A model generated the notes under the pieces. That model worked only from the letters and a program-made list of their open reading frames with translations. It was not told where the DNA came from and did not search any database. Positions 1 through 58,558 of a DNA stretch of 58,558 nucleotides are shown piece by piece. The translations under genes and the position numbers were made by a program. Source of the DNA: Candidatus Omnitrophota bacterium (lineage in GTDB: Bacteria > Omnitrophota > Gorgyraeia > B26-G9); NCBI GenBank assembly GCA_018895275.1, contig JAHIOQ010000048.1, positions 1-58,558 on the forward strand, in the 5' to 3' direction. How positions within the stretch are numbered: position 1 is the stretch's first letter; the number at the start of each line of letters is the position of its first letter.

Positions 1-593
1 TTCCTCAGTGCCTGGGACATAAGGCGCGCCTGCAGCCCCATATGGGAATCACCCATATCACCTTCGATTTCCGCCCGGGGCGTCAACGCCGCTACGGAAT
101 CAATGATAATAATATCCACGGCATTGCTGCGCACCAGCGTTTCGGTAATCTCCAGGGCCTGTTCCCCGGTATCCGGCTGCGAAATAAGCAAATCATCCAA
201 ATTAAGGCCCAGTTTCTTTGCATAGGAGGGATCAAAAGCATGTTCCGCGTCGATAAAAGCGGCAACCCCGCCTGTTTTCTGCGCCTGCGCCGCGGTGCTC
301 AGGCTTAATGTTGTTTTTCCACTTGCCTCCGGCCCGAAGATCTCGACAATTCTGCCTCTGGGTAATCCGCCTACTCCTAATGCAATATCCAAGGCCAACG
401 CGCCCGTGGGAATCACATCGATATTCATCTTTGATTCCTGCCCGAGCTTCATAATCGACCCCTTTCCGAATTGTTTCTCTATATGTTCCAGAGCCAACTC
501 CAGTGCCTTAAGCTTTTGCGGCATATCCTGAGTTTTTGTTTCTTTTTCCGCGTTTTTTATTTCTTTTTCCGTCTTAACCGATTTCTTCTCCAT
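1..593 (-). CDS. recA: Recombinase RecA, 5' part (runs off the window start)
   Basis: Not in the ORF track; translated by hand. ATG at 593 after GGAGG gives MEKKSVK...[21 protein letters not shown]...[59 protein letters not shown], the canonical RecA motifs. Confidence 0.98.
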
Positions 594-639
594 GATTACC
601 TCCGTAAGTAATTAATTATAGTGCTATCCGCGCATGGTT

Positions 640-1038
640 TCAACCTTTATTAAGTCCGGCGACATATTTCATTCGCAGCTCATACAAAATCTGGTCAATT
701 ATCTTTGCCTCTTCTTCCGTGAGATTATTTTTAGTCTTTTCCTGAATCATGGAAATCGTATCGATTAAATACTTCGCTTGCTCCGGCTCCGTTTCTTTCT
801 TGTTTGTAATCGGATTTTCAATCTCGCCCAGGGCGATCAGCGCCTGCATCGCCAAACTTGATATAAAAACCGAGAAAGTCGGCTCAGGAAACTCTTCCAT
901 CTGTGAAGCCGAAGATGAATCTTCATTTACAACCGTTTCTTTTACAACCGTTTCTTTTACAACCGTTTCTTTTACAACCGTTTCTTTTTCCGTTTCAACC
1001 TTGTCCTTCCAGCTTTCATCCACTCTTTTTTCGCTCAT
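640..1038 (-). CDS. DUF1844-family protein with a (KETVV)4 linker
   Basis: C-terminal FSVFISSLAMQALIALGEIENP...AKYLIDTISMIQEKTKNNLTEEE...LYELRMKYV pattern is typical of DUF1844; AAGGAGG ribosome-binding site upstream. Confidence 0.8.
   Translation of the reverse strand: MSEKRVDESWKDKVETEKETVVKETVVKETVVKETVVNEDSSSASQMEEFPEPTFSVFISSLAMQALIALGEIENPITNKKETEPEQAKYLIDTISMIQEKTKNNLTEEEAKIIDQILYELRMKYVAGLNKG
926..985. repeat. Perfect 15-bp tandem repeat x4 (TTTACAACCGTTTCT), in frame within the DUF1844 gene
   Basis: Units read directly at 926, 941, 956 and 971. Confidence 0.95.
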
Positions 1039-1090
1039 ACCATCCTCCTTAATGAACAGACCTGTAGGCCCTCAGGCCGTCTGTGAATTA

Positions 1091-1150
1091 ACTCCGACGA
1101 ATGCGGGAAAATTATCAAAGAGAATTTTACCGCTTCTCATGAGTCGGAGT
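1091..1150. repeat. Intergenic imperfect hairpin, REP/MITE-like (ACTCCGAC...GTCGGAGT)
   Basis: Outer 8-bp inverted repeat plus inner GCGGGAAAATT/AATTTTACCGC arms. Confidence 0.6.
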
Positions 1151-1200
1151 ATTTCCTTTATTTATATCATTTCAAAATTAATAGCGCAGGTTTTGTTTTT

Positions 1201-2013
1201 TCAGAAGATAACCATACCAGCGTATCCCACGACACTTGAATAGTCACCCGTAGTGTCCCCGCTGGTCTGATAATCAACAAGACGCGCCTGTTGCGCTCCG
1301 AGTTTTTTAGCGGCATAAAGCGCCACGGCCACAGGAGCAAATCCGCACATAGTAATATTGTGTTCACGTATACGCGCAAGCAATTTTTGCGGATTCATCT
1401 CTAAGATCGCCTCAATTGCCGCCTTATCCTTACTTTTTGCCGATTCCAGCGGTTCGTAATGCGTCATATCGGAACTGGCGACAATAAGTACGGGCTTCTT
1501 GTAGTTGACAACCGCCCGGGCGATATCATCCGCAACGGATTCAAAATTCCGGGAAATATAGTCGCCGATGATCAAAGGTACGATAGATATATTTTTATTC
1601 AGATATTGTAAAAAGGGAACCTCCACTTCGATCGAATGCTCCTGCAAGTGAGGAAGTTCGTCGTTTTTGATTAATTCCGAATTTCTCAAAAGAAATCCGG
1701 CAAGCTCTTCCGCGATATTCACTTCTCCCAGCGGGGTTTTCCATGTTCCGGAAGCCATCAGGCTGTAAGGATTTCCGAAACCGGTATGATTAGGGCCCAG
1801 GATGATAACCGTATCATAGACATTAACCTGAGAGATCGTCTTACCGGCTACGGCGCCGGAATAGACATATCCGGCATGCGGCATTATTACGGCCTTTGCA
1901 TCGGTTTTCTCTTTGCCGGCCCGGCTAACAACGGATCCCAGATATTTATTTAAAGTATCCGGATTATCCGGATAAAATTTTCCCGCACCTGCCCAAACTG
2001 ATTTTCTTATCAT
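1201..2013 (-). CDS. amrB: AmmeMemoRadiSam system protein B (MEMO1 family)
   Basis: AG.FYP, PHAGYVYSG, GPNH, EHSIEVEVPFLQ, SSDMTHY, TMCG and VVGYAG motifs. Confidence 0.95.
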   Translation of the reverse strand: MIRKSVWAGAGKFYPDNPDTLNKYLGSVVSRAGKEKTDAKAVIMPHAGYVYSGAVAGKTISQVNVYDTVIILGPNHTGFGNPYSLMASGTWKTPLGEVNIAEELAGFLLRNSELIKNDELPHLQEHSIEVEVPFLQYLNKNISIVPLIIGDYISRNFESVADDIARAVVNYKKPVLIVASSDMTHYEPLESAKSKDKAAIEAILEMNPQKLLARIREHNITMCGFAPVAVALYAAKKLGAQQARLVDYQTSGDTTGDYSSVVGYAGMVIF

Positions 2014-2042
2014 TTTTTATTTTCCCTTTAAAGCCGGTCTTA

Positions 2043-2960
2043 CTAAATACCCAGAGCAGACTTAAGATAGCCTATCCCTGCCTTTAATGCTTCGACAGTT
2101 GCCGGCTGATGAACCTCAACCACCATTATTGTATTCGTTTTTAGATACGGTTTCAAGCTTCTAAAATCAAACCTGCCTTCTCCGGGAACTTTATGGTCCT
2201 TAGCGCCGGAAACGTCATGTAAATGTATTCCGGCCATTTTTTCCGCATAGTGCTTAAGAAAATCAAGATGGCAATAGAAACCCAGGTTTTCTCCGACCTG
2301 AGCATGTCCGACATCATGCCAGTAACAAAGATTATCTTCACCCTTAAAGTAATTTAAAAGCAGGCCGATTTCGTTAAAAGAGGGGATCTCCCGGTAATAA
2401 AAGCGGTTTTCCAGGCATAGTTTAATATCCATTTGTGCTGCTTGCGGTATAAGCGCTTCCAGGCTGCGCAGAATCGCGGCTACATATGGTGCTTTTTTAT
2501 TTTCCCGCTCTTTTTTCATCTCGGAAAGCAGATTAAGATATGCCGGAGTTTCACTGCAGCCCTGTTTATAAAGTTCAATCAGTTTTTTTGTCCTTTGTTC
2601 CATTTCCACGCGGCCGGCATGGATAATAACGGCCTGCGCGCCGGATTCCCGGGCGATCCGCATCGTGTTTACGGTTAAATCCACGGCTTTGCAGCGCTGC
2701 GCCTCGTCGGGGCTGGATAAGGAAAAAAAGTCCGGCGTAAAAATCCGCGATTCAAAACCGTCGGGCACAGGGCAATAGTTATGAACGCTGCTTATCGAGC
2801 AAAACCCGTTCTTTTTGAATTGCACAATATCTTCAACCTGTCTTTTTGTCAAAGAAGATCCCAGCTCAACAGTATCGATTCCCAACGATTTGATTTCGGT
2901 TAAAATCATTCCGCCGTTATCATAGCATAAGGCATTCCAGGTAGTAGAAACGCTGAGCAT
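2043..2960 (-). CDS. Sugar phosphate isomerase/epimerase family TIM barrel (AP endonuclease 2 fold)
   Basis: SVHNYCP, LCLENR, WHDVGHA, IHLHD and VVEV metal-binding pattern. Confidence 0.85.
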   Translation of the reverse strand: MLSVSTTWNALCYDNGGMILTEIKSLGIDTVELGSSLTKRQVEDIVQFKKNGFCSISSVHNYCPVPDGFESRIFTPDFFSLSSPDEAQRCKAVDLTVNTMRIARESGAQAVIIHAGRVEMEQRTKKLIELYKQGCSETPAYLNLLSEMKKERENKKAPYVAAILRSLEALIPQAAQMDIKLCLENRFYYREIPSFNEIGLLLNYFKGEDNLCYWHDVGHAQVGENLGFYCHLDFLKHYAEKMAGIHLHDVSGAKDHKVPGEGRFDFRSLKPYLKTNTIMVVEVHQPATVEALKAGIGYLKSALGI

Positions 2961-2965
2961 GAAAA

Positions 2966-5584
2966 TTATTCCTCGGTTATTACGATAACGCTGTTATCAT
3001 TCAATAAGTATTTTCGTGCGGCATCTATGAGGCGCTCCCGGGTAACGGCGGAGATCTGTTCATCCGCGGTTAAATAATGCCTTGCCCCCAAGCCGTACAA
3101 TTCATCCAAAGCACAGGCAAAACTCAAAGAAGCATTGGATTGACGCTCTGTCTGCCTTTTTCCGAGCATATAATTTCGGGTTGTTTCGATAATGCGCGCA
3201 TCAAGTTCTCCGGACTTTATTTTTTCGATTTCTTCAGCAATACATTTTCGGACGGCCTCAACCATCTCTTTGGTTGTCGCCGCATAAACGAAAAAATACC
3301 CTGTATCGAGCCCGCTGACATAGTCCCCCCCCAATGTGTAGGATACCCCGAGCTGTTCCCGGATTCGTTTATATAAAACACCGCCGGGCGCGGTCAGGAT
3401 ATAATTGAGAAATTCCAGCACATACCGGTCGGAGTCCTTTATATCCGTTCCGGGAAAGGCGAGCATAAACACCGCCTGTTTTTTATCCCGTTTATTTTTT
3501 ACAATCATCTGCCGGCTACGTCCGGGCTCCTGAAAAACAGGCGCTTCTTTTTGCCTGGGCATCCGGCCGGGAGAGAAAAGTTTTTCCGCCAGACGAATTA
3601 TTCCCTGTTCATCAAAATCTCCGAATACGCTAACCACCGTATTATCCGGACGGCAAAAAAACCGGTATTGTTCCTTCAGGTATTTAGCGCTGATTGCCGC
3701 GATTGACTGCGGGCTGCCGAGAATATTTAAGCGGTAAGGATAGCTTTTAAAGAGTTCGGCTTTAAGGCGGTTATAGGTATCCTGGAAAATATTATCACTC
3801 TGTATTTCTAATTTTCTAAGGGTCAGATTTTTCTCAAGGGTTAATTCCTTTTCGGGAAAAATCGAATCATTCAGCATTTCCGAAATAAACTCCATTCCTT
3901 TTCTCGCGTCTTTTTTTAAAAGCGAACAACTCAGGCCAAAACTGTTTACCCCGCTGAAAGGAGACAGGCTTGCGCCCATATTCTCTATGTCCGCCGCAAT
4001 CTTTTCCGCCCCTCTTTTTTTAGTGCCTTTCAGCAGCATACGGGCCAAAAGATTGAACGTTCCGTTATTTTCCTCGTTTTCCCAGCGGGTACCGCCTTCC
4101 ATACACACCTGAATACTTACCAGCGGCTGCGTGGTATTCTTTCGCAGCAGCAGGCGCACGCCGTTCTTAAGCGTTAGTTCTTTAACCGCAGTTAGCGGCT
4201 CCGGGGTTTTAAAAATATTTTTTTCTTCTTTTTTCTGTGGCGGCCGAAGCGCCACACTCACAAAGCGGTTTTGTTTTAAATATGCGTTAACGCACCTTTG
4301 CACATCCTTTACGGTAATCCGTGCCGCCGTATCCAGATACTGTTCGGAAAAATAAGGATTTCCCGCATAGGCCTCATCCCAGGCCATGGTTAACGCCTTT
4401 GATTCCACGGTTTCCTGAGAACTTAAATAATCATGCAAAAAAACATTCTTTGCTTTTTCAAGCTCTTCATCCGTCAATCCGTTCTCCGCCAATTGTTGTA
4501 TTTGCGTAAATACCTCATCCAGCACTTTCTGCTTGTTTTCAAAATCGAGCATGGTTTTAATTATAAACATTCCGGGGAAACCGGGGGTATAATTATATGC
4601 GCTTACCCCATAAACCAACTGTTTTTCTTTATATAACGCTTTGTACAACCGGGAACTCTCTCCCTGAGCGAGGATCACGGCGAGAACATCCAGTACCGCC
4701 GCATCCGGATGCGTCAGCGGCACTCCCGGGAAAGCAATATCCATATATGTCGTTTTTGTCTCGTACTCCTCATTATAATCTGTGTGTCCCTGCAAAAAAG
4801 AAGGCTGCGGCAGGCTCTTTTTGGGGAAAACCGACATCGACATGCCGGAAAAAGCGCTTGAGACCTCATCCATGATTTCTTCCGCGGCTACATCACCGGC
4901 AATCGAAATAATCATGTTGTTCGGTATGTACCATTTTTTGTGAAAAGCAACCGCATCGTCGCGGTTAAGTTTTTTAAAAAGCGGTTCAAGTCCGATAACC
5001 GGGATGTTGTATGGAGCGCTTGAATAGGCATTACGCCAGAGAAGCAGCTGCAGATACCGTTGCGGGTCATCATGATTCATCCTTATTTCGCTTAAAATTA
5101 CTTCTTTTTCCTTTTCCAGCTCCTCTGCGTCAAAAAGAGGGTTACGAATCATATCCGCAAGCAATAAGAGGCCTTCTCGCGTGAACTGAGAAGGCAGCAC
5201 CAGTGTATAACCGGTGATTTGATGTGCCGTATAGCCGTTTATCTGTCCGCCTAAAGACTTAACCTCGTCCTCGATGCGGCCTACGCTACGTTCCCGGGTT
5301 CCTTTAAAAAGCATATGTTCGACGAGATGCGCCAGCCCTGAGCCCAATTGGTTGCCTTCATGAAAACTTCCGGTTTTCACGATAATCTCAAAAGCAACCA
5401 GTTTGTGTGTGTGGTCTTCCTGAATGAGCGCTTCCAAGCCATTGGCTAGGAAATTCTTCTTGATTCTAGCGGAGCCGGTTAGAGAAATATTATTCGCATA
5501 CTGGGCAGCGTATCCTAAAGAAATGAATCCGAGCAGCAGTACAAATCCCGTACAAAATAAAACAAACCGCTTCTTGTATTTCAT
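2966..5584 (-). CDS. M16 family zinc protease, fused alpha/beta type, with signal peptide
   Basis: HLVEH (HxxEH) in the first half, a second degenerate M16 unit, and an N-terminal hydrophobic signal peptide. Confidence 0.93.
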   Translation of the reverse strand: MKYKKRFVLFCTGFVLLLGFISLGYAAQYANNISLTGSARIKKNFLANGLEALIQEDHTHKLVAFEIIVKTGSFHEGNQLGSGLAHLVEHMLFKGTRERSVGRIEDEVKSLGGQINGYTAHQITGYTLVLPSQFTREGLLLLADMIRNPLFDAEELEKEKEVILSEIRMNHDDPQRYLQLLLWRNAYSSAPYNIPVIGLEPLFKKLNRDDAVAFHKKWYIPNNMIISIAGDVAAEEIMDEVSSAFSGMSMSVFPKKSLPQPSFLQGHTDYNEEYETKTTYMDIAFPGVPLTHPDAAVLDVLAVILAQGESSRLYKALYKEKQLVYGVSAYNYTPGFPGMFIIKTMLDFENKQKVLDEVFTQIQQLAENGLTDEELEKAKNVFLHDYLSSQETVESKALTMAWDEAYAGNPYFSEQYLDTAARITVKDVQRCVNAYLKQNRFVSVALRPPQKKEEKNIFKTPEPLTAVKELTLKNGVRLLLRKNTTQPLVSIQVCMEGGTRWENEENNGTFNLLARMLLKGTKKRGAEKIAADIENMGASLSPFSGVNSFGLSCSLLKKDARKGMEFISEMLNDSIFPEKELTLEKNLTLRKLEIQSDNIFQDTYNRLKAELFKSYPYRLNILGSPQSIAAISAKYLKEQYRFFCRPDNTVVSVFGDFDEQGIIRLAEKLFSPGRMPRQKEAPVFQEPGRSRQMIVKNKRDKKQAVFMLAFPGTDIKDSDRYVLEFLNYILTAPGGVLYKRIREQLGVSYTLGGDYVSGLDTGYFFVYAATTKEMVEAVRKCIAEEIEKIKSGELDARIIETTRNYMLGKRQTERQSNASLSFACALDELYGLGARHYLTADEQISAVTRERLIDAARKYLLNDNSVIVITEE

Positions 5585-5607
5585 AATAAAAGTAATGACG
5601 AAAACAT

Positions 5608-5790
5608 TTACCGCCGGGCAATCCGCGCATTCTTGGCTTTTCTTTTTTTGCGTTCACTGGGTTTTTCATAATGCTTTTTTGCTTTCATCTCTTTTAGCGT
5701 GCCTTCCCGATCCAGTTTTTTCTTGAAAATCCGCAGTGCCTTTTCTAAGGGTTCCCCTCTTCCAACATGAACTTGAGCCACTTTTACCAT
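5608..5790 (-). CDS. rpsU: 30S ribosomal protein S21
   Basis: GEPLEKALRIFKKK...HYEKPSERKKRK. Confidence 0.95.
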   Translation of the reverse strand: MVKVAQVHVGRGEPLEKALRIFKKKLDREGTLKEMKAKKHYEKPSERKKRKAKNARIARR

Positions 5791-5889
5791 CCTTTCTCTG
5801 TGTAATAATTCATTATAGATTATGGCGATTAATTATCCGAAAAAATTTATCTCTGCTATTTGCTTGGGGCTAAAAAACAAAGTGAATAT

Positions 5890-5918
5890 ATTATAACAAT
5901 GCATATACTGCTTGTCAA
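5890..5918 (-). promoter_or_regulatory. Consensus sigma70 promoter for rpsU (TTGACA-N17-TATAAT, extended -10)
   Basis: Minus strand reads TTGACA agcagtatatgcattgt TATAAT. Confidence 0.8.
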
Positions 5919-5920
5919 CC

Positions 5921-5965
5921 CATTCGATGTTCACTGATTCGATGTTCACTCATTCGATGTTCACT
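5921..5965. repeat. 15-bp tandem repeat x3 ([C/G]ATTCGATGTTCACT)
   Basis: Units at 5921, 5936 and 5951. Confidence 0.9.
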
Positions 5966-5993
5966 CAGCACATCTGTCCGACTATTTATTTTT

Positions 5994-6061
5994 TTCTCGC
6001 GCCAAGACGCAAAGTCCGCCAAGTTTAATTTAGTCTTTGCGTTCTTCGCGGCTTTGCGCGA
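5994..6061. repeat. Inverted short-repeat element (TCTCGCGCCAAGACGCAAAG...CTTTGCG...CTTTGCGCGA)
   Basis: Left arm 5994-6023 and right arm 6035-6061 are built from CGCAAAG/CTTTGCG units. Confidence 0.7.
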
Positions 6062-6068
6062 TTCTTCC

Positions 6069-6821
6069 TTACTCCACCATGAAGGAGGGAGCCGAGGAGT
6101 CAAGGACATCAAGATTTATCGCACCGTAACCAGCTAGCTGTGTATCGGTTATTATCAGCAGCCCGCGAATAGCTTTATTTTTTCTCCCTTGATTAATAGC
6201 TGCCGGCATATCCTCGGGATGTTTAACCAGATTACCGATTGCCGTAGCAAAGGCATCCGCGGTTACCGCGGATTTGCATAACACTATCGTAGCGCTTGTG
6301 TTGCCGAAACTTAAGGAATGGCCTATCCTACCGCTTGAAGTGCAAATTCCGCACGGCGTATCCTGCGCTGGAATGGAAATCACCAGCTTGTTGTAAACAT
6401 TGCCGATTCCGGCAAAAATACCGATTCTTCGTTCTTTTTGTGAAGCGATAAAAATATCCCCGCCGTTTTCAACAATAACGTCGGAACTGTAACGCAGCAG
6501 TTTTCTACCGACAAACTCCGCTATCGCACCGGCAACCGCGGCCATCGGCCCCACATTGGCTTTAGCCGAAGCCTTAATCATCGCCCGAATAATCGCCGGA
6601 GCGCCGGGATCAGGCGCAATCGGCACTAATGTTTTTGCAAACAAGGGATTTTTGTCGATATAAGCGCTTATTTGATTATGATAAAATACCAGCCAATATC
6701 CGGCTGTATCTTCCAGATTTATCTTCGAACTTATGTACAAATTACTCTCAAAATAACTAACTTCATATCGTAACAGGTCATCATTAAAAGTTAGGTTGCG
6801 GTAATTCCGTTTTTTGTACAT
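6069..6821 (-). CDS. UPF0280 family protein (ApbE-like superfamily)
   Basis: GPMAAVAGAIA, VIVENGGDIF, GICTSSGRIGHSLSFG and ADAFATAIGN motifs. Confidence 0.9.
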   Translation of the reverse strand: MYKKRNYRNLTFNDDLLRYEVSYFESNLYISSKINLEDTAGYWLVFYHNQISAYIDKNPLFAKTLVPIAPDPGAPAIIRAMIKASAKANVGPMAAVAGAIAEFVGRKLLRYSSDVIVENGGDIFIASQKERRIGIFAGIGNVYNKLVISIPAQDTPCGICTSSGRIGHSLSFGNTSATIVLCKSAVTADAFATAIGNLVKHPEDMPAAINQGRKNKAIRGLLIITDTQLAGYGAINLDVLDSSAPSFMVE

Positions 6822-6843
6822 GAGTCTACACAGCGTTATGTTT

Positions 6844-7530
6844 TCAGGTTCTCTCCCGGAAACAAATAACTACATTAAACGTAAGCTGGCTCTTCTGCAG
6901 ACTCTCGGGGAAAGGCGGAAAAGGCGAGGCATTTTTTACGATTTGGATTGCCGCCTCACGCAATGAATCGTCAGGAATTATATCGTTCATAATCTCCACA
7001 CTGCGCAAGCTTCCGTCCGAACCGAGCACAAAAGATATGGCAACCTCCCCTTCCGAAAATTTTTGCGGATAAACTACCGACTGACGCAATTGTTGATTAA
7101 TGAGTTGATAATAACTTATATACGTTTTATCTTTAGCCAATTCTTTTTCGGCAATACTGTTCCGGGTGATTATCTGTTTATTCTCTGTGCCGGCCGCCGA
7201 GGCAAGGCTTTCTCTTTCCTGCGGTTGTTTGTTTTCAACACATTGCTCCGCTTTTAAGGCCGCCGCAGGTTTTGTTGTTTTTAAAACCGGTTTTTTTTGC
7301 GAGCTTTTTTCTGTTTGTTTTTGACGATTACGTGCAATGCTTTGTTCTTGTTGGTGATAGGTCTCGTGCATGGCTGCCGGCAATTTAACCAAAAGATAAT
7401 TCATTGTCGCTATCTGCGGCGTTGATTCCCTCACCTGCCTATGCAGCGAAGGAAGCGGTAGTAAAACTACGGCATGCACGGACAACGAGATAAAAAATGT
7501 AGTGATGTAGACATTATTATCGGCGGTCAT
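6844..7530 (-). CDS. TonB-family energy transducer (N-terminal TM helix, TonB_C domain)
   Basis: SLSVHA TM segment with the conserved Ser/His, a low-complexity linker, then YP...GEVAISFVLGSDG...LREAAIQIVKNASPFPPFP. Confidence 0.85.
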   Translation of the reverse strand: MTADNNVYITTFFISLSVHAVVLLPLPSLHRQVRESTPQIATMNYLLVKLPAAMHETYHQQEQSIARNRQKQTEKSSQKKPVLKTTKPAAALKAEQCVENKQPQERESLASAAGTENKQIITRNSIAEKELAKDKTYISYYQLINQQLRQSVVYPQKFSEGEVAISFVLGSDGSLRSVEIMNDIIPDDSLREAAIQIVKNASPFPPFPESLQKSQLTFNVVICFRERT

Positions 7531-7653
7531 TATCGGACATTACTCCTTCTTGTATAATAATATACGACTCACCTGTTTTTTTGTCAATATTTATTTTATG
7601 CAACGTCTTAGCCCGCGAATATTCGTATCGTTTCGCTGTTTTGAATATTCCGA

Positions 7654-7681
7654 TTGACAAAATTCATAAAAAAATTATAAT
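7654..7681 (+). promoter_or_regulatory. Consensus sigma70 promoter (TTGACA-N16-TATAAT)
   Basis: Exact hexamers at 7654-7659 and 7676-7681. Confidence 0.75.
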
Positions 7682-7744
7682 AAAACAGGTAGGTTTTTAC
7701 TTATGGGGGAAAAGTATTATCACAAAAGATGGAGGTGATATAAG

Positions 7745-7876
7745 ATGGGGCGGAAAAAAATTAAATTGGTGCTTGCCGTAGTATTTATTTTTGCCGGCGC
7801 TTGCGCTATAGCTGTTTCCGGCTGTACCAGCGGCGACAGCACGACAACATCCAGCGCCAGCGGCAGTGCGAAGTAA
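7745..7876 (+). CDS. Small putative lipoprotein, 43 aa, below the ORF-track size cutoff
   Basis: GGAGGTG ribosome-binding site, then MGRKKIKLVLAVVFIFAGACAIAVSGCTSGDSTTTSSASGSAK*. Basic N-region, hydrophobic core and VSG-C lipobox. Confidence 0.75.
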   Translation: MGRKKIKLVLAVVFIFAGACAIAVSGCTSGDSTTTSSASGSAK

Positions 7877-7922
7877 TAAAAATCCAAAAGACCTGCGTTG
7901 TTAATTAAAAGGAGAAATTATC

Positions 7923-9728
7923 GTGAGTATAACGAGAATTAATTCAAAAGCAGTTGCCGCGGTCGTTGCCGTAACGGCGATTGTCATATTATTTGCGGCA
8001 AAGAGTGTTTTAGCGTCTACCGACTTGCTTGTCGGTGCTGAATATCAAATCAATGTTGAAGCCGTAAAGAGCATCGGAACGGTTACCTCCACTGCCAATA
8101 ATAACAGCCTTGGCCTGAACACCACGGCCATTGCCGGCAGTAACGGAAAGCTTTCTTTTTCTTTGAGCGGTATTCCTACCAGCAGCAGTTATAATTTTTT
8201 GGTGGTTACGATCAAGAACAGCAGCGGTACTACTGTCCGGCGCTCTATCGTACCTGCCCCTGCGCCCGGCTCAACCCTGAGTCTGGGAGTATCACCGATA
8301 ACCGATAACCAGACCAAGGCATTTCTCAGCGCGTTTCAAAATGCCGGCACGGATGACCCGCTTCTGGCCTTCTTCGGATTTATGATGATACGTTCCGCGG
8401 ACGTAAGTACGAGCGAAATTACACAAATGGCGCAGTTTTGCATTAAAGGTATTAAAGGTACGGACGGGACCGGTTTAACAACCGGTTTTGAGGCCTCCTT
8501 AAGAGACCAGGGCGCGACCAGCGCAATGCTCACGAGCTTAAGGAGTAATCTGGTTACTAATTTTACCAATCTGACATCGCTTTACAAGGATTCCGTAGAC
8601 CAGTATTTTAGCAGCGGCGCGGACGCGGAAAAGGAAAAAAGAGGCGAAGCCGCGGCAAAGATCTTCGAATACCTTGTAAATGCGACAAACGATGCCGGAA
8701 TGAAGGTCGAGTGGCTGATCATGGCCTTTAACGATCTGGGCGCGATCGTTTGCCCGCTTATAACCCAGGCGGTTAACAGCGGCTCTGTTCGGACAAGTAC
8801 AGCAGGGGCTATGGACAGTGTAATCAGCCGCGGCCTGCAAAAGCTTAGAGCGGATAATTTTTTGAAAAAATATACCAATGCCCTTACTGCCCTAGGTGCC
8901 TCAACCGCGGAGATAAATCAATATACTACCGCGGCAAACACGCTGATGAACACGATGCAGCAGAATTTCCAGAATTTTGAAAAAAATGTTATGGGCGACG
9001 AGATGCCGGACGCGGATGTGGTTAATGAAAAGAATAACGAAATGAACACCGCTATGGAAGCGGCTTTTAATCAGTTCATGACCGACTGTCAGGCAACGGA
9101 TGCGCGCATAGTGAGTTTAAGGGCAAGCTTGAAACAGGCATTGTGGTACAATGATACGCAGATGGATCAATATCTTCCGGCCAGCAGGTTTAAATTTTAT
9201 AACTCCAGCGGCAACGCGGTAAACTGGTCGATCATGCAGGTTGTCTCCGTAAGCTGGCTCGCGGATCTGATCACCGCCGGCGGGTCTTTAAGCTATGCCC
9301 GCGACGACACGAGCGTTCCCTCAATGATGCAATGGATGGGACAATGCAGCAACACGCAATACTGGGACCAGCAGTCATGTCTATCCAACGCAGGAATCTG
9401 GACAACCGGCAGAAGGGATTATACCGCCATATTCCCGGGTGATTCCGGTTCACAGATGTGGGCGGCTCTGGAAGGCCTAAGAGAGGATATCCAGGTAGCG
9501 GAGTTTACACGCTGGAATTCTTTTAGCGGCATAGATTTTAATGATAAGGCCGGGGCCATGGAGGCAATGAAGCTCGCGGAAAAGGCATTCTATGATAAGC
9601 TGTTCAATAGCACCGGCGGCGCAAATTCGCTCATCAATGATATAACCGGCACGACAAACGGAACAACCGCGATTGCCGTTACGGCTAAGAAGGCCTTGAT
9701 TACGATTTTTCTCTCGCCGGATTTTTAA
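7923..9728 (+). CDS. Secreted protein of unknown function, 601 aa
   Basis: AAGGAG ribosome-binding site, Sec-type signal peptide (…KSVLA|ST), long open frame; no family recognised. Confidence 0.85.
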   Translation: MSITRINSKAVAAVVAVTAIVILFAAKSVLASTDLLVGAEYQINVEAVKSIGTVTSTANNNSLGLNTTAIAGSNGKLSFSLSGIPTSSSYNFLVVTIKNSSGTTVRRSIVPAPAPGSTLSLGVSPITDNQTKAFLSAFQNAGTDDPLLAFFGFMMIRSADVSTSEITQMAQFCIKGIKGTDGTGLTTGFEASLRDQGATSAMLTSLRSNLVTNFTNLTSLYKDSVDQYFSSGADAEKEKRGEAAAKIFEYLVNATNDAGMKVEWLIMAFNDLGAIVCPLITQAVNSGSVRTSTAGAMDSVISRGLQKLRADNFLKKYTNALTALGASTAEINQYTTAANTLMNTMQQNFQNFEKNVMGDEMPDADVVNEKNNEMNTAMEAAFNQFMTDCQATDARIVSLRASLKQALWYNDTQMDQYLPASRFKFYNSSGNAVNWSIMQVVSVSWLADLITAGGSLSYARDDTSVPSMMQWMGQCSNTQYWDQQSCLSNAGIWTTGRRDYTAIFPGDSGSQMWAALEGLREDIQVAEFTRWNSFSGIDFNDKAGAMEAMKLAEKAFYDKLFNSTGGANSLINDITGTTNGTTAIAVTAKKALITIFLSPDF

Positions 9729-9754
9729 CGGAAAGGCTTTAGTTTAAAGAACAG

Positions 9755-9792
9755 CAAAAGCCGTGAAATAAATTTCGCGGCTTTTGTTTTTT
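9755..9792 (+). terminator. Intrinsic terminator
   Basis: CAAAAGCCGTGAAAT/ATTTCGCGGCTTTTG stem followed by a T tract. Confidence 0.8.
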
Positions 9793-9808
9793 AACACATC
9801 ATTATTTC

Positions 9809-9838
9809 TTGACATAATGTAAACAAGCATCTTATAAT
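9809..9838 (+). promoter_or_regulatory. sigma70 promoter (TTGACA-N18-TATAAT) for the glycosyltransferase gene
   Basis: Exact hexamers at 9809-9814 and 9833-9838. Confidence 0.65.
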
Positions 9839-9888
9839 AAATCAGTTTGTGACTTTTATTTTATCCGTAAAGCAAAGGAGGAAAACCC

Positions 9889-11046
9889 GTGGAAAAAACG
9901 CCGTTTATTTCGATTATCATCCCGGTACGCAATGCGGAACGCACGCTTGAGAAAACCTTCGAATACATTCTTAACGTGAAATACCCGCGCGATAAAATGG
10001 AAATGGTTATCGCCGACGGCGGCAGTACGGATAAGACGCTTGCGGTCATCAAACAGTGGCAAAAAAAACAGCCGTTCATTAAGCTCGTCGAGGTTCTCAA
10101 CTGCCCTTCTCCCGGCTACGCGCGCAATAAGGCGCTGGAAGCCGTAAAAGGCGAATTCATCTTCTTTACGGACGGTGATTGCGCTCCCTGTGAAACGTGG
10201 ATTACCGATATGCTTAATGTTTTTGAAAAAGACCCCAGGATTGGAATCGTCGGCGGAGAAATTTATACCCTGCGCGTTGACCCCGATAACCTCACCGAGC
10301 TTTATTGCGAGCATTTCCGGTTTAACATGGTCGCGCCGCGTTACGGATTTACGATAAAAGAGGGGTATTTCCCCGCGTTGACCGACCGCTCCCCGACGCA
10401 GATTGCCGGGCACCGCGCTTATTTTTTTGTGACCGCGAACGCGGCATATCGTAAAACCGCCATTGACGAGGCAAAGGCGCGGTTTTGGGAAGAGCCGACC
10501 GGTGAAGACATGGAGTTCGGCCTGCAGATTCAAAACCACGGCTGGAAGCTTTATTTCGAGCCAAAGGCCAAGGTTGATCACATGCACCGGGCCAATTTCC
10601 CTGCCCTGAAAAAGGTTTGGGTAACCTACGGCATGGCGCACGCACCGCTGCTGGCTAAACATGCCGGCCAGAAACTTGATATCGTATTCCAGATTTTCGG
10701 CGCCTGGCCCAATCTGCCGCTGATTTCCCTGCCTTTTCCCGTGAAAGGTTTTATTTATATCGGTAACTTTCATATCATGCATATAACCGGGTTACTGGCG
10801 GTTATCGGTATTGTACTTTTCGCGCTGGGCATTGGCGTTAATATTTCTTTGTGGCTGGCTGTAATATCCGCTCTGCTCACGCTATATTACGTACGCCGTT
10901 ATTTCGACGTATGTTTATTAATGAAGCCGCATAAGCACTTTTTCACCTGGTGCAGAATGAAATACATGACCAATCTGATGTTCTTTATCGGCGGACTGAA
11001 ACGCTCACAAAAATTTAAGGCTTTTTGTATTGAACCAAGTTTCTAA
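9889..11046 (+). CDS. Glycosyltransferase family 2 with C-terminal TM helices
   Basis: ISIIIPVRN, IADGGSTD, GYARNKA, FFTDGD (DxD) and GEDME motifs. Confidence 0.93.
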   Translation: MEKTPFISIIIPVRNAERTLEKTFEYILNVKYPRDKMEMVIADGGSTDKTLAVIKQWQKKQPFIKLVEVLNCPSPGYARNKALEAVKGEFIFFTDGDCAPCETWITDMLNVFEKDPRIGIVGGEIYTLRVDPDNLTELYCEHFRFNMVAPRYGFTIKEGYFPALTDRSPTQIAGHRAYFFVTANAAYRKTAIDEAKARFWEEPTGEDMEFGLQIQNHGWKLYFEPKAKVDHMHRANFPALKKVWVTYGMAHAPLLAKHAGQKLDIVFQIFGAWPNLPLISLPFPVKGFIYIGNFHIMHITGLLAVIGIVLFALGIGVNISLWLAVISALLTLYYVRRYFDVCLLMKPHKHFFTWCRMKYMTNLMFFIGGLKRSQKFKAFCIEPSF

Positions 11047-11074
11047 AAATAATACTTTTTGTTTGCTGTTTTTC

Positions 11075-11104
11075 AGAGACCAGCCGCTTATGGCTGGTCT
11101 CTTT
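11075..11104 (+). terminator. Intrinsic terminator-like hairpin
   Basis: AGAGACCAGCC/GGCTGGTCTCT 11-bp stem with a short T tail. Confidence 0.65.
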
Positions 11105-11192
11105 GCGTATACCGTAGAGAACAACAATGTGTGTATTTGTCATTTAGTATTTACTTGTAGCCTGTGGCTTGCAGCCCGGTTAAGGATATGCT

Positions 11193-11221
11193 TTGAAAAA
11201 AAACCTGATTTATGCTATAGT
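11193..11221 (+). promoter_or_regulatory. Putative sigma70 promoter (TTGAAA-N17-TATAGT, TG extension) for comF-lptFG
   Basis: Hexamers and spacing read from the sequence. Confidence 0.5.
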
Positions 11222-11223
11222 AA

Positions 11224-11332
11224 ACCCCGTTAGAGAACACTTCGTTGTCAACGGTATGCGCTGCTTTAAACCACCGTTAGCTTTATAAGATGATAACTAC
11301 TGACTAAAGTCCGTGGATTTCTCTAACGGGGT
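11224..11332. mobile_element. Putative MITE, 109 bp, with 14-bp perfect terminal inverted repeats
   Basis: ACCCCGTTAGAGAA (11224-11237) and TTCTCTAACGGGGT (11319-11332); no ORF; no clear target-site duplication. Confidence 0.65.
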
Positions 11333-11383
11333 AAAAACCTGTTTAAACCGTATTCTTTATAAGCATTTATTCTCTCAGAGAGA

Positions 11384-12151
11384 ATGTTTATGAAATGTCT
11401 AGACAAAAATCAGAAATTAAAGCTTATTCCAATAATTAAAAAATACTGGTACCGCACTTTAGATATTATTTATCCGGCTTTTTGCGCGGCATGTTCAAAA
11501 AGCCTGGATTCTTTACGCGAATGCGGAATTTGCAAAAATTGTCTAAAGACTATTAAAACAAACATATCTCCGTTGTGCCTAAGATGCGGGATGCCTTTAA
11601 ATAGTGCCCTGAACCATCGCCGAGATTGCCCGGAATGCCGTAAAAGCAGCTATTATTTTAACCGGGCTTTATGCGTATGCCGGTATGATGGATTGGTAAG
11701 ACTGGCGATTCATCTTGTAAAATACAAAAGAAAGGCAAAATTAGGAATCAGCCTTGCGCAAAGAATGGCTGATTTTCTGCAAAATCATATAGCATTAAAA
11801 GAAATCGACATTATAACCGCTGTGCCCCTGCATAAGCATAAAATGCGGGAACGCGGTTTTAACCAGGCAATGATCTTTGTTGAATATCTGGCGGATAGGT
11901 TTGGGATCGGATATTCCCGTAATAATTTACGGCGGAGCAGGAAAACCCTGTCTCAGTTTTCACTGCCGGCTGAAAAGCGTTTTAAAAATGTCGCCGGAGC
12001 ATTCCGCTGTGAAAATCCGGCGGAGTTTAAGGGAAAATCAGTATTATTGGTAGACGATATCTTCACCACAGGCGCAACCTTAAACGAGTGCGCTAAAACA
12101 TTAAAACAAGCCGGCGCTTACAAGGTAATTGCGGTATCAATGGCACGTTAA
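11384..12151 (+). CDS. comF: ComF family protein (double zinc ribbon plus PRTase)
   Basis: CxxC pairs, VPLH, RGFNQA and LLVDDIFTTGAT. Confidence 0.95.
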   Translation: MFMKCLDKNQKLKLIPIIKKYWYRTLDIIYPAFCAACSKSLDSLRECGICKNCLKTIKTNISPLCLRCGMPLNSALNHRRDCPECRKSSYYFNRALCVCRYDGLVRLAIHLVKYKRKAKLGISLAQRMADFLQNHIALKEIDIITAVPLHKHKMRERGFNQAMIFVEYLADRFGIGYSRNNLRRSRKTLSQFSLPAEKRFKNVAGAFRCENPAEFKGKSVLLVDDIFTTGATLNECAKTLKQAGAYKVIAVSMAR

Positions 12152-12153
12152 CT

Positions 12154-13248
12154 ATGAGAATACTTAAAAATCACGTTATAAAAGAGTGGTTCTCTTTGTT
12201 CCTCCTTTCCCTGATTGTTATCAGTTTTGTGCTTGTTATGGGAAACATCATCAAGCTTGTTGAATTGATAATAACGAAAGGCGTAGAAGGTTTTGTTGTC
12301 CTGAAATTGTTTCTTTATCTTCTGCCCAGCCTGCTTGTCTTCTCCATACCGATATCTATACTTTCCGCCTCCCTTTTGAGTTTCGGAAGAATGGCCTATG
12401 AAAACGAAATTACGGCGATTCGCGCCAGCGGCATAAGCCTTTACCCTTTTTTGTTTGTACTTCTGCTCATCGGGATATTATTCAGCCTTACCTGTCTATA
12501 TTTTAACGATTCGCTTATTCCTCAGGCGCATTATCGCATGCGTACAACGCTGCAGGAGATTGGCATCAAAAAACCTACCGCCTATCTGGAAGAAAAGACA
12601 TTTATCAAGGCCTTTAAAGACTACATTATATTCATTTACCGGATACAAGGAGATTACCTGGAGGACGTGCGTATTTATCAGCCGCAAACCGGAAAGCCGA
12701 CAAGAACAATTATCGCGGAAAAAGGAGAATTCATCTCTATTCCGGAAAAAAACGCGATAAAGCTTGTGCTTAAAAACGGCAGCGCAGATGAGCCGAGTTT
12801 TGACGACCCGGAGTTTTTTTACAAGTTAAATTTCAAAAACTACAATTTCACGCTTAATCTGCAAAATAACCGGGGAATCGAACAGCTTAACAAAAAAATC
12901 GCGGATATGACGATCCGTGAAATTGAACGCGAAATTGAAGTAATGCGTATGCTTAAAATAGACGAACGCCCGTTATTGGTCGGCCTTTACAGGAAATTTT
13001 CTTTGTCGTTCAGCAGCCTTATTTTTGTGCTTATCGGAATGCCGTTGGCGATACGCATAAAAAGAAGAGAACGCTCTTTTGGAGTTGCCCTAAGCCTGAT
13101 CATCTGTCTGTTTTATTACCTGTTTATGGCGCTCGGCGAAAGCCTGGCGTTAAGGAACAAATTAAGCCCGGTTATCGGAGCCTGGCTGCCGAATATCTTC
13201 TTTCTGATAATCGGCTTGATACTAAGCATTAAAGTTCTGGAAGAATAG
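12154..13248 (+). CDS. lptF: LPS export permease LptF (YjgP/YjgQ family)
   Basis: 3+3 TM layout, NEITAIRASGIS and AWLPNI; first of a paralog pair. Confidence 0.88.
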   Translation: MRILKNHVIKEWFSLFLLSLIVISFVLVMGNIIKLVELIITKGVEGFVVLKLFLYLLPSLLVFSIPISILSASLLSFGRMAYENEITAIRASGISLYPFLFVLLLIGILFSLTCLYFNDSLIPQAHYRMRTTLQEIGIKKPTAYLEEKTFIKAFKDYIIFIYRIQGDYLEDVRIYQPQTGKPTRTIIAEKGEFISIPEKNAIKLVLKNGSADEPSFDDPEFFYKLNFKNYNFTLNLQNNRGIEQLNKKIADMTIREIEREIEVMRMLKIDERPLLVGLYRKFSLSFSSLIFVLIGMPLAIRIKRRERSFGVALSLIICLFYYLFMALGESLALRNKLSPVIGAWLPNIFFLIIGLILSIKVLEE

Positions 13249-13251
13249 CTT

Positions 13252-14340
13252 ATGAAGATAATAAAAGAATATGTGCTCGGCGAATTCCTGAAACCGTTAA
13301 TCGGCTGTTTTGTGCTTTTTATCTCGCTTTTCTGGATAATCGATCTTTTCGACCATCTGGATGAAATTGTCAAAGCCAAAGTTCCGTTATTCGTATTATG
13401 CGACTATTATTTCTCCCTCACCCCGTTTATTTTTGTGAATATTTCGCCGATAATCATCATTCTGGCCACGATCTTCACCTTAAGTTCATTAAACCGCCAT
13501 AATGAAATCATGGCGATTAAAGCCATTGGAATCAACTTATGGAGCATTGTCTGGATATTCCTTACCTTTGGAATCATCATGAGTGTCGCCAGTTTTGCGG
13601 TTAACGAGCTTGTAAAACCCGAATCATATCTGCATTCGGTTAACCTTAAAGAGGAATATTTTAAGCCTTCCGCCGACAAGGAAAAAAACAAGATAATGAA
13701 AGATATCACCCTTTACGGAAGTCATAACCGTATATTTGTCATCAATAGCTATGATGTAAAACGGCAGCAGCTAAACAATATCATTATATCCGAAAGTGAC
13801 GCGGCTAATCAGATCTCAAAGCAAATCGCGGCAAAACGCGCCCAATGGGTAGAAGGTTTCTGGATATTTTATGACTGCATCATATCGGAATATGAAAACG
13901 GCAAACTGAAAAGCGAACCGGCACATTACGCGGAGAAAGTCATTCTTATGGACGAAAAACCCAAAGATATCGAACATGCCAATCTGCAGCCGGAGTTAAT
14001 GAGCTATTGGCAGCTTAAGAAATACGCGCGAAGACTAATAAACAGCGGGTTTAAGGCGGATAAGGAGCTGGTAACTTTTTACAGCAAACTTGCCTATCCC
14101 CTGGCGAATTTCATAATCATATTTTTTGCCGTCCCGTTTACGTTGACACGCAGCCGCAGCGAAAATCTCTTCCTGGGGATTACGACCAGCATTGTTATAA
14201 GCTTCAGCTACTGGGGAATTAACGCTGTATGTCTTTCCTTAGGCAAAATCGGCTCCATACCGCCCATGCTTGCCGCCTGGCTGACAAACATTATCTTTCT
14301 CTTCATCGGTATCGGCCTTATCGAATCAATAAAAAAATAG
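13252..14340 (+). CDS. lptG: LPS export permease LptG
   Basis: HNEIMAIKAIGI, KLAYPL and AAWLTNIIF; second of the pair. Confidence 0.88.
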   Translation: MKIIKEYVLGEFLKPLIGCFVLFISLFWIIDLFDHLDEIVKAKVPLFVLCDYYFSLTPFIFVNISPIIIILATIFTLSSLNRHNEIMAIKAIGINLWSIVWIFLTFGIIMSVASFAVNELVKPESYLHSVNLKEEYFKPSADKEKNKIMKDITLYGSHNRIFVINSYDVKRQQLNNIIISESDAANQISKQIAAKRAQWVEGFWIFYDCIISEYENGKLKSEPAHYAEKVILMDEKPKDIEHANLQPELMSYWQLKKYARRLINSGFKADKELVTFYSKLAYPLANFIIIFFAVPFTLTRSRSENLFLGITTSIVISFSYWGINAVCLSLGKIGSIPPMLAAWLTNIIFLFIGIGLIESIKK

Positions 14341-14365
14341 CTCCTGGCCTTTTTTCTCTATTTTC

Positions 14366-14458
14366 ACCACAGATAACACAAATAGCACAGATGAATGATT
14401 TAACAAATATTAGAAAATATTTTGCTTTTATCTGTGAGAATCTGTGGAATCTGTGGTT
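14366..14458. repeat. Inverted trimeric 9-bp repeat element ((CACAGAT)3...(ATCTGTG)3)
   Basis: ACCACAGAT-AACACAAAT-AGCACAGAT, a 37-bp AT-rich spacer, then ATCTGTGAG-AATCTGTGG-AATCTGTGGTT. Confidence 0.85.
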
Positions 14459-14648
14459 AGATTGCCAACAACCTTAAATCTTTAAACAAGATGAAGCGGC
14501 AAAATAACTCTCTTTCTCTACTAATTGTGCTTTTCCAAACTCTGGTCGCATTATATCGTAAATATTGTTAAATTCTCATCAAAAAGTTTTAATGTTTATA
14601 CGGCGGTAATTTGGTAAAATACTTCTTTTCAACAAAAGGAGTATTTTT

Positions 14649-14951
14649 TTGCGGTTCAAAATCAAACGCTTCTACAGCTGCGGCGAAGATTTTCAACGCT
14701 TTTATTTCCGGCTAAAGCAAACACCCTGTCCGCATTGTAAATCAACCGGTTCTCTTATCCTGCATGGATACTTACGCGGATATAACGCGACAGTCTATGG
14801 AGAAAAGATCATCCGCGGCCGCAGGATATTCTGCAGCAACCGAAACCGCCGTACCGGCTGCGGCAAAACCTTCAGTCTCTTAGCCGCTAATATTCTTAAA
14901 GGGTTTAATATTTGCGCAAATAGCCTTTGGCGCTTCCTCAATAATATCGCC
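14649..14951 (+). pseudogene. 3'-truncated Zn-ribbon gene (DUF6431-like, often IS-associated)
   Basis: AAAAGGAG ribosome-binding site and TTG start; CPHC...LHGY...RIFC...GCGKTFSLL. The protein-like sequence stops at about 14951, where it abuts the fba stop codon, and the rest of the ORF is antisense fba. Confidence 0.6.
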
Positions 14952-15962
14952 TTACGCCTTCCCCGCCGAACCGAGCACCGCCTCATTCTTGTGTTTGTAC
15001 ATAGCAATCAAGGCATCACGCGCCGGGCCTAAATATTTACGCGGGTCAAAGTCCGCGGGTTTTTCGCTGAAGTATTTTCTTATCGCGGCTGTCATCCAGA
15101 GCCTGCCGTCGGAATCGATATTTACTTTGCAGACCGCTGACTTTGTCGCGTTACGGATTTGTTCCTCGGGAATGCCAATGGAATCCTTAAGCGCACCGCC
15201 GTTGGCATTAATAATCTTTATCGCTTCCACGGGTACGGATGAAGAGCCGTGCAGCACAATAGGAAAACCCGGTATCCGTTTCTCAATCTCTTCCAGAATA
15301 TCAAAACGAAGCTCCGGCGGAACAAGAATGCCGTCGGCATTCTTTGTGCATTGTTCCGGCTTAAATTTATTCGCGCCGTGCGAAGTTCCAATCGAGATGG
15401 CCAAAGAATCAACCCCCGTATTTTTCACAAATTCGATTACTTCTTCCGGATGCGTATAAGTGGATGATTCCGCGGAAACCTCATCTTCAATACCGGCCAA
15501 AACGCCGAGTTCTCCCTCTACGGTAACATCATACTGATGGGCAAACTCAACAACTTTTTTTGTAAGCTCAACGTTTTTTTGAAACGAATGGTGCGAACCG
15601 TCAATCATCACCGAGGAAAAGCCTGTTTCGATGCATGATTTACATAACTCAAAGGTATCGCCATGGTCAAGATGTAAAACAATCGGGATTTCTTTAAGCT
15701 TCTTTTCCCGGGCATAGTCCTTCATCATCTCTACCGCACCCTGTGCCATATATTTTAACAGTGTCTGATTCGCATATTTGCGCGCGCCGCTGGAAACCTG
15801 CAGGATTACCGGCGACTGCGTTTCCACACAGGCAATAATTATCGCCTGAATTTGTTCCATATTATTAAAATTATAAGCGGGAACGGCATAGCCGCCATTT
15901 ATCGCGCTTTTAAACATTTCCCGCGTGTTCACAAAACCAAGTTCCTTATATGATGTCATCAA
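14952..15962 (-). CDS. fba: Class II fructose-1,6-bisphosphate aldolase
   Basis: HLDHG, MIDGSH, VEGELG, GTSHG, VLHGSS, KVNIDSD and FDPRKYL. Confidence 0.97.
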   Translation of the reverse strand: MMTSYKELGFVNTREMFKSAINGGYAVPAYNFNNMEQIQAIIIACVETQSPVILQVSSGARKYANQTLLKYMAQGAVEMMKDYAREKKLKEIPIVLHLDHGDTFELCKSCIETGFSSVMIDGSHHSFQKNVELTKKVVEFAHQYDVTVEGELGVLAGIEDEVSAESSTYTHPEEVIEFVKNTGVDSLAISIGTSHGANKFKPEQCTKNADGILVPPELRFDILEEIEKRIPGFPIVLHGSSSVPVEAIKIINANGGALKDSIGIPEEQIRNATKSAVCKVNIDSDGRLWMTAAIRKYFSEKPADFDPRKYLGPARDALIAMYKHKNEAVLGSAGKA

Positions 15963-15981
15963 TTTCCTCCTTAAAAATAGC

Positions 15982-17397
15982 TCAATATCGATAATGTTCC
16001 GCTTTATACGGCCCTTCCACCGGAATCCCCAAGTATTCAGATTGTTCCTGCGTAAGCTTAGTCAGTTTAACGCCGATTTTTTCCAGATGCAATCGGGCTA
16101 CTTCCTCATCAAGGTATTTAGGCAAACGGTAAACCTTACGCTCGTAACTGTCTTTGTTTTTCCAGAGGTCAAGTTGAGCCAGTACCTGATTCGTGAATGA
16201 ATTGGACATAACAAAAGAAGGATGCCCGGTTGCGCAGCCGAGATTTACGAGTCTTCCTTCCGCAAGCAGATAAATCGCCTTTCCATCGGGAAAAATAAAT
16301 TTATCTACCTGAGATTTTATATTTACCCTTTTAATACCAGGGTATTGTTCCAATGCCGCCACCTGTATTTCATTGTCAAAATGTCCGATGTTGCAAACAA
16401 TTGCCTGATCCTTCATTTTTTCCATATGTTCAATTCTAATTACATCCTTATTTCCGGTTGCCGTAACATAGATATCGGCTTTACCAAGCGTTTCTTCAAT
16501 CGTCGTGACCTGATAACCTTCCATCGCCGCCTGCAAGGCGCAAACCGGGTCAATTTCCGTGACCATAACCCGTGCTCCGAAACCGCATAATGATTGGCTG
16601 GAGCCTTTCCCGACATCGCCATAACCGCAAACCACCGCTACTTTTCCGGCAATCATCACATCCGTAGACCGCTTAAGTCCGTCGGCAAGCGATTCCCGGC
16701 AGCCGTATAAATTATCGAACTTTGATTTGGTAACGGAATCATTGACATTTATCGCCGGTACCAGCAATTCACCTCTTTCCATGAGCTGATATAAGCGGTG
16801 TACACCGGTGGTCGTTTCCTCGGAAACACCCTTCCATTCCTTTACCATTGCCGTCCATTTTTTGGGATTTGACTTTAAAGTCTCTTTCAATAACCTAAGC
16901 AGTACCGCTTCATCAGCTCCGGAGGTTTTTTTATCAAGCACTGCCGGATTGGCTTCTGCCGCAGCGCCCAAATGCATTATTAAGGTAGCGTCACCGCCGT
17001 CATCGACAATCAGCTGCGGTCCCTTTCCGGAAGGGAATGTCAAGGCCTGCTCCGTAGCCCACCAGAATTCATCTAACGTTTCCCCTTTCCAGGCAAATAC
17101 AGGCACTCCGGCCTGAGCAATTGCCGCTGCCGCGTGGTCCTGGGTTGAAAAGATATTGCAGCTGGCCCAGCGTACATCCGCGCCTAAGGCGGTAAGCGTC
17201 TCTATCAGCACCGCGGTTTGAATCGTCATGTGCAGCGAACCCATAATGCGTACCCCGGAAAGAGGTTTGGACGGAGCATATTTTTTTCTGATCGACATAA
17301 GCCCCGGCATTTCATGCTCGGCTATTTCTATTTCCTTGCGGCCAAACTCCGCAAGTCCGATATCCTTTATTTTAAAGTCTTCTGCGGCCTTAGGCAT
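15982..17397 (-). CDS. ahcY: S-adenosylhomocysteine hydrolase
   Basis: [35 protein letters not shown] and GCATGHP. Confidence 0.98.
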
Positions 17398-18556
17398 TTT
17401 TAGCCGCCTTCTTCAGGATTTCAGCTTTATCCGTCTTTTCCCAGGTAAAACCTTTTTCCTCTCTGCCGAAATGTCCGTGACAGGCAGTGGCCTCATAAAT
17501 CGGCTTTAACAAGTCAAGTTCCTTAATTATTTCCTGCGGATAAAGCGGGAAATGTTTCGTAACCAACCTTGCGATTTCTTCATCGGAAACGGTTCCCGTT
17601 CCATAAGTGTCGATAAAAACAGAAACCGGTTCTTTCTTTCCTATACAATAGGCCACCTGGAGATAACATCTATCCGCCAGGCCGGCGGCAACAATGTTTT
17701 TCGCAATATAACGCCCCATATACGCGGCAGAGCGGTCAACCTTGGTCGGATCCTTACCGGAAAAAGCACCGCCGCCAACGGGGGCAAATCCGCCGTAAGT
17801 ATCAACAATAATCTTTCTGCCGGTCATTCCCGTATCCGACTGCGGTCCGCCAATAGTAAACTTGCCTGTCTGATTGATATAAAATTCCGTAGACTTATCG
17901 ATCCATTTTTTCAGCACGGGCTCAGCAATCGCCGCAATAATTTCACGCCGCGCCTTATCGGTTATATGTGTCTTTGAAGCATTCAATATCTTATCGGTAT
18001 GCTGGCAGGCAAGCACAACCGACGTTACTTTTTTCGGTTTGCCGTTCTCATAATAAACCGTAACCTGAGCCTTGCCGTCGGGGCCCAGATAATCAAGCGC
18101 TTTTTTCTCGCGAACTTCCTTCATTTTTTTGACTAATTTATGCGCAAGCATCAGCGGCAAGGGCATAAGCTCCGGTGTTTCTTTGCAGGCAAATCCGGTC
18201 ATCATTCCCTGGTCGCCTGCTCCGCCGGTATCAACACCCATGGCAATATCCGGAGACTGGCTGTTAATCGCGTTAAGTACCGCGCAGGTATGATAATCAA
18301 AGCCGTACTGCGGGTTCGTATAGCCGATACCCTTAACCACCCGTCTTACCAAATCATGCACATTCACAAACCCTTTTGTCGAGATTTCTCCTCCAACAAT
18401 AATCAGCCCCATCGTCACATATGTTTCGCACGCTACACGGCTATAGGGATCCTGTTTTAGTAATTCATCAAGTACCGCATCCGATACCTGGTCACAAAGC
18501 TTGTCCGGATGGCCGCATGCTACCGATTCCGATGTCATAAAATATGAACGTCCCAT
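17390..18556 (-). CDS. metK: S-adenosylmethionine synthetase
   Basis: [28 protein letters not shown] and [19 protein letters not shown]. Confidence 0.98.
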
Positions 18557-18574
18557 TCTCTTGGCTCCTTTCCC

Positions 18575-19318
18575 TTATTCTTTAAACGTTACACTTGCGT
18601 GATAAAAAGTAATAATATCCCCGATATCATACCATACCCCTTCAAATTCATACCCAAACACATTTTTTTCTTTATGCAGCCAACTTATATAATCACCCGA
18701 AGTATCATGACAGTCTTTTTTCCGCACGTATTCACGCACAGATTCAAGGCTCTTCCTGGGAAAATAATAAATGCACATCGAAATAAGCGTGGAATCACTG
18801 TATTCCGGTTTCTCTTGAAAACGAATAATCCTGTTTTCATCATCAAGGGTAACCACCCCGTAATGCTTGACCAGTGAAGGGTCTTTAATATTATAGACCC
18901 CTACGGTACAATCATTGTTCTTATTTTTGGCGAAAGCGACAAACTTTTTTAAATCAAAAGAAAAAAGATTATCACCTCCCACGATTAACAAATCATCATC
19001 AACCGCATGGTTATTAAGCACAAAATTGATATCACCGATAGCTCCCAGACGGTCTTTTTCCGAGGTAGTTTTATCATTAAGAACCGAAATTTTTGTTTTA
19101 AACGTGAAATGCCCGGCCCATTCTTCGAAATAGTGAAAAAATTTATTATTGGTAATTACAATAATTTCATCTATTCCGTTTAAATTGTCAATTTTCTCCG
19201 CAATGTGCGAGATAATCGGTTTCTCTTTTACCAAAAGCAGCGGTTTCGGCCAATGTTTTGTCAAAGGATACAATCGCGTCGCATATCCGGCAGCTAGAAT
19301 TAAGGCTTTCATCGTCAC
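18575..19318 (-). CDS. Sugar-phosphate nucleotidyltransferase (NTP_transferase family)
   Basis: LILAAGYATRLYPLT, KPLL, GGDNLF, EKP and WYDIG. Confidence 0.9.
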   Translation of the reverse strand: MTMKALILAAGYATRLYPLTKHWPKPLLLVKEKPIISHIAEKIDNLNGIDEIIVITNNKFFHYFEEWAGHFTFKTKISVLNDKTTSEKDRLGAIGDINFVLNNHAVDDDLLIVGGDNLFSFDLKKFVAFAKNKNNDCTVGVYNIKDPSLVKHYGVVTLDDENRIIRFQEKPEYSDSTLISMCIYYFPRKSLESVREYVRKKDCHDTSGDYISWLHKEKNVFGYEFEGVWYDIGDIITFYHASVTFKE

Positions 19319-19332
19319 CTGACTGGTAATTA

Positions 19333-21096
19333 TTATTTTTTGTTATCGATAATCAGAGCCTTCAGCCTGGCATTCGCATGTTCGAGGATTTCCCTCCCTG
19401 ACTGCAGGGTAAGCACCTCAGCCGCGACTTCCTGCGACTGCTCCAGTGTCACGGAACGTATAACCTTTTTAATTTCCGGTACGGAAACAGCGCTTGCGCT
19501 AAACTCATCAAGCCCCATTCCCAGCAAAATCAATACAAATACCGGTTCCGAGGCCATTTCTCCGCACATGCCTACCCATAGCCCCTCACTATGCCCGATA
19601 TCTATAATTGATTTGATTAAGCGCAGTATGGCAGGATGGGCCGGTTCATAAAGATATGCTATTTTTTCGTTAACTCTGTCTACAGCCAAGGCATATTGGA
19701 TTAAATCATTCGTCCCTATGCTAAAAAAAGAAACTTCTTTTGCCAGGATATCCGCAATTAAAGCCGCAGAAGGAACCTCGATCATTATTCCGACCTCGAT
19801 ATCCTTATTAAAAGGAATACGCTTCCGCCTTAATTCCTGTTTGACTTCATCCAATATCTCGTTTGCCTTGCGCAGTTCATCTATACCGGAAATCATCGGA
19901 TACATGATCTTAAGATTTCCATATACACTTGCACGTAAAATTCCCCTTAATTGCGTTTTGAAAATTTCCGGCTGCGCAAGACAAAACCTAATCGCCCGAA
20001 TCCCCATTAGCGGATTCATTTCCATCGGCAGGTTTAAATGCGAAAGAAATTTATCTCCTCCGATATCCATAGTCCTGATAACCACGGTATTCTTTTTCAT
20101 ACACTGCGCAACTTTTTTGTATGCGAGAAAATGCTCTTCTTCCGTAGGCAAGTCCGTCCGGTTTAGATACATATATTCCGTGCGGTACAAACCAATGCCT
20201 TGAGCTCCATGATCTATTACCGAAGCAAGCTCTTCCGGAAACTCGATATTCGCTCCAATCACGACAGGATGGCCGTCCTTGGTAACAGCCGGTAGTGTTT
20301 TAAAACGAGAAAAGCCCTTTTCAAAATCAAGAAATTTCTTCTTTTCTATCTGGTATTTCCGGATTATCGGCCGCGGCGGATTTATAATAACGTTTCCGTT
20401 ATTTCCGTCGATAATAATAATATCGCCGTTTTTAACTGCGGGCGTAAGAGTTTTAAGACCTACGACCGCAGGTATTTCCAGGGAACGGGCCAGGATAGCC
20501 GTATGCGATGTCCTTGCCCCCATATCCGTCGCAAAACCGATTACCTTCTCTTTATGCATCTGCGCCGTATCGGAAGGAGAAAGGTTAGTGGCAACAATTA
20601 CCACCTTTTCATCCAATTCAAAGAACCCCTGCTTTTGTTTTCCCAACAGATTTCGTATAATTCGTTTGCCTACATCCTGAATATCAACAAGGCGTTCCCG
20701 AAGATACTCATCATCCATTTTAAGAAATATATTAGTGTATTTTTTCAGCACAATAACAAAAGCATATTCAACATTGATCTTTTCTTTTTTTATCTTATTG
20801 ATTACCTCCTCAATAAGCATACGGTCTTCTAAGACAAGCAGATGCGCGTCAAAAATTTCCGCATGTTCGACGCCCATTTCTTTAGCGATTTTTTTCTGGA
20901 TTTCAAGAATTTCCGTGCGGGTTTTTATCAAAGCTTCTTCGAACCGTGTAATCTCAAGCGGAAGCTTATTTTCAGGCAGAACGTGCCGGCTAATCGTGTA
21001 TTCCTCGCTATCCCATATAAACACACGACCGATACCGATACCCGGAGATACGGCTATTCCTTTAATAACTTTTTTATCCAACTGTTTCTGCTTCAT
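19333..21096 (-). CDS. ptsI: PEP-protein phosphotransferase (PTS enzyme I)
   Basis: TSHTAILAR, GIGLYRTE, RTMDIGGDK, SIGTNDLIQY and GMCGEMA. Confidence 0.97.
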   Translation of the reverse strand: MKQKQLDKKVIKGIAVSPGIGIGRVFIWDSEEYTISRHVLPENKLPLEITRFEEALIKTRTEILEIQKKIAKEMGVEHAEIFDAHLLVLEDRMLIEEVINKIKKEKINVEYAFVIVLKKYTNIFLKMDDEYLRERLVDIQDVGKRIIRNLLGKQKQGFFELDEKVVIVATNLSPSDTAQMHKEKVIGFATDMGARTSHTAILARSLEIPAVVGLKTLTPAVKNGDIIIIDGNNGNVIINPPRPIIRKYQIEKKKFLDFEKGFSRFKTLPAVTKDGHPVVIGANIEFPEELASVIDHGAQGIGLYRTEYMYLNRTDLPTEEEHFLAYKKVAQCMKKNTVVIRTMDIGGDKFLSHLNLPMEMNPLMGIRAIRFCLAQPEIFKTQLRGILRASVYGNLKIMYPMISGIDELRKANEILDEVKQELRRKRIPFNKDIEVGIMIEVPSAALIADILAKEVSFFSIGTNDLIQYALAVDRVNEKIAYLYEPAHPAILRLIKSIIDIGHSEGLWVGMCGEMASEPVFVLILLGMGLDEFSASAVSVPEIKKVIRSVTLEQSQEVAAEVLTLQSGREILEHANARLKALIIDNKK

Positions 21097-21367
21097 CGCT
21101 ATTTAATAGTATTTTTTCGAGTTCAACTATAGCCACATCCGCGTCCGGCCCTTCCGCGGAAATCACTACTTCCTGCCCCTGGCCGGCGGCAAGCATCAAT
21201 ATGCCCATAATCGACTTGCCGTTGACTTTTTGCCTGCCTTTTTTAACCGTTATTTCACTATCAAACTTATTCGCGACCTGGACAAAAATTGCTGCCGGTC
21301 GGGCATGTAAACCTGTTTTATTTTTAATTGTCACATGCCTGGTCACGCTTTTAAATACATTGTCCAT
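21074..21367 (-). CDS. ptsH: Phosphocarrier protein HPr
   Basis: GLHARPAA (His15) and KSIMG (Ser46); start moved to the ATG at 21367, which has an AGGAG ribosome-binding site. Confidence 0.95.
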   Translation of the reverse strand: MDNVFKSVTRHVTIKNKTGLHARPAAIFVQVANKFDSEITVKKGRQKVNGKSIMGILMLAAGQGQEVVISAEGPDADVAIVELEKILLNSDEAETVG

Positions 21368-21383
21368 CTTTTCTCCTGTCGGC

Positions 21384-22637
21384 TCAAACAAACATAGTTC
21401 CCTTATATTTAAGCTCCAGCACAAGGTTAATTATACTTTTAGCAATCTCTTCCGAGTTATGCCGCACATGATCCTGTGTGCTTATGACATTATCGGCAAT
21501 AACCTTAATTCCCGCTTCCTTGATTTTCTGGATATCCGCTTTTACGGGAGAAGCATTTTCTTTTTTGTATTTTTCTAAAAACTCCTCAGGCACTTTACCC
21601 GTATTTACCACACAATAATCAACGATTCTTCGTTTAGTATGATCCTGGATTGCCTTCAAGTGGTCATAAGCCGTATAGTTATCGGTTTCTCCCGACTGTG
21701 TCATAACATTACAGATGTAGATTTTTAACGCGGATGATGTTTCTATCGCTTCCGGTATGTTTTTTATCAGCAAATTCGGCAGCACGCTCGTATACAAACT
21801 GCCGGGCCCTAAAATGATTGCCTCAGCATTCATTATCGCCTCAAGCGCATCATCCGTGGGCAAACAATTTTCCGGGATAAGATGTACGCGATTAATCGGG
21901 CTTGTGCTTTTTGATATCCTTGTTTCTCCGTAGGTGTTCGTACCGTCAAGATGTTCCGCCAGTAAATTTACTCTTTTCAATGTCGATGGAATAACCTGCC
22001 CCCTAATCGCCAATACCTTACTGGATTCCTTGATTGCCTTATCAAAATCACCCACCAATTTTGTCATTACGGTAATAAAAAGATTACCGAAATTATGACC
22101 GGCTAATTCCGTGCCTTCCTGGAAACGAAACTGAAACAAATCGCGCATCAGCGGTTCCGCGTCGGCAAGCGCAACAAGGCAGTTGCGGATATCCCCCGGC
22201 GGCAATATGTCAAATTGCTGGCTCAAACGCCCGGAACTGCCTCCGTCATCCGCTACGGTGACAATCGCCGTTAAATTAGAAGTGTACTTTTTTAATCCCT
22301 GTAAAAGAACGGATAATCCGGTGCCGCCGCCGATAACAACGATTTTCGGCCCGCGGCTAAGCTGCCTTTTTTTATACACAATATCTACGAGTTCTTTTTC
22401 GCGGTACAACGGCATGAAAACCGTAATAAACGATTTCAGCATTCTTTTTATTCCGGCAAAAATTAAAATTATCCCGGTTAATACTAAGAAACCCCCGACA
22501 ACTGAAATTCCCTGCTTTTTAAATTCCGCAACTCCTTGAACCGTACCAAAAACAATTAAAGCAATTCCCGCGGCGCTCAAAAGTATCCAGCGCTTTACTT
22601 TCATTCCCGGATATAGCCACTTGAGAATTCTCATCAC
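21384..22637 (-). CDS. yvcK: YvcK/GlmR-family UDP-GlcNAc-binding protein with an N-terminal membrane extension
   Basis: IGGGTGL, VTVADDGGSSG, PPGDIRN, GHNFGNL and GPGSLYTS; two N-terminal TM helices. Confidence 0.92.
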   Translation of the reverse strand: MMRILKWLYPGMKVKRWILLSAAGIALIVFGTVQGVAEFKKQGISVVGGFLVLTGIILIFAGIKRMLKSFITVFMPLYREKELVDIVYKKRQLSRGPKIVVIGGGTGLSVLLQGLKKYTSNLTAIVTVADDGGSSGRLSQQFDILPPGDIRNCLVALADAEPLMRDLFQFRFQEGTELAGHNFGNLFITVMTKLVGDFDKAIKESSKVLAIRGQVIPSTLKRVNLLAEHLDGTNTYGETRISKSTSPINRVHLIPENCLPTDDALEAIMNAEAIILGPGSLYTSVLPNLLIKNIPEAIETSSALKIYICNVMTQSGETDNYTAYDHLKAIQDHTKRRIVDYCVVNTGKVPEEFLEKYKKENASPVKADIQKIKEAGIKVIADNVISTQDHVRHNSEEIAKSIINLVLELKYKGTMFV

Positions 22638-22643
22638 ACCTGA

Positions 22644-23105
22644 TTACTTTTTCGAGTCTTCTTGTTTAATAACCTTCAAAAGCGTCTTTTCATCCTTCGC
22701 CGAGCGCAGCGTATCCCGGAAATATTTATCTTTCAAAAGCCGCGAAATTCGGGCAAGGGCTTTTAAGTGCGGCCCCGCCGAATCTTCCGATGCGACAAGA
22801 AGAAAAAAGATGTAAACCGGTTCTCCGTCAAGAGAATCAAAATTTACGCCTTTTTGTGATACCCCGAAAGCGGCGACTAATTCCTTTACGCTTTCGGACT
22901 TTCCGTGCGGGATAGCCACTCCCTGCCCGATGCCGGTCGAGCCTAAGGCTTCACGTTCAAGTAAAACTTTCACAAGCCGCTCTTTATCCTTTATTGCCTG
23001 CGCATCGACAAGAAGCTCGATTAATTCTCTGATTACACCTTCTTTTGTCGTTGCTTTCAGGTCGGCAGAGATCGCCTTTTCGTTTAAAAACTCCATTATT
23101 TTCAT
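22644..23105 (-). CDS. ptsN: PTS IIA (Ntr/Fru type)
   Basis: REALGSTGIGQGVAIPHGK and HLKALARISRLL. Confidence 0.9.
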   Translation of the reverse strand: MKIMEFLNEKAISADLKATTKEGVIRELIELLVDAQAIKDKERLVKVLLEREALGSTGIGQGVAIPHGKSESVKELVAAFGVSQKGVNFDSLDGEPVYIFFLLVASEDSAGPHLKALARISRLLKDKYFRDTLRSAKDEKTLLKVIKQEDSKK

Positions 23106-23118
23106 CTTTACGAACCTC

Positions 23119-23463
23119 CTATGAGTTTATATCTCCGGCAACCGCTTCCACCGTTCTTTTTTTATTATCTTTTTTACGATATACTTTAATTTTATCCTTA
23201 TGACGGCGCAAAGCCTTTTCCACTCGGACACAGACCTTATCAATTGCCGAGTACATATCGGTATCAACACTTTTTTCCGTAAATTTTAAACGTTTTCCAA
23301 ATACGGATATTTCCGCACAGTGCCTGTATTTTTCAACACTAAGAATAACATGAACGTCGATTATTGTATGCAAATACTTCTCAAAGTTTTCGACTCTTTT
23401 TTCAACATGCTGCTTTAAAGCATCGGTTATTTCAAAGTGTCTTCCGCTTATCCTGATATCCAC
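23119..23463 (-). CDS. hpf: Ribosome hibernation promoting factor (short HPF/RaiA)
   Basis: DIRISGRHFEITDALK...DMYSAID...LRRHKDK; GTG start at 23463 after AAGGAGG. Confidence 0.92.
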   Translation of the reverse strand: MDIRISGRHFEITDALKQHVEKRVENFEKYLHTIIDVHVILSVEKYRHCAEISVFGKRLKFTEKSVDTDMYSAIDKVCVRVEKALRRHKDKIKVYRKKDNKKRTVEAVAGDINS

Positions 23464-23502
23464 GGTTACCTCCTTCTTGTTCACCTGATAGACAATATTG
23501 TC

Positions 23503-23531
23503 ATCATATCATTATTTAGTGAGTACGTCAA
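23503..23531 (-). promoter_or_regulatory. sigma70 promoter (TTGACG-N17-TATGAT) in the lptB-hpf gap
   Basis: Minus strand reads TTGACG tactcactaaataatga TATGAT. Confidence 0.65.
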
Positions 23532-23540
23532 GAAACGCTC

Positions 23541-24269
23541 TTACATCGCAAATTTTTCCCCGAGATAAAACTTTTTTGCGTCAGGGTTATTTATGAGTTC
23601 CTGCGCCGTTCCGGAAAGAAGAATTTTCCCTTCGGTCATAATGTAACTGCGGTCGGTAATGCTTAACGTCTCTCTTACGTTATGATCCGTAAGCAATATT
23701 CCCAACCCTTTATTTTTTAAATCAGCGATAATCTGCTGAACATCAAATACGGCAATCGGATCTACCCCGCTAAAGGGTTCATCCAAAAGAATAAACGATG
23801 GATTTGTAACAAGACAGCGGGTTATTTCCAGACGCCGGCGTTCCCCGCCGGAAAGTGTATATGCCTTGCTTTTGGCCAATTGGCTCATCCGCAGTTCTTC
23901 CAAAAGCTCCTCAAGCCTCTTTTTCCGGTCTTTTTTAGACAAAGGCAATGTTTCCAATACCGCCATGATATTTTCTTCTACGCTCAATTTTCTGAAAACT
24001 GAAGGCTCCTGGGAAAGATATCCGATGCCGCAGCGTACCCTTTTATACATGGGCATATGCGTTATCTCCCGGTTATCAAAAAAAATCTTTCCGTTATTAG
24101 GCGTAATTAAGCCGACAACCATATAAAAAGTAGTGGTCTTCCCTGCTCCATTCGGCCCTAAAAGTCCGACAACCTCCCCTTTTTTAACGGAAAGGCTTAC
24201 TCCATCAACAATCTTTTTCTTTTTATACGATTTGGCAATTGCTTCTGTTCTTAAAAGATGGTCTTCCAT
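23541..24269 (-). CDS. lptB: LPS export ABC ATPase LptB
   Basis: GPNGAGKTT, YLSQEPSVFRKL, LSGGERRR, LLDEPF and TDHNVRETL; probable start at ATG 24269. Confidence 0.96.
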   Translation of the reverse strand: MEDHLLRTEAIAKSYKKKKIVDGVSLSVKKGEVVGLLGPNGAGKTTTFYMVVGLITPNNGKIFFDNREITHMPMYKRVRCGIGYLSQEPSVFRKLSVEENIMAVLETLPLSKKDRKKRLEELLEELRMSQLAKSKAYTLSGGERRRLEITRCLVTNPSFILLDEPFSGVDPIAVFDVQQIIADLKNKGLGILLTDHNVRETLSITDRSYIMTEGKILLSGTAQELINNPDAKKFYLGEKFAM

Positions 24270-24295
24270 GTAAAAAAATTCCTTTTTAACGATCT

Positions 24296-24814
24296 TCAGC
24301 CGGAGTAATAATGCACCAGCGCCTGCCATTTATCCTGTGCTTTTAAAATAAGTTCGATAACTTCTCTTATCGCGCCGTCACCGGCGTTTCTTTTTGTCAC
24401 ATAGTCGGCAATATCTTTGATCTCATCACAGGCCTGCGGCACGGTGACAGCTACTCCGGCAGCTCTCAACACCGGCATGTCCATCAAATCGTCTCCAATA
24501 TAGCAGGCATCTTCCGGCTTCAACTTAAACTTTTTTAAAATGTTGCGAAACACCTTAAGCTTGTTTTCGGCATTTTGACAAATGCTGTGAATTTTTAATT
24601 CTTTAGCGCGGCGCTGCAATGCCTTTGAAGATTTACCGGTAATAATTGCCGATTTTATGCCTGCCTTATGAAGCAGGACAAAACCAAAACCATCCTGGAG
24701 ATTAAACCGGCGATAATCATCGTTAAAATTTCCGTAAATAATAGAACCGTCGGTCATGACCCCGTCGACATCTACCACCAGCAGTTTTATTTTTTTCGCC
24801 TTTTCCGGCCTCAT
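24296..24814 (-). CDS. kdsC: KDO 8-phosphate phosphatase (HAD)
   Basis: DVDGVMTDG, QDG, YIGDDLMD and GDGAIRE. Confidence 0.93.
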   Translation of the reverse strand: MRPEKAKKIKLLVVDVDGVMTDGSIIYGNFNDDYRRFNLQDGFGFVLLHKAGIKSAIITGKSSKALQRRAKELKIHSICQNAENKLKVFRNILKKFKLKPEDACYIGDDLMDMPVLRAAGVAVTVPQACDEIKDIADYVTKRNAGDGAIREVIELILKAQDKWQALVHYYSG

Positions 24815-25785
24815 ACAATCCCCGCTTTTAACAGGTCCTGAACATCAAGCAGCCCGACAGGGCGTTTTCGCTCATCGACTACCGGCAACTCATCTATCTT
24901 TTTCTCTTTTAATATTTTTAAGGCTTCAATAGCCAGATGTTCTTTATTAATCGTCGCCGGGTTTTTGGTCATCACGCAGCGTACTTCCTTATCGAGTATC
25001 TGCGAATCGGCCTCGATATGCCGGCGCAAATCTCCATCGGTAAAAATACCGCAAACCTGTTTTTTGGGATTAATAACCGTGGCGCATCCGGCACGTGATT
25101 TAGTAATCTGCAGCAAAACATTTTTCACCTTTTCCGTATCGCGCACTATGGGATTCTGCCGGCCTTTACGCATAAGATCTTTTACCTGCAATAACTTTTT
25201 TCCCAAACTCCCGCCGGGATGATAAAACGCATAATCCTCAATCTTGAATCCCTTTCTTGTTAATACAGCCAAAGCCAGCGCATCCCCCATTGCCAATGTC
25301 GCGGTTGTGCTTGATGTCGGCGCCAGATTGAACGGGCAAGCCTCTCTCTTTACGGACACATTGAGCATTATGTCGCTATAGTGTGCCAATACGGATTTCG
25401 GATTGCCGGTGAAAGAGATAAGCTTTGCGCCGATTTTTTTTATTAGGGGCAGGAGTCTCGTAATCTCTTCGGTTTGCCCGCTGTTGGAAATAGCGATAAT
25501 AATGTCGTCACAGGTAACCCGGCCTAAATCTCCATGCACCGCCTCTGCCGGGTGCAAAAAAAGGCTCGGAACTCCCAGGCTTGCCATTGTTGCCGATATC
25601 TTATTTCCGATAAGCCCGGGTTTTCCCATGCCGGTAACGACGACCCTTCCCGTACAATTAGCAATAAGTTCTACCGCTTTATCAAACTCTTTATTCACAC
25701 GGGGAATTAATGCCATGATCGCTTTCGCCTCTAACCGCAGCACTTCTTTGGCAATCTTTTGATACTTTTTTTCAAGCATGAACAA
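24811..25785 (-). CDS. kdsD: Arabinose 5-phosphate isomerase (KpsF/GutQ; SIS plus CBS domains)
   Basis: GMGKPG, EAVHGDLG, LAPTSST, HPGGSLG and a CBS pair. Confidence 0.95.
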   Translation of the reverse strand: MFMLEKKYQKIAKEVLRLEAKAIMALIPRVNKEFDKAVELIANCTGRVVVTGMGKPGLIGNKISATMASLGVPSLFLHPAEAVHGDLGRVTCDDIIIAISNSGQTEEITRLLPLIKKIGAKLISFTGNPKSVLAHYSDIMLNVSVKREACPFNLAPTSSTTATLAMGDALALAVLTRKGFKIEDYAFYHPGGSLGKKLLQVKDLMRKGRQNPIVRDTEKVKNVLLQITKSRAGCATVINPKKQVCGIFTDGDLRRHIEADSQILDKEVRCVMTKNPATINKEHLAIEALKILKEKKIDELPVVDERKRPVGLLDVQDLLKAGIV

Positions 25786-26611
25786 TCTCCCAGATCTTTT
25801 TTGCTTTGCTCAGCAGGTTCTCGAGAGTATCCATATTTATCATATTCGGGCCGTCACATAAGGCCTTTTTCGGAGTAAAGTGAACCTCCATAAACAGTCC
25901 GTCTGCCCCGGCGGCCGCGGCACTCAACGCCAGAGTTTCTACAAATTCCCGCTCCCCGGAAGACTTGTTATTTCCCGCGCTCGGCAGCTGAACGCTATGC
26001 GTCGCGTCAAAAACCACGGGATAGCCAAAGCGCTGCATTATCGGAATAGAACGCATGTCGCTTACTAAATTATGATACCCGAAACAAACCCCGCGTTCCG
26101 TAAGCACGATCTTCTTATTCCCGGTACTTTCAATCTTTTGAATTACATTAATCATATCATCCGGAGCCATGAATTGCCCTTTTTTGACGTTAATCACCCG
26201 ATTGGTCTTTGCCGCGCTGATAAGCAGATCTGTTTGGCGGCTCAACAAGGCCGGTATCTGCAGCATATCCAGGATATCTTTTGCGGCTTTAGCCTCTTCC
26301 GCGCAATGCACATCGCTGGTAACGGGGATTTTCAGCTCTTTTTTGACCTTTTTTAATATAGCAAGGCCTTTTTTCAGCCCCGGACCACGGAAGGATGAGA
26401 CAGATGTGCGGTTAGCCTTATCATAACTCGACTTAAAAATAAACGGGATTTGCAGCGCCTCAGTCAGGCTTTTAAGCGCGTAGGCATGTTCAAGACACGT
26501 CTTTTCCGATTCTATTACGCAAGGACCGGCGATGAGAAAAATAGTTCTTTTTTGTAATCTATCGGCCAGCCAGTGCCAAAAATAATTTCCTTTAGAAAAA
26601 TCCATATCCAT
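25772..26611 (-). CDS. kdsA: KDO 8-phosphate synthase
   Basis: IAGPCVIES, KSSYDKANRTS, NVKKGQF, FDATHSVQLP and CDGPN; start set at ATG 26611 because the promoter lies inside the longer ORF call. Confidence 0.96.
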   Translation of the reverse strand: MDMDFSKGNYFWHWLADRLQKRTIFLIAGPCVIESEKTCLEHAYALKSLTEALQIPFIFKSSYDKANRTSVSSFRGPGLKKGLAILKKVKKELKIPVTSDVHCAEEAKAAKDILDMLQIPALLSRQTDLLISAAKTNRVINVKKGQFMAPDDMINVIQKIESTGNKKIVLTERGVCFGYHNLVSDMRSIPIMQRFGYPVVFDATHSVQLPSAGNNKSSGEREFVETLALSAAAAGADGLFMEVHFTPKKALCDGPNMINMDTLENLLSKAKKIWEIVHA

Positions 26612-26618
26612 ACGATAT

Positions 26619-26647
26619 ATTCTACAATAGCAAACTATAAAATTCAA
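26619..26647 (-). promoter_or_regulatory. sigma70 promoter (TTGAAT-N17-TAGAAT) for the kds/lpt/pts operon
   Basis: The -10 hexamer ends 7 nt before the kdsA ATG. Confidence 0.55.
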
Positions 26648-26658
26648 GCAAAAAGACT

Positions 26659-26702
26659 ATAACAACAGCCCCTTACCTTTTCGGATAAGGGGCTGTTGTT
26701 AT
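26659..26702 (-). terminator. Strong intrinsic terminator after the giant gene
   Basis: 17-bp perfect stem ATAACAACAGCCCCTTA/TAAGGGGCTGTTGTTAT. Confidence 0.85.
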
Positions 26703-26722
26703 AACTTATTATGCCGCAGCAA

Positions 26723-29700
26723 TTAACCGCCGCCTGTCGAAGTGCTTCTGGTCAAGAAACCATTGAGGTTATACCAATATTTTGTCAATTCTCCGCCTTC
26801 TGCATTAAACTGCTGCGTCTGCCTGCCGCTGTTATCATAAAGAATGTAACCGTTATACGTACCGTCGTTATAGACATTGGTCTTAGTCAGGAATCCATTG
26901 TTGTCATAGAAGTATTGCGACTGCACCGCACCGTCGGTACTATCGGTTTTTACCAACCACGTTTTATCCTGCTGTCCATAGGCGTTGAAATAGGTACGCG
27001 TCGTCTGGTCGTGAGTCCAATCCCCATCCGCAACCGCATTGCCCTGATCGTCGATTTCCTGCATTGTCTGAGTACTCGTTGTAGAGAACAGGAATCCGGA
27101 AGCAGAATATGTATAGTACTGAACTTGTTCCGGATTACCTTGATCATCGAATTTTTCGTTATAGACTGCAATCGGACGCGAATATGAATCATGTTTTACC
27201 CAACTGACCATATTTCCCTCTTTACCGTATGACTCGGAACGATACAATGCGCCGAATTCGTTGTACAAGTTGGCCTGGCTCTTAAATCCGCCGCTGAGCG
27301 TGCCGTCGCTATTTACGCTATAATTTGCCGTACCGCCGGCGCTATACTGGTAATATACGTTATCTTCCGTAGTACCTTTAAAGAGCTGATACGTGGCACC
27401 CGGTTTAGAGAAGGCATCAAATACCGTATACGACGTCTGAACGCCATTCATGTAAGACACGGTCTGGTTTAAAAGTCCCTTATTATTATAGAGGTAGTCG
27501 CTTACCACGGCACCTTTGTGGTTGAGCACCTGGTCCGGCCTTCCCATGGAGTTGAAAACAGTCTTACCGGTTATTACCCCGCCTTCTCCATAGCTGTTTG
27601 ACTCCTGGATAAAGCCCTTAGAACTGTATTTATTCTGTGTAATCAGCACACCCTTTTCATTATAGGTATTTTCCGGCCTGCCGTATTTGTTGTATGTCTG
27701 AGTACCGGATAAGATAACCTCCGTACCGATTTGATCAGCGATCATGTCATTCTGAGTTGCTTCGAGATTAACCGTATACAAGGTCGCGCCGGTCATGAAT
27801 CCGGTTGCCGAACCATCGGTCTTCTGATAGCTGAATACCTGCGAAAGTGATGCATTACCGCTTGCCGATACGTTGAAGGAATCAACCGGCCTTGACTTAG
27901 CGTCATATGTCGTATATCCGGCGACATTGTACCATCCGGTCATTATCGTTCCATCCGTAAGCGTTAGGGTATCTGTGCCCGAACCATCCGTGTCTTCAAT
28001 ATACGTAAGGTTATTGGAACGCTCGAGGAATCCGGCATCATTGTAATTATACGAACTAACCGTCATCCCTTCCGTGTTTGTCGAATACTTCTGTTTTCCC
28101 CAATCGTCATAATGTGTGGTACCGGTTACCGGGCCCTGGGCCTCTGTGCCGGGTTCTCCGTATGTCGTACTTGTCGCCAAGAATCCTGTGAGTGTATACT
28201 GAAAATCCTGTACCAAGGCATTGCGTTCATTATACGCTGCTGTCGGCCTTCCCTGCGCGTTATAGACAGTTTTTCCGGTATATGCCTTATCAATACCGTA
28301 ATTCTTCGATGCAGAGAGGAAGCCGCTTTTGGAATACGAATATGTTGAAACCGATTCGCCTAATTCATTGAAAGAAGTTTCCTGTTGTCCGTATTTATTA
28401 AATGTCGTGTAACCCGTGAACGTCTGCTGATCTCCATAATTGACGGTCATCGACAAAAATCCGGTATTCCTTTGCCCGATATATTGAATATCCGTAGGAA
28501 CTCCGGTTGCGTTGGAGTTATAGATAAATTCCTGAACTTTTGATCCTTGAACTTCTGTCCCATTTTCTATTGCTACCTTTATATTGTTCTCAGATACGGT
28601 GTAAGCGGCAAGCGGCCGGCTTGTTGCATCATATTCCGTATAACCGGTCAACGCGCCGTTATTGCCATAGCTGTTTGCCTGCAGCATAAAGCCGTGCGAA
28701 TCGTACTTATAATCAGCTACCTTTGAGTTTTCCCCATTAGTCTGTAAAGTAGCCCTGCCGAACTCATCATAACTCGTTGTTCCGGTTGGGGTAGGAACTC
28801 CATCCGTAGATTCGCCGTAATTGTAGCTTTCATCCATTTGTCCACTGAAGTCGTTATAATGGAAGGCTTGCACCAATGCTCCTGTTTGGTTGTATGCCTC
28901 CGTCGGACGGCTCAAATCATTGAATACCGTTTTCCCCATATAGGCATTGTCTTCCCCATAGTTATTCGCCGTATACAAGAATCCCTGATTTGAATAGTTG
29001 TATTGGGTTGTCTTTTCTCCGAATTCGTTGTAGTTTATGTTCTGGCGTCCGTATTTATCAAACAGCGTTGTGCCCAAGAGAACAGGAATACCATTGTCAC
29101 CCTTTCTGCCATAATTGGTCGTGCTGATCAAAAATCCGTCCGCATATGTAAATCCCTGGACCATAGCACCTTGTGAAGGATTATCCGCGTCGCCTTGCGT
29201 ATCCCAATAGGTCTGGTATGAGGCGGTCGGACGAGAATTCTCATCAAATGTCGTAAAACCGGTAACCGCATAATATCCGTGCTGAATAACTTTATCATTA
29301 TTCTCTACATCAAGCGCATACTCCCCTGTTGCAGTTGCATCTTCGACAAACGAAAGTGTATTTGTCTGGGTCATAAACCCGCGTTCGTTATACTGATACG
29401 AAGAAATGGCCAAGCCTTTTTCGTTTTCAGCCCTTATCGCCTTACCATAGCCGTCAAACACGGTTTTACCGGTATTCTGCTGATTTCCTCCGTAACTTGT
29501 GCTGCTTTCCATAAAGCCGTACTGGTTATAGTCGAATCGTGATGTAAGGCCCATGCCCGTTTTAACATTACCAACCATGTTGTACGATTCGGTAGGTTTG
29601 CCTTCTTTACTGAAAATCGTCTTGCCTAAGTAAGCCCCACCCGTTCCGTAGTTATTGGTCTGGGATAAAAACCCCTGGCTGGAGTATACATATGAAGATA

Positions 29701-32700
29701 TCTTCTTACCGTATTCATTAAAGGTTGCCTGTTGCCGGCCGTACTTATCAAACTGGGTTTCTCCGGCAGGAGCAGGTGTCCCCTCCGCTCTTATGTCACC
29801 ATAATTAATTGTCTTGGTCATGAACCCGCCTACATACACATATGACTGCACAGTTGTTGCCTGTAAACCAGCCGCCGTACCGTTATCAAACACCGTATAA
29901 GTCTCCGTCGGGCGTGATTTCGCGTCGAAAGCAGTAAACCCTGTCTTTACCTGTTCAGGAAGGCCGGTTTCACCATTAAGGATCACAGTTCCGTTATCAT
30001 CCGTATTTAACCCGTAGGATTCAGACCTTGATAGAAAGCCGCGTTCGTTGTAGACATATGTCTGAACCATTACGTTTTCGGCATTCATAACCTGGTCGGC
30101 TTTTCCGTATTTATCATAAGATGTGGCACCGCTATATGTCGGCATATATTTTGCCGAGCTTGAGAATGTTTTCGAAAAAGCCTGTGCATCTTTATTATCG
30201 ACGTCTCCGTCAACATCGTAATCATATGAGGGGTTATATGATGACATTGCCGCGATAAAACCGGCAGAGCCTTTAAACGAAGACTCGAAAATAGCCACAT
30301 CAGCATCGTTAATCAGGCCGTCATCATTAAAATCATACTCAGCTAAATAAACACCGTCTTTTGCTGAGGATCCGAGTACGGCAGCAAACTTATCTATCTT
30401 ACTCACATCAACTACGGTTGCTTCGTTCCATGATTTACTGCTTTCTAAAAATCCGTCTGCACCGTATTCGAATGTCTGCGTCAATCCTTTCAATGCCGGC
30501 TGCCACAGCGGATTATCCAGATCGCTCTGTATTAAACCACTGTGTAATGCCGCAATAAGATCATCCTTAATAGTTGACGTAGAGCAAAAGGAGTTAAAGC
30601 TTGCCAGCGGCCGAGAGAAGTTATCAAAAACAGTCGTACCGGTTAAAGCCTTATCCTTGCCATAGGTGGTTGACGCCTTAAGGAATCCTTCCAGAGAATA
30701 ATAATACTTCTGCACTAAATTGCCTTCTTCGTTGAGAGTCTCTAACTGGCGGCCGTATTGATCAAAAGTGGTTTCCCCCACTTTTTCTATCTCTCCATTC
30801 TTATTGATATCTCCATAATTAATCGTCTTCTGCACGAAATTAGAGTACTTGGTTTGCAAGACCTTATTGCCGTCGGCATCTTTCACTGTTGCCTGATAGG
30901 AGTAGACATACCCCTGAGATTTTGACGCCACCGCACCGTTTCCGCTTTCGTCATCGAACAATTGATAGGAAGCCATCGGCTTGGAATCGCCGCCGAACAA
31001 TGTATAGCCCGTAACAACCTGTGTATCAACTCCAAGCCCTCCGTCCATTTGCGAAAGCCTGTCAATCGACCAGTCGGTCACTGGTTCCATTAGCCCGGAC
31101 TCTCCAAGGCACACGGCATCGCCAAATTGAGAGGCTTGAATTTTATAGGCGGAAACCGCTGCGGTATTATTACCTTCTCCCTCGAGAATTTGGCCTAACA
31201 TATGGTATGCGGTACCCACATCATTTTCCAGAAATTCGCTGCCGCCCAATGCCTCACTGCTAAATAACTGTATTACCTTTAAAGCGCATTTCGCGGCAAA
31301 TTCCGGATCGCTTTTGAGATACGCCCACATCGCATTCATTAACGAATTGTTACCAAGATCCCCGACTCTAATCATAATCTCCGCATCATAAGAGTCGTCC
31401 CACAATGATGCGATCAAGCCCAGGTCTGCCTGTGTGGAAACAATGACACTGTTGACACCGTCGGCACTGCTTAAATTGTAGCTTTTTACCAGCAGGCCGT
31501 TTTCATCATAGATATATTTCTGTACGAGGCTGCCCGCCTGGTTATAGACATCCGTGGGTTTGCTTTTCGCGTCATACAAAGTTGTTCCTGTAGTGAGGCC
31601 ATTCTCGCCTTTGTTCATGGATTCTTTCAAAAAACCGTCAGTACCATAAATAAATAACTGCGCCACTGCGCCCTGAGCATTAAATGCCTCGGAAGGCCGG
31701 CTGTATTTATCAAATATTGTTTGCCCTGTTCTTTTTCCCTCAAAACCGTAGGAAATCGTATAATCGAGAAACCCCTGCTTATCATATGCATAAGTCTGCT
31801 GTTTCTCCATTACCGTATTTCCATTTACATCCAACACAGGATTGCCCTGATCATCCCGAACAACACCGTATACAGTAGTAGGACGTCCCTTCTTGTCAAA
31901 TTCCGTCTTTGATGTCTGGAAATAAACAAAGTTTCCCTCTGTTACCAGATTCCCGTTCTCATCTATGGGTTTACTGTATGTTTCCAGATTATTTTCATCC
32001 GTGCCGCGTAAAATCCCCAGAGAATATGTCGCATCCAGGACTCCGCTTTCCTTGTAGGTATATTCCTGCTGTTTTACTACGTTGCCGCCATCGCCAATCT
32101 GCCATACCCCTACCGGCCTGCCCTTGGTATCAAATACCGTATACGACACGATTACCTGCTGCGATGTGAACGGATCAATCGCGCCTAAAGACAATGTCTG
32201 TTGTAAAAAACCGCGCTCATTATAAACATATTGCTGAACAAGCGTTGCTTCATGGTTATAACTTCCGGACACTCTTCCATATTCGTCATAATCGGTCCAT
32301 CCGGTTACCACCCCTTTTGCGCCGGTACTGGTGATAGATGCAACATTACCCGCGGCATCATAATTATAGGAACCAACCTGTACAAGCGTTTCTACCGGAT
32401 TGCCGTTTGCATCGAGAACAACCGCTCCGTTAGCATCGACAACATCAACAATGTCATAAATAACCGTAAAATAGCCGTCTTCTACAATCGTAACCTGCTT
32501 TGATATCTGATTGACAACCTGGGTAAGGTGTCCATCGTTATCATAAACATATGTCTGGGTAACCGTACCCTCGGCATTAGTCGTATAAGAGGGGCGAATG
32601 CCATCCATCTCAAAGTGCGTAATATTGCCGTTATGATCGGTAAATGATTCCAGAGCGCCTTTGCTGTTGAATTTATAATCACCAACTTTAACTACATTAC

Positions 32701-33301
32701 CACCGGCATCCGTATACTGAATATAATCCGGCCTGCCCGCATTGTCATATATAGTTTCATTGCCCCAATTGTCAATCGACTTAACAATTCTCAATCCGTC
32801 ACCGGAATATTCGTAGCGGATAGTTCCTTGTCCGATACTTGATGTTTGCTGCCCCATATTAAATTGCTGCGAACGTACAACTTCTCCCGCAGCGTTTAGA
32901 AGCTCTACTACTTGTCCGTTAAGCTGGTAACGATAGGTAAACTTTTCACCGGTATCCGCGTTTTTGATTATAACATTGGCACCGTTAAGCGTATAAGTTA
33001 CTTCCATATTACCCATTTCATTCAGTGATAATTGCGCAGAGGCACCTGTTCCCGAATAGATATATACATCTCCGTTTGAAGTGGTGATAACTTTAGGCGC
33101 CGGAGCAATCGCTTGAGAAAGGTCTCCGGGCTCACTCTGGGCGCCAATCTGTCCGCCAAAGACTCCCTGCAAGACCTCATTCGACATCAACATATCCTGC
33201 TGTGCCTGCAAATCAAAGGCAAAGCCGAGATTTGCTGTCAACATGTTCACTAAAAACGTTACTAGTACAAGATATGAATAAATCCGTATACCTCTCTTCA
33301 T
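26723..33301 (-). CDS. Giant secreted YD/RHS-like repeat protein, 2192 aa, with TPR-like and dockerin-like inserts
   Basis: AGGGG ribosome-binding site; signal peptide (…ANLGFA|FD); about 30 repeats of GxTxFDxxGRPxxxxNxxGxxVQxYxYxxxGFLxxSxxYG. Confidence 0.85.
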   Translation of the reverse strand: MKRGIRIYSYLVLVTFLVNMLTANLGFAFDLQAQQDMLMSNEVLQGVFGGQIGAQSEPGDLSQAIAPAPKVITTSNGDVYIYSGTGASAQLSLNEMGNMEVTYTLNGANVIIKNADTGEKFTYRYQLNGQVVELLNAAGEVVRSQQFNMGQQTSSIGQGTIRYEYSGDGLRIVKSIDNWGNETIYDNAGRPDYIQYTDAGGNVVKVGDYKFNSKGALESFTDHNGNITHFEMDGIRPSYTTNAEGTVTQTYVYDNDGHLTQVVNQISKQVTIVEDGYFTVIYDIVDVVDANGAVVLDANGNPVETLVQVGSYNYDAAGNVASITSTGAKGVVTGWTDYDEYGRVSGSYNHEATLVQQYVYNERGFLQQTLSLGAIDPFTSQQVIVSYTVFDTKGRPVGVWQIGDGGNVVKQQEYTYKESGVLDATYSLGILRGTDENNLETYSKPIDENGNLVTEGNFVYFQTSKTEFDKKGRPTTVYGVVRDDQGNPVLDVNGNTVMEKQQTYAYDKQGFLDYTISYGFEGKRTGQTIFDKYSRPSEAFNAQGAVAQLFIYGTDGFLKESMNKGENGLTTGTTLYDAKSKPTDVYNQAGSLVQKYIYDENGLLVKSYNLSSADGVNSVIVSTQADLGLIASLWDDSYDAEIMIRVGDLGNNSLMNAMWAYLKSDPEFAAKCALKVIQLFSSEALGGSEFLENDVGTAYHMLGQILEGEGNNTAAVSAYKIQASQFGDAVCLGESGLMEPVTDWSIDRLSQMDGGLGVDTQVVTGYTLFGGDSKPMASYQLFDDESGNGAVASKSQGYVYSYQATVKDADGNKVLQTKYSNFVQKTINYGDINKNGEIEKVGETTFDQYGRQLETLNEEGNLVQKYYYSLEGFLKASTTYGKDKALTGTTVFDNFSRPLASFNSFCSTSTIKDDLIAALHSGLIQSDLDNPLWQPALKGLTQTFEYGADGFLESSKSWNEATVVDVSKIDKFAAVLGSSAKDGVYLAEYDFNDDGLINDADVAIFESSFKGSAGFIAAMSSYNPSYDYDVDGDVDNKDAQAFSKTFSSSAKYMPTYSGATSYDKYGKADQVMNAENVMVQTYVYNERGFLSRSESYGLNTDDNGTVILNGETGLPEQVKTGFTAFDAKSRPTETYTVFDNGTAAGLQATTVQSYVYVGGFMTKTINYGDIRAEGTPAPAGETQFDKYGRQQATFNEYGKKISSYVYSSQGFLSQTNNYGTGGAYLGKTIFSKEGKPTESYNMVGNVKTGMGLTSRFDYNQYGFMESSTSYGGNQQNTGKTVFDGYGKAIRAENEKGLAISSYQYNERGFMTQTNTLSFVEDATATGEYALDVENNDKVIQHGYYAVTGFTTFDENSRPTASYQTYWDTQGDADNPSQGAMVQGFTYADGFLISTTNYGRKGDNGIPVLLGTTLFDKYGRQNINYNEFGEKTTQYNYSNQGFLYTANNYGEDNAYMGKTVFNDLSRPTEAYNQTGALVQAFHYNDFSGQMDESYNYGESTDGVPTPTGTTSYDEFGRATLQTNGENSKVADYKYDSHGFMLQANSYGNNGALTGYTEYDATSRPLAAYTVSENNIKVAIENGTEVQGSKVQEFIYNSNATGVPTDIQYIGQRNTGFLSMTVNYGDQQTFTGYTTFNKYGQQETSFNELGESVSTYSYSKSGFLSASKNYGIDKAYTGKTVYNAQGRPTAAYNERNALVQDFQYTLTGFLATSTTYGEPGTEAQGPVTGTTHYDDWGKQKYSTNTEGMTVSSYNYNDAGFLERSNNLTYIEDTDGSGTDTLTLTDGTIMTGWYNVAGYTTYDAKSRPVDSFNVSASGNASLSQVFSYQKTDGSATGFMTGATLYTVNLEATQNDMIADQIGTEVILSGTQTYNKYGRPENTYNEKGVLITQNKYSSKGFIQESNSYGEGGVITGKTVFNSMGRPDQVLNHKGAVVSDYLYNNKGLLNQTVSYMNGVQTSYTVFDAFSKPGATYQLFKGTTEDNVYYQYSAGGTANYSVNSDGTLSGGFKSQANLYNEFGALYRSESYGKEGNMVSWVKHDSYSRPIAVYNEKFDDQGNPEQVQYYTYSASGFLFSTTSTQTMQEIDDQGNAVADGDWTHDQTTRTYFNAYGQQDKTWLVKTDSTDGAVQSQYFYDNNGFLTKTNVYNDGTYNGYILYDNSGRQTQQFNAEGGELTKYWYNLNGFLTRSTSTGGG

Positions 33302-33525
33302 ACTAATCCCCTTTCGTTTAATAATATGTTAAAATGATACGATATAAAAATTCACCCAATAGTCATAAATTACAGATGAGTCCTTTACTAAGCATTTGCC
33401 TTTCATCTTCAACTGCTTTTTCATTCACACCCCCCCTCTTTTTATGCGCTATTTTTACAAGGTATGTATAATGCCTTTTCTATTTTCAATTATACTATTT
33501 AAAAGTTTTTTTAATTCGTACAATA

Positions 33526-33554
33526 AGTATATCATTGAACCATTTAGCTGTCAA
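33526..33554 (-). promoter_or_regulatory. sigma70 promoter (TTGACA-N17-TATACT, TG extension) for the giant gene
   Basis: Minus strand reads TTGACA gctaaatggttcaatga TATACT. Confidence 0.7.
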
Positions 33555-33666
33555 GTTTATACTTTTCTGCTTGGATTAGCCACATGCGCTGTTACTAATT
33601 TTAGGCTAGACTTTTTGGATTGTTTTGGGAAATGATAAATAATCTTAAATAAGGGCAATATAAATA

Positions 33667-34887
33667 TTATAAATTTTGTTGCTTTATGAAACAATCCATT
33701 AGCTCATAGCCGTTACTAAACACTAAGCGGCTTTTCTTAGCTTCATTTTCATTATACCATATAAATTCATCTTTTGCAATACCCGTACCAAATATTAAAA
33801 AACAAACCGGATCAGCGGTATGAGTTCTCAAGCTTATCGGCGTAGGATGGTCAGGCATTAGCAGTATCCTTAAAGGGTCGATTCCCACATTATAAGTATT
33901 TAATACCGTACCAATGACCAAACGATCAAAATTCTCAATAGCCGCAATCTTTGCCCGGACGTCTCCATTGTGCCCTGCTTCATCCGGAGCCTCTACATGA
34001 ATAAACACAAAATCATTCCTTTTCAGGCTATCAAGCGCGTATCTTGCCTTTGCTTCATAATCAGTATCATAATATCCTGTCGCACCCGGTACATCAATAG
34101 GTGTTAATCCGATTGCACGGCCAATTCCTTTTATGAGGTCTACTGCGGAGATTACTGAACCGCTCACCCCGTATTTTTTCCGAAAAGAAGGCAAAACGAT
34201 TTTTTTGCCCTGCCCCCATAGCCAAATCATATTCGCCGGATTTTCTTTTAAATCAATACGCACTAAATTAATTTCATGCTCATTCAATATATCTTTAGAT
34301 TGCTGCATAATACCGAGAATTTCCGTGCAGGCCTTTCCCTGCGGCAAACAATCCGCGATTTTTTTGCCCATTATGTCGTGCGGCGGATAACATTTCAGTT
34401 TAAGCAGTTCTTCCGAGGCATCATTAATAACCATCAGATGCCGGTAACTGACCCCAGGGTAGAAACGTATTGTTTTATCCGGAATACGCCGATTCAATAC
34501 CTTTATGAGAACCTGTGCCTCTTTCGTGGAGATGTGCCCTGCGCTATAATCAATAAGCAGACCGTTTTCTTCGGTAATAAAATTACACCGGAAAGCGATA
34601 TCCTTCTCACCTAACTCCACTCCGAGATTTATCGCTTCCAGGGGAGCCCTTCCGGAAAAATACTTTTCCGGATCATAACCGAATATCGCAAGATTAGCCA
34701 CATCGCTACCCGGCGTCATTCCTTTAGGCACAAAAGAAGCCGTTCCGATCTTACCGTTTTGAGCTAAAAAATCCATATTCGGCGTTCTCGCCACTTCCAG
34801 AGGAGTGCGGTTGCCCAATTCCTCCAATGGATAATCAGCCATCCCGTCAGGTACAAAAACAATATACTTCATTGCTTGTTTTTTCAT
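33667..34887 (-). CDS. apgM: Cofactor-independent phosphoglycerate mutase family protein (archaeal ApgM type; proposed homoserine kinase subfamily)
   Basis: DGMAD.P, GSDVANL, SYRHL, HVEAPDEAGH and PDHPTP; directly follows hom-thrC. Confidence 0.85.
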   Translation of the reverse strand: MKKQAMKYIVFVPDGMADYPLEELGNRTPLEVARTPNMDFLAQNGKIGTASFVPKGMTPGSDVANLAIFGYDPEKYFSGRAPLEAINLGVELGEKDIAFRCNFITEENGLLIDYSAGHISTKEAQVLIKVLNRRIPDKTIRFYPGVSYRHLMVINDASEELLKLKCYPPHDIMGKKIADCLPQGKACTEILGIMQQSKDILNEHEINLVRIDLKENPANMIWLWGQGKKIVLPSFRKKYGVSGSVISAVDLIKGIGRAIGLTPIDVPGATGYYDTDYEAKARYALDSLKRNDFVFIHVEAPDEAGHNGDVRAKIAAIENFDRLVIGTVLNTYNVGIDPLRILLMPDHPTPISLRTHTADPVCFLIFGTGIAKDEFIWYNENEAKKSRLVFSNGYELMDCFIKQQNL

Positions 34888-34889
34888 CG

Positions 34890-35963
34890 CTATTTTATTC
34901 CCGCTTTATCCAATACTGCCTCCAGAGAGGCTGGAATAACCACCGGCTCTTTTATGGTTTTAATTGCCCGCTCAGGGTCCTTTAAACCATGCCCCGTGAG
35001 AACACAAACCACTTTAAAATCATCTTTGTTTTTAAAATATCCGTTCCGGCTAAGCTTTAGTACCCCGGCCACCGACGCTGCAGAAGCCGGTTCGACAAAG
35101 ACACCTTCCTGTCCGGCCAATAACTTATACGCATCAAGTATCTCTTCATCCGTCACAGAATCTATCAACCCTTTCGACTCATCCCGAGCTGCTTCCGCAT
35201 TCCTCCAACCGGCAGGATTTCCAATCTTTATTGCCGTGGCTATTGTCTGCGGATTTTCGATTACGGTTTTTTTGACTATCGGTGCCGCACCCGCGGCCTG
35301 AAAACCCAGCATTACCGGCAATTTTTTAATTTTAGCCTCCTGATAATATTCCTTAAAACCTTTCCAATAGGCAGTAATATTACCGGCATTACCTACCGGA
35401 ATAGCTAAAAAATCCGGAGCATCTTCAAGTACATCACAAATTTCAAAAGCAGCGGTCTTTTGCCCTTCAATACGGTAAGGATTAAGCGAGTTAACCAGGG
35501 TTACCGGATAACGATCCGTTATTTCCCGCACAAGAGTTAATGCCTGGTCAAAATTACCGTCTACAGCCAGAACACATGCTCCATGAATAAGCGCTTGCGC
35601 CAATTTTCCAAGCGCAATCGCTCCTTTAGGAATCAGAACTATGCACCTAAGGCCGGCACGAATACTATAAGCAGCCGCTGATGCCGAAGTGTTTCCCGTC
35701 GAAGCACACATTACTGCCTGCGAGCCTTCTTCTTTTGCCTTAGAGATTGCCATGGTCATCCCACGATCCTTAAAAGACCCCGTGGGATTAAGCCCCTCAT
35801 ATTTCAAAAAAACCTTAACATTCTTCCCAATCAGCTTGCTGAGAGATGGCGCCGGAATCAGGGGCGTATTGCCTTCATGTAGAGTTACCAGGGGCGTAGC
35901 ATCCGATACCGGTAAAAACGCCTTGTATTGCTTAATAAGCCCCTGCCATCCGTTATTAATCAT
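34890..35963 (-). CDS. thrC: Threonine synthase
   Basis: [31 protein letters not shown] and LTGHGLKDP. Confidence 0.96.
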
Positions 35964-35970
35964 TTTATAT

Positions 35971-37269
35971 TTATAACCTTTCTACACGAATTGCTACGGT
36001 TTTCTTTTTCACTACCGCCAATTTATCGATCTTCGCCAGGGCTTGACGCAATTTTTTTCCCTTAGCCTCATGCGTCATCATCACAATCGGAACCGCTTCT
36101 GCGCGCCGCCTTCCTTTTTGAATCACACTATGAATACTGATACCATATTTACCTAAAATCGTAGAAATCTGCGATAAAACAGCCGGTTTATCCAATGCCG
36201 ACAAACGAAGATAATAGCGCGACTCAATATCATCGATAGCGCGAATAACGCAATGGCGTTTGTCTTGCCCAATACCCAGGCAAACATTATGATCCTGTGT
36301 TGTGATTTTTCCCGCAAGTGCAACCAGATCACTGACCACAGCACTGGCCGTCGGTAGTTGCCCGGCACCCTGTCCGTAAAACAATGCCTCACCGACCAGA
36401 TCGGCATTTACAAATATCGCATTCAAAACGCCGTCGACATGCGCAAGCAAATGGCTCTTAGGGACTAAGGCCGGATGAACCCTGATTTGCAAATCAGGCC
36501 CCCCGCACTTGGTTACCGCCAAAAGTTTAACGGCAAAGCCTAACTCATCCGCATATTGAAGATCACTGCCGTCAATATCACGGATTCCTTCCACATAAAC
36601 ATCCTTAAAACAAATCGGCTGGTTAAAACACATCCGCGCGAGAATGGCGATTTTATGAGCGGAATCAATCCCGTCGATGTCGAGCGTAGGATTCTTTTCC
36701 GCGTATCCCTTTTGCCGGGCAGCAAAAAGCGCGCTCTTAAAATCACAGCCCTTATCGGACATCTGCGTAAGGATATAGTTGCTTGTTCCGTTTATTATAC
36801 CGTAAATACTTTCGATGCGGTTAGCGACAAACCCCTCTCTCAACGCCTTGATAATCGGTATTCCTCCCCCTACGCTGGCTTCAAAACAGACATCCACGCC
36901 GTTTTCCGCTGCCGTCTTAAAAATTTCTTCGCCTTCCTCGGCCAATAGTGCCTTATTCGCCGTAACTACATGTTTTTTACTACGCAGAGCCCGTAAAATT
37001 ATTTCTTTCGCCGGATGGATTCCGCCGATAAGTTCAACAACGATGTTAATGTTTTCATCATTAAGAATCCAGCTTGCATCTTTTGTAAGAATATTTTTAT
37101 CGACACTAACGTCACGCCTGCGGCTGATATCTAAATCGCAAATTTTTTTCAAAAGCAACCGCACGCCGATTTTTTTCTCAAGCAACGCGGCTTTTTTTGT
37201 AAGGACTTTAATTACGCCGGCCCCGATTGTACCGAAACCGATTAATCCGATATTAACAATTTTACTCAT
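35971..37269 (-). CDS. hom: Homoserine dehydrogenase with C-terminal ACT domain
   Basis: [29 protein letters not shown] and [11 protein letters not shown]. Confidence 0.96.
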
Positions 37270-37714
37270 CGTAGAGATCTTTCTTGTTTTCCTGCACTTC
37301 TTCTATGGAAAAATAAATTTTATTCGCATCCGAAGCACAATCCTTGATAATATTCTCCAAAAGGAAGAGATCGTCCTCTTCCGCCTGAATAAATTTGACT
37401 CCGATATCAAACAAAAACTTTTTGTTTTTTTCTTGACGCACATACACCACTTCACCAAGCATTTTTATCAATTTAGTTATCTTTGGCAAGCGTAAAGTAA
37501 CATGTAATATTGTCCCGGGAGGAAAATGCTTATCCGTAGTAAAACAAATGCCGCCAACGCCGACATTCCGCGACAAGGTCATATCCGTCCGGTTAACATG
37601 GCCGGGATAGACATAATAGCTCACCACAAAATTAGCGTTAATACGAATAAATCGACGCCGTTCCGAGGCATTCTGGTTCGAGTCATAATAATAGAAAACA
37701 TCATTATTATTCAT
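37262..37714 (-). CDS. PilZ domain protein
   Basis: ERRRFIR (RxxxR), NVGVGG (degenerate D/NxSxxG) and IGVKF. Confidence 0.85.
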   Translation of the reverse strand: MNNNDVFYYYDSNQNASERRRFIRINANFVVSYYVYPGHVNRTDMTLSRNVGVGGICFTTDKHFPPGTILHVTLRLPKITKLIKMLGEVVYVRQEKNKKFLFDIGVKFIQAEEDDLFLLENIIKDCASDANKIYFSIEEVQENKKDLYDE

Positions 37715-37819
37715 AAGTAAAGCTTCTTGGTGAAAAAGTTATTGAAAGCAAGCCCCTAAAGTTCCCTTGTATCGTTTAGCATCTGCGCAGCTTTTATAAT
37801 TAGCATTACAGTAATTTTC

Positions 37820-37897
37820 TGGTCGGGGCGGACAGACTCGAACTGTCGGCCTCTTGAACCCCATTCAAGCGCGCTAGCCAAACTGCGCCACGCCCCG
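37820..37897 (-). tRNA. tRNA-Pro(GGG) with encoded CCA
   Basis: CGGGGCGTGGCGCAGTTTGGCTAGCGCGCTTGAATGGGGTTCAAGAGGCCGACAGTTCGAGTCTGTCCGCCCCGACCA folds as a cloverleaf with anticodon loop ATGGGGT. Confidence 0.96.
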
Positions 37898-38065
37898 GGT
37901 TTTGATTAACTTATAGCCCATAAAAAAGCATATTTTAAATTACTACAAAAAGTGGAAAATTGCAAGCAGAATATTTGATCCTCAAGCATACCCCAGGCTT
38001 AGGTAAGCTGCTTAAAGAAAGGCAGGTTCATAAAAATTGCCGGAATAAAAATTTTACTTCATTCA

Positions 38066-38413
38066 TCAGGCTAATACATACTGTTGGCGTATTCTCCGAT
38101 GCATAGCCATATCCAATATCGAACCTAATTTATGAACCATGATCTCCAGATCGCTTTCCATCCTCAACGTATCGAGGTAGCGCGAAACCGCACGCCGGTT
38201 ATTTGCCGCAACAATTCTTCCGTTTACCGCCACCACATAAATACCCGGATCTTCTTCTTGCGGATATGCGAACAAAATTTCCGATAAATTTTTCGTAACC
38301 GCCAGCACAGAATTCTCATAGTTCATTACAGCCAAAATATTACTAATATTTTTTTCCGGAATATTCGCCAGTGAAATCTGATCTTTTAATAGCGATACAT
38401 AACCTGTATCCAT
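38066..38413 (-). CDS. Hypothetical protein, 115 aa
   Basis: AAGGAG ribosome-binding site and an open frame with ordinary composition; no family recognised. Confidence 0.65.
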   Translation of the reverse strand: MDTGYVSLLKDQISLANIPEKNISNILAVMNYENSVLAVTKNLSEILFAYPQEEDPGIYVVAVNGRIVAANNRRAVSRYLDTLRMESDLEIMVHKLGSILDMAMHRRIRQQYVLA

Positions 38414-38675
38414 CCAGCATCTCCTTTCTGTTTTCTTGCTTGTATTGCAATTTTCTTCTTACATCATCAGCAACATTTTAACTTAAAAATAAGCATGAAT
38501 CATACCAATGTGAATGAAAAATATAAATTTTTCTACAACATAAATTGCAATCACTTATTAAAATAATGATAAAATACATATCAAAACGTTTAAAAAGTAT
38601 AAATTTGTTCATTTTTTTTAACACTTTGTCATTCGGTCGGAAAAACTGCGGATTTCCCTAAACAATAAACAATAT

Positions 38676-39662
38676 TTATAATTCCGGCTTCTTGTCGCGA
38701 AGCATTAGAGAACAAAGTGCTTCTTCCGGTTTTTTGTTTTCATATAAAACTTTATATACCTCATGCGTTATCGGCATCAGAACCTTAAATTTTGCTGCAA
38801 GCTTCAAAGCAATCTTTGTGGTCTTTACGCCTTCTACCACCATATCTGAAGCGCCTAGTACGGCATTCAGCTTTTTACCTTTACTTAATTCTTCGCCTAA
38901 ACTACGGTTGCGGCTTTTTCGATTCATACATGTCGTTACAAGATCTCCCATCCCGGATAACCCGCTGAATGTTTTATAATGCGCTCCCATAGCAACGCCC
39001 AGGCGTGCGATTTCAACAAGTCCGCGAGTTAAAAGTGCAGCCTTGGTATTTGTTCCAAATCCCAGCCCATCAGAAATTCCGCAGGCAATCGCGATTATAT
39101 TTTTGAAAGCGCCGGCTAATTCAACCCCCAATAAATCATTACTGGTATAAACCCGGAATGTAGGAGTAACAAAGACATCCTGGATTTTCTCTGCCAATTG
39201 TCTGCTGCGAGAAACACAAACTGCTGCCGAAGGAATGCCGCCGGCAACCTCAAAGGCAATATTCGGCCCGGATAGTACCGCCACGCGAACCGCTCCCAAT
39301 TCTTCGCGGATCACCTCAGACATTCTCTTAGCTGTACTTTCTTCCAGCCCTTTCGCTACGCTTAAGTAATCAGCCTTTATCCCGGTTTTTTTAATTTTCC
39401 TCGCTACCTGCCGCATATATTGAGAAGGAACGGCCATAACCACCAGATTGGTATCTTGCAACGCCTCTTTCAGATCCGACGTAATATTAACCGATGGAGG
39501 GATTTCTATGCCCGGTAAAAACTTTATATTCTCCCGCTTTTTCCGTAACTCTTCAACATATGCGGGAAACGCCCCCCAAAGCGATACGGAAAACTTATTT
39601 TTACCCAGCAGTACTGAGAGTGCCGTACCCCAGCCGCCATCTCCAATAACCGTAATCTTCAT
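38676..39662 (-). CDS. gpsA: NAD(P)H-dependent glycerol-3-phosphate dehydrogenase
   Basis: GDGGWGTAL, LSGPN, KNIIAIACG, GMGDLVTTC and SRNR. Confidence 0.96.
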   Translation of the reverse strand: MKITVIGDGGWGTALSVLLGKNKFSVSLWGAFPAYVEELRKKRENIKFLPGIEIPPSVNITSDLKEALQDTNLVVMAVPSQYMRQVARKIKKTGIKADYLSVAKGLEESTAKRMSEVIREELGAVRVAVLSGPNIAFEVAGGIPSAAVCVSRSRQLAEKIQDVFVTPTFRVYTSNDLLGVELAGAFKNIIAIACGISDGLGFGTNTKAALLTRGLVEIARLGVAMGAHYKTFSGLSGMGDLVTTCMNRKSRNRSLGEELSKGKKLNAVLGASDMVVEGVKTTKIALKLAAKFKVLMPITHEVYKVLYENKKPEEALCSLMLRDKKPEL

Positions 39663-40276
39663 CTTTTCTCAAACACCTTTTTTTCTCTTCCGGTCAGTAA
39701 GCGGCATATATTAGGCCTATGTTTGGCTACGATCAAAATACATAAAAAAGCACTCATTATCGTATAACTAAAATGTATTTTTGCATATAGCATAAAAAAG
39801 GGGATAACCAAACCGGCCGTTATCGAACCAAGGGACACATATCTGGTCACGGCAACGATAACAACAAAAAGCAAGCCGCCTAGAAGCATTGCCTGCGGAG
39901 CAATTGCCAACAAAACACCCGCACTTGTCGCTACGCCCTTGCCTCCCTTCCCGCCTAAAAACACATTAAATATATGCCCTGATACAACTGCGATCCCGCA
40001 CAAAGAACGCGTAACTTCAAAAGATATCAAATTATCGAAAAAAAACATGCGGCTTATAAAGGTTACGGCAATAATTCCCTTAATTACGTCGATAATTAAA
40101 ACAAGCAGCCCCGGAGTTTTACCTAAAACACGCACGGCATTAGTCGCTCCTACGTTCCCACTGCCGTATTCCCTGATATCAACCCCCTTCATTGCCCTGG
40201 CAAAAAGATAGGCCGTCGGGACTGTTCCTAATAGATAACTGAGTAATACCCTCAACAAAATCAACATAACCGCCAT
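39659..40276 (-). CDS. plsY: Glycerol-3-phosphate acyltransferase PlsY
   Basis: GSGNVGATN, GGKGVATSAG and KHRPNI. Confidence 0.95.
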   Translation of the reverse strand: MAVMLILLRVLLSYLLGTVPTAYLFARAMKGVDIREYGSGNVGATNAVRVLGKTPGLLVLIIDVIKGIIAVTFISRMFFFDNLISFEVTRSLCGIAVVSGHIFNVFLGGKGGKGVATSAGVLLAIAPQAMLLGGLLFVVIVAVTRYVSLGSITAGLVIPFFMLYAKIHFSYTIMSAFLCILIVAKHRPNICRLLTGREKKVFEKR

Positions 40277-40288
40277 TTTTACCTGCCT

Positions 40289-41608
40289 TTACTTTTTTTT
40301 TCTTATCATGATTTTCAGCGGCACGCCTTGGAAGTCGCATTGTTGACGTATATACTTATCGGCATAACGTAAAAAAGAATCCTTCACCAACTCCGGACGA
40401 TTCACGATCATAACAAATGCCGGCGGTACGTATTCAAGCTGAGTCAAATAATTTATTTTTAGCGGCCCGATAGAAGTCGGCACCAAACTCGTCAATTCTT
40501 TTGCCATAGCAACAAGTTTATTTTGCTTTATTTTTTTATGCGCATTTTCCCATGCCTGCCTGACAAGTTTAAATATAAGATCAACATTCTTTCCCGTCTT
40601 AGCCGAACAAGCGGCAACAAAAGCAAAATGGACAAAAGATAATTTTTGCGCAATCATCTGCATCGAGTTATTAACATTCACTTTCGCTAAATCACATTTA
40701 TTAATTCCGATAACGCAACATTTCTCCGTTTCGTTTATCAAGCGAAAAACATTCAGGTCATCCCGGGATAACGGCTCGCGGGCATCAAGTAAAACGATAC
40801 AAACATCCGCACGTTTTACAGCCTTAACCGTCCGTGACAAAGAGTAAACATCAATACTCGTATGGGTCTTGCCCTTCCTGCGTATCCCCGCCGTATCGAT
40901 CAGCGTAACTTTTTGCCCGTTGAATTCAAAACTTGTATCTATAGAATCACGCGTTGTCCCCGGGGTATTATCGACGATGACACGTTCTTCTTTTAATAGC
41001 TGATTAACAAAGGAAGACTTTCCGACATTCGGCCTGCCGACAATCGCAATTTTAAGCCCCTCCGCTTCCTCGGATGCGGCCTCACTGCGTTTAGACGAAG
41101 GCATTTCTTTTAAAACGTCATCAAGAAGGTCATCAATACTCAATCCATGCAAAGCTGAAACATAATGAACACTGTCAAAACCAAGCTCATAAAATTCTCT
41201 TTGCATATCAATATTCTCCATAGAATCTACTTTATTAACAACGACTATTACCTTTTTATCGAAACGCCGCACATATTCGGCTACTTCCCTATCCGCCGGA
41301 ACAATACCGCAGTTAGCATCCACGACAAAAAGAATAAGCGACGCTTCTTCAATTGCCTTTTTTGCCTGTTTAATTATTGCTGCGGACAAATCAGAACCTG
41401 CCTCAAAATCCACTCCGCCGGTATCAACCAGTAAAAATTCATCCTGCCCCCAGATGACTTGGGCATAAACCCTGTCACGGGTTACCCCTTGTGAGGGCTC
41501 GACTATCGTATGCCTGTGTCCGATAAGCCGGTTAAAAAGGCATGATTTTCCTACATTCGGCCTGCCGACTATCGCTACCAGATTTTGCGAATTTTCCATC
41601 GTTTTCAA
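40289..41608 (-). CDS. der: Ribosome biogenesis GTPase Der (EngA)
   Basis: Two GRPNVGKS G-domains, TRD, and DTGG/DTAG. Confidence 0.97.
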   Translation of the reverse strand: MKTMENSQNLVAIVGRPNVGKSCLFNRLIGHRHTIVEPSQGVTRDRVYAQVIWGQDEFLLVDTGGVDFEAGSDLSAAIIKQAKKAIEEASLILFVVDANCGIVPADREVAEYVRRFDKKVIVVVNKVDSMENIDMQREFYELGFDSVHYVSALHGLSIDDLLDDVLKEMPSSKRSEAASEEAEGLKIAIVGRPNVGKSSFVNQLLKEERVIVDNTPGTTRDSIDTSFEFNGQKVTLIDTAGIRRKGKTHTSIDVYSLSRTVKAVKRADVCIVLLDAREPLSRDDLNVFRLINETEKCCVIGINKCDLAKVNVNNSMQMIAQKLSFVHFAFVAACSAKTGKNVDLIFKLVRQAWENAHKKIKQNKLVAMAKELTSLVPTSIGPLKINYLTQLEYVPPAFVMIVNRPELVKDSFLRYADKYIRQQCDFQGVPLKIMIRKKK

Positions 41609-42168
41609 TGAGGGTTATGGTTATTGTTGTTGAGTAATTTGCTTCCCCTAAGAATGTAATCCGCTCCGGAGATAACCGTAAAAAAAACAGCTATTTTCCA
41701 GACAATAAAAGAAAACGGATATTGAAGCAATATGCAGAGAATAGTAATCATCTGGAAAAAAGTTGTTAATTTTCCCAGTATGCTTGGCCTGATTTTTAAA
41801 TTTCCGGTCATAACATACACAAGTATAGACCCCAGAACAAGGATAATATCCCGGGAAATAACCAGAATAGGAACCCAAAGCGGCAGCCGGATAGACAACG
41901 GAATATTATGCGCTAAGGCAAGCGTAATAAAACTCAGGCTCAAAAGCAGTTTGTCCGCCAGAGGATCCAAAAACGACCCGAGGCGGGTCCTCATCCGGCG
42001 GGTCCGGGCAATATAGCCGTCTACCCCGTCACTAACCACGGCGGTGAGAAAAATAGCCACGGCAACAAATCTTAAATAATCTTTTTCCGGGCTATAGTAA
42101 ACGATAGCACTTATAAAAAACGGAATAAGCAAGACTCTGAAAATTGATATCCAGTTTGCTAAATTCAT
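41605..42168 (-). CDS. pgsA: CDP-alcohol phosphatidyltransferase (PgsA-like)
   Basis: SDGVDGYIAR...G.FLDPLADK signature. Confidence 0.85.
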   Translation of the reverse strand: MNLANWISIFRVLLIPFFISAIVYYSPEKDYLRFVAVAIFLTAVVSDGVDGYIARTRRMRTRLGSFLDPLADKLLLSLSFITLALAHNIPLSIRLPLWVPILVISRDIILVLGSILVYVMTGNLKIRPSILGKLTTFFQMITILCILLQYPFSFIVWKIAVFFTVISGADYILRGSKLLNNNNHNPH

Positions 42169-42190
42169 GAAAATAATTATCCTCTTTTAA

Positions 42191-42730
42191 TTATTTAATC
42201 AAGCGCATTCTATATGGCGGCCAATAAATCAGAATCGCTTTGCCAATTAAATTTTTTCTCGGAACATATCCCCAATATCGAGAATCACGGCTGTTTGCGC
42301 TGTTGTCACCCAACGCATAAAGGGATTTTTCCAGCACGGTTATTTCTTGATTCACATCTCCGTAAGGACCGCGGTTATAATAAAAACGGGAACTAATCGC
42401 CGGGTCGGTTATTTCCTTAGCATCTATAAAAATACGGCCGTTATGTATCATTATTTTTTCGTTTTCCAAAGCTATCAGGCGTTTAATGAACGCAATCTTC
42501 GGGTTTTCCGGATATTTAAAAACTATAACATCTCCTCTTTCCGGTTCATGAAAACGATAAATAAATTTATTAACCAGGATCCTGTCTCCTTCAATAAGCG
42601 TGGGAATCATCGACCCCGTGGGAATCTTAAACGCCTGTACGACAAAAGCACGTATAATCATCGCCAAAATAAAAGCAATCAGCAGGGATTCCCCGTATTC
42701 ACGAATAACCATTTTTGTTTCTTGCCGCAT
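42191..42730 (-). CDS. lepB: Signal peptidase I
   Basis: IPTGSM.PTL, FIKRLI and GDNSANSRDSRYWG. Confidence 0.96.
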   Translation of the reverse strand: MRQETKMVIREYGESLLIAFILAMIIRAFVVQAFKIPTGSMIPTLIEGDRILVNKFIYRFHEPERGDVIVFKYPENPKIAFIKRLIALENEKIMIHNGRIFIDAKEITDPAISSRFYYNRGPYGDVNQEITVLEKSLYALGDNSANSRDSRYWGYVPRKNLIGKAILIYWPPYRMRLIK

Positions 42731-42742
42731 CTATTTACCTCC

Positions 42743-44548
42743 TCATTCTATTTTCAAAACCGCCAGAAACGCTTCCTGCGGAATCTGTACCTTGCCGAAC
42801 TGCTTCATCCTTTTTCTTCCAAGCTTTTGTTTTTCCAAAAGTTTTCTTTTTCTTGAGATATCGCCGCCATAACATTTCGCCGTTACGTTTTTACCCATAG
42901 GCTTAATCGTTTCTCGGGCGATAACACGCGAGCCGATCGCCGCCTGGATGGCAATCTCATAAAGCTGGCGCGGAATAACTTCCCGCAGTTTTGTTACCAA
43001 CTGGCGCCCTTTATATTGTGCATTATCCTTATGTACCAAAAAAGAAAGCGCATCGCACGGCGTTCCGTTAATTAATATATCCAGTTTTACCAGTTTTGTC
43101 ATCCGGTATTCTATAAATTCGTAATCAAACGAGCCGTACCCTTTAGTCAAGGACTTCAGCTTGTCATAAAAATCGACGATTACTTCTGCAAGCGGAAATT
43201 CATACGTAAGCATCATCCTCTGCTCGTCGAGAAATTCCTTTCCGATATGTATCCCTCTTCTTGCTTGCGCCAGGCTCATTACCACCCCCAATGAATCATG
43301 CGGAACAATCATGAACGATTTAATATAAGGCTCTTCGATATGTTCGATAAATTGCGGCTCGGGAAATTTCGCCGGGTTATCGACTTCAACCGTCTCCTTG
43401 TTGGTCTTTTTAACCCGGTAAACCACGCTCGGCGTCGTAGCTATGAGGTTAACATTAAACTCGCGCTCCAGCCGTTCCTGCACAATATCCATATGCAGCA
43501 ATCCGAGGAATCCGCAGCGAAAACCAAAACCTAAAGAAGAGCTGCTTTCCTGCTCAAAAACAAAACCAAAATCCGTCAGTTTAAGCTTTTGCAGGGCATC
43601 GCGCAAATGATCGAAATCCTTGCTGTTTACGGGGTAAAGCCCGCAAAAAACAAGCGGAAGTTTGCGTTTAAACCCCGGCAATGGCTTTGCCGCAGGATTT
43701 TTAAAGTCGGTAACGGTATCCCCAATCATTACCTCTGCCGGATCCTTTATATTACAGCAAATATATCCTACCTCACCGGCGGAAAGCTGTGTAACCTTTT
43801 TCGGGCGCGGGGTAAGTATACCGGTTTCCAGAACCTCGTAACGCTTTCCGTTGGACATGAACGATATATTCATTCGCGGCGTAATGCAACCGTTGACCAC
43901 CCGCACATAGACGACCACGCCTTTATAATTATCAAAAACTGAATCAAAGATAAGCGCCTGCAAGGGGTTAGTCACCGAACCGGCCGGATGCGGAATTTTT
44001 TTCACCACGGCCTCGAGGATTTCCTCTATACCCTTGCCTTCTTTTGCGCTTGTTAATATCGGAGGCTCATCCAGGCAAAGCACGTCCTGAATTTGGTGTG
44101 TTACCGCCTCCGGCTGCGCATGCGGCAAATCTATTTTATTAATTACCGGAAGAATCTTCATATTTTGATTATTGGCAAGGTAAAAATTAGCTACGGTCTG
44201 GGCCTCAATTCCCTGAGCGGCGTCAATCAACAGAAGTGCTCCTTCGCATGCAGAAAGAGACTTGGTCACCTCGTAGCTAAAATCTACATGACCGGGGGTA
44301 TCGATAAGATTGAGCTGGTATTTTTTTCCGTCCTTGGCTACGTAATTTATCCTTACGGCCGAGGCTTTAATCGTAATCCCGCGTTCCCGTTCAATCTCCA
44401 TATCATCAAGCATTTGATCGTGAAATTCCCGGATATCAACAGCACTGGTGATTTGCAGCAAGCGATCGGCAAGGGTCGACTTGCCGTGATCAATATGCGC
44501 AATTATACAAAAATTTCTTATGTCTTGAGTCTTCATAATAATCCGCAA
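42743..44548 (-). CDS. lepA: Elongation factor 4
   Basis: [22 protein letters not shown] and [10 protein letters not shown]. Confidence 0.98.
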
Positions 44549-45909
44549 CCGTATGCTATGAGTGCCCGCGTTGATTTAATACTGCCTGATTCCGCATAAA
44601 TACGAACAATCGGTTCCGTACCGGAAGCACGAATCAATAACCAGCTCTCGTCTTCCAAAATAAACTTTGTACCGTCATATGTTTTAATATCAACAACCCG
44701 CTTATTGCCTATTTGCCGCGGATGCGGAATTTTTTTGAGCGAAGTTGTTTTTAAGTCATTACGCATATAAACAAAATGCCCAAACCTTCTTTCCATATCG
44801 CGAATGATCTCAAGTATTCCCTGCTTACGATAGGCCATCAACTCAAGTAAAAGCAATCCGGAAAGTACGCCATCACGCTCCGGCATGTAATTTTTGAATC
44901 CGATTCCGCCCGATTCCTCGCCTCCCAGTAAAACATCTTCCTTCAGCATACGAGAGGCGATATTTTTAAAGCCTACAGGAACTACTTCCAAAGGCAGATT
45001 AAAATGCTGCGTTATTTTGTCGACCATTGTTGTCGTATTAATACTCTTTATGACCTTACCGGTCATCTTCCTGTTTTCTATCAAGTGCAGCAATAACAAG
45101 CAAATCGCCCGGTGCGAGCTGATATATGCGCCATTGGGACACATCGCGCCAATGCGGTCGGCATCTCCATCCAGGGATAAAGCCAGGTCGCAAGGAGTTG
45201 ACTTAACCGTTCGCTGCAGCAGGGAAAGGTTTTCTAAAATCGGTTCCGGGTTTACTCCGCCAAATAGAACATCGCGAGAAGTCCTTATCCCGGTTACGCG
45301 GCAGCGTGTTTTTTCCAGCACTTTTTCAATAATACCGCTGCCTACTCCATGCATCGCGTCAATCATAACCTGAAAGCCGGCATCACGTAAAACGTCAAAA
45401 TTAAGATAACTCTTTACAAGACGCAGATACGGATTAATAATCTCAACTTTCTTGACTACGGCCGCGCCGACAGCTTCTTTGCGCGCATGCTCGCCTTTGC
45501 TGATATTATCCTCAATTAACCGCGTTACCGCTTCCGAGGCGGAAGCGCCGTGCTCATCTTTTATTTTAAATCCGTTGAACAACGCCGGATTATGACTCGC
45601 CGTCAGAATAATACCGCAGGGCAAACGGTGCTGCCGGATATAACAGCTTACCGCCGGCGTGGGCACCGCTTTTGCCGTGAGAAACACCGGGATCCCCCGG
45701 CGGGTTAACTCTTCGGCAACAATATCCGCAAATTTGTCGGATAAGAACCGCCGGTCGTATCCGACAACCACTCCTCTTTTTCGAACGGATTCCTCCTTTG
45801 ACAATAAGTATTCCGCTACAGCCCGGCTAATGCGCGCCACATTATCAAAAGTAAAAGTGTCGGCAATTATACCGCGAAATCCGTCTGTGCCAAATTTTAT
45901 TTTCTGCAT
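44533..45909 (-). CDS. Phosphoglucomutase/phosphomannomutase family protein
   Basis: [27 protein letters not shown] and RASGTEP. Confidence 0.93.
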
Positions 45910-46553
45910 TTTCTTAAAGACTCGATTGCTTTTAAGCGGTCAATTGCATGAAAAACATATGCTCCGGCAACAAGAATATCCGCTCCCTGTTCCAAAACTA
46001 TTGGTGCGCTTACGTCCGTAATTCCGCCGTCCACCTCGATAATCCCTGAGTATTCCTTTCTCAATTGCCCGATTTTAGGTACTACTTCCGGCATAAACGC
46101 CTGTCCGCCGAAACCGGGATTTACCGTCATTACTAAAATCAGGTCTGCAAGCGCCAGGACATCTTTTAATTTAGAAAGCGGCGTTCCCGGATTAAGGCTG
46201 ATTCCCATTTTAACGTTATTGTCGTGTAATTTTTTCCGTATTTCACGCATGACCGCAACGGTACAGGTTTCGATATGCACGGTAATCATCGTACTGCCGG
46301 ACTTGATAAAACTATCCAGAAAAAAAAGCGGGTTGTCAATCATTAGGTGCACATCCAGCGGCAATTCCGTTTTTTTACGCAGGCAGGAAACAACCAAGGG
46401 GCCAATAGTTATATTCGGCACAAAATGTCCGTCCATTACGTCAACATGCAGCAAGTCCGCACCGGCTTTTTCCACTGAGCGCACTTCTTCTTCCAATCGG
46501 CTGAAATCCGCGGAAAGTATTGAAGGCGCGATTAAAAAAACTTTCTGCTTCAT
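45897..46553 (-). CDS. rpe: Ribulose-phosphate 3-epimerase
   Basis: APSILSAD, HVDVMDGHFVPN, MTVNPGFGGQ and EVDGG. Confidence 0.97.
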   Translation of the reverse strand: MKQKVFLIAPSILSADFSRLEEEVRSVEKAGADLLHVDVMDGHFVPNITIGPLVVSCLRKKTELPLDVHLMIDNPLFFLDSFIKSGSTMITVHIETCTVAVMREIRKKLHDNNVKMGISLNPGTPLSKLKDVLALADLILVMTVNPGFGGQAFMPEVVPKIGQLRKEYSGIIEVDGGITDVSAPIVLEQGADILVAGAYVFHAIDRLKAIESLRKCRK

Positions 46554-47839
46554 GGCATAAAGCCCCTGATTAAATCGGTTATTGTTTTTTCCTGATTATG
46601 TTTTAGCGTCGCCACGATAACTAAGCTAAGCCTGGCTTTCCGGAATATTCTCCGGGCAACCGCCTGAATGTCAGCCATAGTGACTTTTTCTATATCCGCG
46701 ATAATTTCTCCAGCAGGTTTTATCCCGGTTTCACACATGTATTGCTCTCCCATCCAAACCATATGCTCAAGCGTATCTTCCAGCCCCATAAGCAAATGCC
46801 CGGTATAGTATTCCTTTGCCCGTTTCAATTCTTCTTTATCTGCAGATTCGCGGCAAATCTTTCTTAACTGCCGCAAAATTACCTCAACCGCCGCCTCCGC
46901 ATTTTTGTTTACTATTCCGGCATACACAAGGAAGGCCCCCGTATCCGCATAACGCCGCATCGCCGTGCCTATTTCATAGGCATAACCTTTTTTTTCCCGC
47001 ACTTCGTTAAAAAGCCGGCTGGACATGTTCGCACCCAAAATTATATGCAAAAGCATTAAGGCGTGACGAGCCGGGTCATCGCGGCGAAACGAATGCAGCC
47101 CCAAACAAAGATGCGATTGCTGCGTGTCCTTTTTTATAAAATCCACCTGTGTTTTTGCCGGCAAGCAGTCTGCCGCCGGGAAGGTTGATTTCACCGCTTT
47201 CTCATTGGCCATCTTGTTTTTTCGAAAAAATTCATCGGCTAAAAAAACGATATGGTCATGCTTAACATTACCGCAGACAGCAACAATAATATTGTTTGGA
47301 TTATAATAATCTGTTTTAAAATTAAGCAGTTTCTGCCTATCGATATTTTTGAGTGTTTCAAATGAACCGGCCAGATTACGTCCCAAAGGATGATTCGGCC
47401 AAAGCAGCTGAATCAACCGGTCATATGCAAGATGATGCGGTAAATCAAAATACATTTTAATCTCTTCAGAAATTACCCGGCGTTCTTTTTCGACATCCGC
47501 CGGCTTTAAAAGCGGATTTACCACCATATCCAGTAATACATCAACGGCAACCGGCAGGTGCTTGCAAAGCACCTTTGCGATAAAACAAGTCAGTTCCTCC
47601 GCGGTAAAAGCGTTGAGCATTCCGCCCACACCCTCAATGGCCTCCTTTATGCCGCGATAATCACGATTTTTGGTGCCTTTAAAGACCATATGCTCAAAAA
47701 AATGGGATATACCGCTTACCTGCTGATCCTCATAGCGGCCGCCGACACCGGCCCAAACTCCAACCGCAACGGAATTAACCTTAGGCATAAAACATGTTAA
47801 TATTTTTGTCCGGTTTTCACCGGTGGTAATTTTATACAT
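46550..47839 (-). CDS. M16 family zinc protease (insulinase-like, cytoplasmic)
   Basis: GISHFFEHMVFKGT, LNAFT and SRLFNEVREKKGYAY. Confidence 0.93.
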   Translation of the reverse strand: MYKITTGENRTKILTCFMPKVNSVAVGVWAGVGGRYEDQQVSGISHFFEHMVFKGTKNRDYRGIKEAIEGVGGMLNAFTAEELTCFIAKVLCKHLPVAVDVLLDMVVNPLLKPADVEKERRVISEEIKMYFDLPHHLAYDRLIQLLWPNHPLGRNLAGSFETLKNIDRQKLLNFKTDYYNPNNIIVAVCGNVKHDHIVFLADEFFRKNKMANEKAVKSTFPAADCLPAKTQVDFIKKDTQQSHLCLGLHSFRRDDPARHALMLLHIILGANMSSRLFNEVREKKGYAYEIGTAMRRYADTGAFLVYAGIVNKNAEAAVEVILRQLRKICRESADKEELKRAKEYYTGHLLMGLEDTLEHMVWMGEQYMCETGIKPAGEIIADIEKVTMADIQAVARRIFRKARLSLVIVATLKHNQEKTITDLIRGFMP

Positions 47840-47899
47840 AACTTTCTTTAATAAAAGATGAAATATCCGGGTTAGTGAGCAGCAGTACTTAGCTTATTG

Positions 47900-47928
47900 A
47901 TTTTACTAGGTTAAGCGGATTATGTCAA
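47900..47928 (-). promoter_or_regulatory. sigma70 promoter (TTGACA-N17-TAAAAT) for the M16 peptidase-rpe operon
   Basis: Hexamers at 47923-47928 and 47900-47905. Confidence 0.65.
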
Positions 47929-47964
47929 ACAAAAAAGCTCCTTTTTTCAAGGAGCTTTTTTGTT
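47928..47964 (-). terminator. Intrinsic terminator, likely bidirectional
   Basis: 15-bp perfect stem AACAAAAAAGCTCCT/AGGAGCTTTTTTGTT. Confidence 0.8.
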
Positions 47965-47995
47965 GCGGTTTAATTTTTAGAGTTGGCTGGGATGT

Positions 47996-48196
47996 TCAAT
48001 GCTTCAGAAGCTGCTTAATTTCTTCCATGGTCTTGGTGTATTTAATGCAAAGAGCATATTTGGAAACATAAAGTTCTTCATTAACATAAAAATAATAAGC
48101 TATATATAAAGTCCCGATAAAATGCACACAGCCTGCCTCAGTCTCACGCTGTACCAAAAATCTTCTTTGAATAAACAAGTTATTATTATACATCAC
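47996..48196 (-). CDS. Small hypothetical protein, about 65 aa
   Basis: GAGGAGGAGG ribosome-binding site, its own promoter and a downstream terminator; no family recognised. Confidence 0.55.
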   Translation of the reverse strand: MMYNNNLFIQRRFLVQRETEAGCVHFIGTLYIAYYFYVNEELYVSKYALCIKYTKTMEEIKQLLKH

Positions 48197-48270
48197 CTCC
48201 TCCTCTCTTTTTTATTATACTTTATAAAAGTACTTAAAATATAAATAAAAAAAATTCTTCCTTTGTTTAA

Positions 48271-48299
48271 AGTATATCATAGCCTCTCCCTTTTGTCAA
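48271..48299 (-). promoter_or_regulatory. sigma70 promoter (TTGACA-N17-TATACT, TG extension)
   Basis: Minus strand reads TTGACA aaagggagaggctatga TATACT. Confidence 0.7.
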
Positions 48300-48363
48300 G
48301 AAAGTCCCGGGTGGTTCAAAAACGGCGAATTACGTATAACTGATTGGATTTAAAACTGTTACG

Positions 48364-49182
48364 CTACTCGGAAAGATAATATTTAAGCGTTTGTATTGTA
48401 TTATCACGCATAATTTCAATTTCCAGGATTTTTACCTGCTCTATTTTTTTCGCAATTTCAAAGGCATCGGACACATCTTTAAGCGGCATTTTATTGACGC
48501 TTTTCACCACATCATTGTTTCTAAAGCCTAAGGCCACAATCGTGCCGCTATTAGGAAGGTTTTTAAAACATATACCGTGAACGCTCCCTGAACCTTTATC
48601 AATTGCCTTGGAAATTTTAATAGAATTCATTTCTTTAACTGCCGACACAATCATGTCTGATACGGCATTCTTATCTATAATCCTTTCATTTTCCTTTATC
48701 CGGCGCACTGCGGTAAACGCAGAAGGATCATCTTCGAAAAGCAAGGCTCTTTTTTGTTCATCTATTTCCAGTATCACCCGATCAGAGAATATCGAAAGTA
48801 TCGAGAATCTGCCCAGAACGGAGCCTTCCGTGTAAATCCCTGTTTTGCGCAAATCAGTCAGCTCAATAAAAGCCAACGGCATTGACCCATGACAGACACC
48901 AAGAAGCCGCAATTTCGCCTCTTGTGATGAAATTGGAGTAATTACTTCGGAATCCATATCCATTGCCGGAGAAGATACGGATAAATAATTCGGTGATTCT
49001 TTATTAGTATCTGCATCTTTAAGCATGGATACAGAAAATACACGGTTACGTGTAATATTCCCCTTTATTTCATCCCGCTGCAAAAGAATTGTCCGCAAAA
49101 GAATAATTTGATACACGCAGAATACCGCATTAGCGAGAAGAATAAGCAGTAAGGAAACATAGGCGAGGTCTTTTTTTATCAT
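48364..49182 (-). CDS. GspC-like type II secretion protein (TM, HR domain, PDZ)
   Basis: TM anchor; LRLLGV...AFIE...GIYTEG..LG.F.ILSIFSDRVILE HR domain; ALGFRNNDVVKSVN PDZ-like C-terminus. Confidence 0.75.
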   Translation of the reverse strand: MIKKDLAYVSLLLILLANAVFCVYQIILLRTILLQRDEIKGNITRNRVFSVSMLKDADTNKESPNYLSVSSPAMDMDSEVITPISSQEAKLRLLGVCHGSMPLAFIELTDLRKTGIYTEGSVLGRFSILSIFSDRVILEIDEQKRALLFEDDPSAFTAVRRIKENERIIDKNAVSDMIVSAVKEMNSIKISKAIDKGSGSVHGICFKNLPNSGTIVALGFRNNDVVKSVNKMPLKDVSDAFEIAKKIEQVKILEIEIMRDNTIQTLKYYLSE

Positions 49183-49222
49183 TAGCTTCCATAAGAGCTT
49201 AAAATACCTTTAACACACAAAA

Positions 49223-50227
49223 CTAGAATTTCAGGGTGATGCCTAACTGATGCAGGTAATCTTCCACTCCTGCCGGTGCGTCTTGCCAATATATAAATGT
49301 GTAATCAAGATAATACTGTATAGGATAAATATTTAAAAAATCAGACCGCTGCCAGCCAAAACCGGTGCTGTAGAATTTACTTGAGTCCACTTTAGAATTC
49401 GGCTGATGCGCTCCTAGACGAAAAGAAAACGATTTCGTAAGATAGTGTTCAAAACCAATCCGGACATTCCGGCTGAAATCCGCCCCGTGGTCACTGGTAT
49501 TGCCGGTTAAATCATATATGTCGCAGGTTAAAACAGTTTTTTCCGATAAAAAGTACGCAATCCCCGGACGCATCACGCGTATAAGCCGGCTGTTAACGCC
49601 GAATAGCGTATATGTCGGCTCATTCAGGTTTTCCCATAATAGGCCAAAAGAAAGCACGTCATTAACGTACCACAAAAAGCCGAGGTTCACGCTTATTGCC
49701 GTATCAGAGTCCGATACCCCGGGAATATCCGTGTCAAAATAATAATAGTTCAGGGCAACACCCCAGGACATCGCATTATCTTTGGAAAATTTCCTTCCAT
49801 AAGCAATACCCGAATGCCAAAGGGAGGTTTTAACGGCCGTATTGGTATCTTCATATCCGCTATTATGAAAATAAAGTCCGATACCGCCGTATTTATCTTT
49901 ATTTTCTTCATACAAGGAGCTTATCGGCTGCGCATATGCGGCATAATCATCACTAATAAAATCAGCACTTATATAGTCATCCCTGTTTACAATAATCCCG
50001 GAATAAGTAATTTCCTTTTCCTGCTGCCACCCCAGCCCTGCCGGATTCCAGCTGGCCGAATGCACATCATCGGAAAGGGCCACAAAAGCCCCGCCCATGG
50101 AAATCGGCCTTACCCCGCCTTCGGCAGAGTAGCACTCAGACACACCGGATAGAAGTAAAAAAAGCAAACAAATGAAAATTAAAACATGTTCCCGGGAAAA
50201 GGTTGTAATTTTTCTATAACATATCAT
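49223..50227 (-). CDS. Outer-membrane beta-barrel, PorV/FadL-like
   Basis: Signal peptide; GVRPISMGGAFVALSDD.HSASWNPAGL N-terminal motif; alternating beta-strands; C-terminal ...LGITLKF. Start ATG at 50227 overlaps the upstream stop codon (TAATG). Confidence 0.8.
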   Translation of the reverse strand: MICYRKITTFSREHVLIFICLLFLLLSGVSECYSAEGGVRPISMGGAFVALSDDVHSASWNPAGLGWQQEKEITYSGIIVNRDDYISADFISDDYAAYAQPISSLYEENKDKYGGIGLYFHNSGYEDTNTAVKTSLWHSGIAYGRKFSKDNAMSWGVALNYYYFDTDIPGVSDSDTAISVNLGFLWYVNDVLSFGLLWENLNEPTYTLFGVNSRLIRVMRPGIAYFLSEKTVLTCDIYDLTGNTSDHGADFSRNVRIGFEHYLTKSFSFRLGAHQPNSKVDSSKFYSTGFGWQRSDFLNIYPIQYYLDYTFIYWQDAPAGVEDYLHQLGITLKF

Positions 50228-52782
50228 TATTTGTTCCCCCCATTGATAAGATGAACACATTGAATAATCGGCTGTAGATATTGCCTGCATATAATTTTAA
50301 TCGTCTGGTTATGGCGAATAGACTCGGCAATGCGCGGGCTGACTATATAATACAGCGAAACAAACTGCCTGCCGAGATTATCTTTTAGTAAAAAGCAGTC
50401 TCTGAATCTGCGCAACGTCTTTACCTGCGGCGCATCCATCGTTCCATAGCAGGCTGTCGCGATAAAACAATCACTACGCCCGGAACTGGAAGTGTCGCCT
50501 CCCGGACCGATTATCGTAACGTTCGCGCGGTTCAGCTCGGATGTGCCTCCTTCGTAAACCGACCCGTCATATCCGAACCCAACGTAATGATACGTAACTC
50601 CCGACTGAATATCGGTATGATTGAACGTATCAATGCTCCCCGGAGCCGCAGTACGCGTGCACAAAAGCGTACCATCTGTTTCGCCGGCAGGATACACCCC
50701 ATCCGTGCGATAGCGAATCATCGTACTCTGCAGGTTAGCCCGGCTTGAATTTTTCCAGCGCAGCGTTACCCAGCTGTTTGTGCCTAAGGAAATATTCGAG
50801 GCGGAAAAATCCGTTGGAGATAAGAACGCGGCATTAACCGGAGTCTGCGGGTCTCCCAGCAAATTGGCCGTAAAATGTCCCCAGCGATATGCCGGGTCAA
50901 TACTTAAGACTCCTATGGTATCTTCCTTGGCGTCCTGTAATGCCCTTCCCAAATTAATAATCCCTTCGCCGACAACCGCATCCCAGAATTCACGCATATA
51001 TCTTTGAGAAATACCATCGGTACTGCCGGGCACATACCAGCCATACCGGCTGTTCCCGACAAAAGCAAAAGCTCCATGGCTGGAGGTGACAAAATGCTCC
51101 AGCACGGAATCATCTGTGCCATAAGTTGATGCGGCTGTCGTCCGGTTATCGAATGCCCCGGAATAGCATCCTAACGTATATCCCAAAAAAGGATTAGTAT
51201 TGGTAAGCGCGTCGGCATTGGCATTGGCAAAGGTCTTGGCAAATATCGTATTGTTGGCATGTCCGTTATGATTTATGATGTGAATTCCGCTATTAAGAAC
51301 AGCGATAAGGTTATCACGCGTCCAGGTAGCGTCCTTATCGTAGAGTGTCGTAAATGTAAAATATCCGGTACCCGCCATGCCGGCTGTCGTATATCCGTGT
51401 GTGCCGGCCCCGTTTCTTATTTCTTCCAATCCGTCCTTTCCATAAGTATCATCGTCAAGTTTCTCACCGGCAAGAGCAACTTTAGTCAAATAAGCATCCG
51501 TTGAATTTTCATAGGCAATCGTTTTTTGCACAAAATTAGATACTTCCGTAGCGGAATCAACCGGCGCCCTGCCCACAGAGACCTCTGCCATAAGGTCTAC
51601 ATCTCCGCCGCCTGCGCCGTCGGTGGCTTCTCCGTAAATACCGTCCGCGTCATTATCAAATGTTCCGTCCAAACAGCCGTAATAAAGGTCCGCCGGAATA
51701 TCATTATCCGTATAAATTCCTACACTGGCATACAAGCCGCGATGCGGCACCACCGCTGCGGCATCGGTTTCTCCGTTTTTCACTCCGCTGGCATCTGCGT
51801 CTCCAGCCAAGAGCATGTATTGAGTACCGTAGTTTGTATAATAATCACTTATAAAATTGCGGATTCTCGTTGCGTTATCCGTTGAGCCGTCAGGCCGCGT
51901 TCCGGAATAATTCGCGTATATCCACTCCGTAGTAACAATCGCCGCTGTTAAGCCTTTTGAAATTTTATGAGTAATAAGGTCTTGAAATTTATAGGTTCCG
52001 GCCGCGTTTTTCAGCGCATCGCTGGTGATGATTACATATTGATAAGTGAGCAAGGGAGATTTCATGGGAACGCAAGCATTATAGGTATTTACGACATCAG
52101 AATTATCAACTACACTCCTTATGTCCTCCATGTCCGCTTTTATACCGCGGTAAAAAGGGTTCGCCTGCGAACCCGCGTCCTCATCCAGCGTAAGCGAAAG
52201 ATTCATATTATCGTAATAGGAAAGCTGTCCGCTGGCCGGTAGATACTCTACCGGGTAGAGATTGATTATCAGAATTTTATATCCGCGTTTAAATTGCGTG
52301 GAAACCACGTCATATAACTTTCCCGGAAAAGGCATGTTGGAATCATAGATATCCGGATTGGGCGGGGTCAAAGCGGCCTGGCCCGTATAATTTAGCGGCA
52401 CATGCTGCTGCGCCGGCTCCACGATATAAGAACCGTCTAGTGTCTTTTTACTTGTCCAACCAACATTAACTCCACTAACTGCCTTGCCGTAAGGCACAAG
52501 AAAACGCACCGTCTTAAACGGCAGGAGCGGTTCTCCCGGCGCGGCGCAATTCGCCAGCCCATTAATAATGACACGGTCATAATTACCGGCCCTTGTGACG
52601 ATTAGGGATTTGATCCGGGAGGTGATTACCCCCGAACGGATACGAAGGTCATACCCCGGCTCATTATCGCTTTGAGCGCACGCATACCCGGTACCGATAA
52701 TTTCCGCAAGAAAAAAAAATAAAATTATAAATACGTACCTCCATATTCTGTTATTGCGTCTTTTCTTCGGCATTAACTCCAT
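50227..52782 (-). CDS. C25 (gingipain-family) cysteine peptidase: signal peptide, propeptide, C25, FN3-like domain, CFI-box-CTERM
   Basis: PGEPLLP propeptide; YMLLAGD, DLYYGCLDG and VGRAP; catalytic NHNGHA (His) and LGCYSGAFD (Cys); FVGNSRYGW; LLGDP; C-terminal CFIATACYG...LRRFRD..L...G..FV.LYY..SP.IA. Confidence 0.9.
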   Translation of the reverse strand: MELMPKKRRNNRIWRYVFIILFFFLAEIIGTGYACAQSDNEPGYDLRIRSGVITSRIKSLIVTRAGNYDRVIINGLANCAAPGEPLLPFKTVRFLVPYGKAVSGVNVGWTSKKTLDGSYIVEPAQQHVPLNYTGQAALTPPNPDIYDSNMPFPGKLYDVVSTQFKRGYKILIINLYPVEYLPASGQLSYYDNMNLSLTLDEDAGSQANPFYRGIKADMEDIRSVVDNSDVVNTYNACVPMKSPLLTYQYVIITSDALKNAAGTYKFQDLITHKISKGLTAAIVTTEWIYANYSGTRPDGSTDNATRIRNFISDYYTNYGTQYMLLAGDADASGVKNGETDAAAVVPHRGLYASVGIYTDNDIPADLYYGCLDGTFDNDADGIYGEATDGAGGGDVDLMAEVSVGRAPVDSATEVSNFVQKTIAYENSTDAYLTKVALAGEKLDDDTYGKDGLEEIRNGAGTHGYTTAGMAGTGYFTFTTLYDKDATWTRDNLIAVLNSGIHIINHNGHANNTIFAKTFANANADALTNTNPFLGYTLGCYSGAFDNRTTAASTYGTDDSVLEHFVTSSHGAFAFVGNSRYGWYVPGSTDGISQRYMREFWDAVVGEGIINLGRALQDAKEDTIGVLSIDPAYRWGHFTANLLGDPQTPVNAAFLSPTDFSASNISLGTNSWVTLRWKNSSRANLQSTMIRYRTDGVYPAGETDGTLLCTRTAAPGSIDTFNHTDIQSGVTYHYVGFGYDGSVYEGGTSELNRANVTIIGPGGDTSSSGRSDCFIATACYGTMDAPQVKTLRRFRDCFLLKDNLGRQFVSLYYIVSPRIAESIRHNQTIKIICRQYLQPIIQCVHLINGGNK

Positions 52783-54268
52783 CCTCCCATTTCTGCCATT
52801 TTTGCGCCGCCTCCTTTAACGCCTGTTGCAGCGCAGCGTCCCGGTCCATAGGCTTTTTTTCTTCGTCTAAATCCTGTCTTAGTATATGTGGAGTAATAAA
52901 GACTACAATCTCTTTTTTCACTTTGTTGGTAGCAGTACTCCGGAAGAACAATCCCAGCAGCGGGATGTCACCCAATATGGGAATTTTGGTCCTGACCTTT
53001 GAATCGGTATCTTTTATAAGCCCTCCAAGCACTATCGTCTTTCCGTTTTTAACCACAACCACAGTGTCTGCCTGTGTCGTATCAACCGCGAGGGAATTAT
53101 TCACTTCCGCCACACGCCGCGCCGAACTTACTTCCGGATGAATCTTCATCATAATATAACCATCTTTTCCAATCTTCGGCGTCACATTCAATTTAACGCC
53201 GACGTCAATAAACTTCGTTTCTTGTGTCTGCGTATTGGTTTCCTTGTCGATATAAGTAACCAGATACGGCTCCGAACTGCCGACAAGAATATTTGCTTCA
53301 TTGTTATCCACGACAACAATCCGCGGATTGGAAAGTATGTTTGTATTCGTCATACTTTCCAGTGCCTGCACGGTTGCCTGGTACTGGTCTTCAGTCAATG
53401 TGCCGACTTTTAAAATACCCCCGGTAGTCAAGGCAATCGGCAGCTGCGCCGAAATATTCACCGCATTCTCGCCCGAAGTGCTGACATATTGCCAGTTTAT
53501 CCCCAGGCCTTTGGTTTTATCCAGAGAAACTTCCAGAATCTTTGCTTCAATCAAGACCTGCGCTGAACGCTGATCCCAGTTTTCGATAATAAGGTCAATC
53601 TTGCTTATCGTTTCCGGCACAGCCCGCACGACAAGGCTGTTCGTGCGCACATCAACAAAGACTTCTCCTTCCTGCTTTGGAATTAACTCCACGAGCTTAG
53701 CCTGGATATCTTTTACTTGCGCATAACTTAAATTATATATGCGCGTCACAAGCTTTCGGTCCATGACAACGATGGCCTCTTCGATAGCCTTAAGATTTTC
53801 GCAGGTATCGGTAACGATCATCTGATTGGAAATGCTGTTTATCTCCACCCTGCCGCGGGGAGATTTCAGGGAATTTAAAACCTGCCGCAGATCCGCCGCT
53901 TTGCTATTGACTAAGAAAAAGACACGGCTGACTAGTTTTTCCGTCTGTTCCTGCTGCAGTACATCCTGCTGCGTAAAAACTTTGATTATCCCATCTTCGG
54001 TTTTGAATACGAAGTTGTTGGCATCCAGGATTGCGTTCAGCGCCTGTTCAACCGTAACGTCCTGCAATTTTGCCGTAACCCGGCCCTGCACGTTTCTGCT
54101 GGCAACCATATTAACCTGCCCCTGTTCGCCAAGCATCCGCAAAACATCAAGTATGCTCATATTCTTCACGTCAAGGTTAATCCGCTGCGTTGTTATATCC
54201 TGCGCATAAAGATAACTTGCCGCACATATAAAGAATGTCAAAAATATGATACAAATATTTTTTTTCAT
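52751..54268 (-). CDS. gspD: Secretin (GspD/PilQ family)
   Basis: N0 domain, two N3 repeats, QVLIEAKILEV, NPRIVVVDNNEANILVG, DVGVKLNVTP, KIPILGDIPLLGLFF and EIVVFITP. Confidence 0.93.
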   Translation of the reverse strand: MKKNICIIFLTFFICAASYLYAQDITTQRINLDVKNMSILDVLRMLGEQGQVNMVASRNVQGRVTAKLQDVTVEQALNAILDANNFVFKTEDGIIKVFTQQDVLQQEQTEKLVSRVFFLVNSKAADLRQVLNSLKSPRGRVEINSISNQMIVTDTCENLKAIEEAIVVMDRKLVTRIYNLSYAQVKDIQAKLVELIPKQEGEVFVDVRTNSLVVRAVPETISKIDLIIENWDQRSAQVLIEAKILEVSLDKTKGLGINWQYVSTSGENAVNISAQLPIALTTGGILKVGTLTEDQYQATVQALESMTNTNILSNPRIVVVDNNEANILVGSSEPYLVTYIDKETNTQTQETKFIDVGVKLNVTPKIGKDGYIMMKIHPEVSSARRVAEVNNSLAVDTTQADTVVVVKNGKTIVLGGLIKDTDSKVRTKIPILGDIPLLGLFFRSTATNKVKKEIVVFITPHILRQDLDEEKKPMDRDAALQQALKEAAQKWQKWEDGVNAEEKTQ

Positions 54269-54789
54269 AATCTTAATTCAACCGTTTCTCCATCCTTTTC
54301 CAGGATGACTTTGGCCGGTAACACCTCTTTTACGGTAAAGCCGCCGATTCCTTCGCCCCCGTAACAGTAATACGATTGGTCTGTTTTTATATTAGCGATA
54401 ATTGCCTGCGGCCCCTGTGCCCCGGAAACAATACCCATTAATTGCAGGTCGCTCAGCTGTATGCCGGGATCAGCAACAAGCGCAAAATCCGGACGCGCTT
54501 TTACCAAACTGTTGCCGGTAGAAGAAATAAATAACCGTTCCCGGCTTAAGATTCGCTCGTAGAATTTCAATGACTTCTTGATTACCTTAAATTCCGGGAT
54601 AACCCCGTGTTCGCGGCTTTGCACTTGTTTCCGCACGGAAATCCCCTTTGCCGCTATAAATATATTCGCACAAAGAAATACGGCAATAACCGCTGCGGCA
54701 CACATCAGGAATATATTAAGCCGATCAACAAAAATTACCTTTTGCTGCGGTAGGCGGACATTCACGTCTATGTTTTCTTTACCAAACAT
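54265..54789 (-). CDS. GspC/PilP-like HR-domain protein without PDZ
   Basis: TM anchor, then LQLMGIVSG...AII...Y...GE.IGGF.VKEV....VILEKDGE.VEL. Confidence 0.7.
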   Translation of the reverse strand: MFGKENIDVNVRLPQQKVIFVDRLNIFLMCAAAVIAVFLCANIFIAAKGISVRKQVQSREHGVIPEFKVIKKSLKFYERILSRERLFISSTGNSLVKARPDFALVADPGIQLSDLQLMGIVSGAQGPQAIIANIKTDQSYYCYGGEGIGGFTVKEVLPAKVILEKDGETVELRL

Positions 54790-54794
54790 GATTT

Positions 54795-55319
54795 TTATTC
54801 CTTTGCCGTTGCCGCACTTAAGAGCAGCTGTATCTTAAGCGGCTCTCCCTGCGCCTGAGCTGCTATTTGTGTGTATTTAACAGAGAATACATACGGAGAA
54901 TCATCCAGGTCATAAAGGAATTTACCAAAATTCTTCAACTCCCCTTCCGTTTCAACCTTAACCTCAAACTTATCGTACAACCCCTCTTTTTTGACGGCCA
55001 GAGGTTTGATATTAATAACATTTAATCCCGCATCTCCGGCCTTGAATTTAATCGCCTGCAAAATATCGGTAGAACGCGTTTCCCTGTTTTCTTTTACGCT
55101 AAACTTTTTTTCGAAAACATTATACTCTTTTTCTACAAGTTCTTTCGATTCGAGGATAGTGCTGATCTTTACCAAAGCCGTTTCCATATCCTTTATTTTC
55201 GAGTTAACCTCTTTGTACCGCGGATACCCGAATTGGAAAAAAAAATAGTACGCGGCGGCTCCGCAGATAATAATCAAATAAACAGCCAGCAAAAGAGATT
55301 CGCGCCTGGTTAATTTCAT
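54795..55319 (-). CDS. pilO: PilO/GspM-like inner-membrane assembly protein
   Basis: LTRRE N-terminus, TM, coiled coil, then ferredoxin-like ...EVKVETEG.LKNFGKFLYDL. Confidence 0.75.
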   Translation of the reverse strand: MKLTRRESLLLAVYLIIICGAAAYYFFFQFGYPRYKEVNSKIKDMETALVKISTILESKELVEKEYNVFEKKFSVKENRETRSTDILQAIKFKAGDAGLNVINIKPLAVKKEGLYDKFEVKVETEGELKNFGKFLYDLDDSPYVFSVKYTQIAAQAQGEPLKIQLLLSAATAKE

Positions 55320-55936
55320 ACGAAAGCAGTTCCTTCTTTTTCCTCGCCGATCGTTGTCGGCTGCCCATGCCCGGGAAAAACAACGGTATCATCAGGCAGG
55401 CACATAAGCTTGTCCCGGATTGACCCCATCAGTTGTGCCAGGGAACCTCCCGGCAGATCCGTCCTGCCGACACCGCAATTAAACAGGGTGTCTCCGCTAA
55501 AAAGGATATCTCTCACCAGAAAACACATACCGCCCGGGGTATGCCCGGGGGTATGTATCGCCTTTAGTTTTAACTCCCCAACGGAGATCAGATCACTGTC
55601 CGCCAGAAACTGTAAGCACAACATAACATTTTTTTTATCTGCCCCTGCAAAAGACAGGCATTCTTTGTCATTACGCACCATCATTTCGTCATTCTTATGC
55701 ATAAACACCGGCAGGCTGCTAAATGCAGACAAAGCGCCGATGTGGTCAAAATGCCCATGTGTTAACAGTACCGCATTTATTTTCAGGTTTTCTTTTTTCA
55801 CTGCTGTTTTAATTTTTTCCCCCTCTGCACCGGGGTCAATCACAACCGCGTCACCGCTTTGCGGATCTCCCAGAATATAACAATTCGTCTGCAATACTCC
55901 GCCAATTATTGTCCGTACGATTATTGTGTTATCCAT
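55316..55936 (-). CDS. MBL-fold metallo-hydrolase (glyoxalase II-like)
   Basis: THGHFDH, TPGHTPG, FSGDTLF, GRTDLPGG and PGHG. Confidence 0.93.
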   Translation of the reverse strand: MDNTIIVRTIIGGVLQTNCYILGDPQSGDAVVIDPGAEGEKIKTAVKKENLKINAVLLTHGHFDHIGALSAFSSLPVFMHKNDEMMVRNDKECLSFAGADKKNVMLCLQFLADSDLISVGELKLKAIHTPGHTPGGMCFLVRDILFSGDTLFNCGVGRTDLPGGSLAQLMGSIRDKLMCLPDDTVVFPGHGQPTTIGEEKEGTAFV

Positions 55937-56511
55937 AGCGCAACCTTATCATAACTATATTTATTTTCCAGCAGTTTTGCGATATGTTCCAATTCATTTT
56001 CAATGTCCTTGGTTTTAACCAAAGGCAAATCCCCTTTCTTTATCTGCCTCACCAATGGAATAAGCCTTTCATTTACACCGGCGATTTCCTGCCGATACTC
56101 TTCTTTTATTAATTTTTGCAGCAACCGGATGTAATTACCGGCATTATGAGCCATGCGATATGCCCACAACGAATTTTTTGCTAAAGAATTTTTCGCCTCT
56201 TCCAAAGACGTTACGGCAAGCAGATGATATTGTTCATACTTCTCTTTTGGAGATTTCTGGGGATAAACGGTTTCTTCGTATTTTAAAACAGGCCCGCCAG
56301 GTTCCGCATCGTGTTTCTCGGACCGTTCTAGTTCGATTCCGCTGGTAAACCCCGTTAGAGAACTTCGTTCCCTAACGCTTTCCGCTGACGGTGCGTCAGC
56401 GTCTATATTTTTCCCACCACCGACTTCGTCGGTGGCTTTTTCTAACGGGGTAAAAGCGCACAATACCAGTAACGGTAAAATAGTAATACTTGCTGGAATT
56501 ATTTTTTTCAT
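55921..56511 (-). CDS. Hypothetical exported protein, 196 aa
   Basis: Signal-peptide-like N-terminus and helical C-terminus; overlaps both neighbours. Confidence 0.75.
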   Translation of the reverse strand: MKKIIPASITILPLLVLCAFTPLEKATDEVGGGKNIDADAPSAESVRERSSLTGFTSGIELERSEKHDAEPGGPVLKYEETVYPQKSPKEKYEQYHLLAVTSLEEAKNSLAKNSLWAYRMAHNAGNYIRLLQKLIKEEYRQEIAGVNERLIPLVRQIKKGDLPLVKTKDIENELEHIAKLLENKYSYDKVALWITQ

Positions 56512-57230
56512 CGTCCTTGACCTAATCTTGTCGCCAAAAATTCCGGCAGACAGGCATCCTTTATTTTGGATTGCGCCTGGATTATATTATACTTAATCCT
56601 TTTTATCTCCACAAGCTTTTTTTTAGTATCGAAGATACAATAAGAAGCCAACGGTATTCCGTCTCGCGGCTGGCCGACACTACCTACATTACAAATACAT
56701 AATTTGCCGACAGACAACAAAACGCGCTGCCGTCTTAAAGCTTGCGCCTTTCCCGCAGCAAATGTGAACACCTGCGGTATATGGGTATGGCCGAGAAAAG
56801 CAACAGGCCGCTTCATAAGATTAAAGTCTTCCCGTGCCTGCTCTATAGTATGAAGATAGGGAAAAATATCGGGATGATGTAAAGCTCCATGGACACATTC
56901 GATGTTTTCATCTATATACTGCAGCGGTAGATGTTCTAAAAACTCTTTATCTTTAGCCGATAGCCTTTCGCGGGTCCAGAGAATCGCTTCTTTAGCGTAA
57001 ATATTGAATGCCTCTATGCTAATTCCGGCAACACCCCAATCGTGATTGCCGGCAATTATATCGGCATTAAGCCTTTGAATCGCCGACAGACATTGTGACG
57101 GATCAGCTCCGTAGCCGACAATATCGCCCAGGCAAATGAATCTATCAATCGATTCATGTTTATACGCCTTCAAGACTGCTTCCAGGGCTTCCAGATTCCC
57201 ATGCACATCAGAAAATATTCCATAGCGCAT
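56508..57230 (-). CDS. Metallophosphoesterase (calcineurin-like)
   Basis: SDVHGN, GDIVGYG, GNHD, HG, GHTH and NVGSVGQPRD. Confidence 0.92.
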   Translation of the reverse strand: MRYGIFSDVHGNLEALEAVLKAYKHESIDRFICLGDIVGYGADPSQCLSAIQRLNADIIAGNHDWGVAGISIEAFNIYAKEAILWTRERLSAKDKEFLEHLPLQYIDENIECVHGALHHPDIFPYLHTIEQAREDFNLMKRPVAFLGHTHIPQVFTFAAGKAQALRRQRVLLSVGKLCICNVGSVGQPRDGIPLASYCIFDTKKKLVEIKRIKYNIIQAQSKIKDACLPEFLATRLGQGR

Positions 57231-57231
57231 A

Positions 57232-57510
57232 TTAATAGAACTTTATTTCAAACCCTTGAGTTTGCCCCGACGGCTTTTGCCAGGAAATCTGCTTCTGCTT
57301 GATATATAAACCGAAAACAGATTCCAGATCCTTTATAAATTCAAGCAGGTCTTCTTCCGGAGCTTCCGCCAGGATTTCCACGCGTCCATCCGGAAGATTT
57401 TTCACCCAGCCGCTAAGATTATATTTAACCGCGACATGCAGGGTTTTATAACGAAATCCTACGCCCTGAACCGTTCCCGAATAATAGATATGTACCTGTT
57501 TCTCAGACAT
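57232..57510 (-). CDS. acyP: Acylphosphatase
   Basis: G.VQGVGFR and [12 protein letters not shown]. Confidence 0.94.
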
Positions 57511-57597
57511 AGGATAAAGGAGGTTATTAAGCGTGCTCCGGTTAGAGGCGGACCCATTGCAAAATCCGGGTCAAGAAACGTAAACGCACGGAAAATA

Positions 57598-57897
57598 TCA
57601 AAACCCGGGGATTTTCAGATCGCCCATAGTTGATTTTAGTTTTTCCGCAGCGACTCTTTGCACTTTATCCGCAGCGCCGTTTACACAGGAAACGAGTTCT
57701 TTCTGCAGTTTTTCTTTTTTTTCCGGTTGTAAAAATTCACTATCTATTTCAAAAGAAACAACGCGCTGCGTTCCGGTCATGGAAATTTTTATTTTCCCGC
57801 CGGCGGCTTCATGATCTATACAAATACCTTCCAATCCTTTCTTAACCTCATTCATTTTCTTTTGCGCTTCAAAAATATTCTTTAATTTATCCAACAT
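57598..57897 (-). CDS. ybaB: YbaB/EbfC nucleoid-associated protein
   Basis: AQKKM...AAGGKIKISMTG...LKIPGF pattern; AGGAGG ribosome-binding site. Confidence 0.85.
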   Translation of the reverse strand: MLDKLKNIFEAQKKMNEVKKGLEGICIDHEAAGGKIKISMTGTQRVVSFEIDSEFLQPEKKEKLQKELVSCVNGAADKVQRVAAEKLKSTMGDLKIPGF

Positions 57898-57930
57898 GGT
57901 TTTCCTCCTTATACTATTAGATATTTGGTC

Positions 57931-57959
57931 ATTGTACTATTAAAACAGAGGTTAAGCAA
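57931..57959 (-). promoter_or_regulatory. Putative sigma70 promoter (TTGCTT-N17-TACAAT) upstream of ybaB
   Basis: Hexamers and spacing read from the sequence. Confidence 0.55.
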
Positions 57960-57980
57960 GTTATTTTCCAAAAACCTGAT

Positions 57981-58446
57981 TTATTCTACCTGCGTATATG
58001 AAGGCGCGATTCCTTTAAGTGTTTTCATGCGGTCCTCAAGTTCCCGAACAAGCCGGCTCTTACCCATTTGCTTATAGTATACTATCAAATTTTCCAAAAG
58101 CGATTCCAGCGCCGGGTGCTTATATCCTAAAATCTTTTCTTTTAAAGCCAGGGCCTGTTTAAAACGGCTCAGCCTGTGCATAATCTCCATTTGCATAATA
58201 AAGCATGCCCAGGGTACTCATCGCTTGTGCCGTGTTTTCATGTTCCAAACCAAAGGTGTCTTTGGCAATATCCAGCGCCTTTTGACCAACTTCAACAGCT
58301 TGCGCATAGTTTCCCTGATGGTATAGGGCAAAGACCTGGTCATTAAAACCATTCCACACATCCTCCTGAGCATAGGCCGAACCGCACCCCAGAAGGATTG
58401 CTACAGTTACGCATACGGACGATATAATGCTTCCTCTTTTAACCAC
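57981..58446 (-). pseudogene. Secreted TPR protein (kinesin-light-chain-like TPRs) split by a frameshift at about 58159-58165
   Basis: Frame A reads ...FGLEHENTAQAMSTLGMLYYANGDYAQAEPF* and frame B continues KQALALKEKILGYKHP..., so the TPR consensus runs across the break. Confidence 0.8.
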
Positions 58447-58468
58447 AGATAACACAGATTTCACAGAG
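58442..58468. repeat. Single arm of the (CACAGAT)3 element
   Basis: ACCACAGAT-AACACAGAT-TTCACAGAG, the same family as 14366-14458. Confidence 0.8.
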
Positions 58469-58503
58469 AAAAACTAAAACTTGATTCAAAAATTATATAC
58501 TCA

Positions 58504-58525
58504 GTGTGATTTATATAAATCACAC
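58504..58525. promoter_or_regulatory. Perfect 22-bp palindrome GTGTGATTTATATAAATCACAC, putative operator
   Basis: Exact self-reverse-complement, checked base by base. Confidence 0.5.
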
Positions 58526-58558
58526 CAAAATTATTTAATGGGAACTCAACAAGAAAAA

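Follow-up and report, generated by a model that had tools for sequence, protein, structure and literature searches.

Analysis of the window, a 58,558-nucleotide stretch of a Candidatus Omnitrophota genome (GCA_018895275.1, contig JAHIOQ010000048.1), revealed a stand-alone protein of 2192 amino acids that we regard, with a probability of roughly 55%, as a toxin-free, Sec-exported scaffold of the YD/Rhs superfamily for attachment or surface display, with ancestral c-di-GMP ON control. The giant gene is a conserved single-copy core gene of its bacterial family, toxin features are absent, and sequence profiles together with structure models place the product, by fold class, among the Rhs/teneurin-type β-hairpin repeat proteins as a very diverged member. 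These results bear out the initial annotation in its description of a Sec-exported, stand-alone, toxin-less protein of atypical YD/RHS-like repeats, while the size of the repeat unit and the degree of atypicality had to be revised.

Gene organization and conservation

The giant gene is flanked by the housekeeping genes kdsA-kdsD-kdsC-lptB and apgM-thrC-hom, and the promoter and terminator of its own that had been claimed for it were both recovered (Table 1). The proposed signal peptide was likewise corroborated, as a basic n-region, a hydrophobic core and cleavage after GFA (N-terminus MKRGIRIYSYLVLVTFLVNMLTANLGFA followed by FD) form a start of the Sec/SPase-I type; beyond this signal, neither an outer-membrane anchor nor a sorting signal nor an adjacent dedicated secretion gene was found at the giant gene. 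The promoter and the early leader also align in the orthologous loci. In most orthologous leaders a small ORF is found at the same place behind a Shine-Dalgarno sequence, without conservation of the encoded peptide.

Table 1 Features of the giant gene and its product in the window
Feature	Position (nt)	Strand	Remarks
Giant gene, 2192 codons and stop	26723..33301	(-)	single ORF
Signal peptide, aa 1-28	33218..33301	(-)	read from sequence; conserved in orthologues with AxA-type sites
Mature N-terminal segment, aa 29-116	32954..33217	(-)	conserved; model residues 1-88 with pLDDT <50
YD-like hairpin array I, aa 117-619	31445..32953	(-)	degenerate first units, then regular 46-aa units
TPR-like all-helical insert, aa ~620-755	31037..31444	(-)	AF2 helices, model residues 596-723, pLDDT about 90
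YD-like hairpin array II, aa 756-960	30422..31036	(-)	helical loop insert of 34 aa at about aa 906-939
Dockerin-like module, aa ~961-1049	30155..30421	(-)	interrupts hairpin array
Dockerin-like EF-hand-type loop 1, aa 990-1001	30299-30334	(-)	DFNDDGLINDAD
Dockerin-like EF-hand-type loop 2, aa 1027-1038	30188-30223	(-)	DYDVDGDVDNKD
YD-like hairpin array III, aa 1050-2192	26726..30154	(-)	extends to C-terminus
Sigma-70-type promoter	33526..33554	(-)	TTGACA-17-TGnTATACT; upstream TG; 11/12 positions match
Leader small ORF, 31 codons	33329..33424	(-)	MKKQLKMKGKCLVKDSSVIYDYWVNFYIVSF; strong Shine-Dalgarno sequence in front
Ribosome-binding site of giant gene	33307..33315	(-)	GAAAGGGGA
Intrinsic terminator	26658..26703	(-)	20-pair stem, then T run

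Twenty full-length orthologues with 44-53% identity were identified. The gene occurs in one copy in the source genome and is present in 16 of the 17 genomes of one Omnitrophota family (12/12 high-quality genomes and genera), while among 301 genomes sampled across the phylum it was found in genomes of this family only; among 1.84 billion proteins the giant protein is represented by 14 clusters and is almost absent outside the family. Synteny is invariant in 13 family loci, the gene lying immediately upstream of kdsA-kdsD-kdsC-lptB in all 13. A functional coupling with the kdsA-lptB cluster was nevertheless not adopted, since the kdsA-side linkage is lost at the distant locus L018, which retains the riboswitch described below.

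Repeat architecture and inserted modules

The protein contains 23 copies of the strict GF[LMI] motif, 28 of the A half-motif [FY][DN]xxG[RK]x and 22 of the B half-motif YxYxxxGFL, and a unit HMM returned 38 whole or partial matches, corresponding to about 30 double YD-like units and thus to the number of repeats counted initially. The minimal unit of 38-40 aa proposed at that stage had to be corrected, as autocorrelation gives maxima at 46 aa and again at 220-230 aa, which reflects a repeat unit of 46 aa (20 from A to B, 26 from B to A) and, superimposed on this period, a super-repeat of four units (~225 aa). About five such super-repeats of 220-236 aa make up array III. The 46-aa units show 57% identity to the orthologous unit as opposed to 32% to other units within the same protein.

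Comparison of the orthologues revealed that large inserts are tolerated in the hairpin loops, and one hairpin tip of a distant relative accommodates an array of ~104-aa repeats that is 947 aa long. The mature N-terminal segment comprises two short helices (DMLMSxEVIQGVFGG) and the motif IAP(P/A)PxVITTSNGD. The TPR-like insert is conserved in all orthologues; any assignment more specific than TPR-like was dropped, as its profile gave weak TPR (TPR_8), MamA and designed-repeat similarity against the PDB and Pfam.

Type I dockerins are recognized by two 12-residue calcium loops of the form D-x-[DN]-x-D-G-x-[IV]-[DN]-x-x-D with a helix after each, and the dockerin-like module contains both loops, followed by helices in the AF2 model. 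Its Dockerin_1 score in the window protein (18.1-19.9 bits) lies below the cut-off of 22.9, while 10 of 18 orthologues match this family (best 1.8e-6); loop 2 is truncated in about 8 of the 18, and the module is missing from the most distant orthologue. One ORF of the source genome encodes a cohesin, which ends in a PEP-CTERM-like tail. As a cohesin was detectable in only 3 of the 17 family genomes, compared with 16 for the giant gene, the module has no consistent partner, and dockerin-cohesin tethering was not adopted as the anchor.

Fold class

The window protein scored 21.8 bits for the Pfam family RHS_repeat (PF05593), where the cut-off is 22, and 11 of 18 orthologues were matched (best 8e-17), so the repeats, described initially as atypical, appear to lie at the margin of the standard family rather than outside it, although the absence of a normal core was confirmed. 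When the whole protein was scanned at E ≤ 1, the NCBIfam families, including the Rhs core and the YD model (TIGR01643), all remained without a match, and a sequence search of the PDB yielded dockerin fragments alone (E > 0.1). In an exhaustive profile search, the low-scoring end of the list was made up of true RHS_repeat proteins.

AF2 models of the two halves reached pLDDT values of 77.6 and 84.4 and pTM values of 0.73 and 0.76; the second, covering array III, contains 84 strands. The initial annotation had named RHS and teneurin shells as structural relatives and adhesin β-solenoids as the competing fold. In Foldseek searches of the PDB, the predicted halves were placed with the former, the top 45 or so matches being exclusively Rhs, teneurin, TcB/TcC or SGS1 shells (E 1e-27 to 1e-31), at TM-scores of 0.10-0.19 and an rmsd of about 30 Å. 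Foldseek against viral models returned low-TM MORN-type hairpin repeats only and was uninformative as a guide to shape. Taken together, the models are consistent with about 140 β-strands in ~30 double-hairpin units of 46 aa, which would be arranged, as in Rhs proteins and teneurins, in one continuous antiparallel sheet.

Absence of toxin features

A regular expression search of the 2192-aa protein revealed no P....DP.G motif, and NCBIfam gave no match to an Rhs-associated core in the window protein, with PF03527 appearing weakly in 2 of 18 orthologues. There is no C-terminal toxin tip, as YD units reach the last residues of the protein, and the C-terminus (...YWYNLNGFLTRSTSTGGG) is conserved in the orthologues. 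No immunity gene follows the giant gene, the next gene beyond the terminator being kdsA, and its neighbours include no immunity, VgrG or PAAR genes. The search of the source genome (89%-complete) for delivery genes covered PAAR and VipB/TssC and detected neither PAAR nor the T6SS sheath gene TssC/VipB. The earlier statement that the PxxxxDPxG motif, toxin, immunity gene, VgrG and PAAR are all lacking therefore stands.

A c-di-GMP riboswitch in related leaders

Inspection of the orthologous leaders revealed a c-di-GMP-I riboswitch in 10 of 12 related loci. Of the 10 family loci that include upstream sequence, 9 exceed the gathering threshold of RF01051 or RF03167, as does L018, and in 8 of 9 loci the terminator uses the 3' strand of the aptamer. 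The window copy has neither the aptamer nor its terminator, and Rfam gave no match at E ≤ 1 in window region 33200-33800. We predict a riboswitch of the ON type, in which the 3' strand of the aptamer would compete with the terminator; in the ancestral state of the family, the giant gene would thus be turned on by c-di-GMP. The source genome would have lost the aptamer-terminator module while keeping the promoter, the leader small ORF and the ribosome-binding site, and its giant gene is probably expressed constitutively, without c-di-GMP control. The source genome itself encodes about 16 GGDEF genes and carries another c-di-GMP-I riboswitch in front of pilin-like genes.

Previous studies have demonstrated that c-di-GMP ON-riboswitches control adhesins in B. 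thuringiensis (CbpA, PMC7423583) and C. difficile (PMC6200980). The orthologues resemble these genes (cbpA and those for the C. difficile surface proteins) in combining a class-I aptamer and a competing terminator with a gene for a large secreted protein. However, the regulated product is here a YD-repeat protein rather than a collagen-binding or LPXTG adhesin, and the window copy, unlike those genes, has lost the aptamer. The idea of adhesion or contact put forward in the initial annotation gains indirect support from the regulation in the relatives, though not from the window copy itself.

Comparison with known YD shells

In Foldseek, the closest structures (E 1e-27 to 1e-31, TM-score ≤ 0.13) belonged to Rhs polymorphic toxins, namely the T6SS effectors RhsA (7q97), Tse5 (8cp6), Tse15 (8uy4) and RhsP (8h8a), with which the giant protein has YD-type β-hairpins in common and to which its family shows marginal to clear PF05593 similarity. 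In contrast to these toxins, it lacks the core, DPxG autoprotease, C-terminal toxin, immunity gene, PAAR, VgrG and T6SS and carries a Sec signal instead, and its gene is core and syntenic rather than a variable island gene. An Rhs cocoon comprises roughly 80-90 strands, whereas the giant protein, which has a regular 46-aa unit and a four-unit super-repeat, is predicted to comprise about 140. The TcB-TcC cocoon of Tc toxins (4o9x, 4igl, 6h6e) is similar in size (a YD sheet of about 2100-2200 aa with inserted domains) and was also strongly matched by Foldseek; the giant protein, however, has no β-propeller gate, SpvB or TcdB mid domains or hypervariable toxin region, and its inserts are TPR-like and dockerin-like.

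YD-type repeats accompanied by extra domains are also seen in teneurins and in bacterial teneurin-like proteins (6fb3, 8r51, 9ifo; PMC13018210). Pfam detected no NHL, TEN_YD-shell or Tox-GHH in the giant protein, nor FN-plug or ABD, and the AF2 model shows helices in the regions outside the repeats. The bacterial teneurin-like proteins hold a toxin inside and are accompanied by immunity genes (PMC13018210), both of which are missing here, while animal teneurins use the YD shell for cell-cell adhesion rather than killing, and those of metazoans release no toxin. Within the same phylum, West-Roberts et al. (2023, bioRxiv 10.1101/2023.11.21.568195) predicted antiparallel β-helix 'tubules' inside giant Omnitrophota proteins and likened them to RHS repeats. 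By description, the likeness to the window protein extends to long regular arrays of antiparallel hairpins and to dockerin modules; those arrays, however, are parts of membrane-anchored proteins (>30,000 aa) and have regular helices on the exterior, whereas the window protein is a stand-alone, family-core protein of 2192 aa.

Function and alternative readings

As the giant protein is toxin-free, encoded by a conserved single-copy family gene and preceded by a c-di-GMP switch in most relatives, we consider an attachment or surface scaffold likelier than a weapon. The hairpin sheet would serve as a rigid scaffold carrying outward modules, namely the TPR-like helical domain and the Ca-binding dockerin-like module, and the protein would act in the envelope or on the surface in attachment, contact or as a matrix scaffold, without toxin delivery. 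We infer its surface location and adhesive role, the latter from the regulation seen in the relatives. A more elaborate version, which we propose only tentatively, is a cargo-free class of YD proteins that would coil into a long hollow spiral or tube of regular shape rather than a cocoon, each four-unit super-repeat (~225 aa) making up one turn, and would display TPR-like, dockerin-like or Ig-like modules; such a tube would be a c-di-GMP-triggered attachment device of a small-genome, possibly host-dependent Omnitrophota lineage, the source genome holding a riboswitch-less constitutive variant.

A closed YD cocoon, acting as a container or delivery capsule for the N-terminal 90-residue segment, an insert or separately encoded cargo, appears unlikely to us, even though the length of the protein is close to that of TcB-TcC fusions (2082-2146 aa), themselves among the Foldseek matches, and although all characterised bacterial YD shells hold a polypeptide inside (PMC13018210, PMC8765631). 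The mature N-terminus, conserved yet modelled at low confidence, would suit such cargo, and the pTM values suggest a compact, self-contacting fold rather than a flat ribbon. However, the aspartyl-protease core, the DPxG motif and any C-terminal extension are absent, as are PAAR and the T6SS sheath gene from the source genome, the TM-score to every cocoon is ≤ 0.19, and the inserts are well folded, one site taking the 947 aa of the relative, which would hardly fit in a cavity.

We judge it distinctly improbable that the product is instead a periplasmic or outer-membrane-associated structural protein, a family-specific envelope girder tied to LPS and outer-membrane biogenesis and not an attachment factor. 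Its status as a single-copy core gene, the Sec signal with no evident signal for outer-membrane translocation and the invariant position next to the kdsA-lptB genes would fit this reading, but synteny in a single family may merely reflect relatedness, the gene has its own promoter and strong terminator, and L018 has kept the riboswitch without the kdsA-side linkage; moreover, riboswitch control by a second messenger is more in keeping with a conditional role at the surface than with a constitutive structural role. Decay of an Rhs polymorphic toxin, with loss of its core and toxin tip and of any particular function, would account for Rhs-type repeats lacking both, yet this reading is effectively refuted by the conservation of the gene, with a full-length intact frame in about 20 genomes, hundreds of invariant columns, positionally orthologous repeats, and conserved regulation and synteny.

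Toxin packaging is common to all bacterial YD shells of characterised structure (Rhs, TcB/TcC, teneurin-like), and use of the fold in adhesion is known only from animal teneurins. If the attachment scaffold reading is true, bacteria, too, would employ the YD fold as a scaffold or adhesin that is conserved, toxin-free, Sec-exported and normally switched on by c-di-GMP, and there would be a concrete, family-specific candidate for the way in which these uncultured Omnitrophota become attached to surfaces or to partner cells. Regulated and unregulated versions of one gene can be compared, as the source genome represents a natural case of riboswitch loss.

Conservation and distribution of the giant gene

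The giant gene is embedded among housekeeping genes, with kdsA, kdsD, kdsC and lptB located downstream and apgM, thrC, hom and a PilZ gene upstream, and 13 loci, all taken from GTDB species representatives, show the order apgM / giant gene / kdsA-kdsD-kdsC-lptB without exception. In total, 20 full-length orthologues (2115-2303 aa, 44-53% identity) were recovered, exclusively from Omnitrophota MAGs. The gene is single-copy in the window's genome and present in 16 of the 17 genomes of its GTDB family (12/12 high-quality genomes, 12/12 genera), and among 301 genomes sampled phylum-wide it occurred only within this family. A profile of the C-terminal half, searched against 1.84 billion representative proteins, matched only 38 proteins at E <= 1e-3 and only 14 at E <= 1e-30. 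As matches were this few and the weakest of them were ordinary RHS_repeat proteins, the family is an isolated offshoot of the YD superfamily that has diverged very strongly. The Pfam RHS_repeat model narrowly missed the window protein (21.8 vs the 22-bit threshold) and matched 11 of 18 orthologues (best 8e-17).

Two orthologues, in locus L011 and on contig G307:C62 (one TAA within the match), are interrupted and could represent pseudogenes or assembly errors, and one family genome (G310) has the C-terminal half duplicated as a partial copy, on a contig other than that of its full-length gene. The locus of the distant member, L018, kept synteny on the apgM side and not on the kdsA side, and features a cstA-like gene between apgM and the riboswitch. 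All related loci (L002 and nine others) share a conserved tRNA gene of identical score, which is flanked by gpsA and the PilZ gene.

Coordinates and properties of features of the giant gene, its product and related loci
Feature	Location	Strand	Properties
Giant gene	window 26723-33301	(-)	one ORF, 2192 codons
Promoter	window 33554-33526	(-)	near-consensus TTGACA-17-TATACT, upstream TG; ~220 nt 5' of giant gene
Terminator	window 26703-26658	(-)	20-pair hairpin and T run, 3' of giant-gene stop
Small ORF	window 33329-33424	(-)	
Small ORF	L002 9882-9989		
tRNA gene	L002 5347-5421		58.2 bits
Interrupted orthologue	L011 10001-16774		in-frame stop after codon 1425
Partial second copy	G310:C84:12658-15042		open frame 925 aa
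Leader aptamer	L008 9681-9802		RF03167 (c-di-GMP-I-GGC), 67.9 bits
Second riboswitch of window's genome	L015, G000:C4:66545-66628	(+)	c-di-GMP-I, 38.6 bits, above cut-off
Cohesin locus	L017, G000:C24:107428-110787		
Distant member P0021	L018 6001-14946		2981 aa
Insert of P0021	aa 1576-2522		947 aa, ~nine ~104-aa repeats
N-terminal half model	residues 29-1200		mean pLDDT 77.6, pTM 0.73
C-terminal half model	residues 1050-2192		mean pLDDT 84.4, pTM 0.76
All-helical domain	aa ~620-755		weakly TPR-like, conserved
Loop insert	about aa 906-939		short, helical
Dockerin-like module			two EF-hand-type loops, DFNDDGLINDAD and DYDVDGDVDNKD

Predicted fold and repeat architecture

AlphaFold2 models of the two halves of the giant protein, based on alignments of 12-13 orthologues, together comprise about 140 beta-strands at about 12 residues per strand and turn. 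The initial annotation had proposed a comparison of predicted fragments with RHS/teneurin shells, and Foldseek indeed returned only Rhs effectors, teneurins, a bacterial teneurin-like protein, TcB/TcC and SGS1 as top PDB matches (E 1e-27 to 1e-31), with no adhesin beta-solenoid among them, while a viral library yielded low-TM hairpin-repeat matches only. Thus, we consider the predicted fold class to be settled as Rhs/teneurin/Tc-type YD, which refers to the class only: TM-scores were low (0.10-0.19, rmsd about 30 A), and the sheet may close into a cocoon or wind as a narrower regular tube. The high pTM values would argue against a floppy flat ribbon.

Along the protein, 28 copies of the half-motif tGxTxFDxxG(R/K)P alternate with 22 strict copies of vQxYxYxxxGF(L/M), each resembling the canonical YD motif. 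Spacings of 20 and 26 residues result in a double unit of 46 aa, so that the 38-40 aa initially assigned to the minimal unit were too short. In contrast, the earlier count of about 30 repeats agrees with a unit HMM, whose 38 whole or partial matches correspond to ~30 units (strict GF[LMI] count 23). Autocorrelation peaked at 46 and 220-230 aa and identity between units was highest at lags 4, 8 and 12 (0.43 vs 0.27-0.33); the C-terminal half is therefore built of ~5 four-unit super-repeats. Identity of each unit averages 57% with the units at the equivalent position in 17 other genomes, but 32% with the remaining units of the same protein; the array is old and fixed and not a variable-number repeat.

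Three inserts interrupt the array, namely the helical domain, the loop insert and, at aa ~961-1049, the dockerin-like module. Dockerin_1 of Pfam matched 10 of 18 orthologues; the second EF-hand-type loop is truncated in about 8/18, and the module is missing in the most distant orthologue. The 947-aa insert of the L018 protein had no match in Pfam and is placed at a hairpin tip, between the YxY and GFL parts, demonstrating that loops of this family accept large inserts.

Export signals and absence of toxin features

The previously annotated signal peptide is recognisable at the N-terminus by its basic n-region and hydrophobic core together with a GFA|FD site, and AxA-type cleavage sites are kept at the equivalent position in the orthologues; the plain reading of these sequences is that the protein would be exported via Sec and signal peptidase I, with aa 29-2192 as its mature form. 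A dedicated promoter and terminator, claimed before, were likewise located.

No P....DP.G motif was found in the 2192-aa protein, and neither PAAR nor a T6SS sheath gene in the window's genome (89% complete), in accordance with the absence of a cleavage motif and of PAAR stated earlier. NCBIfam gave zero matches to the giant protein, which therefore lacks an Rhs core. Taken together with the core-gene behaviour, the positional orthology of the repeats and the insert-tolerant loops, these absences exclude a polymorphic toxin of the classical kind, and the same evidence argues against a gene that decayed from one. A toxin is enclosed in every bacterial YD shell that has been characterised (PMC13018210, PMC8765631); the giant protein is devoid of toxin features.

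Proposed c-di-GMP control and function

In nine of ten family loci with upstream region, Rfam recognised a c-di-GMP riboswitch of class I with a score exceeding the gathering threshold, and a further one lies 5' of the distant L018 member (36.7 vs 35 bits). The L008 aptamer was matched better by RF03167 than by RF01051, and ligand specificity may not be uniform across the family. In 8/9 family loci, a terminator hairpin (-12 to -24 kcal/mol) with a U run follows. As its 5' arm is the aptamer's 3' strand, the element should act as an ON switch in which bound ligand prevents termination. The window leader retains promoter, early leader, small ORF and ribosome-binding site, but is about 150-180 nt shorter, with no Rfam match at E <= 1 and no terminator-like site; the switch has therefore been lost in this copy, as in the most distant orthologue, L013. 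Nevertheless, about 16 GGDEF genes and another c-di-GMP-I riboswitch, flanked by a GspF/PilC-like platform gene on one side and on the other by two genes whose products begin like type IV pilins (GFTLVE...), indicate that the window's genome still uses c-di-GMP widely.

Adhesins and pili are known to be under c-di-GMP-ON control (PMC7423583, PMC6200980), and its ancestral presence here suggests that the giant protein would act conditionally, at the cell surface, in attachment or in a matrix. It is also possible that the protein is a container, i.e. a closed cocoon enclosing something, or a structural girder of the envelope linked to LPS and outer-membrane biogenesis. For giant Omnitrophota proteins, a preprint describes predicted internal tubules of regular antiparallel beta-helix (bioRxiv 10.1101/2023.11.21.568195). 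Our full-text literature search returned nothing about stand-alone YD proteins from Omnitrophota, and looking up terms in two Omnitrophota preprints gave no description of the 2.2-kaa family.

Another locus of the window's genome (L017) encodes a 230-aa ORF with signal peptide, cohesin domain (27.4 vs 24.1 bits) and PEP-CTERM-like tail, the cohesin protein being placed at G000:C24:108928-109287. The gene immediately upstream of it codes for a protein with a clear dockerin-like pair at its end (GGDANNDNYV...ADFNADGFV...), and both are adjoined by an ORF resembling a secretin. Cohesin was detectable in only 3/17 family genomes, and tethering through it was therefore rejected as the general mechanism for the giant protein.

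A small ORF of 11-56 codons (window, L002 and equivalents in L003, L005, L008, L009 and L010) lies 3' of the riboswitch terminator and 5' of the giant gene, directly after a strongly conserved GGAGG-type Shine-Dalgarno sequence. Its position and Shine-Dalgarno are conserved, its peptide sequence is not, although the peptides share a basic N-terminus followed by an F/Y/I/L-rich stretch; the ORF may be translated as a leader, serve to load ribosomes or be there by chance.

Follow-up and report, generated by a model that had tools for sequence, protein, structure and literature searches.

[quoted passage not shown] The window, the whole stretch of DNA that was analysed, is an Omnitrophota contig of 58,558 nucleotides. 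The protease gene (hereafter the C25-CFI protease) lies at 50227..52782 on the minus strand, like every feature given below, and is a stop-free ORF of 851 residues as listed, with domain matches. The strings PGEPLLP, NHNGHA, LGCYSGAFD, GPGGDTSSSGRSD and CFIATACYG...LRRFRD...LYYIVSPRIA, which a preliminary description had picked out, are all in this translation. The true start is likely the ATG at 52773, which gives 848 residues. It is preferred because a GGAGG stands 9 nt upstream of it, whereas the same GGAGG directly abuts the ATG at 52782 and leaves no spacing there. The database copy of the protein (P0002) also has 848 residues. Numbering here follows the 851-residue form. A signal peptide is predicted at residues 1–36 (52675..52782), with a basic KKRRNNR, a hydrophobic core and the site ACA|Q. 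Residues 12–37 are the sole hydrophobic segment of the protein.

The AlphaFold2 model (mean pLDDT 85, pTM 0.80) predicts a signal helix (residues 11–36), a beta-sandwich prodomain (44–201) and an alpha/beta catalytic domain, followed by a second beta-sandwich (657–756), a disordered linker (763–770) and a four-helix CFI domain (773–846). The gingipain-type prodomain occupies residues 44–204 (52171..52653). Propeptide_C25 (PF08126) matches residues 63–204 with 33.7 bits (cut-off 22), and Foldseek relates this part to the RgpB and Kgp prodomains (4ief_C, 5mun; TM 0.63–0.73). The catalytic domain (residues 249–648, 50839..52038) was identified by phmmer, alignment, Foldseek and Pfam, in which Peptidase_C25 (PF01364) covers residues 249–648 with 199.2 bits (cut-off 23). 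The dyad is that of gingipains: in the phmmer alignment to the PDB, His508 (codon 51259–51261) corresponds to RgpB His211 and Cys539 (codon 51166–51168) to RgpB Cys244, and both are invariant across a 28-sequence alignment. Foldseek matched the model to RgpB (1cvr, E 2.3e-17, TM 0.64 on target) and to many FN3 domains. The acidic residue Glu454, with a conservation of at least 90%, is aligned with Asp163 in the S1 site of RgpB; this match is the only clue to a possible Arg/Lys specificity of the predicted peptidase. The closest C25 relatives are uncharacterised environmental proteins of Chloroflexota, archaea and Desulfobacterota, and these are multidomain extracellular proteins with other anchors (dockerin, SLH, PKD, MYXO-CTERM).

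The constant C-terminal tail begins with an FN3-like beta-sandwich (residues 657–756, 50515..50814), assigned by AlphaFold2 and Foldseek. A disordered G/S-rich linker, GPGGDTSSSGRSD, follows at residues 757–771 (50470..50514), with pLDDT below 50 at 763–770. The last part is a CFI-box domain (residues 772–851, 50230..50469) of a short form with four predicted helices and no transmembrane helix. The model CFI_box_CTERM (NF041770, NCBIfam) matches residues 772–840, at the C-terminus after the linker, with 84.5 bits (cut-off 40), and a six-frame search of the genome places the match at 50263–50469. The domain contains C-F-I-A-T-A, FRD and YY..SP as its invariant motifs. At the level of sequence, the gene is confirmed to encode a predicted exported protein of the gingipain family (C25) with an intact dyad and a CFI-box end. 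The signal peptide, C25 propeptide, FN3-like domain and linker of the preliminary description are backed by Pfam, AlphaFold2 and Foldseek, and its reading of the dyad and of a CFI-box in place of a T9SS C-terminal domain stands. SprA_N and Por_Secre_tail had no match in the genome, which is 88.7% complete, in searches run without a positive control genome.

The CFI-box is a catalogued but unstudied domain, present in at least 590 species-level genomes from many phyla of bacteria and archaea. Literature searches on the domain, and on Omnitrophota with type II secretion and a secretin, found no paper in the library used, and two Omnitrophota papers that we examined do not mention the C25-CFI protease. 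We know of no processing enzyme for a tail of FN3 and CFI-box. When 860 neighbouring ORFs at about 97 CFI-box loci were clustered, the only partners were lineage-specific ones, with none across phyla, and no conserved enzyme gene was found beside the CFI-box.

These data bear on the term "sorting domain" used for the tail in the preliminary description. A classical C-terminal sorting signal would be removed by an unlinked membrane sortase of the CPBP, rhombosortase or exosortase type, with the Cys anchored to lipid or wall. Most copies in other phyla have the matching tripartite layout of G-rich linker with invariant Cys, membrane helix and basic tail, the latter two being present in 57 of 82. 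The second CFI-box protein of this genome adjoins an exosortase, and MYXO-CTERM offers a precedent (PMC11980579). The C25-CFI protease, however, has neither a hydrophobic segment nor a basic end after the CFI domain, and the other Omnitrophota copies likewise lack both, so that there would be nothing for an intramembrane enzyme to hold. The 69-residue folded helical domain is also far larger than known sorting motifs, and the clustering of neighbours gave no enzyme for the role. We consider a classical signal very unlikely, and the label needs that qualifier. The form found in the module differs from NF041770 at large by a second conserved Cys (CF[IV]AT[AV]CYG), by a conserved ...GG end and by the missing membrane helix.

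Directly downstream of the protease is a FadL/PorV-superfamily outer-membrane barrel (334 residues, 49223..50227), assigned from its PorV_fam score and fold matches. The ATG of the barrel overlaps the stop of the protease in TAATG, and as read from the DNA the two genes are translationally coupled. With the PorV/PorQ model NF033709 the barrel scored 47 bits, under the cut-off of 90. Its structural model, of moderate confidence (pLDDT 65), matched FadL with E 2.6e-9 and the PorV chains 8gl6_F and 6h3i_F with TM 0.57–0.59. The same barrel family is found outside this bacterial family, in genome G236, where the neighbours of its copies include neither a CFI-box gene nor a secretin. Beyond the barrel lies a GspC-like protein (272 residues, 48364..49182) with an N-terminal membrane helix, an HR-like region and a PDZ-like end.

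Upstream, the gene of a dedicated secretin (505 residues, 52751..54268; STN, Secretin_N and Secretin domains) overlaps the protease start by 23–32 nt. It passes Pfam Secretin (163.9 bits) and scores below both the GspD equivalog (281 bits, cut-off 351) and PilQ (272.6 bits, cut-off 284). Then come two bitopic membrane proteins of 174 residues each, spaced by 4-nt overlaps or a 5-nt gap: one resembling the GspC HR domain (54265..54789; T2SSC 31.4 bits, cut-off 27; membrane helix 17–53) and one resembling GspM/PilO (54795..55319; Pfam T2SSM_b 29.3 bits and PilO 26.8 bits; membrane helix 6–31). Each of the six module proteins starts with a signal peptide or a membrane helix. Genes for an ATPase, a platform protein or pseudopilins were absent from the 58.5-kb contig of the module, and the genome's other contigs gave 26 T2SSE-family matches. 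A promoter scan was uninformative, with 26 sites found and 24.7 expected.

Does this arrangement mean anything for the protease? It could be an ordinary periplasmic or freely released enzyme, inherited together with a conserved housekeeping block, while the secretin, barrel and Gsp-like genes serve, for example, a pilus or polysaccharide export. The whole 16-gene neighbourhood from ybaB to lepB, including lepA and rpe, is syntenic across the family, and because of this adjacency alone is weak evidence. An incidental neighbourhood is also consistent with the many T2SSE-family matches and with the secretin being one of about 10 paralogues, the closest of which is located in a polysaccharide/PEP-CTERM locus. 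Against it stand the overlapping and coupled reading frames, and the conservation of the slot itself. In each of the 10 family loci whose flanks are long enough, a CFI-tailed protease lies between secretin and barrel, and it is kept there despite a swap of its head. In genome G204 cargo and barrel are both missing. A further point against it, the recurrent pairing of CFI-box and gspC genes in other Omnitrophota, is described below. We regard an incidental neighbourhood as unlikely.

The head swap bears on the tail. The head in the slot is C25 in twelve genomes and an M10 zinc protease in three, G210, G203 and G205, which represent three sister genera. There, Peptidase_M10 was recognised with HEIGHFFGL and a Met-turn. 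The tail behind the M10 head is 43% identical (E 8e-48) to residues 652–851 of the C25-CFI protease, and secretin and barrel are retained at these loci. In a database of 5.8 billion proteins, the full tail is borne only by C25 and M10 heads. It appears from these comparisons that the C-terminal tail, not the protease head, ties the C25-CFI protease to the export gene cluster.

The swap also bears on the alternative left in the preliminary description, in which the protein was either the main cargo of the module, as a surface protease perhaps used in predation, or its self-sorting transpeptidase. As a PorU-like sortase, the C25 transpeptidase and the PorV-like barrel would cleave and attach CFI-box proteins, itself included, in an analogue of T9SS attachment built on a secretin. 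The coupling to a PorV/FadL-type barrel fits such a role, the PorU and PorU2 models matched in part, and in genome G065 a giant CFI-box protein is followed by two C25 genes without a CFI-box. However, M10 replaces the C25 head in three genera while tail, barrel and secretin persist. We compared the protease with PorU, RgpB and Kgp by model scores and fold matches: the PorU model NF033707 gave 65.8 bits against a cut-off of 420, and the prodomain is of the gingipain type. No cleavage motif before the Cys is conserved, the candidate self-cleavage site being TGRSD|C in many orthologues and SSSSS|C or GSSKS|C in others. C25 and CFI-box are not a general pair either, as of 80 CFI-box loci in other phyla just one (L135) has any C25; the top homologues do show an enrichment of C25, but the tail that they share raises their scores and so biases it. 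The proposed count of CFI-box proteins gave two in the genome, with a single C25, and because of these low numbers a dedicated cargo fits and a sortase is disfavoured. The cargo half of the alternative is thus favoured, and a sortase has little chance of being right.

The CFI-box meets a gspC-like gene elsewhere in the phylum. In 7 of 15 other Omnitrophota loci, from 5 lineages, the gene immediately after the CFI-box gene is a gspC-like PDZ gene. Outside the phylum this holds for 0 of 77 loci (Fisher p about 3e-5 to 7e-7), and most CFI-box genes there have no type II secretion neighbour. These gspC genes are homologues of the one encoding the 272-residue GspC-like protein. In G041 the gspC after the CFI-box gene heads a full gspC-E-F-G-H-K-L-M operon, and in G181 the order is CFI giant, GspC-PDZ and a small outer-membrane barrel. 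Within the family, the GspC-PDZ gene is not present at six C25-type loci. In other lineages, those CFI-box proteins that have a GspC-PDZ partner show no common end motif of the PDZ-ligand kind.

Taken together, the C25-CFI protease is probably a Sec-exported C25 endopeptidase zymogen that serves as dedicated cargo for a six-gene envelope module of this Omnitrophota family, with the tail as its address or anchor; the export step is one that we infer. The module order would be GspM/PilO-like protein, GspC-HR-like protein, small secretin, cargo, FadL/PorV-type barrel and, in some genomes, the GspC-like PDZ protein. The last 200 residues, which comprise the FN3-like domain, the flexible linker and the CFI-box without membrane helix, may be a constant, module-specific address, surface anchor or both, behind an interchangeable C25 or M10 head. 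Sec would carry the protease into the periplasm, where the prodomain would keep it latent. One or more GspC-like proteins could then recognise the tail, and the protein would cross the outer membrane via the adjacent secretin, possibly powered by one of the many type II or type IV pilus ATPase sets encoded elsewhere in the genome. Contact between tail and barrel would retain it at the surface.

A more specific and only tentative version is that the tail is a portable address for export and retention, read by a dedicated GspC-like adaptor and the FadL/PorV-type barrel at a private secretin. If true, the system would be a hybrid in which the channel is that of type II secretion and the logic, a barrel holding the C-terminal domain of the cargo, is that of type IX, and the CFI-box would for the first time have a machinery assigned to it. 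One tail with two unrelated protease heads in a fixed secretin–barrel slot amounts to a natural experiment. With this swap and the gspC pairing in Omnitrophota, a role of the CFI-box in type II-like export or retention is now testable.

Compared with type II secretion (Gsp), the module passes the Pfam cut-offs for Secretin, T2SSC and T2SSM_b, whereas the GspD equivalog is below its cut-off and the locus (contig C21) has no GspE ATPase, GspF platform or pseudopilins. The MYXO-CTERM system of Myxococcus xanthus, with its myxosortase MrtX, also has a C-terminal tag whose invariant Cys follows a low-complexity linker, and in both cases display at the surface is predicted to depend on type II secretion. 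A MYXO-CTERM tag has three parts, a motif, a membrane helix and an Arg-rich tail, and occurs in dozens of copies per genome (PMC11980579), whereas the CFI tag here has one or two and lacks the membrane helix. Like GlyGly-CTERM, it is one C-terminal tag that sits behind an unstructured linker on proteases from more than one catalytic class and is connected with type II secretion and surface retention, which we infer for the C25-CFI protease. GlyGly-CTERM is, however, a short motif with a membrane helix, cleaved by a rhomboid protease, and the tail here is a 200-residue folded unit of FN3 and four helices without one.

The pairing of a C25 gene with a FadL/PorV-superfamily barrel of the 14-strand type is shared with PorU–PorV. 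Here the barrel may hold a C-terminal tail containing a beta-sandwich, the PorU and PorV scores are both far under cut-off, the C25 head appears dispensable for the module, and the putative translocon is a secretin, not SprA. A further comparison is with the gingipains RgpB and Kgp of Porphyromonas gingivalis (MEROPS C25; 1cvr, 4ief, 5mun). The N-terminal inhibitory-type prodomain and the caspase-like catalytic fold with an equivalent His/Cys dyad are shared, at a mere 15–16% identity. The tail of FN3 and CFI-box in place of the T9SS C-terminal domain, and the embedding of the gene in a secretin module, set the C25-CFI protease apart, and suggest that gingipain-family enzymes beyond Bacteroidota make use of anchors that have nothing to do with type IX secretion.

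The gene at 50227-52782 (-) is an uninterrupted open reading frame of 851 codons. A C25 protease ending in a CFI-box had been described here; all of the motifs quoted for it are present, and the domain matches confirm the assignment. Propeptide_C25 (Pfam) covers residues 63-204 (33.7 bits), Peptidase_C25 (Pfam) residues 249-648 (199.2 bits), and CFI_box_CTERM (NCBIfam NF041770) residues 772-840 (84.5 bits; cut-off 40). The start is likely the ATG at 52773, because GGAGG lies 9 nt upstream and a database copy has 848 aa. The AlphaFold2 model (pLDDT 85, pTM 0.80) consists of a signal helix, a beta-sandwich prodomain (44-201), the catalytic domain, a second beta-sandwich (657-756), a disordered linker (763-770), and a four-helix bundle (773-846). 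Foldseek matched this model to RgpB (E 2.3e-17), to the prodomains of RgpB and Kgp, and to FN3 domains. RgpB was also matched in a sequence search of the PDB, where His508 and Cys539 correspond to its His211 and Cys244. Both residues are invariant across a 28-sequence alignment. Glu454, at least 90% conserved in that alignment, occupies the position of the RgpB S1 residue Asp163, from which we infer only a hint of a preference for a basic P1 residue. The protease itself is a new member of already known families.

The protease belongs to a module of six genes on a single strand, separated by tiny gaps or overlaps. These encode a GspM/PilO-like protein (54795-55319 (-)), a GspC HR-like protein (54265-54789 (-)), a secretin (52751-54268 (-); overlapping the protease start), the protease, a barrel (49223-50227 (-); coupled to the protease stop by TAATG), and a GspC-like protein with a PDZ domain (48364-49182 (-)). 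An N-terminal signal peptide or membrane helix is found in all six proteins. The barrel scores 47 bits on the PorV_fam model (cut-off 90), and its structure model (pLDDT 65) is similar both to FadL and to PorV chains from T9SS structures. Outside the module, the window carries housekeeping genes. There is no secretion ATPase on this contig; 26 T2SSE-family matches and around ten secretins lie elsewhere in the genome.

This 2.56-Mb genome thus has an unusually large type II secretion/type IV pilus gene set. The nearest paralogue of the module secretin is in a polysaccharide-type locus (L154, contig C24:104431-109440), next to a Wzz/GNVR chain-length protein, a tyrosine-kinase-like ATPase, and a cohesin-domain PEP-CTERM protein. 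A conserved ORF of 62-69 aa (47996-48193 (-); M.NNNLFIQRRFQVQ...LYIAYYFYV..ELYVSKYALCI) sits in AT-rich sequence that separates the GspC-PDZ gene from an M16 peptidase gene, and recurs in the loci L038, L042, and L049. On either side of it is a promoter-like site close to the consensus (48299-48271 and 47928-47900). An acylphosphatase, a metallophosphoesterase, a 196-aa exported protein, and an MBL-fold hydrolase are encoded at 55316-57510 (-), in genes that overlap by 4-16 nt or lie 1 nt apart and continue into the GspM-like gene. They are syntenic throughout the family and may share one transcription unit with the module.

The names of homologues assign the genome to Omnitrophota. Full-length C25 orthologues are present in 12 of the 17 genomes of this bacterial family, at 51-60% identity and always with a CFI-box. 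Three others match residues 650-850 only, and two have no match. All family loci with sufficient flank share the gene order secretin, CFI-tailed protein, barrel. In three genomes (G210, G203, and G205), the slot between secretin and barrel holds a protein of 411-418 aa with a signal peptide, Peptidase_M10 (HEIGHFFGL, Met-turn), and the same tail of FN3-like domain, linker, and CFI-box. This tail and residues 652-851 of the protease share 43% identity (E 8e-48), and a tail-only query of the sequence database found M10 and C25 as the only heads. With both heads on one tail in one slot, it is the tail that stays constant and the head that is exchangeable. The preliminary description had proposed either the main cargo of the module or its self-sorting transpeptidase. 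A C25 domain serving as the module's sortase is hard to reconcile with an exchangeable head, and the protease scores 65.8 bits on the PorU equivalog model, far below the cut-off of 420; the transpeptidase role is thus disfavoured. The fixed tail with its exchangeable head supports the cargo role, as do the genome totals of two CFI-box proteins and one C25 protein. Family synteny extends to housekeeping genes, so gene adjacency taken alone proves little. The window and the M10-type loci have the GspC-PDZ gene; six C25-type loci lack it. The barrel family also occurs in comparison genome G236, there without CFI-box neighbours.

The species-level genome collection contains at least 590 stretches with a CFI-box, from hosts including Desulfobacterota, Gammaproteobacteria, Nitrospirota, Chloroflexota, Bdellovibrionota, CPR bacteria, and Hadesarchaea. 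No paper on the domain was found in the literature searched. Outside Omnitrophota, 57 of 82 copies continue after the 69-residue domain into a hydrophobic helix and a basic tail. In Omnitrophota, the copies stop straight after the domain, that of the protease included, and the sole hydrophobic segment of the protease is its signal peptide. In the phylum sample, 14 of 201 genomes carry one or two CFI-box proteins each (108 to 3781 aa). The second one in the window's genome (contig C4:464-2935, L003; 823 aa) lacks a Pfam head; directly downstream are an XrtA-like exosortase, a sugar transferase, and two PEP-CTERM proteins. The module-specific CFI-box subtype (50230-50469 (-) and orthologues) has a second conserved Cys, CF[IV]AT[AV]CYG, and an extreme C-terminus kept as ...[LI]x[GK]G[GND]. 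C25-headed and M10-headed proteins share these two features.

A GspC-like gene (T2SSC and PDZ matches) lies directly downstream of the CFI-box gene in 7 of 15 other Omnitrophota loci, from five independent lineages, with a gap of 0-3 nt or an overlap. In other phyla, this arrangement was seen at 0 of 77 loci (Fisher p 3e-5 to 7e-7), which links the CFI-box to type II secretion within Omnitrophota. In genome G041, this gspC is the first gene of a complete gspC-E-F-G-H-K-L-M operon. Genome G181 (L056, G181:C7, 925-13603) has, in succession, genes for a 3758-aa CFI-box protein, an overlapping GspC-like PDZ protein, and a 265-aa protein weakly matching an outer-membrane beta-barrel; this is the window's trio in a different order and family. 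At L046 (G065:C73, 1-14998), a 2553-aa CFI-box protein precedes two same-strand C25 genes (1368 and 952 aa) without a CFI-box, the sole case seen of the two adjoining on separate genes.

The best-supported reading is that the protease is a zymogen that would be exported and either secreted or held at the surface. The FN3-linker-CFI tail would couple it to a secretin and a barrel of its own. Other anchors (dockerin, SLH, PKD, and MYXO-CTERM) are found on its nearest C25 relatives, which fits a view of C25 as an extracellular head that takes whichever anchor its lineage uses. No T9SS was found in this genome, in searches run without a positive control. What is new here is the module with its head swap, as a proposed form of type II-linked surface display. 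The closest functional analogues would be the Vibrio GlyGly-CTERM proteases and the Myxococcus MYXO-CTERM proteins. Unlike for these, we know of no processing enzyme for the FN3-linker-CFI tail. The Vibrio proteases reach the surface by type II secretion and a C-terminal tag behind a linker (PMC12889589), and the Myxococcus proteins are predicted to do so in the same way (PMC11980579). In contrast to both, the tail of the protease is folded, spans 200 residues, and lacks a membrane helix, and the cargo gene is coupled to a FadL/PorV-type barrel.
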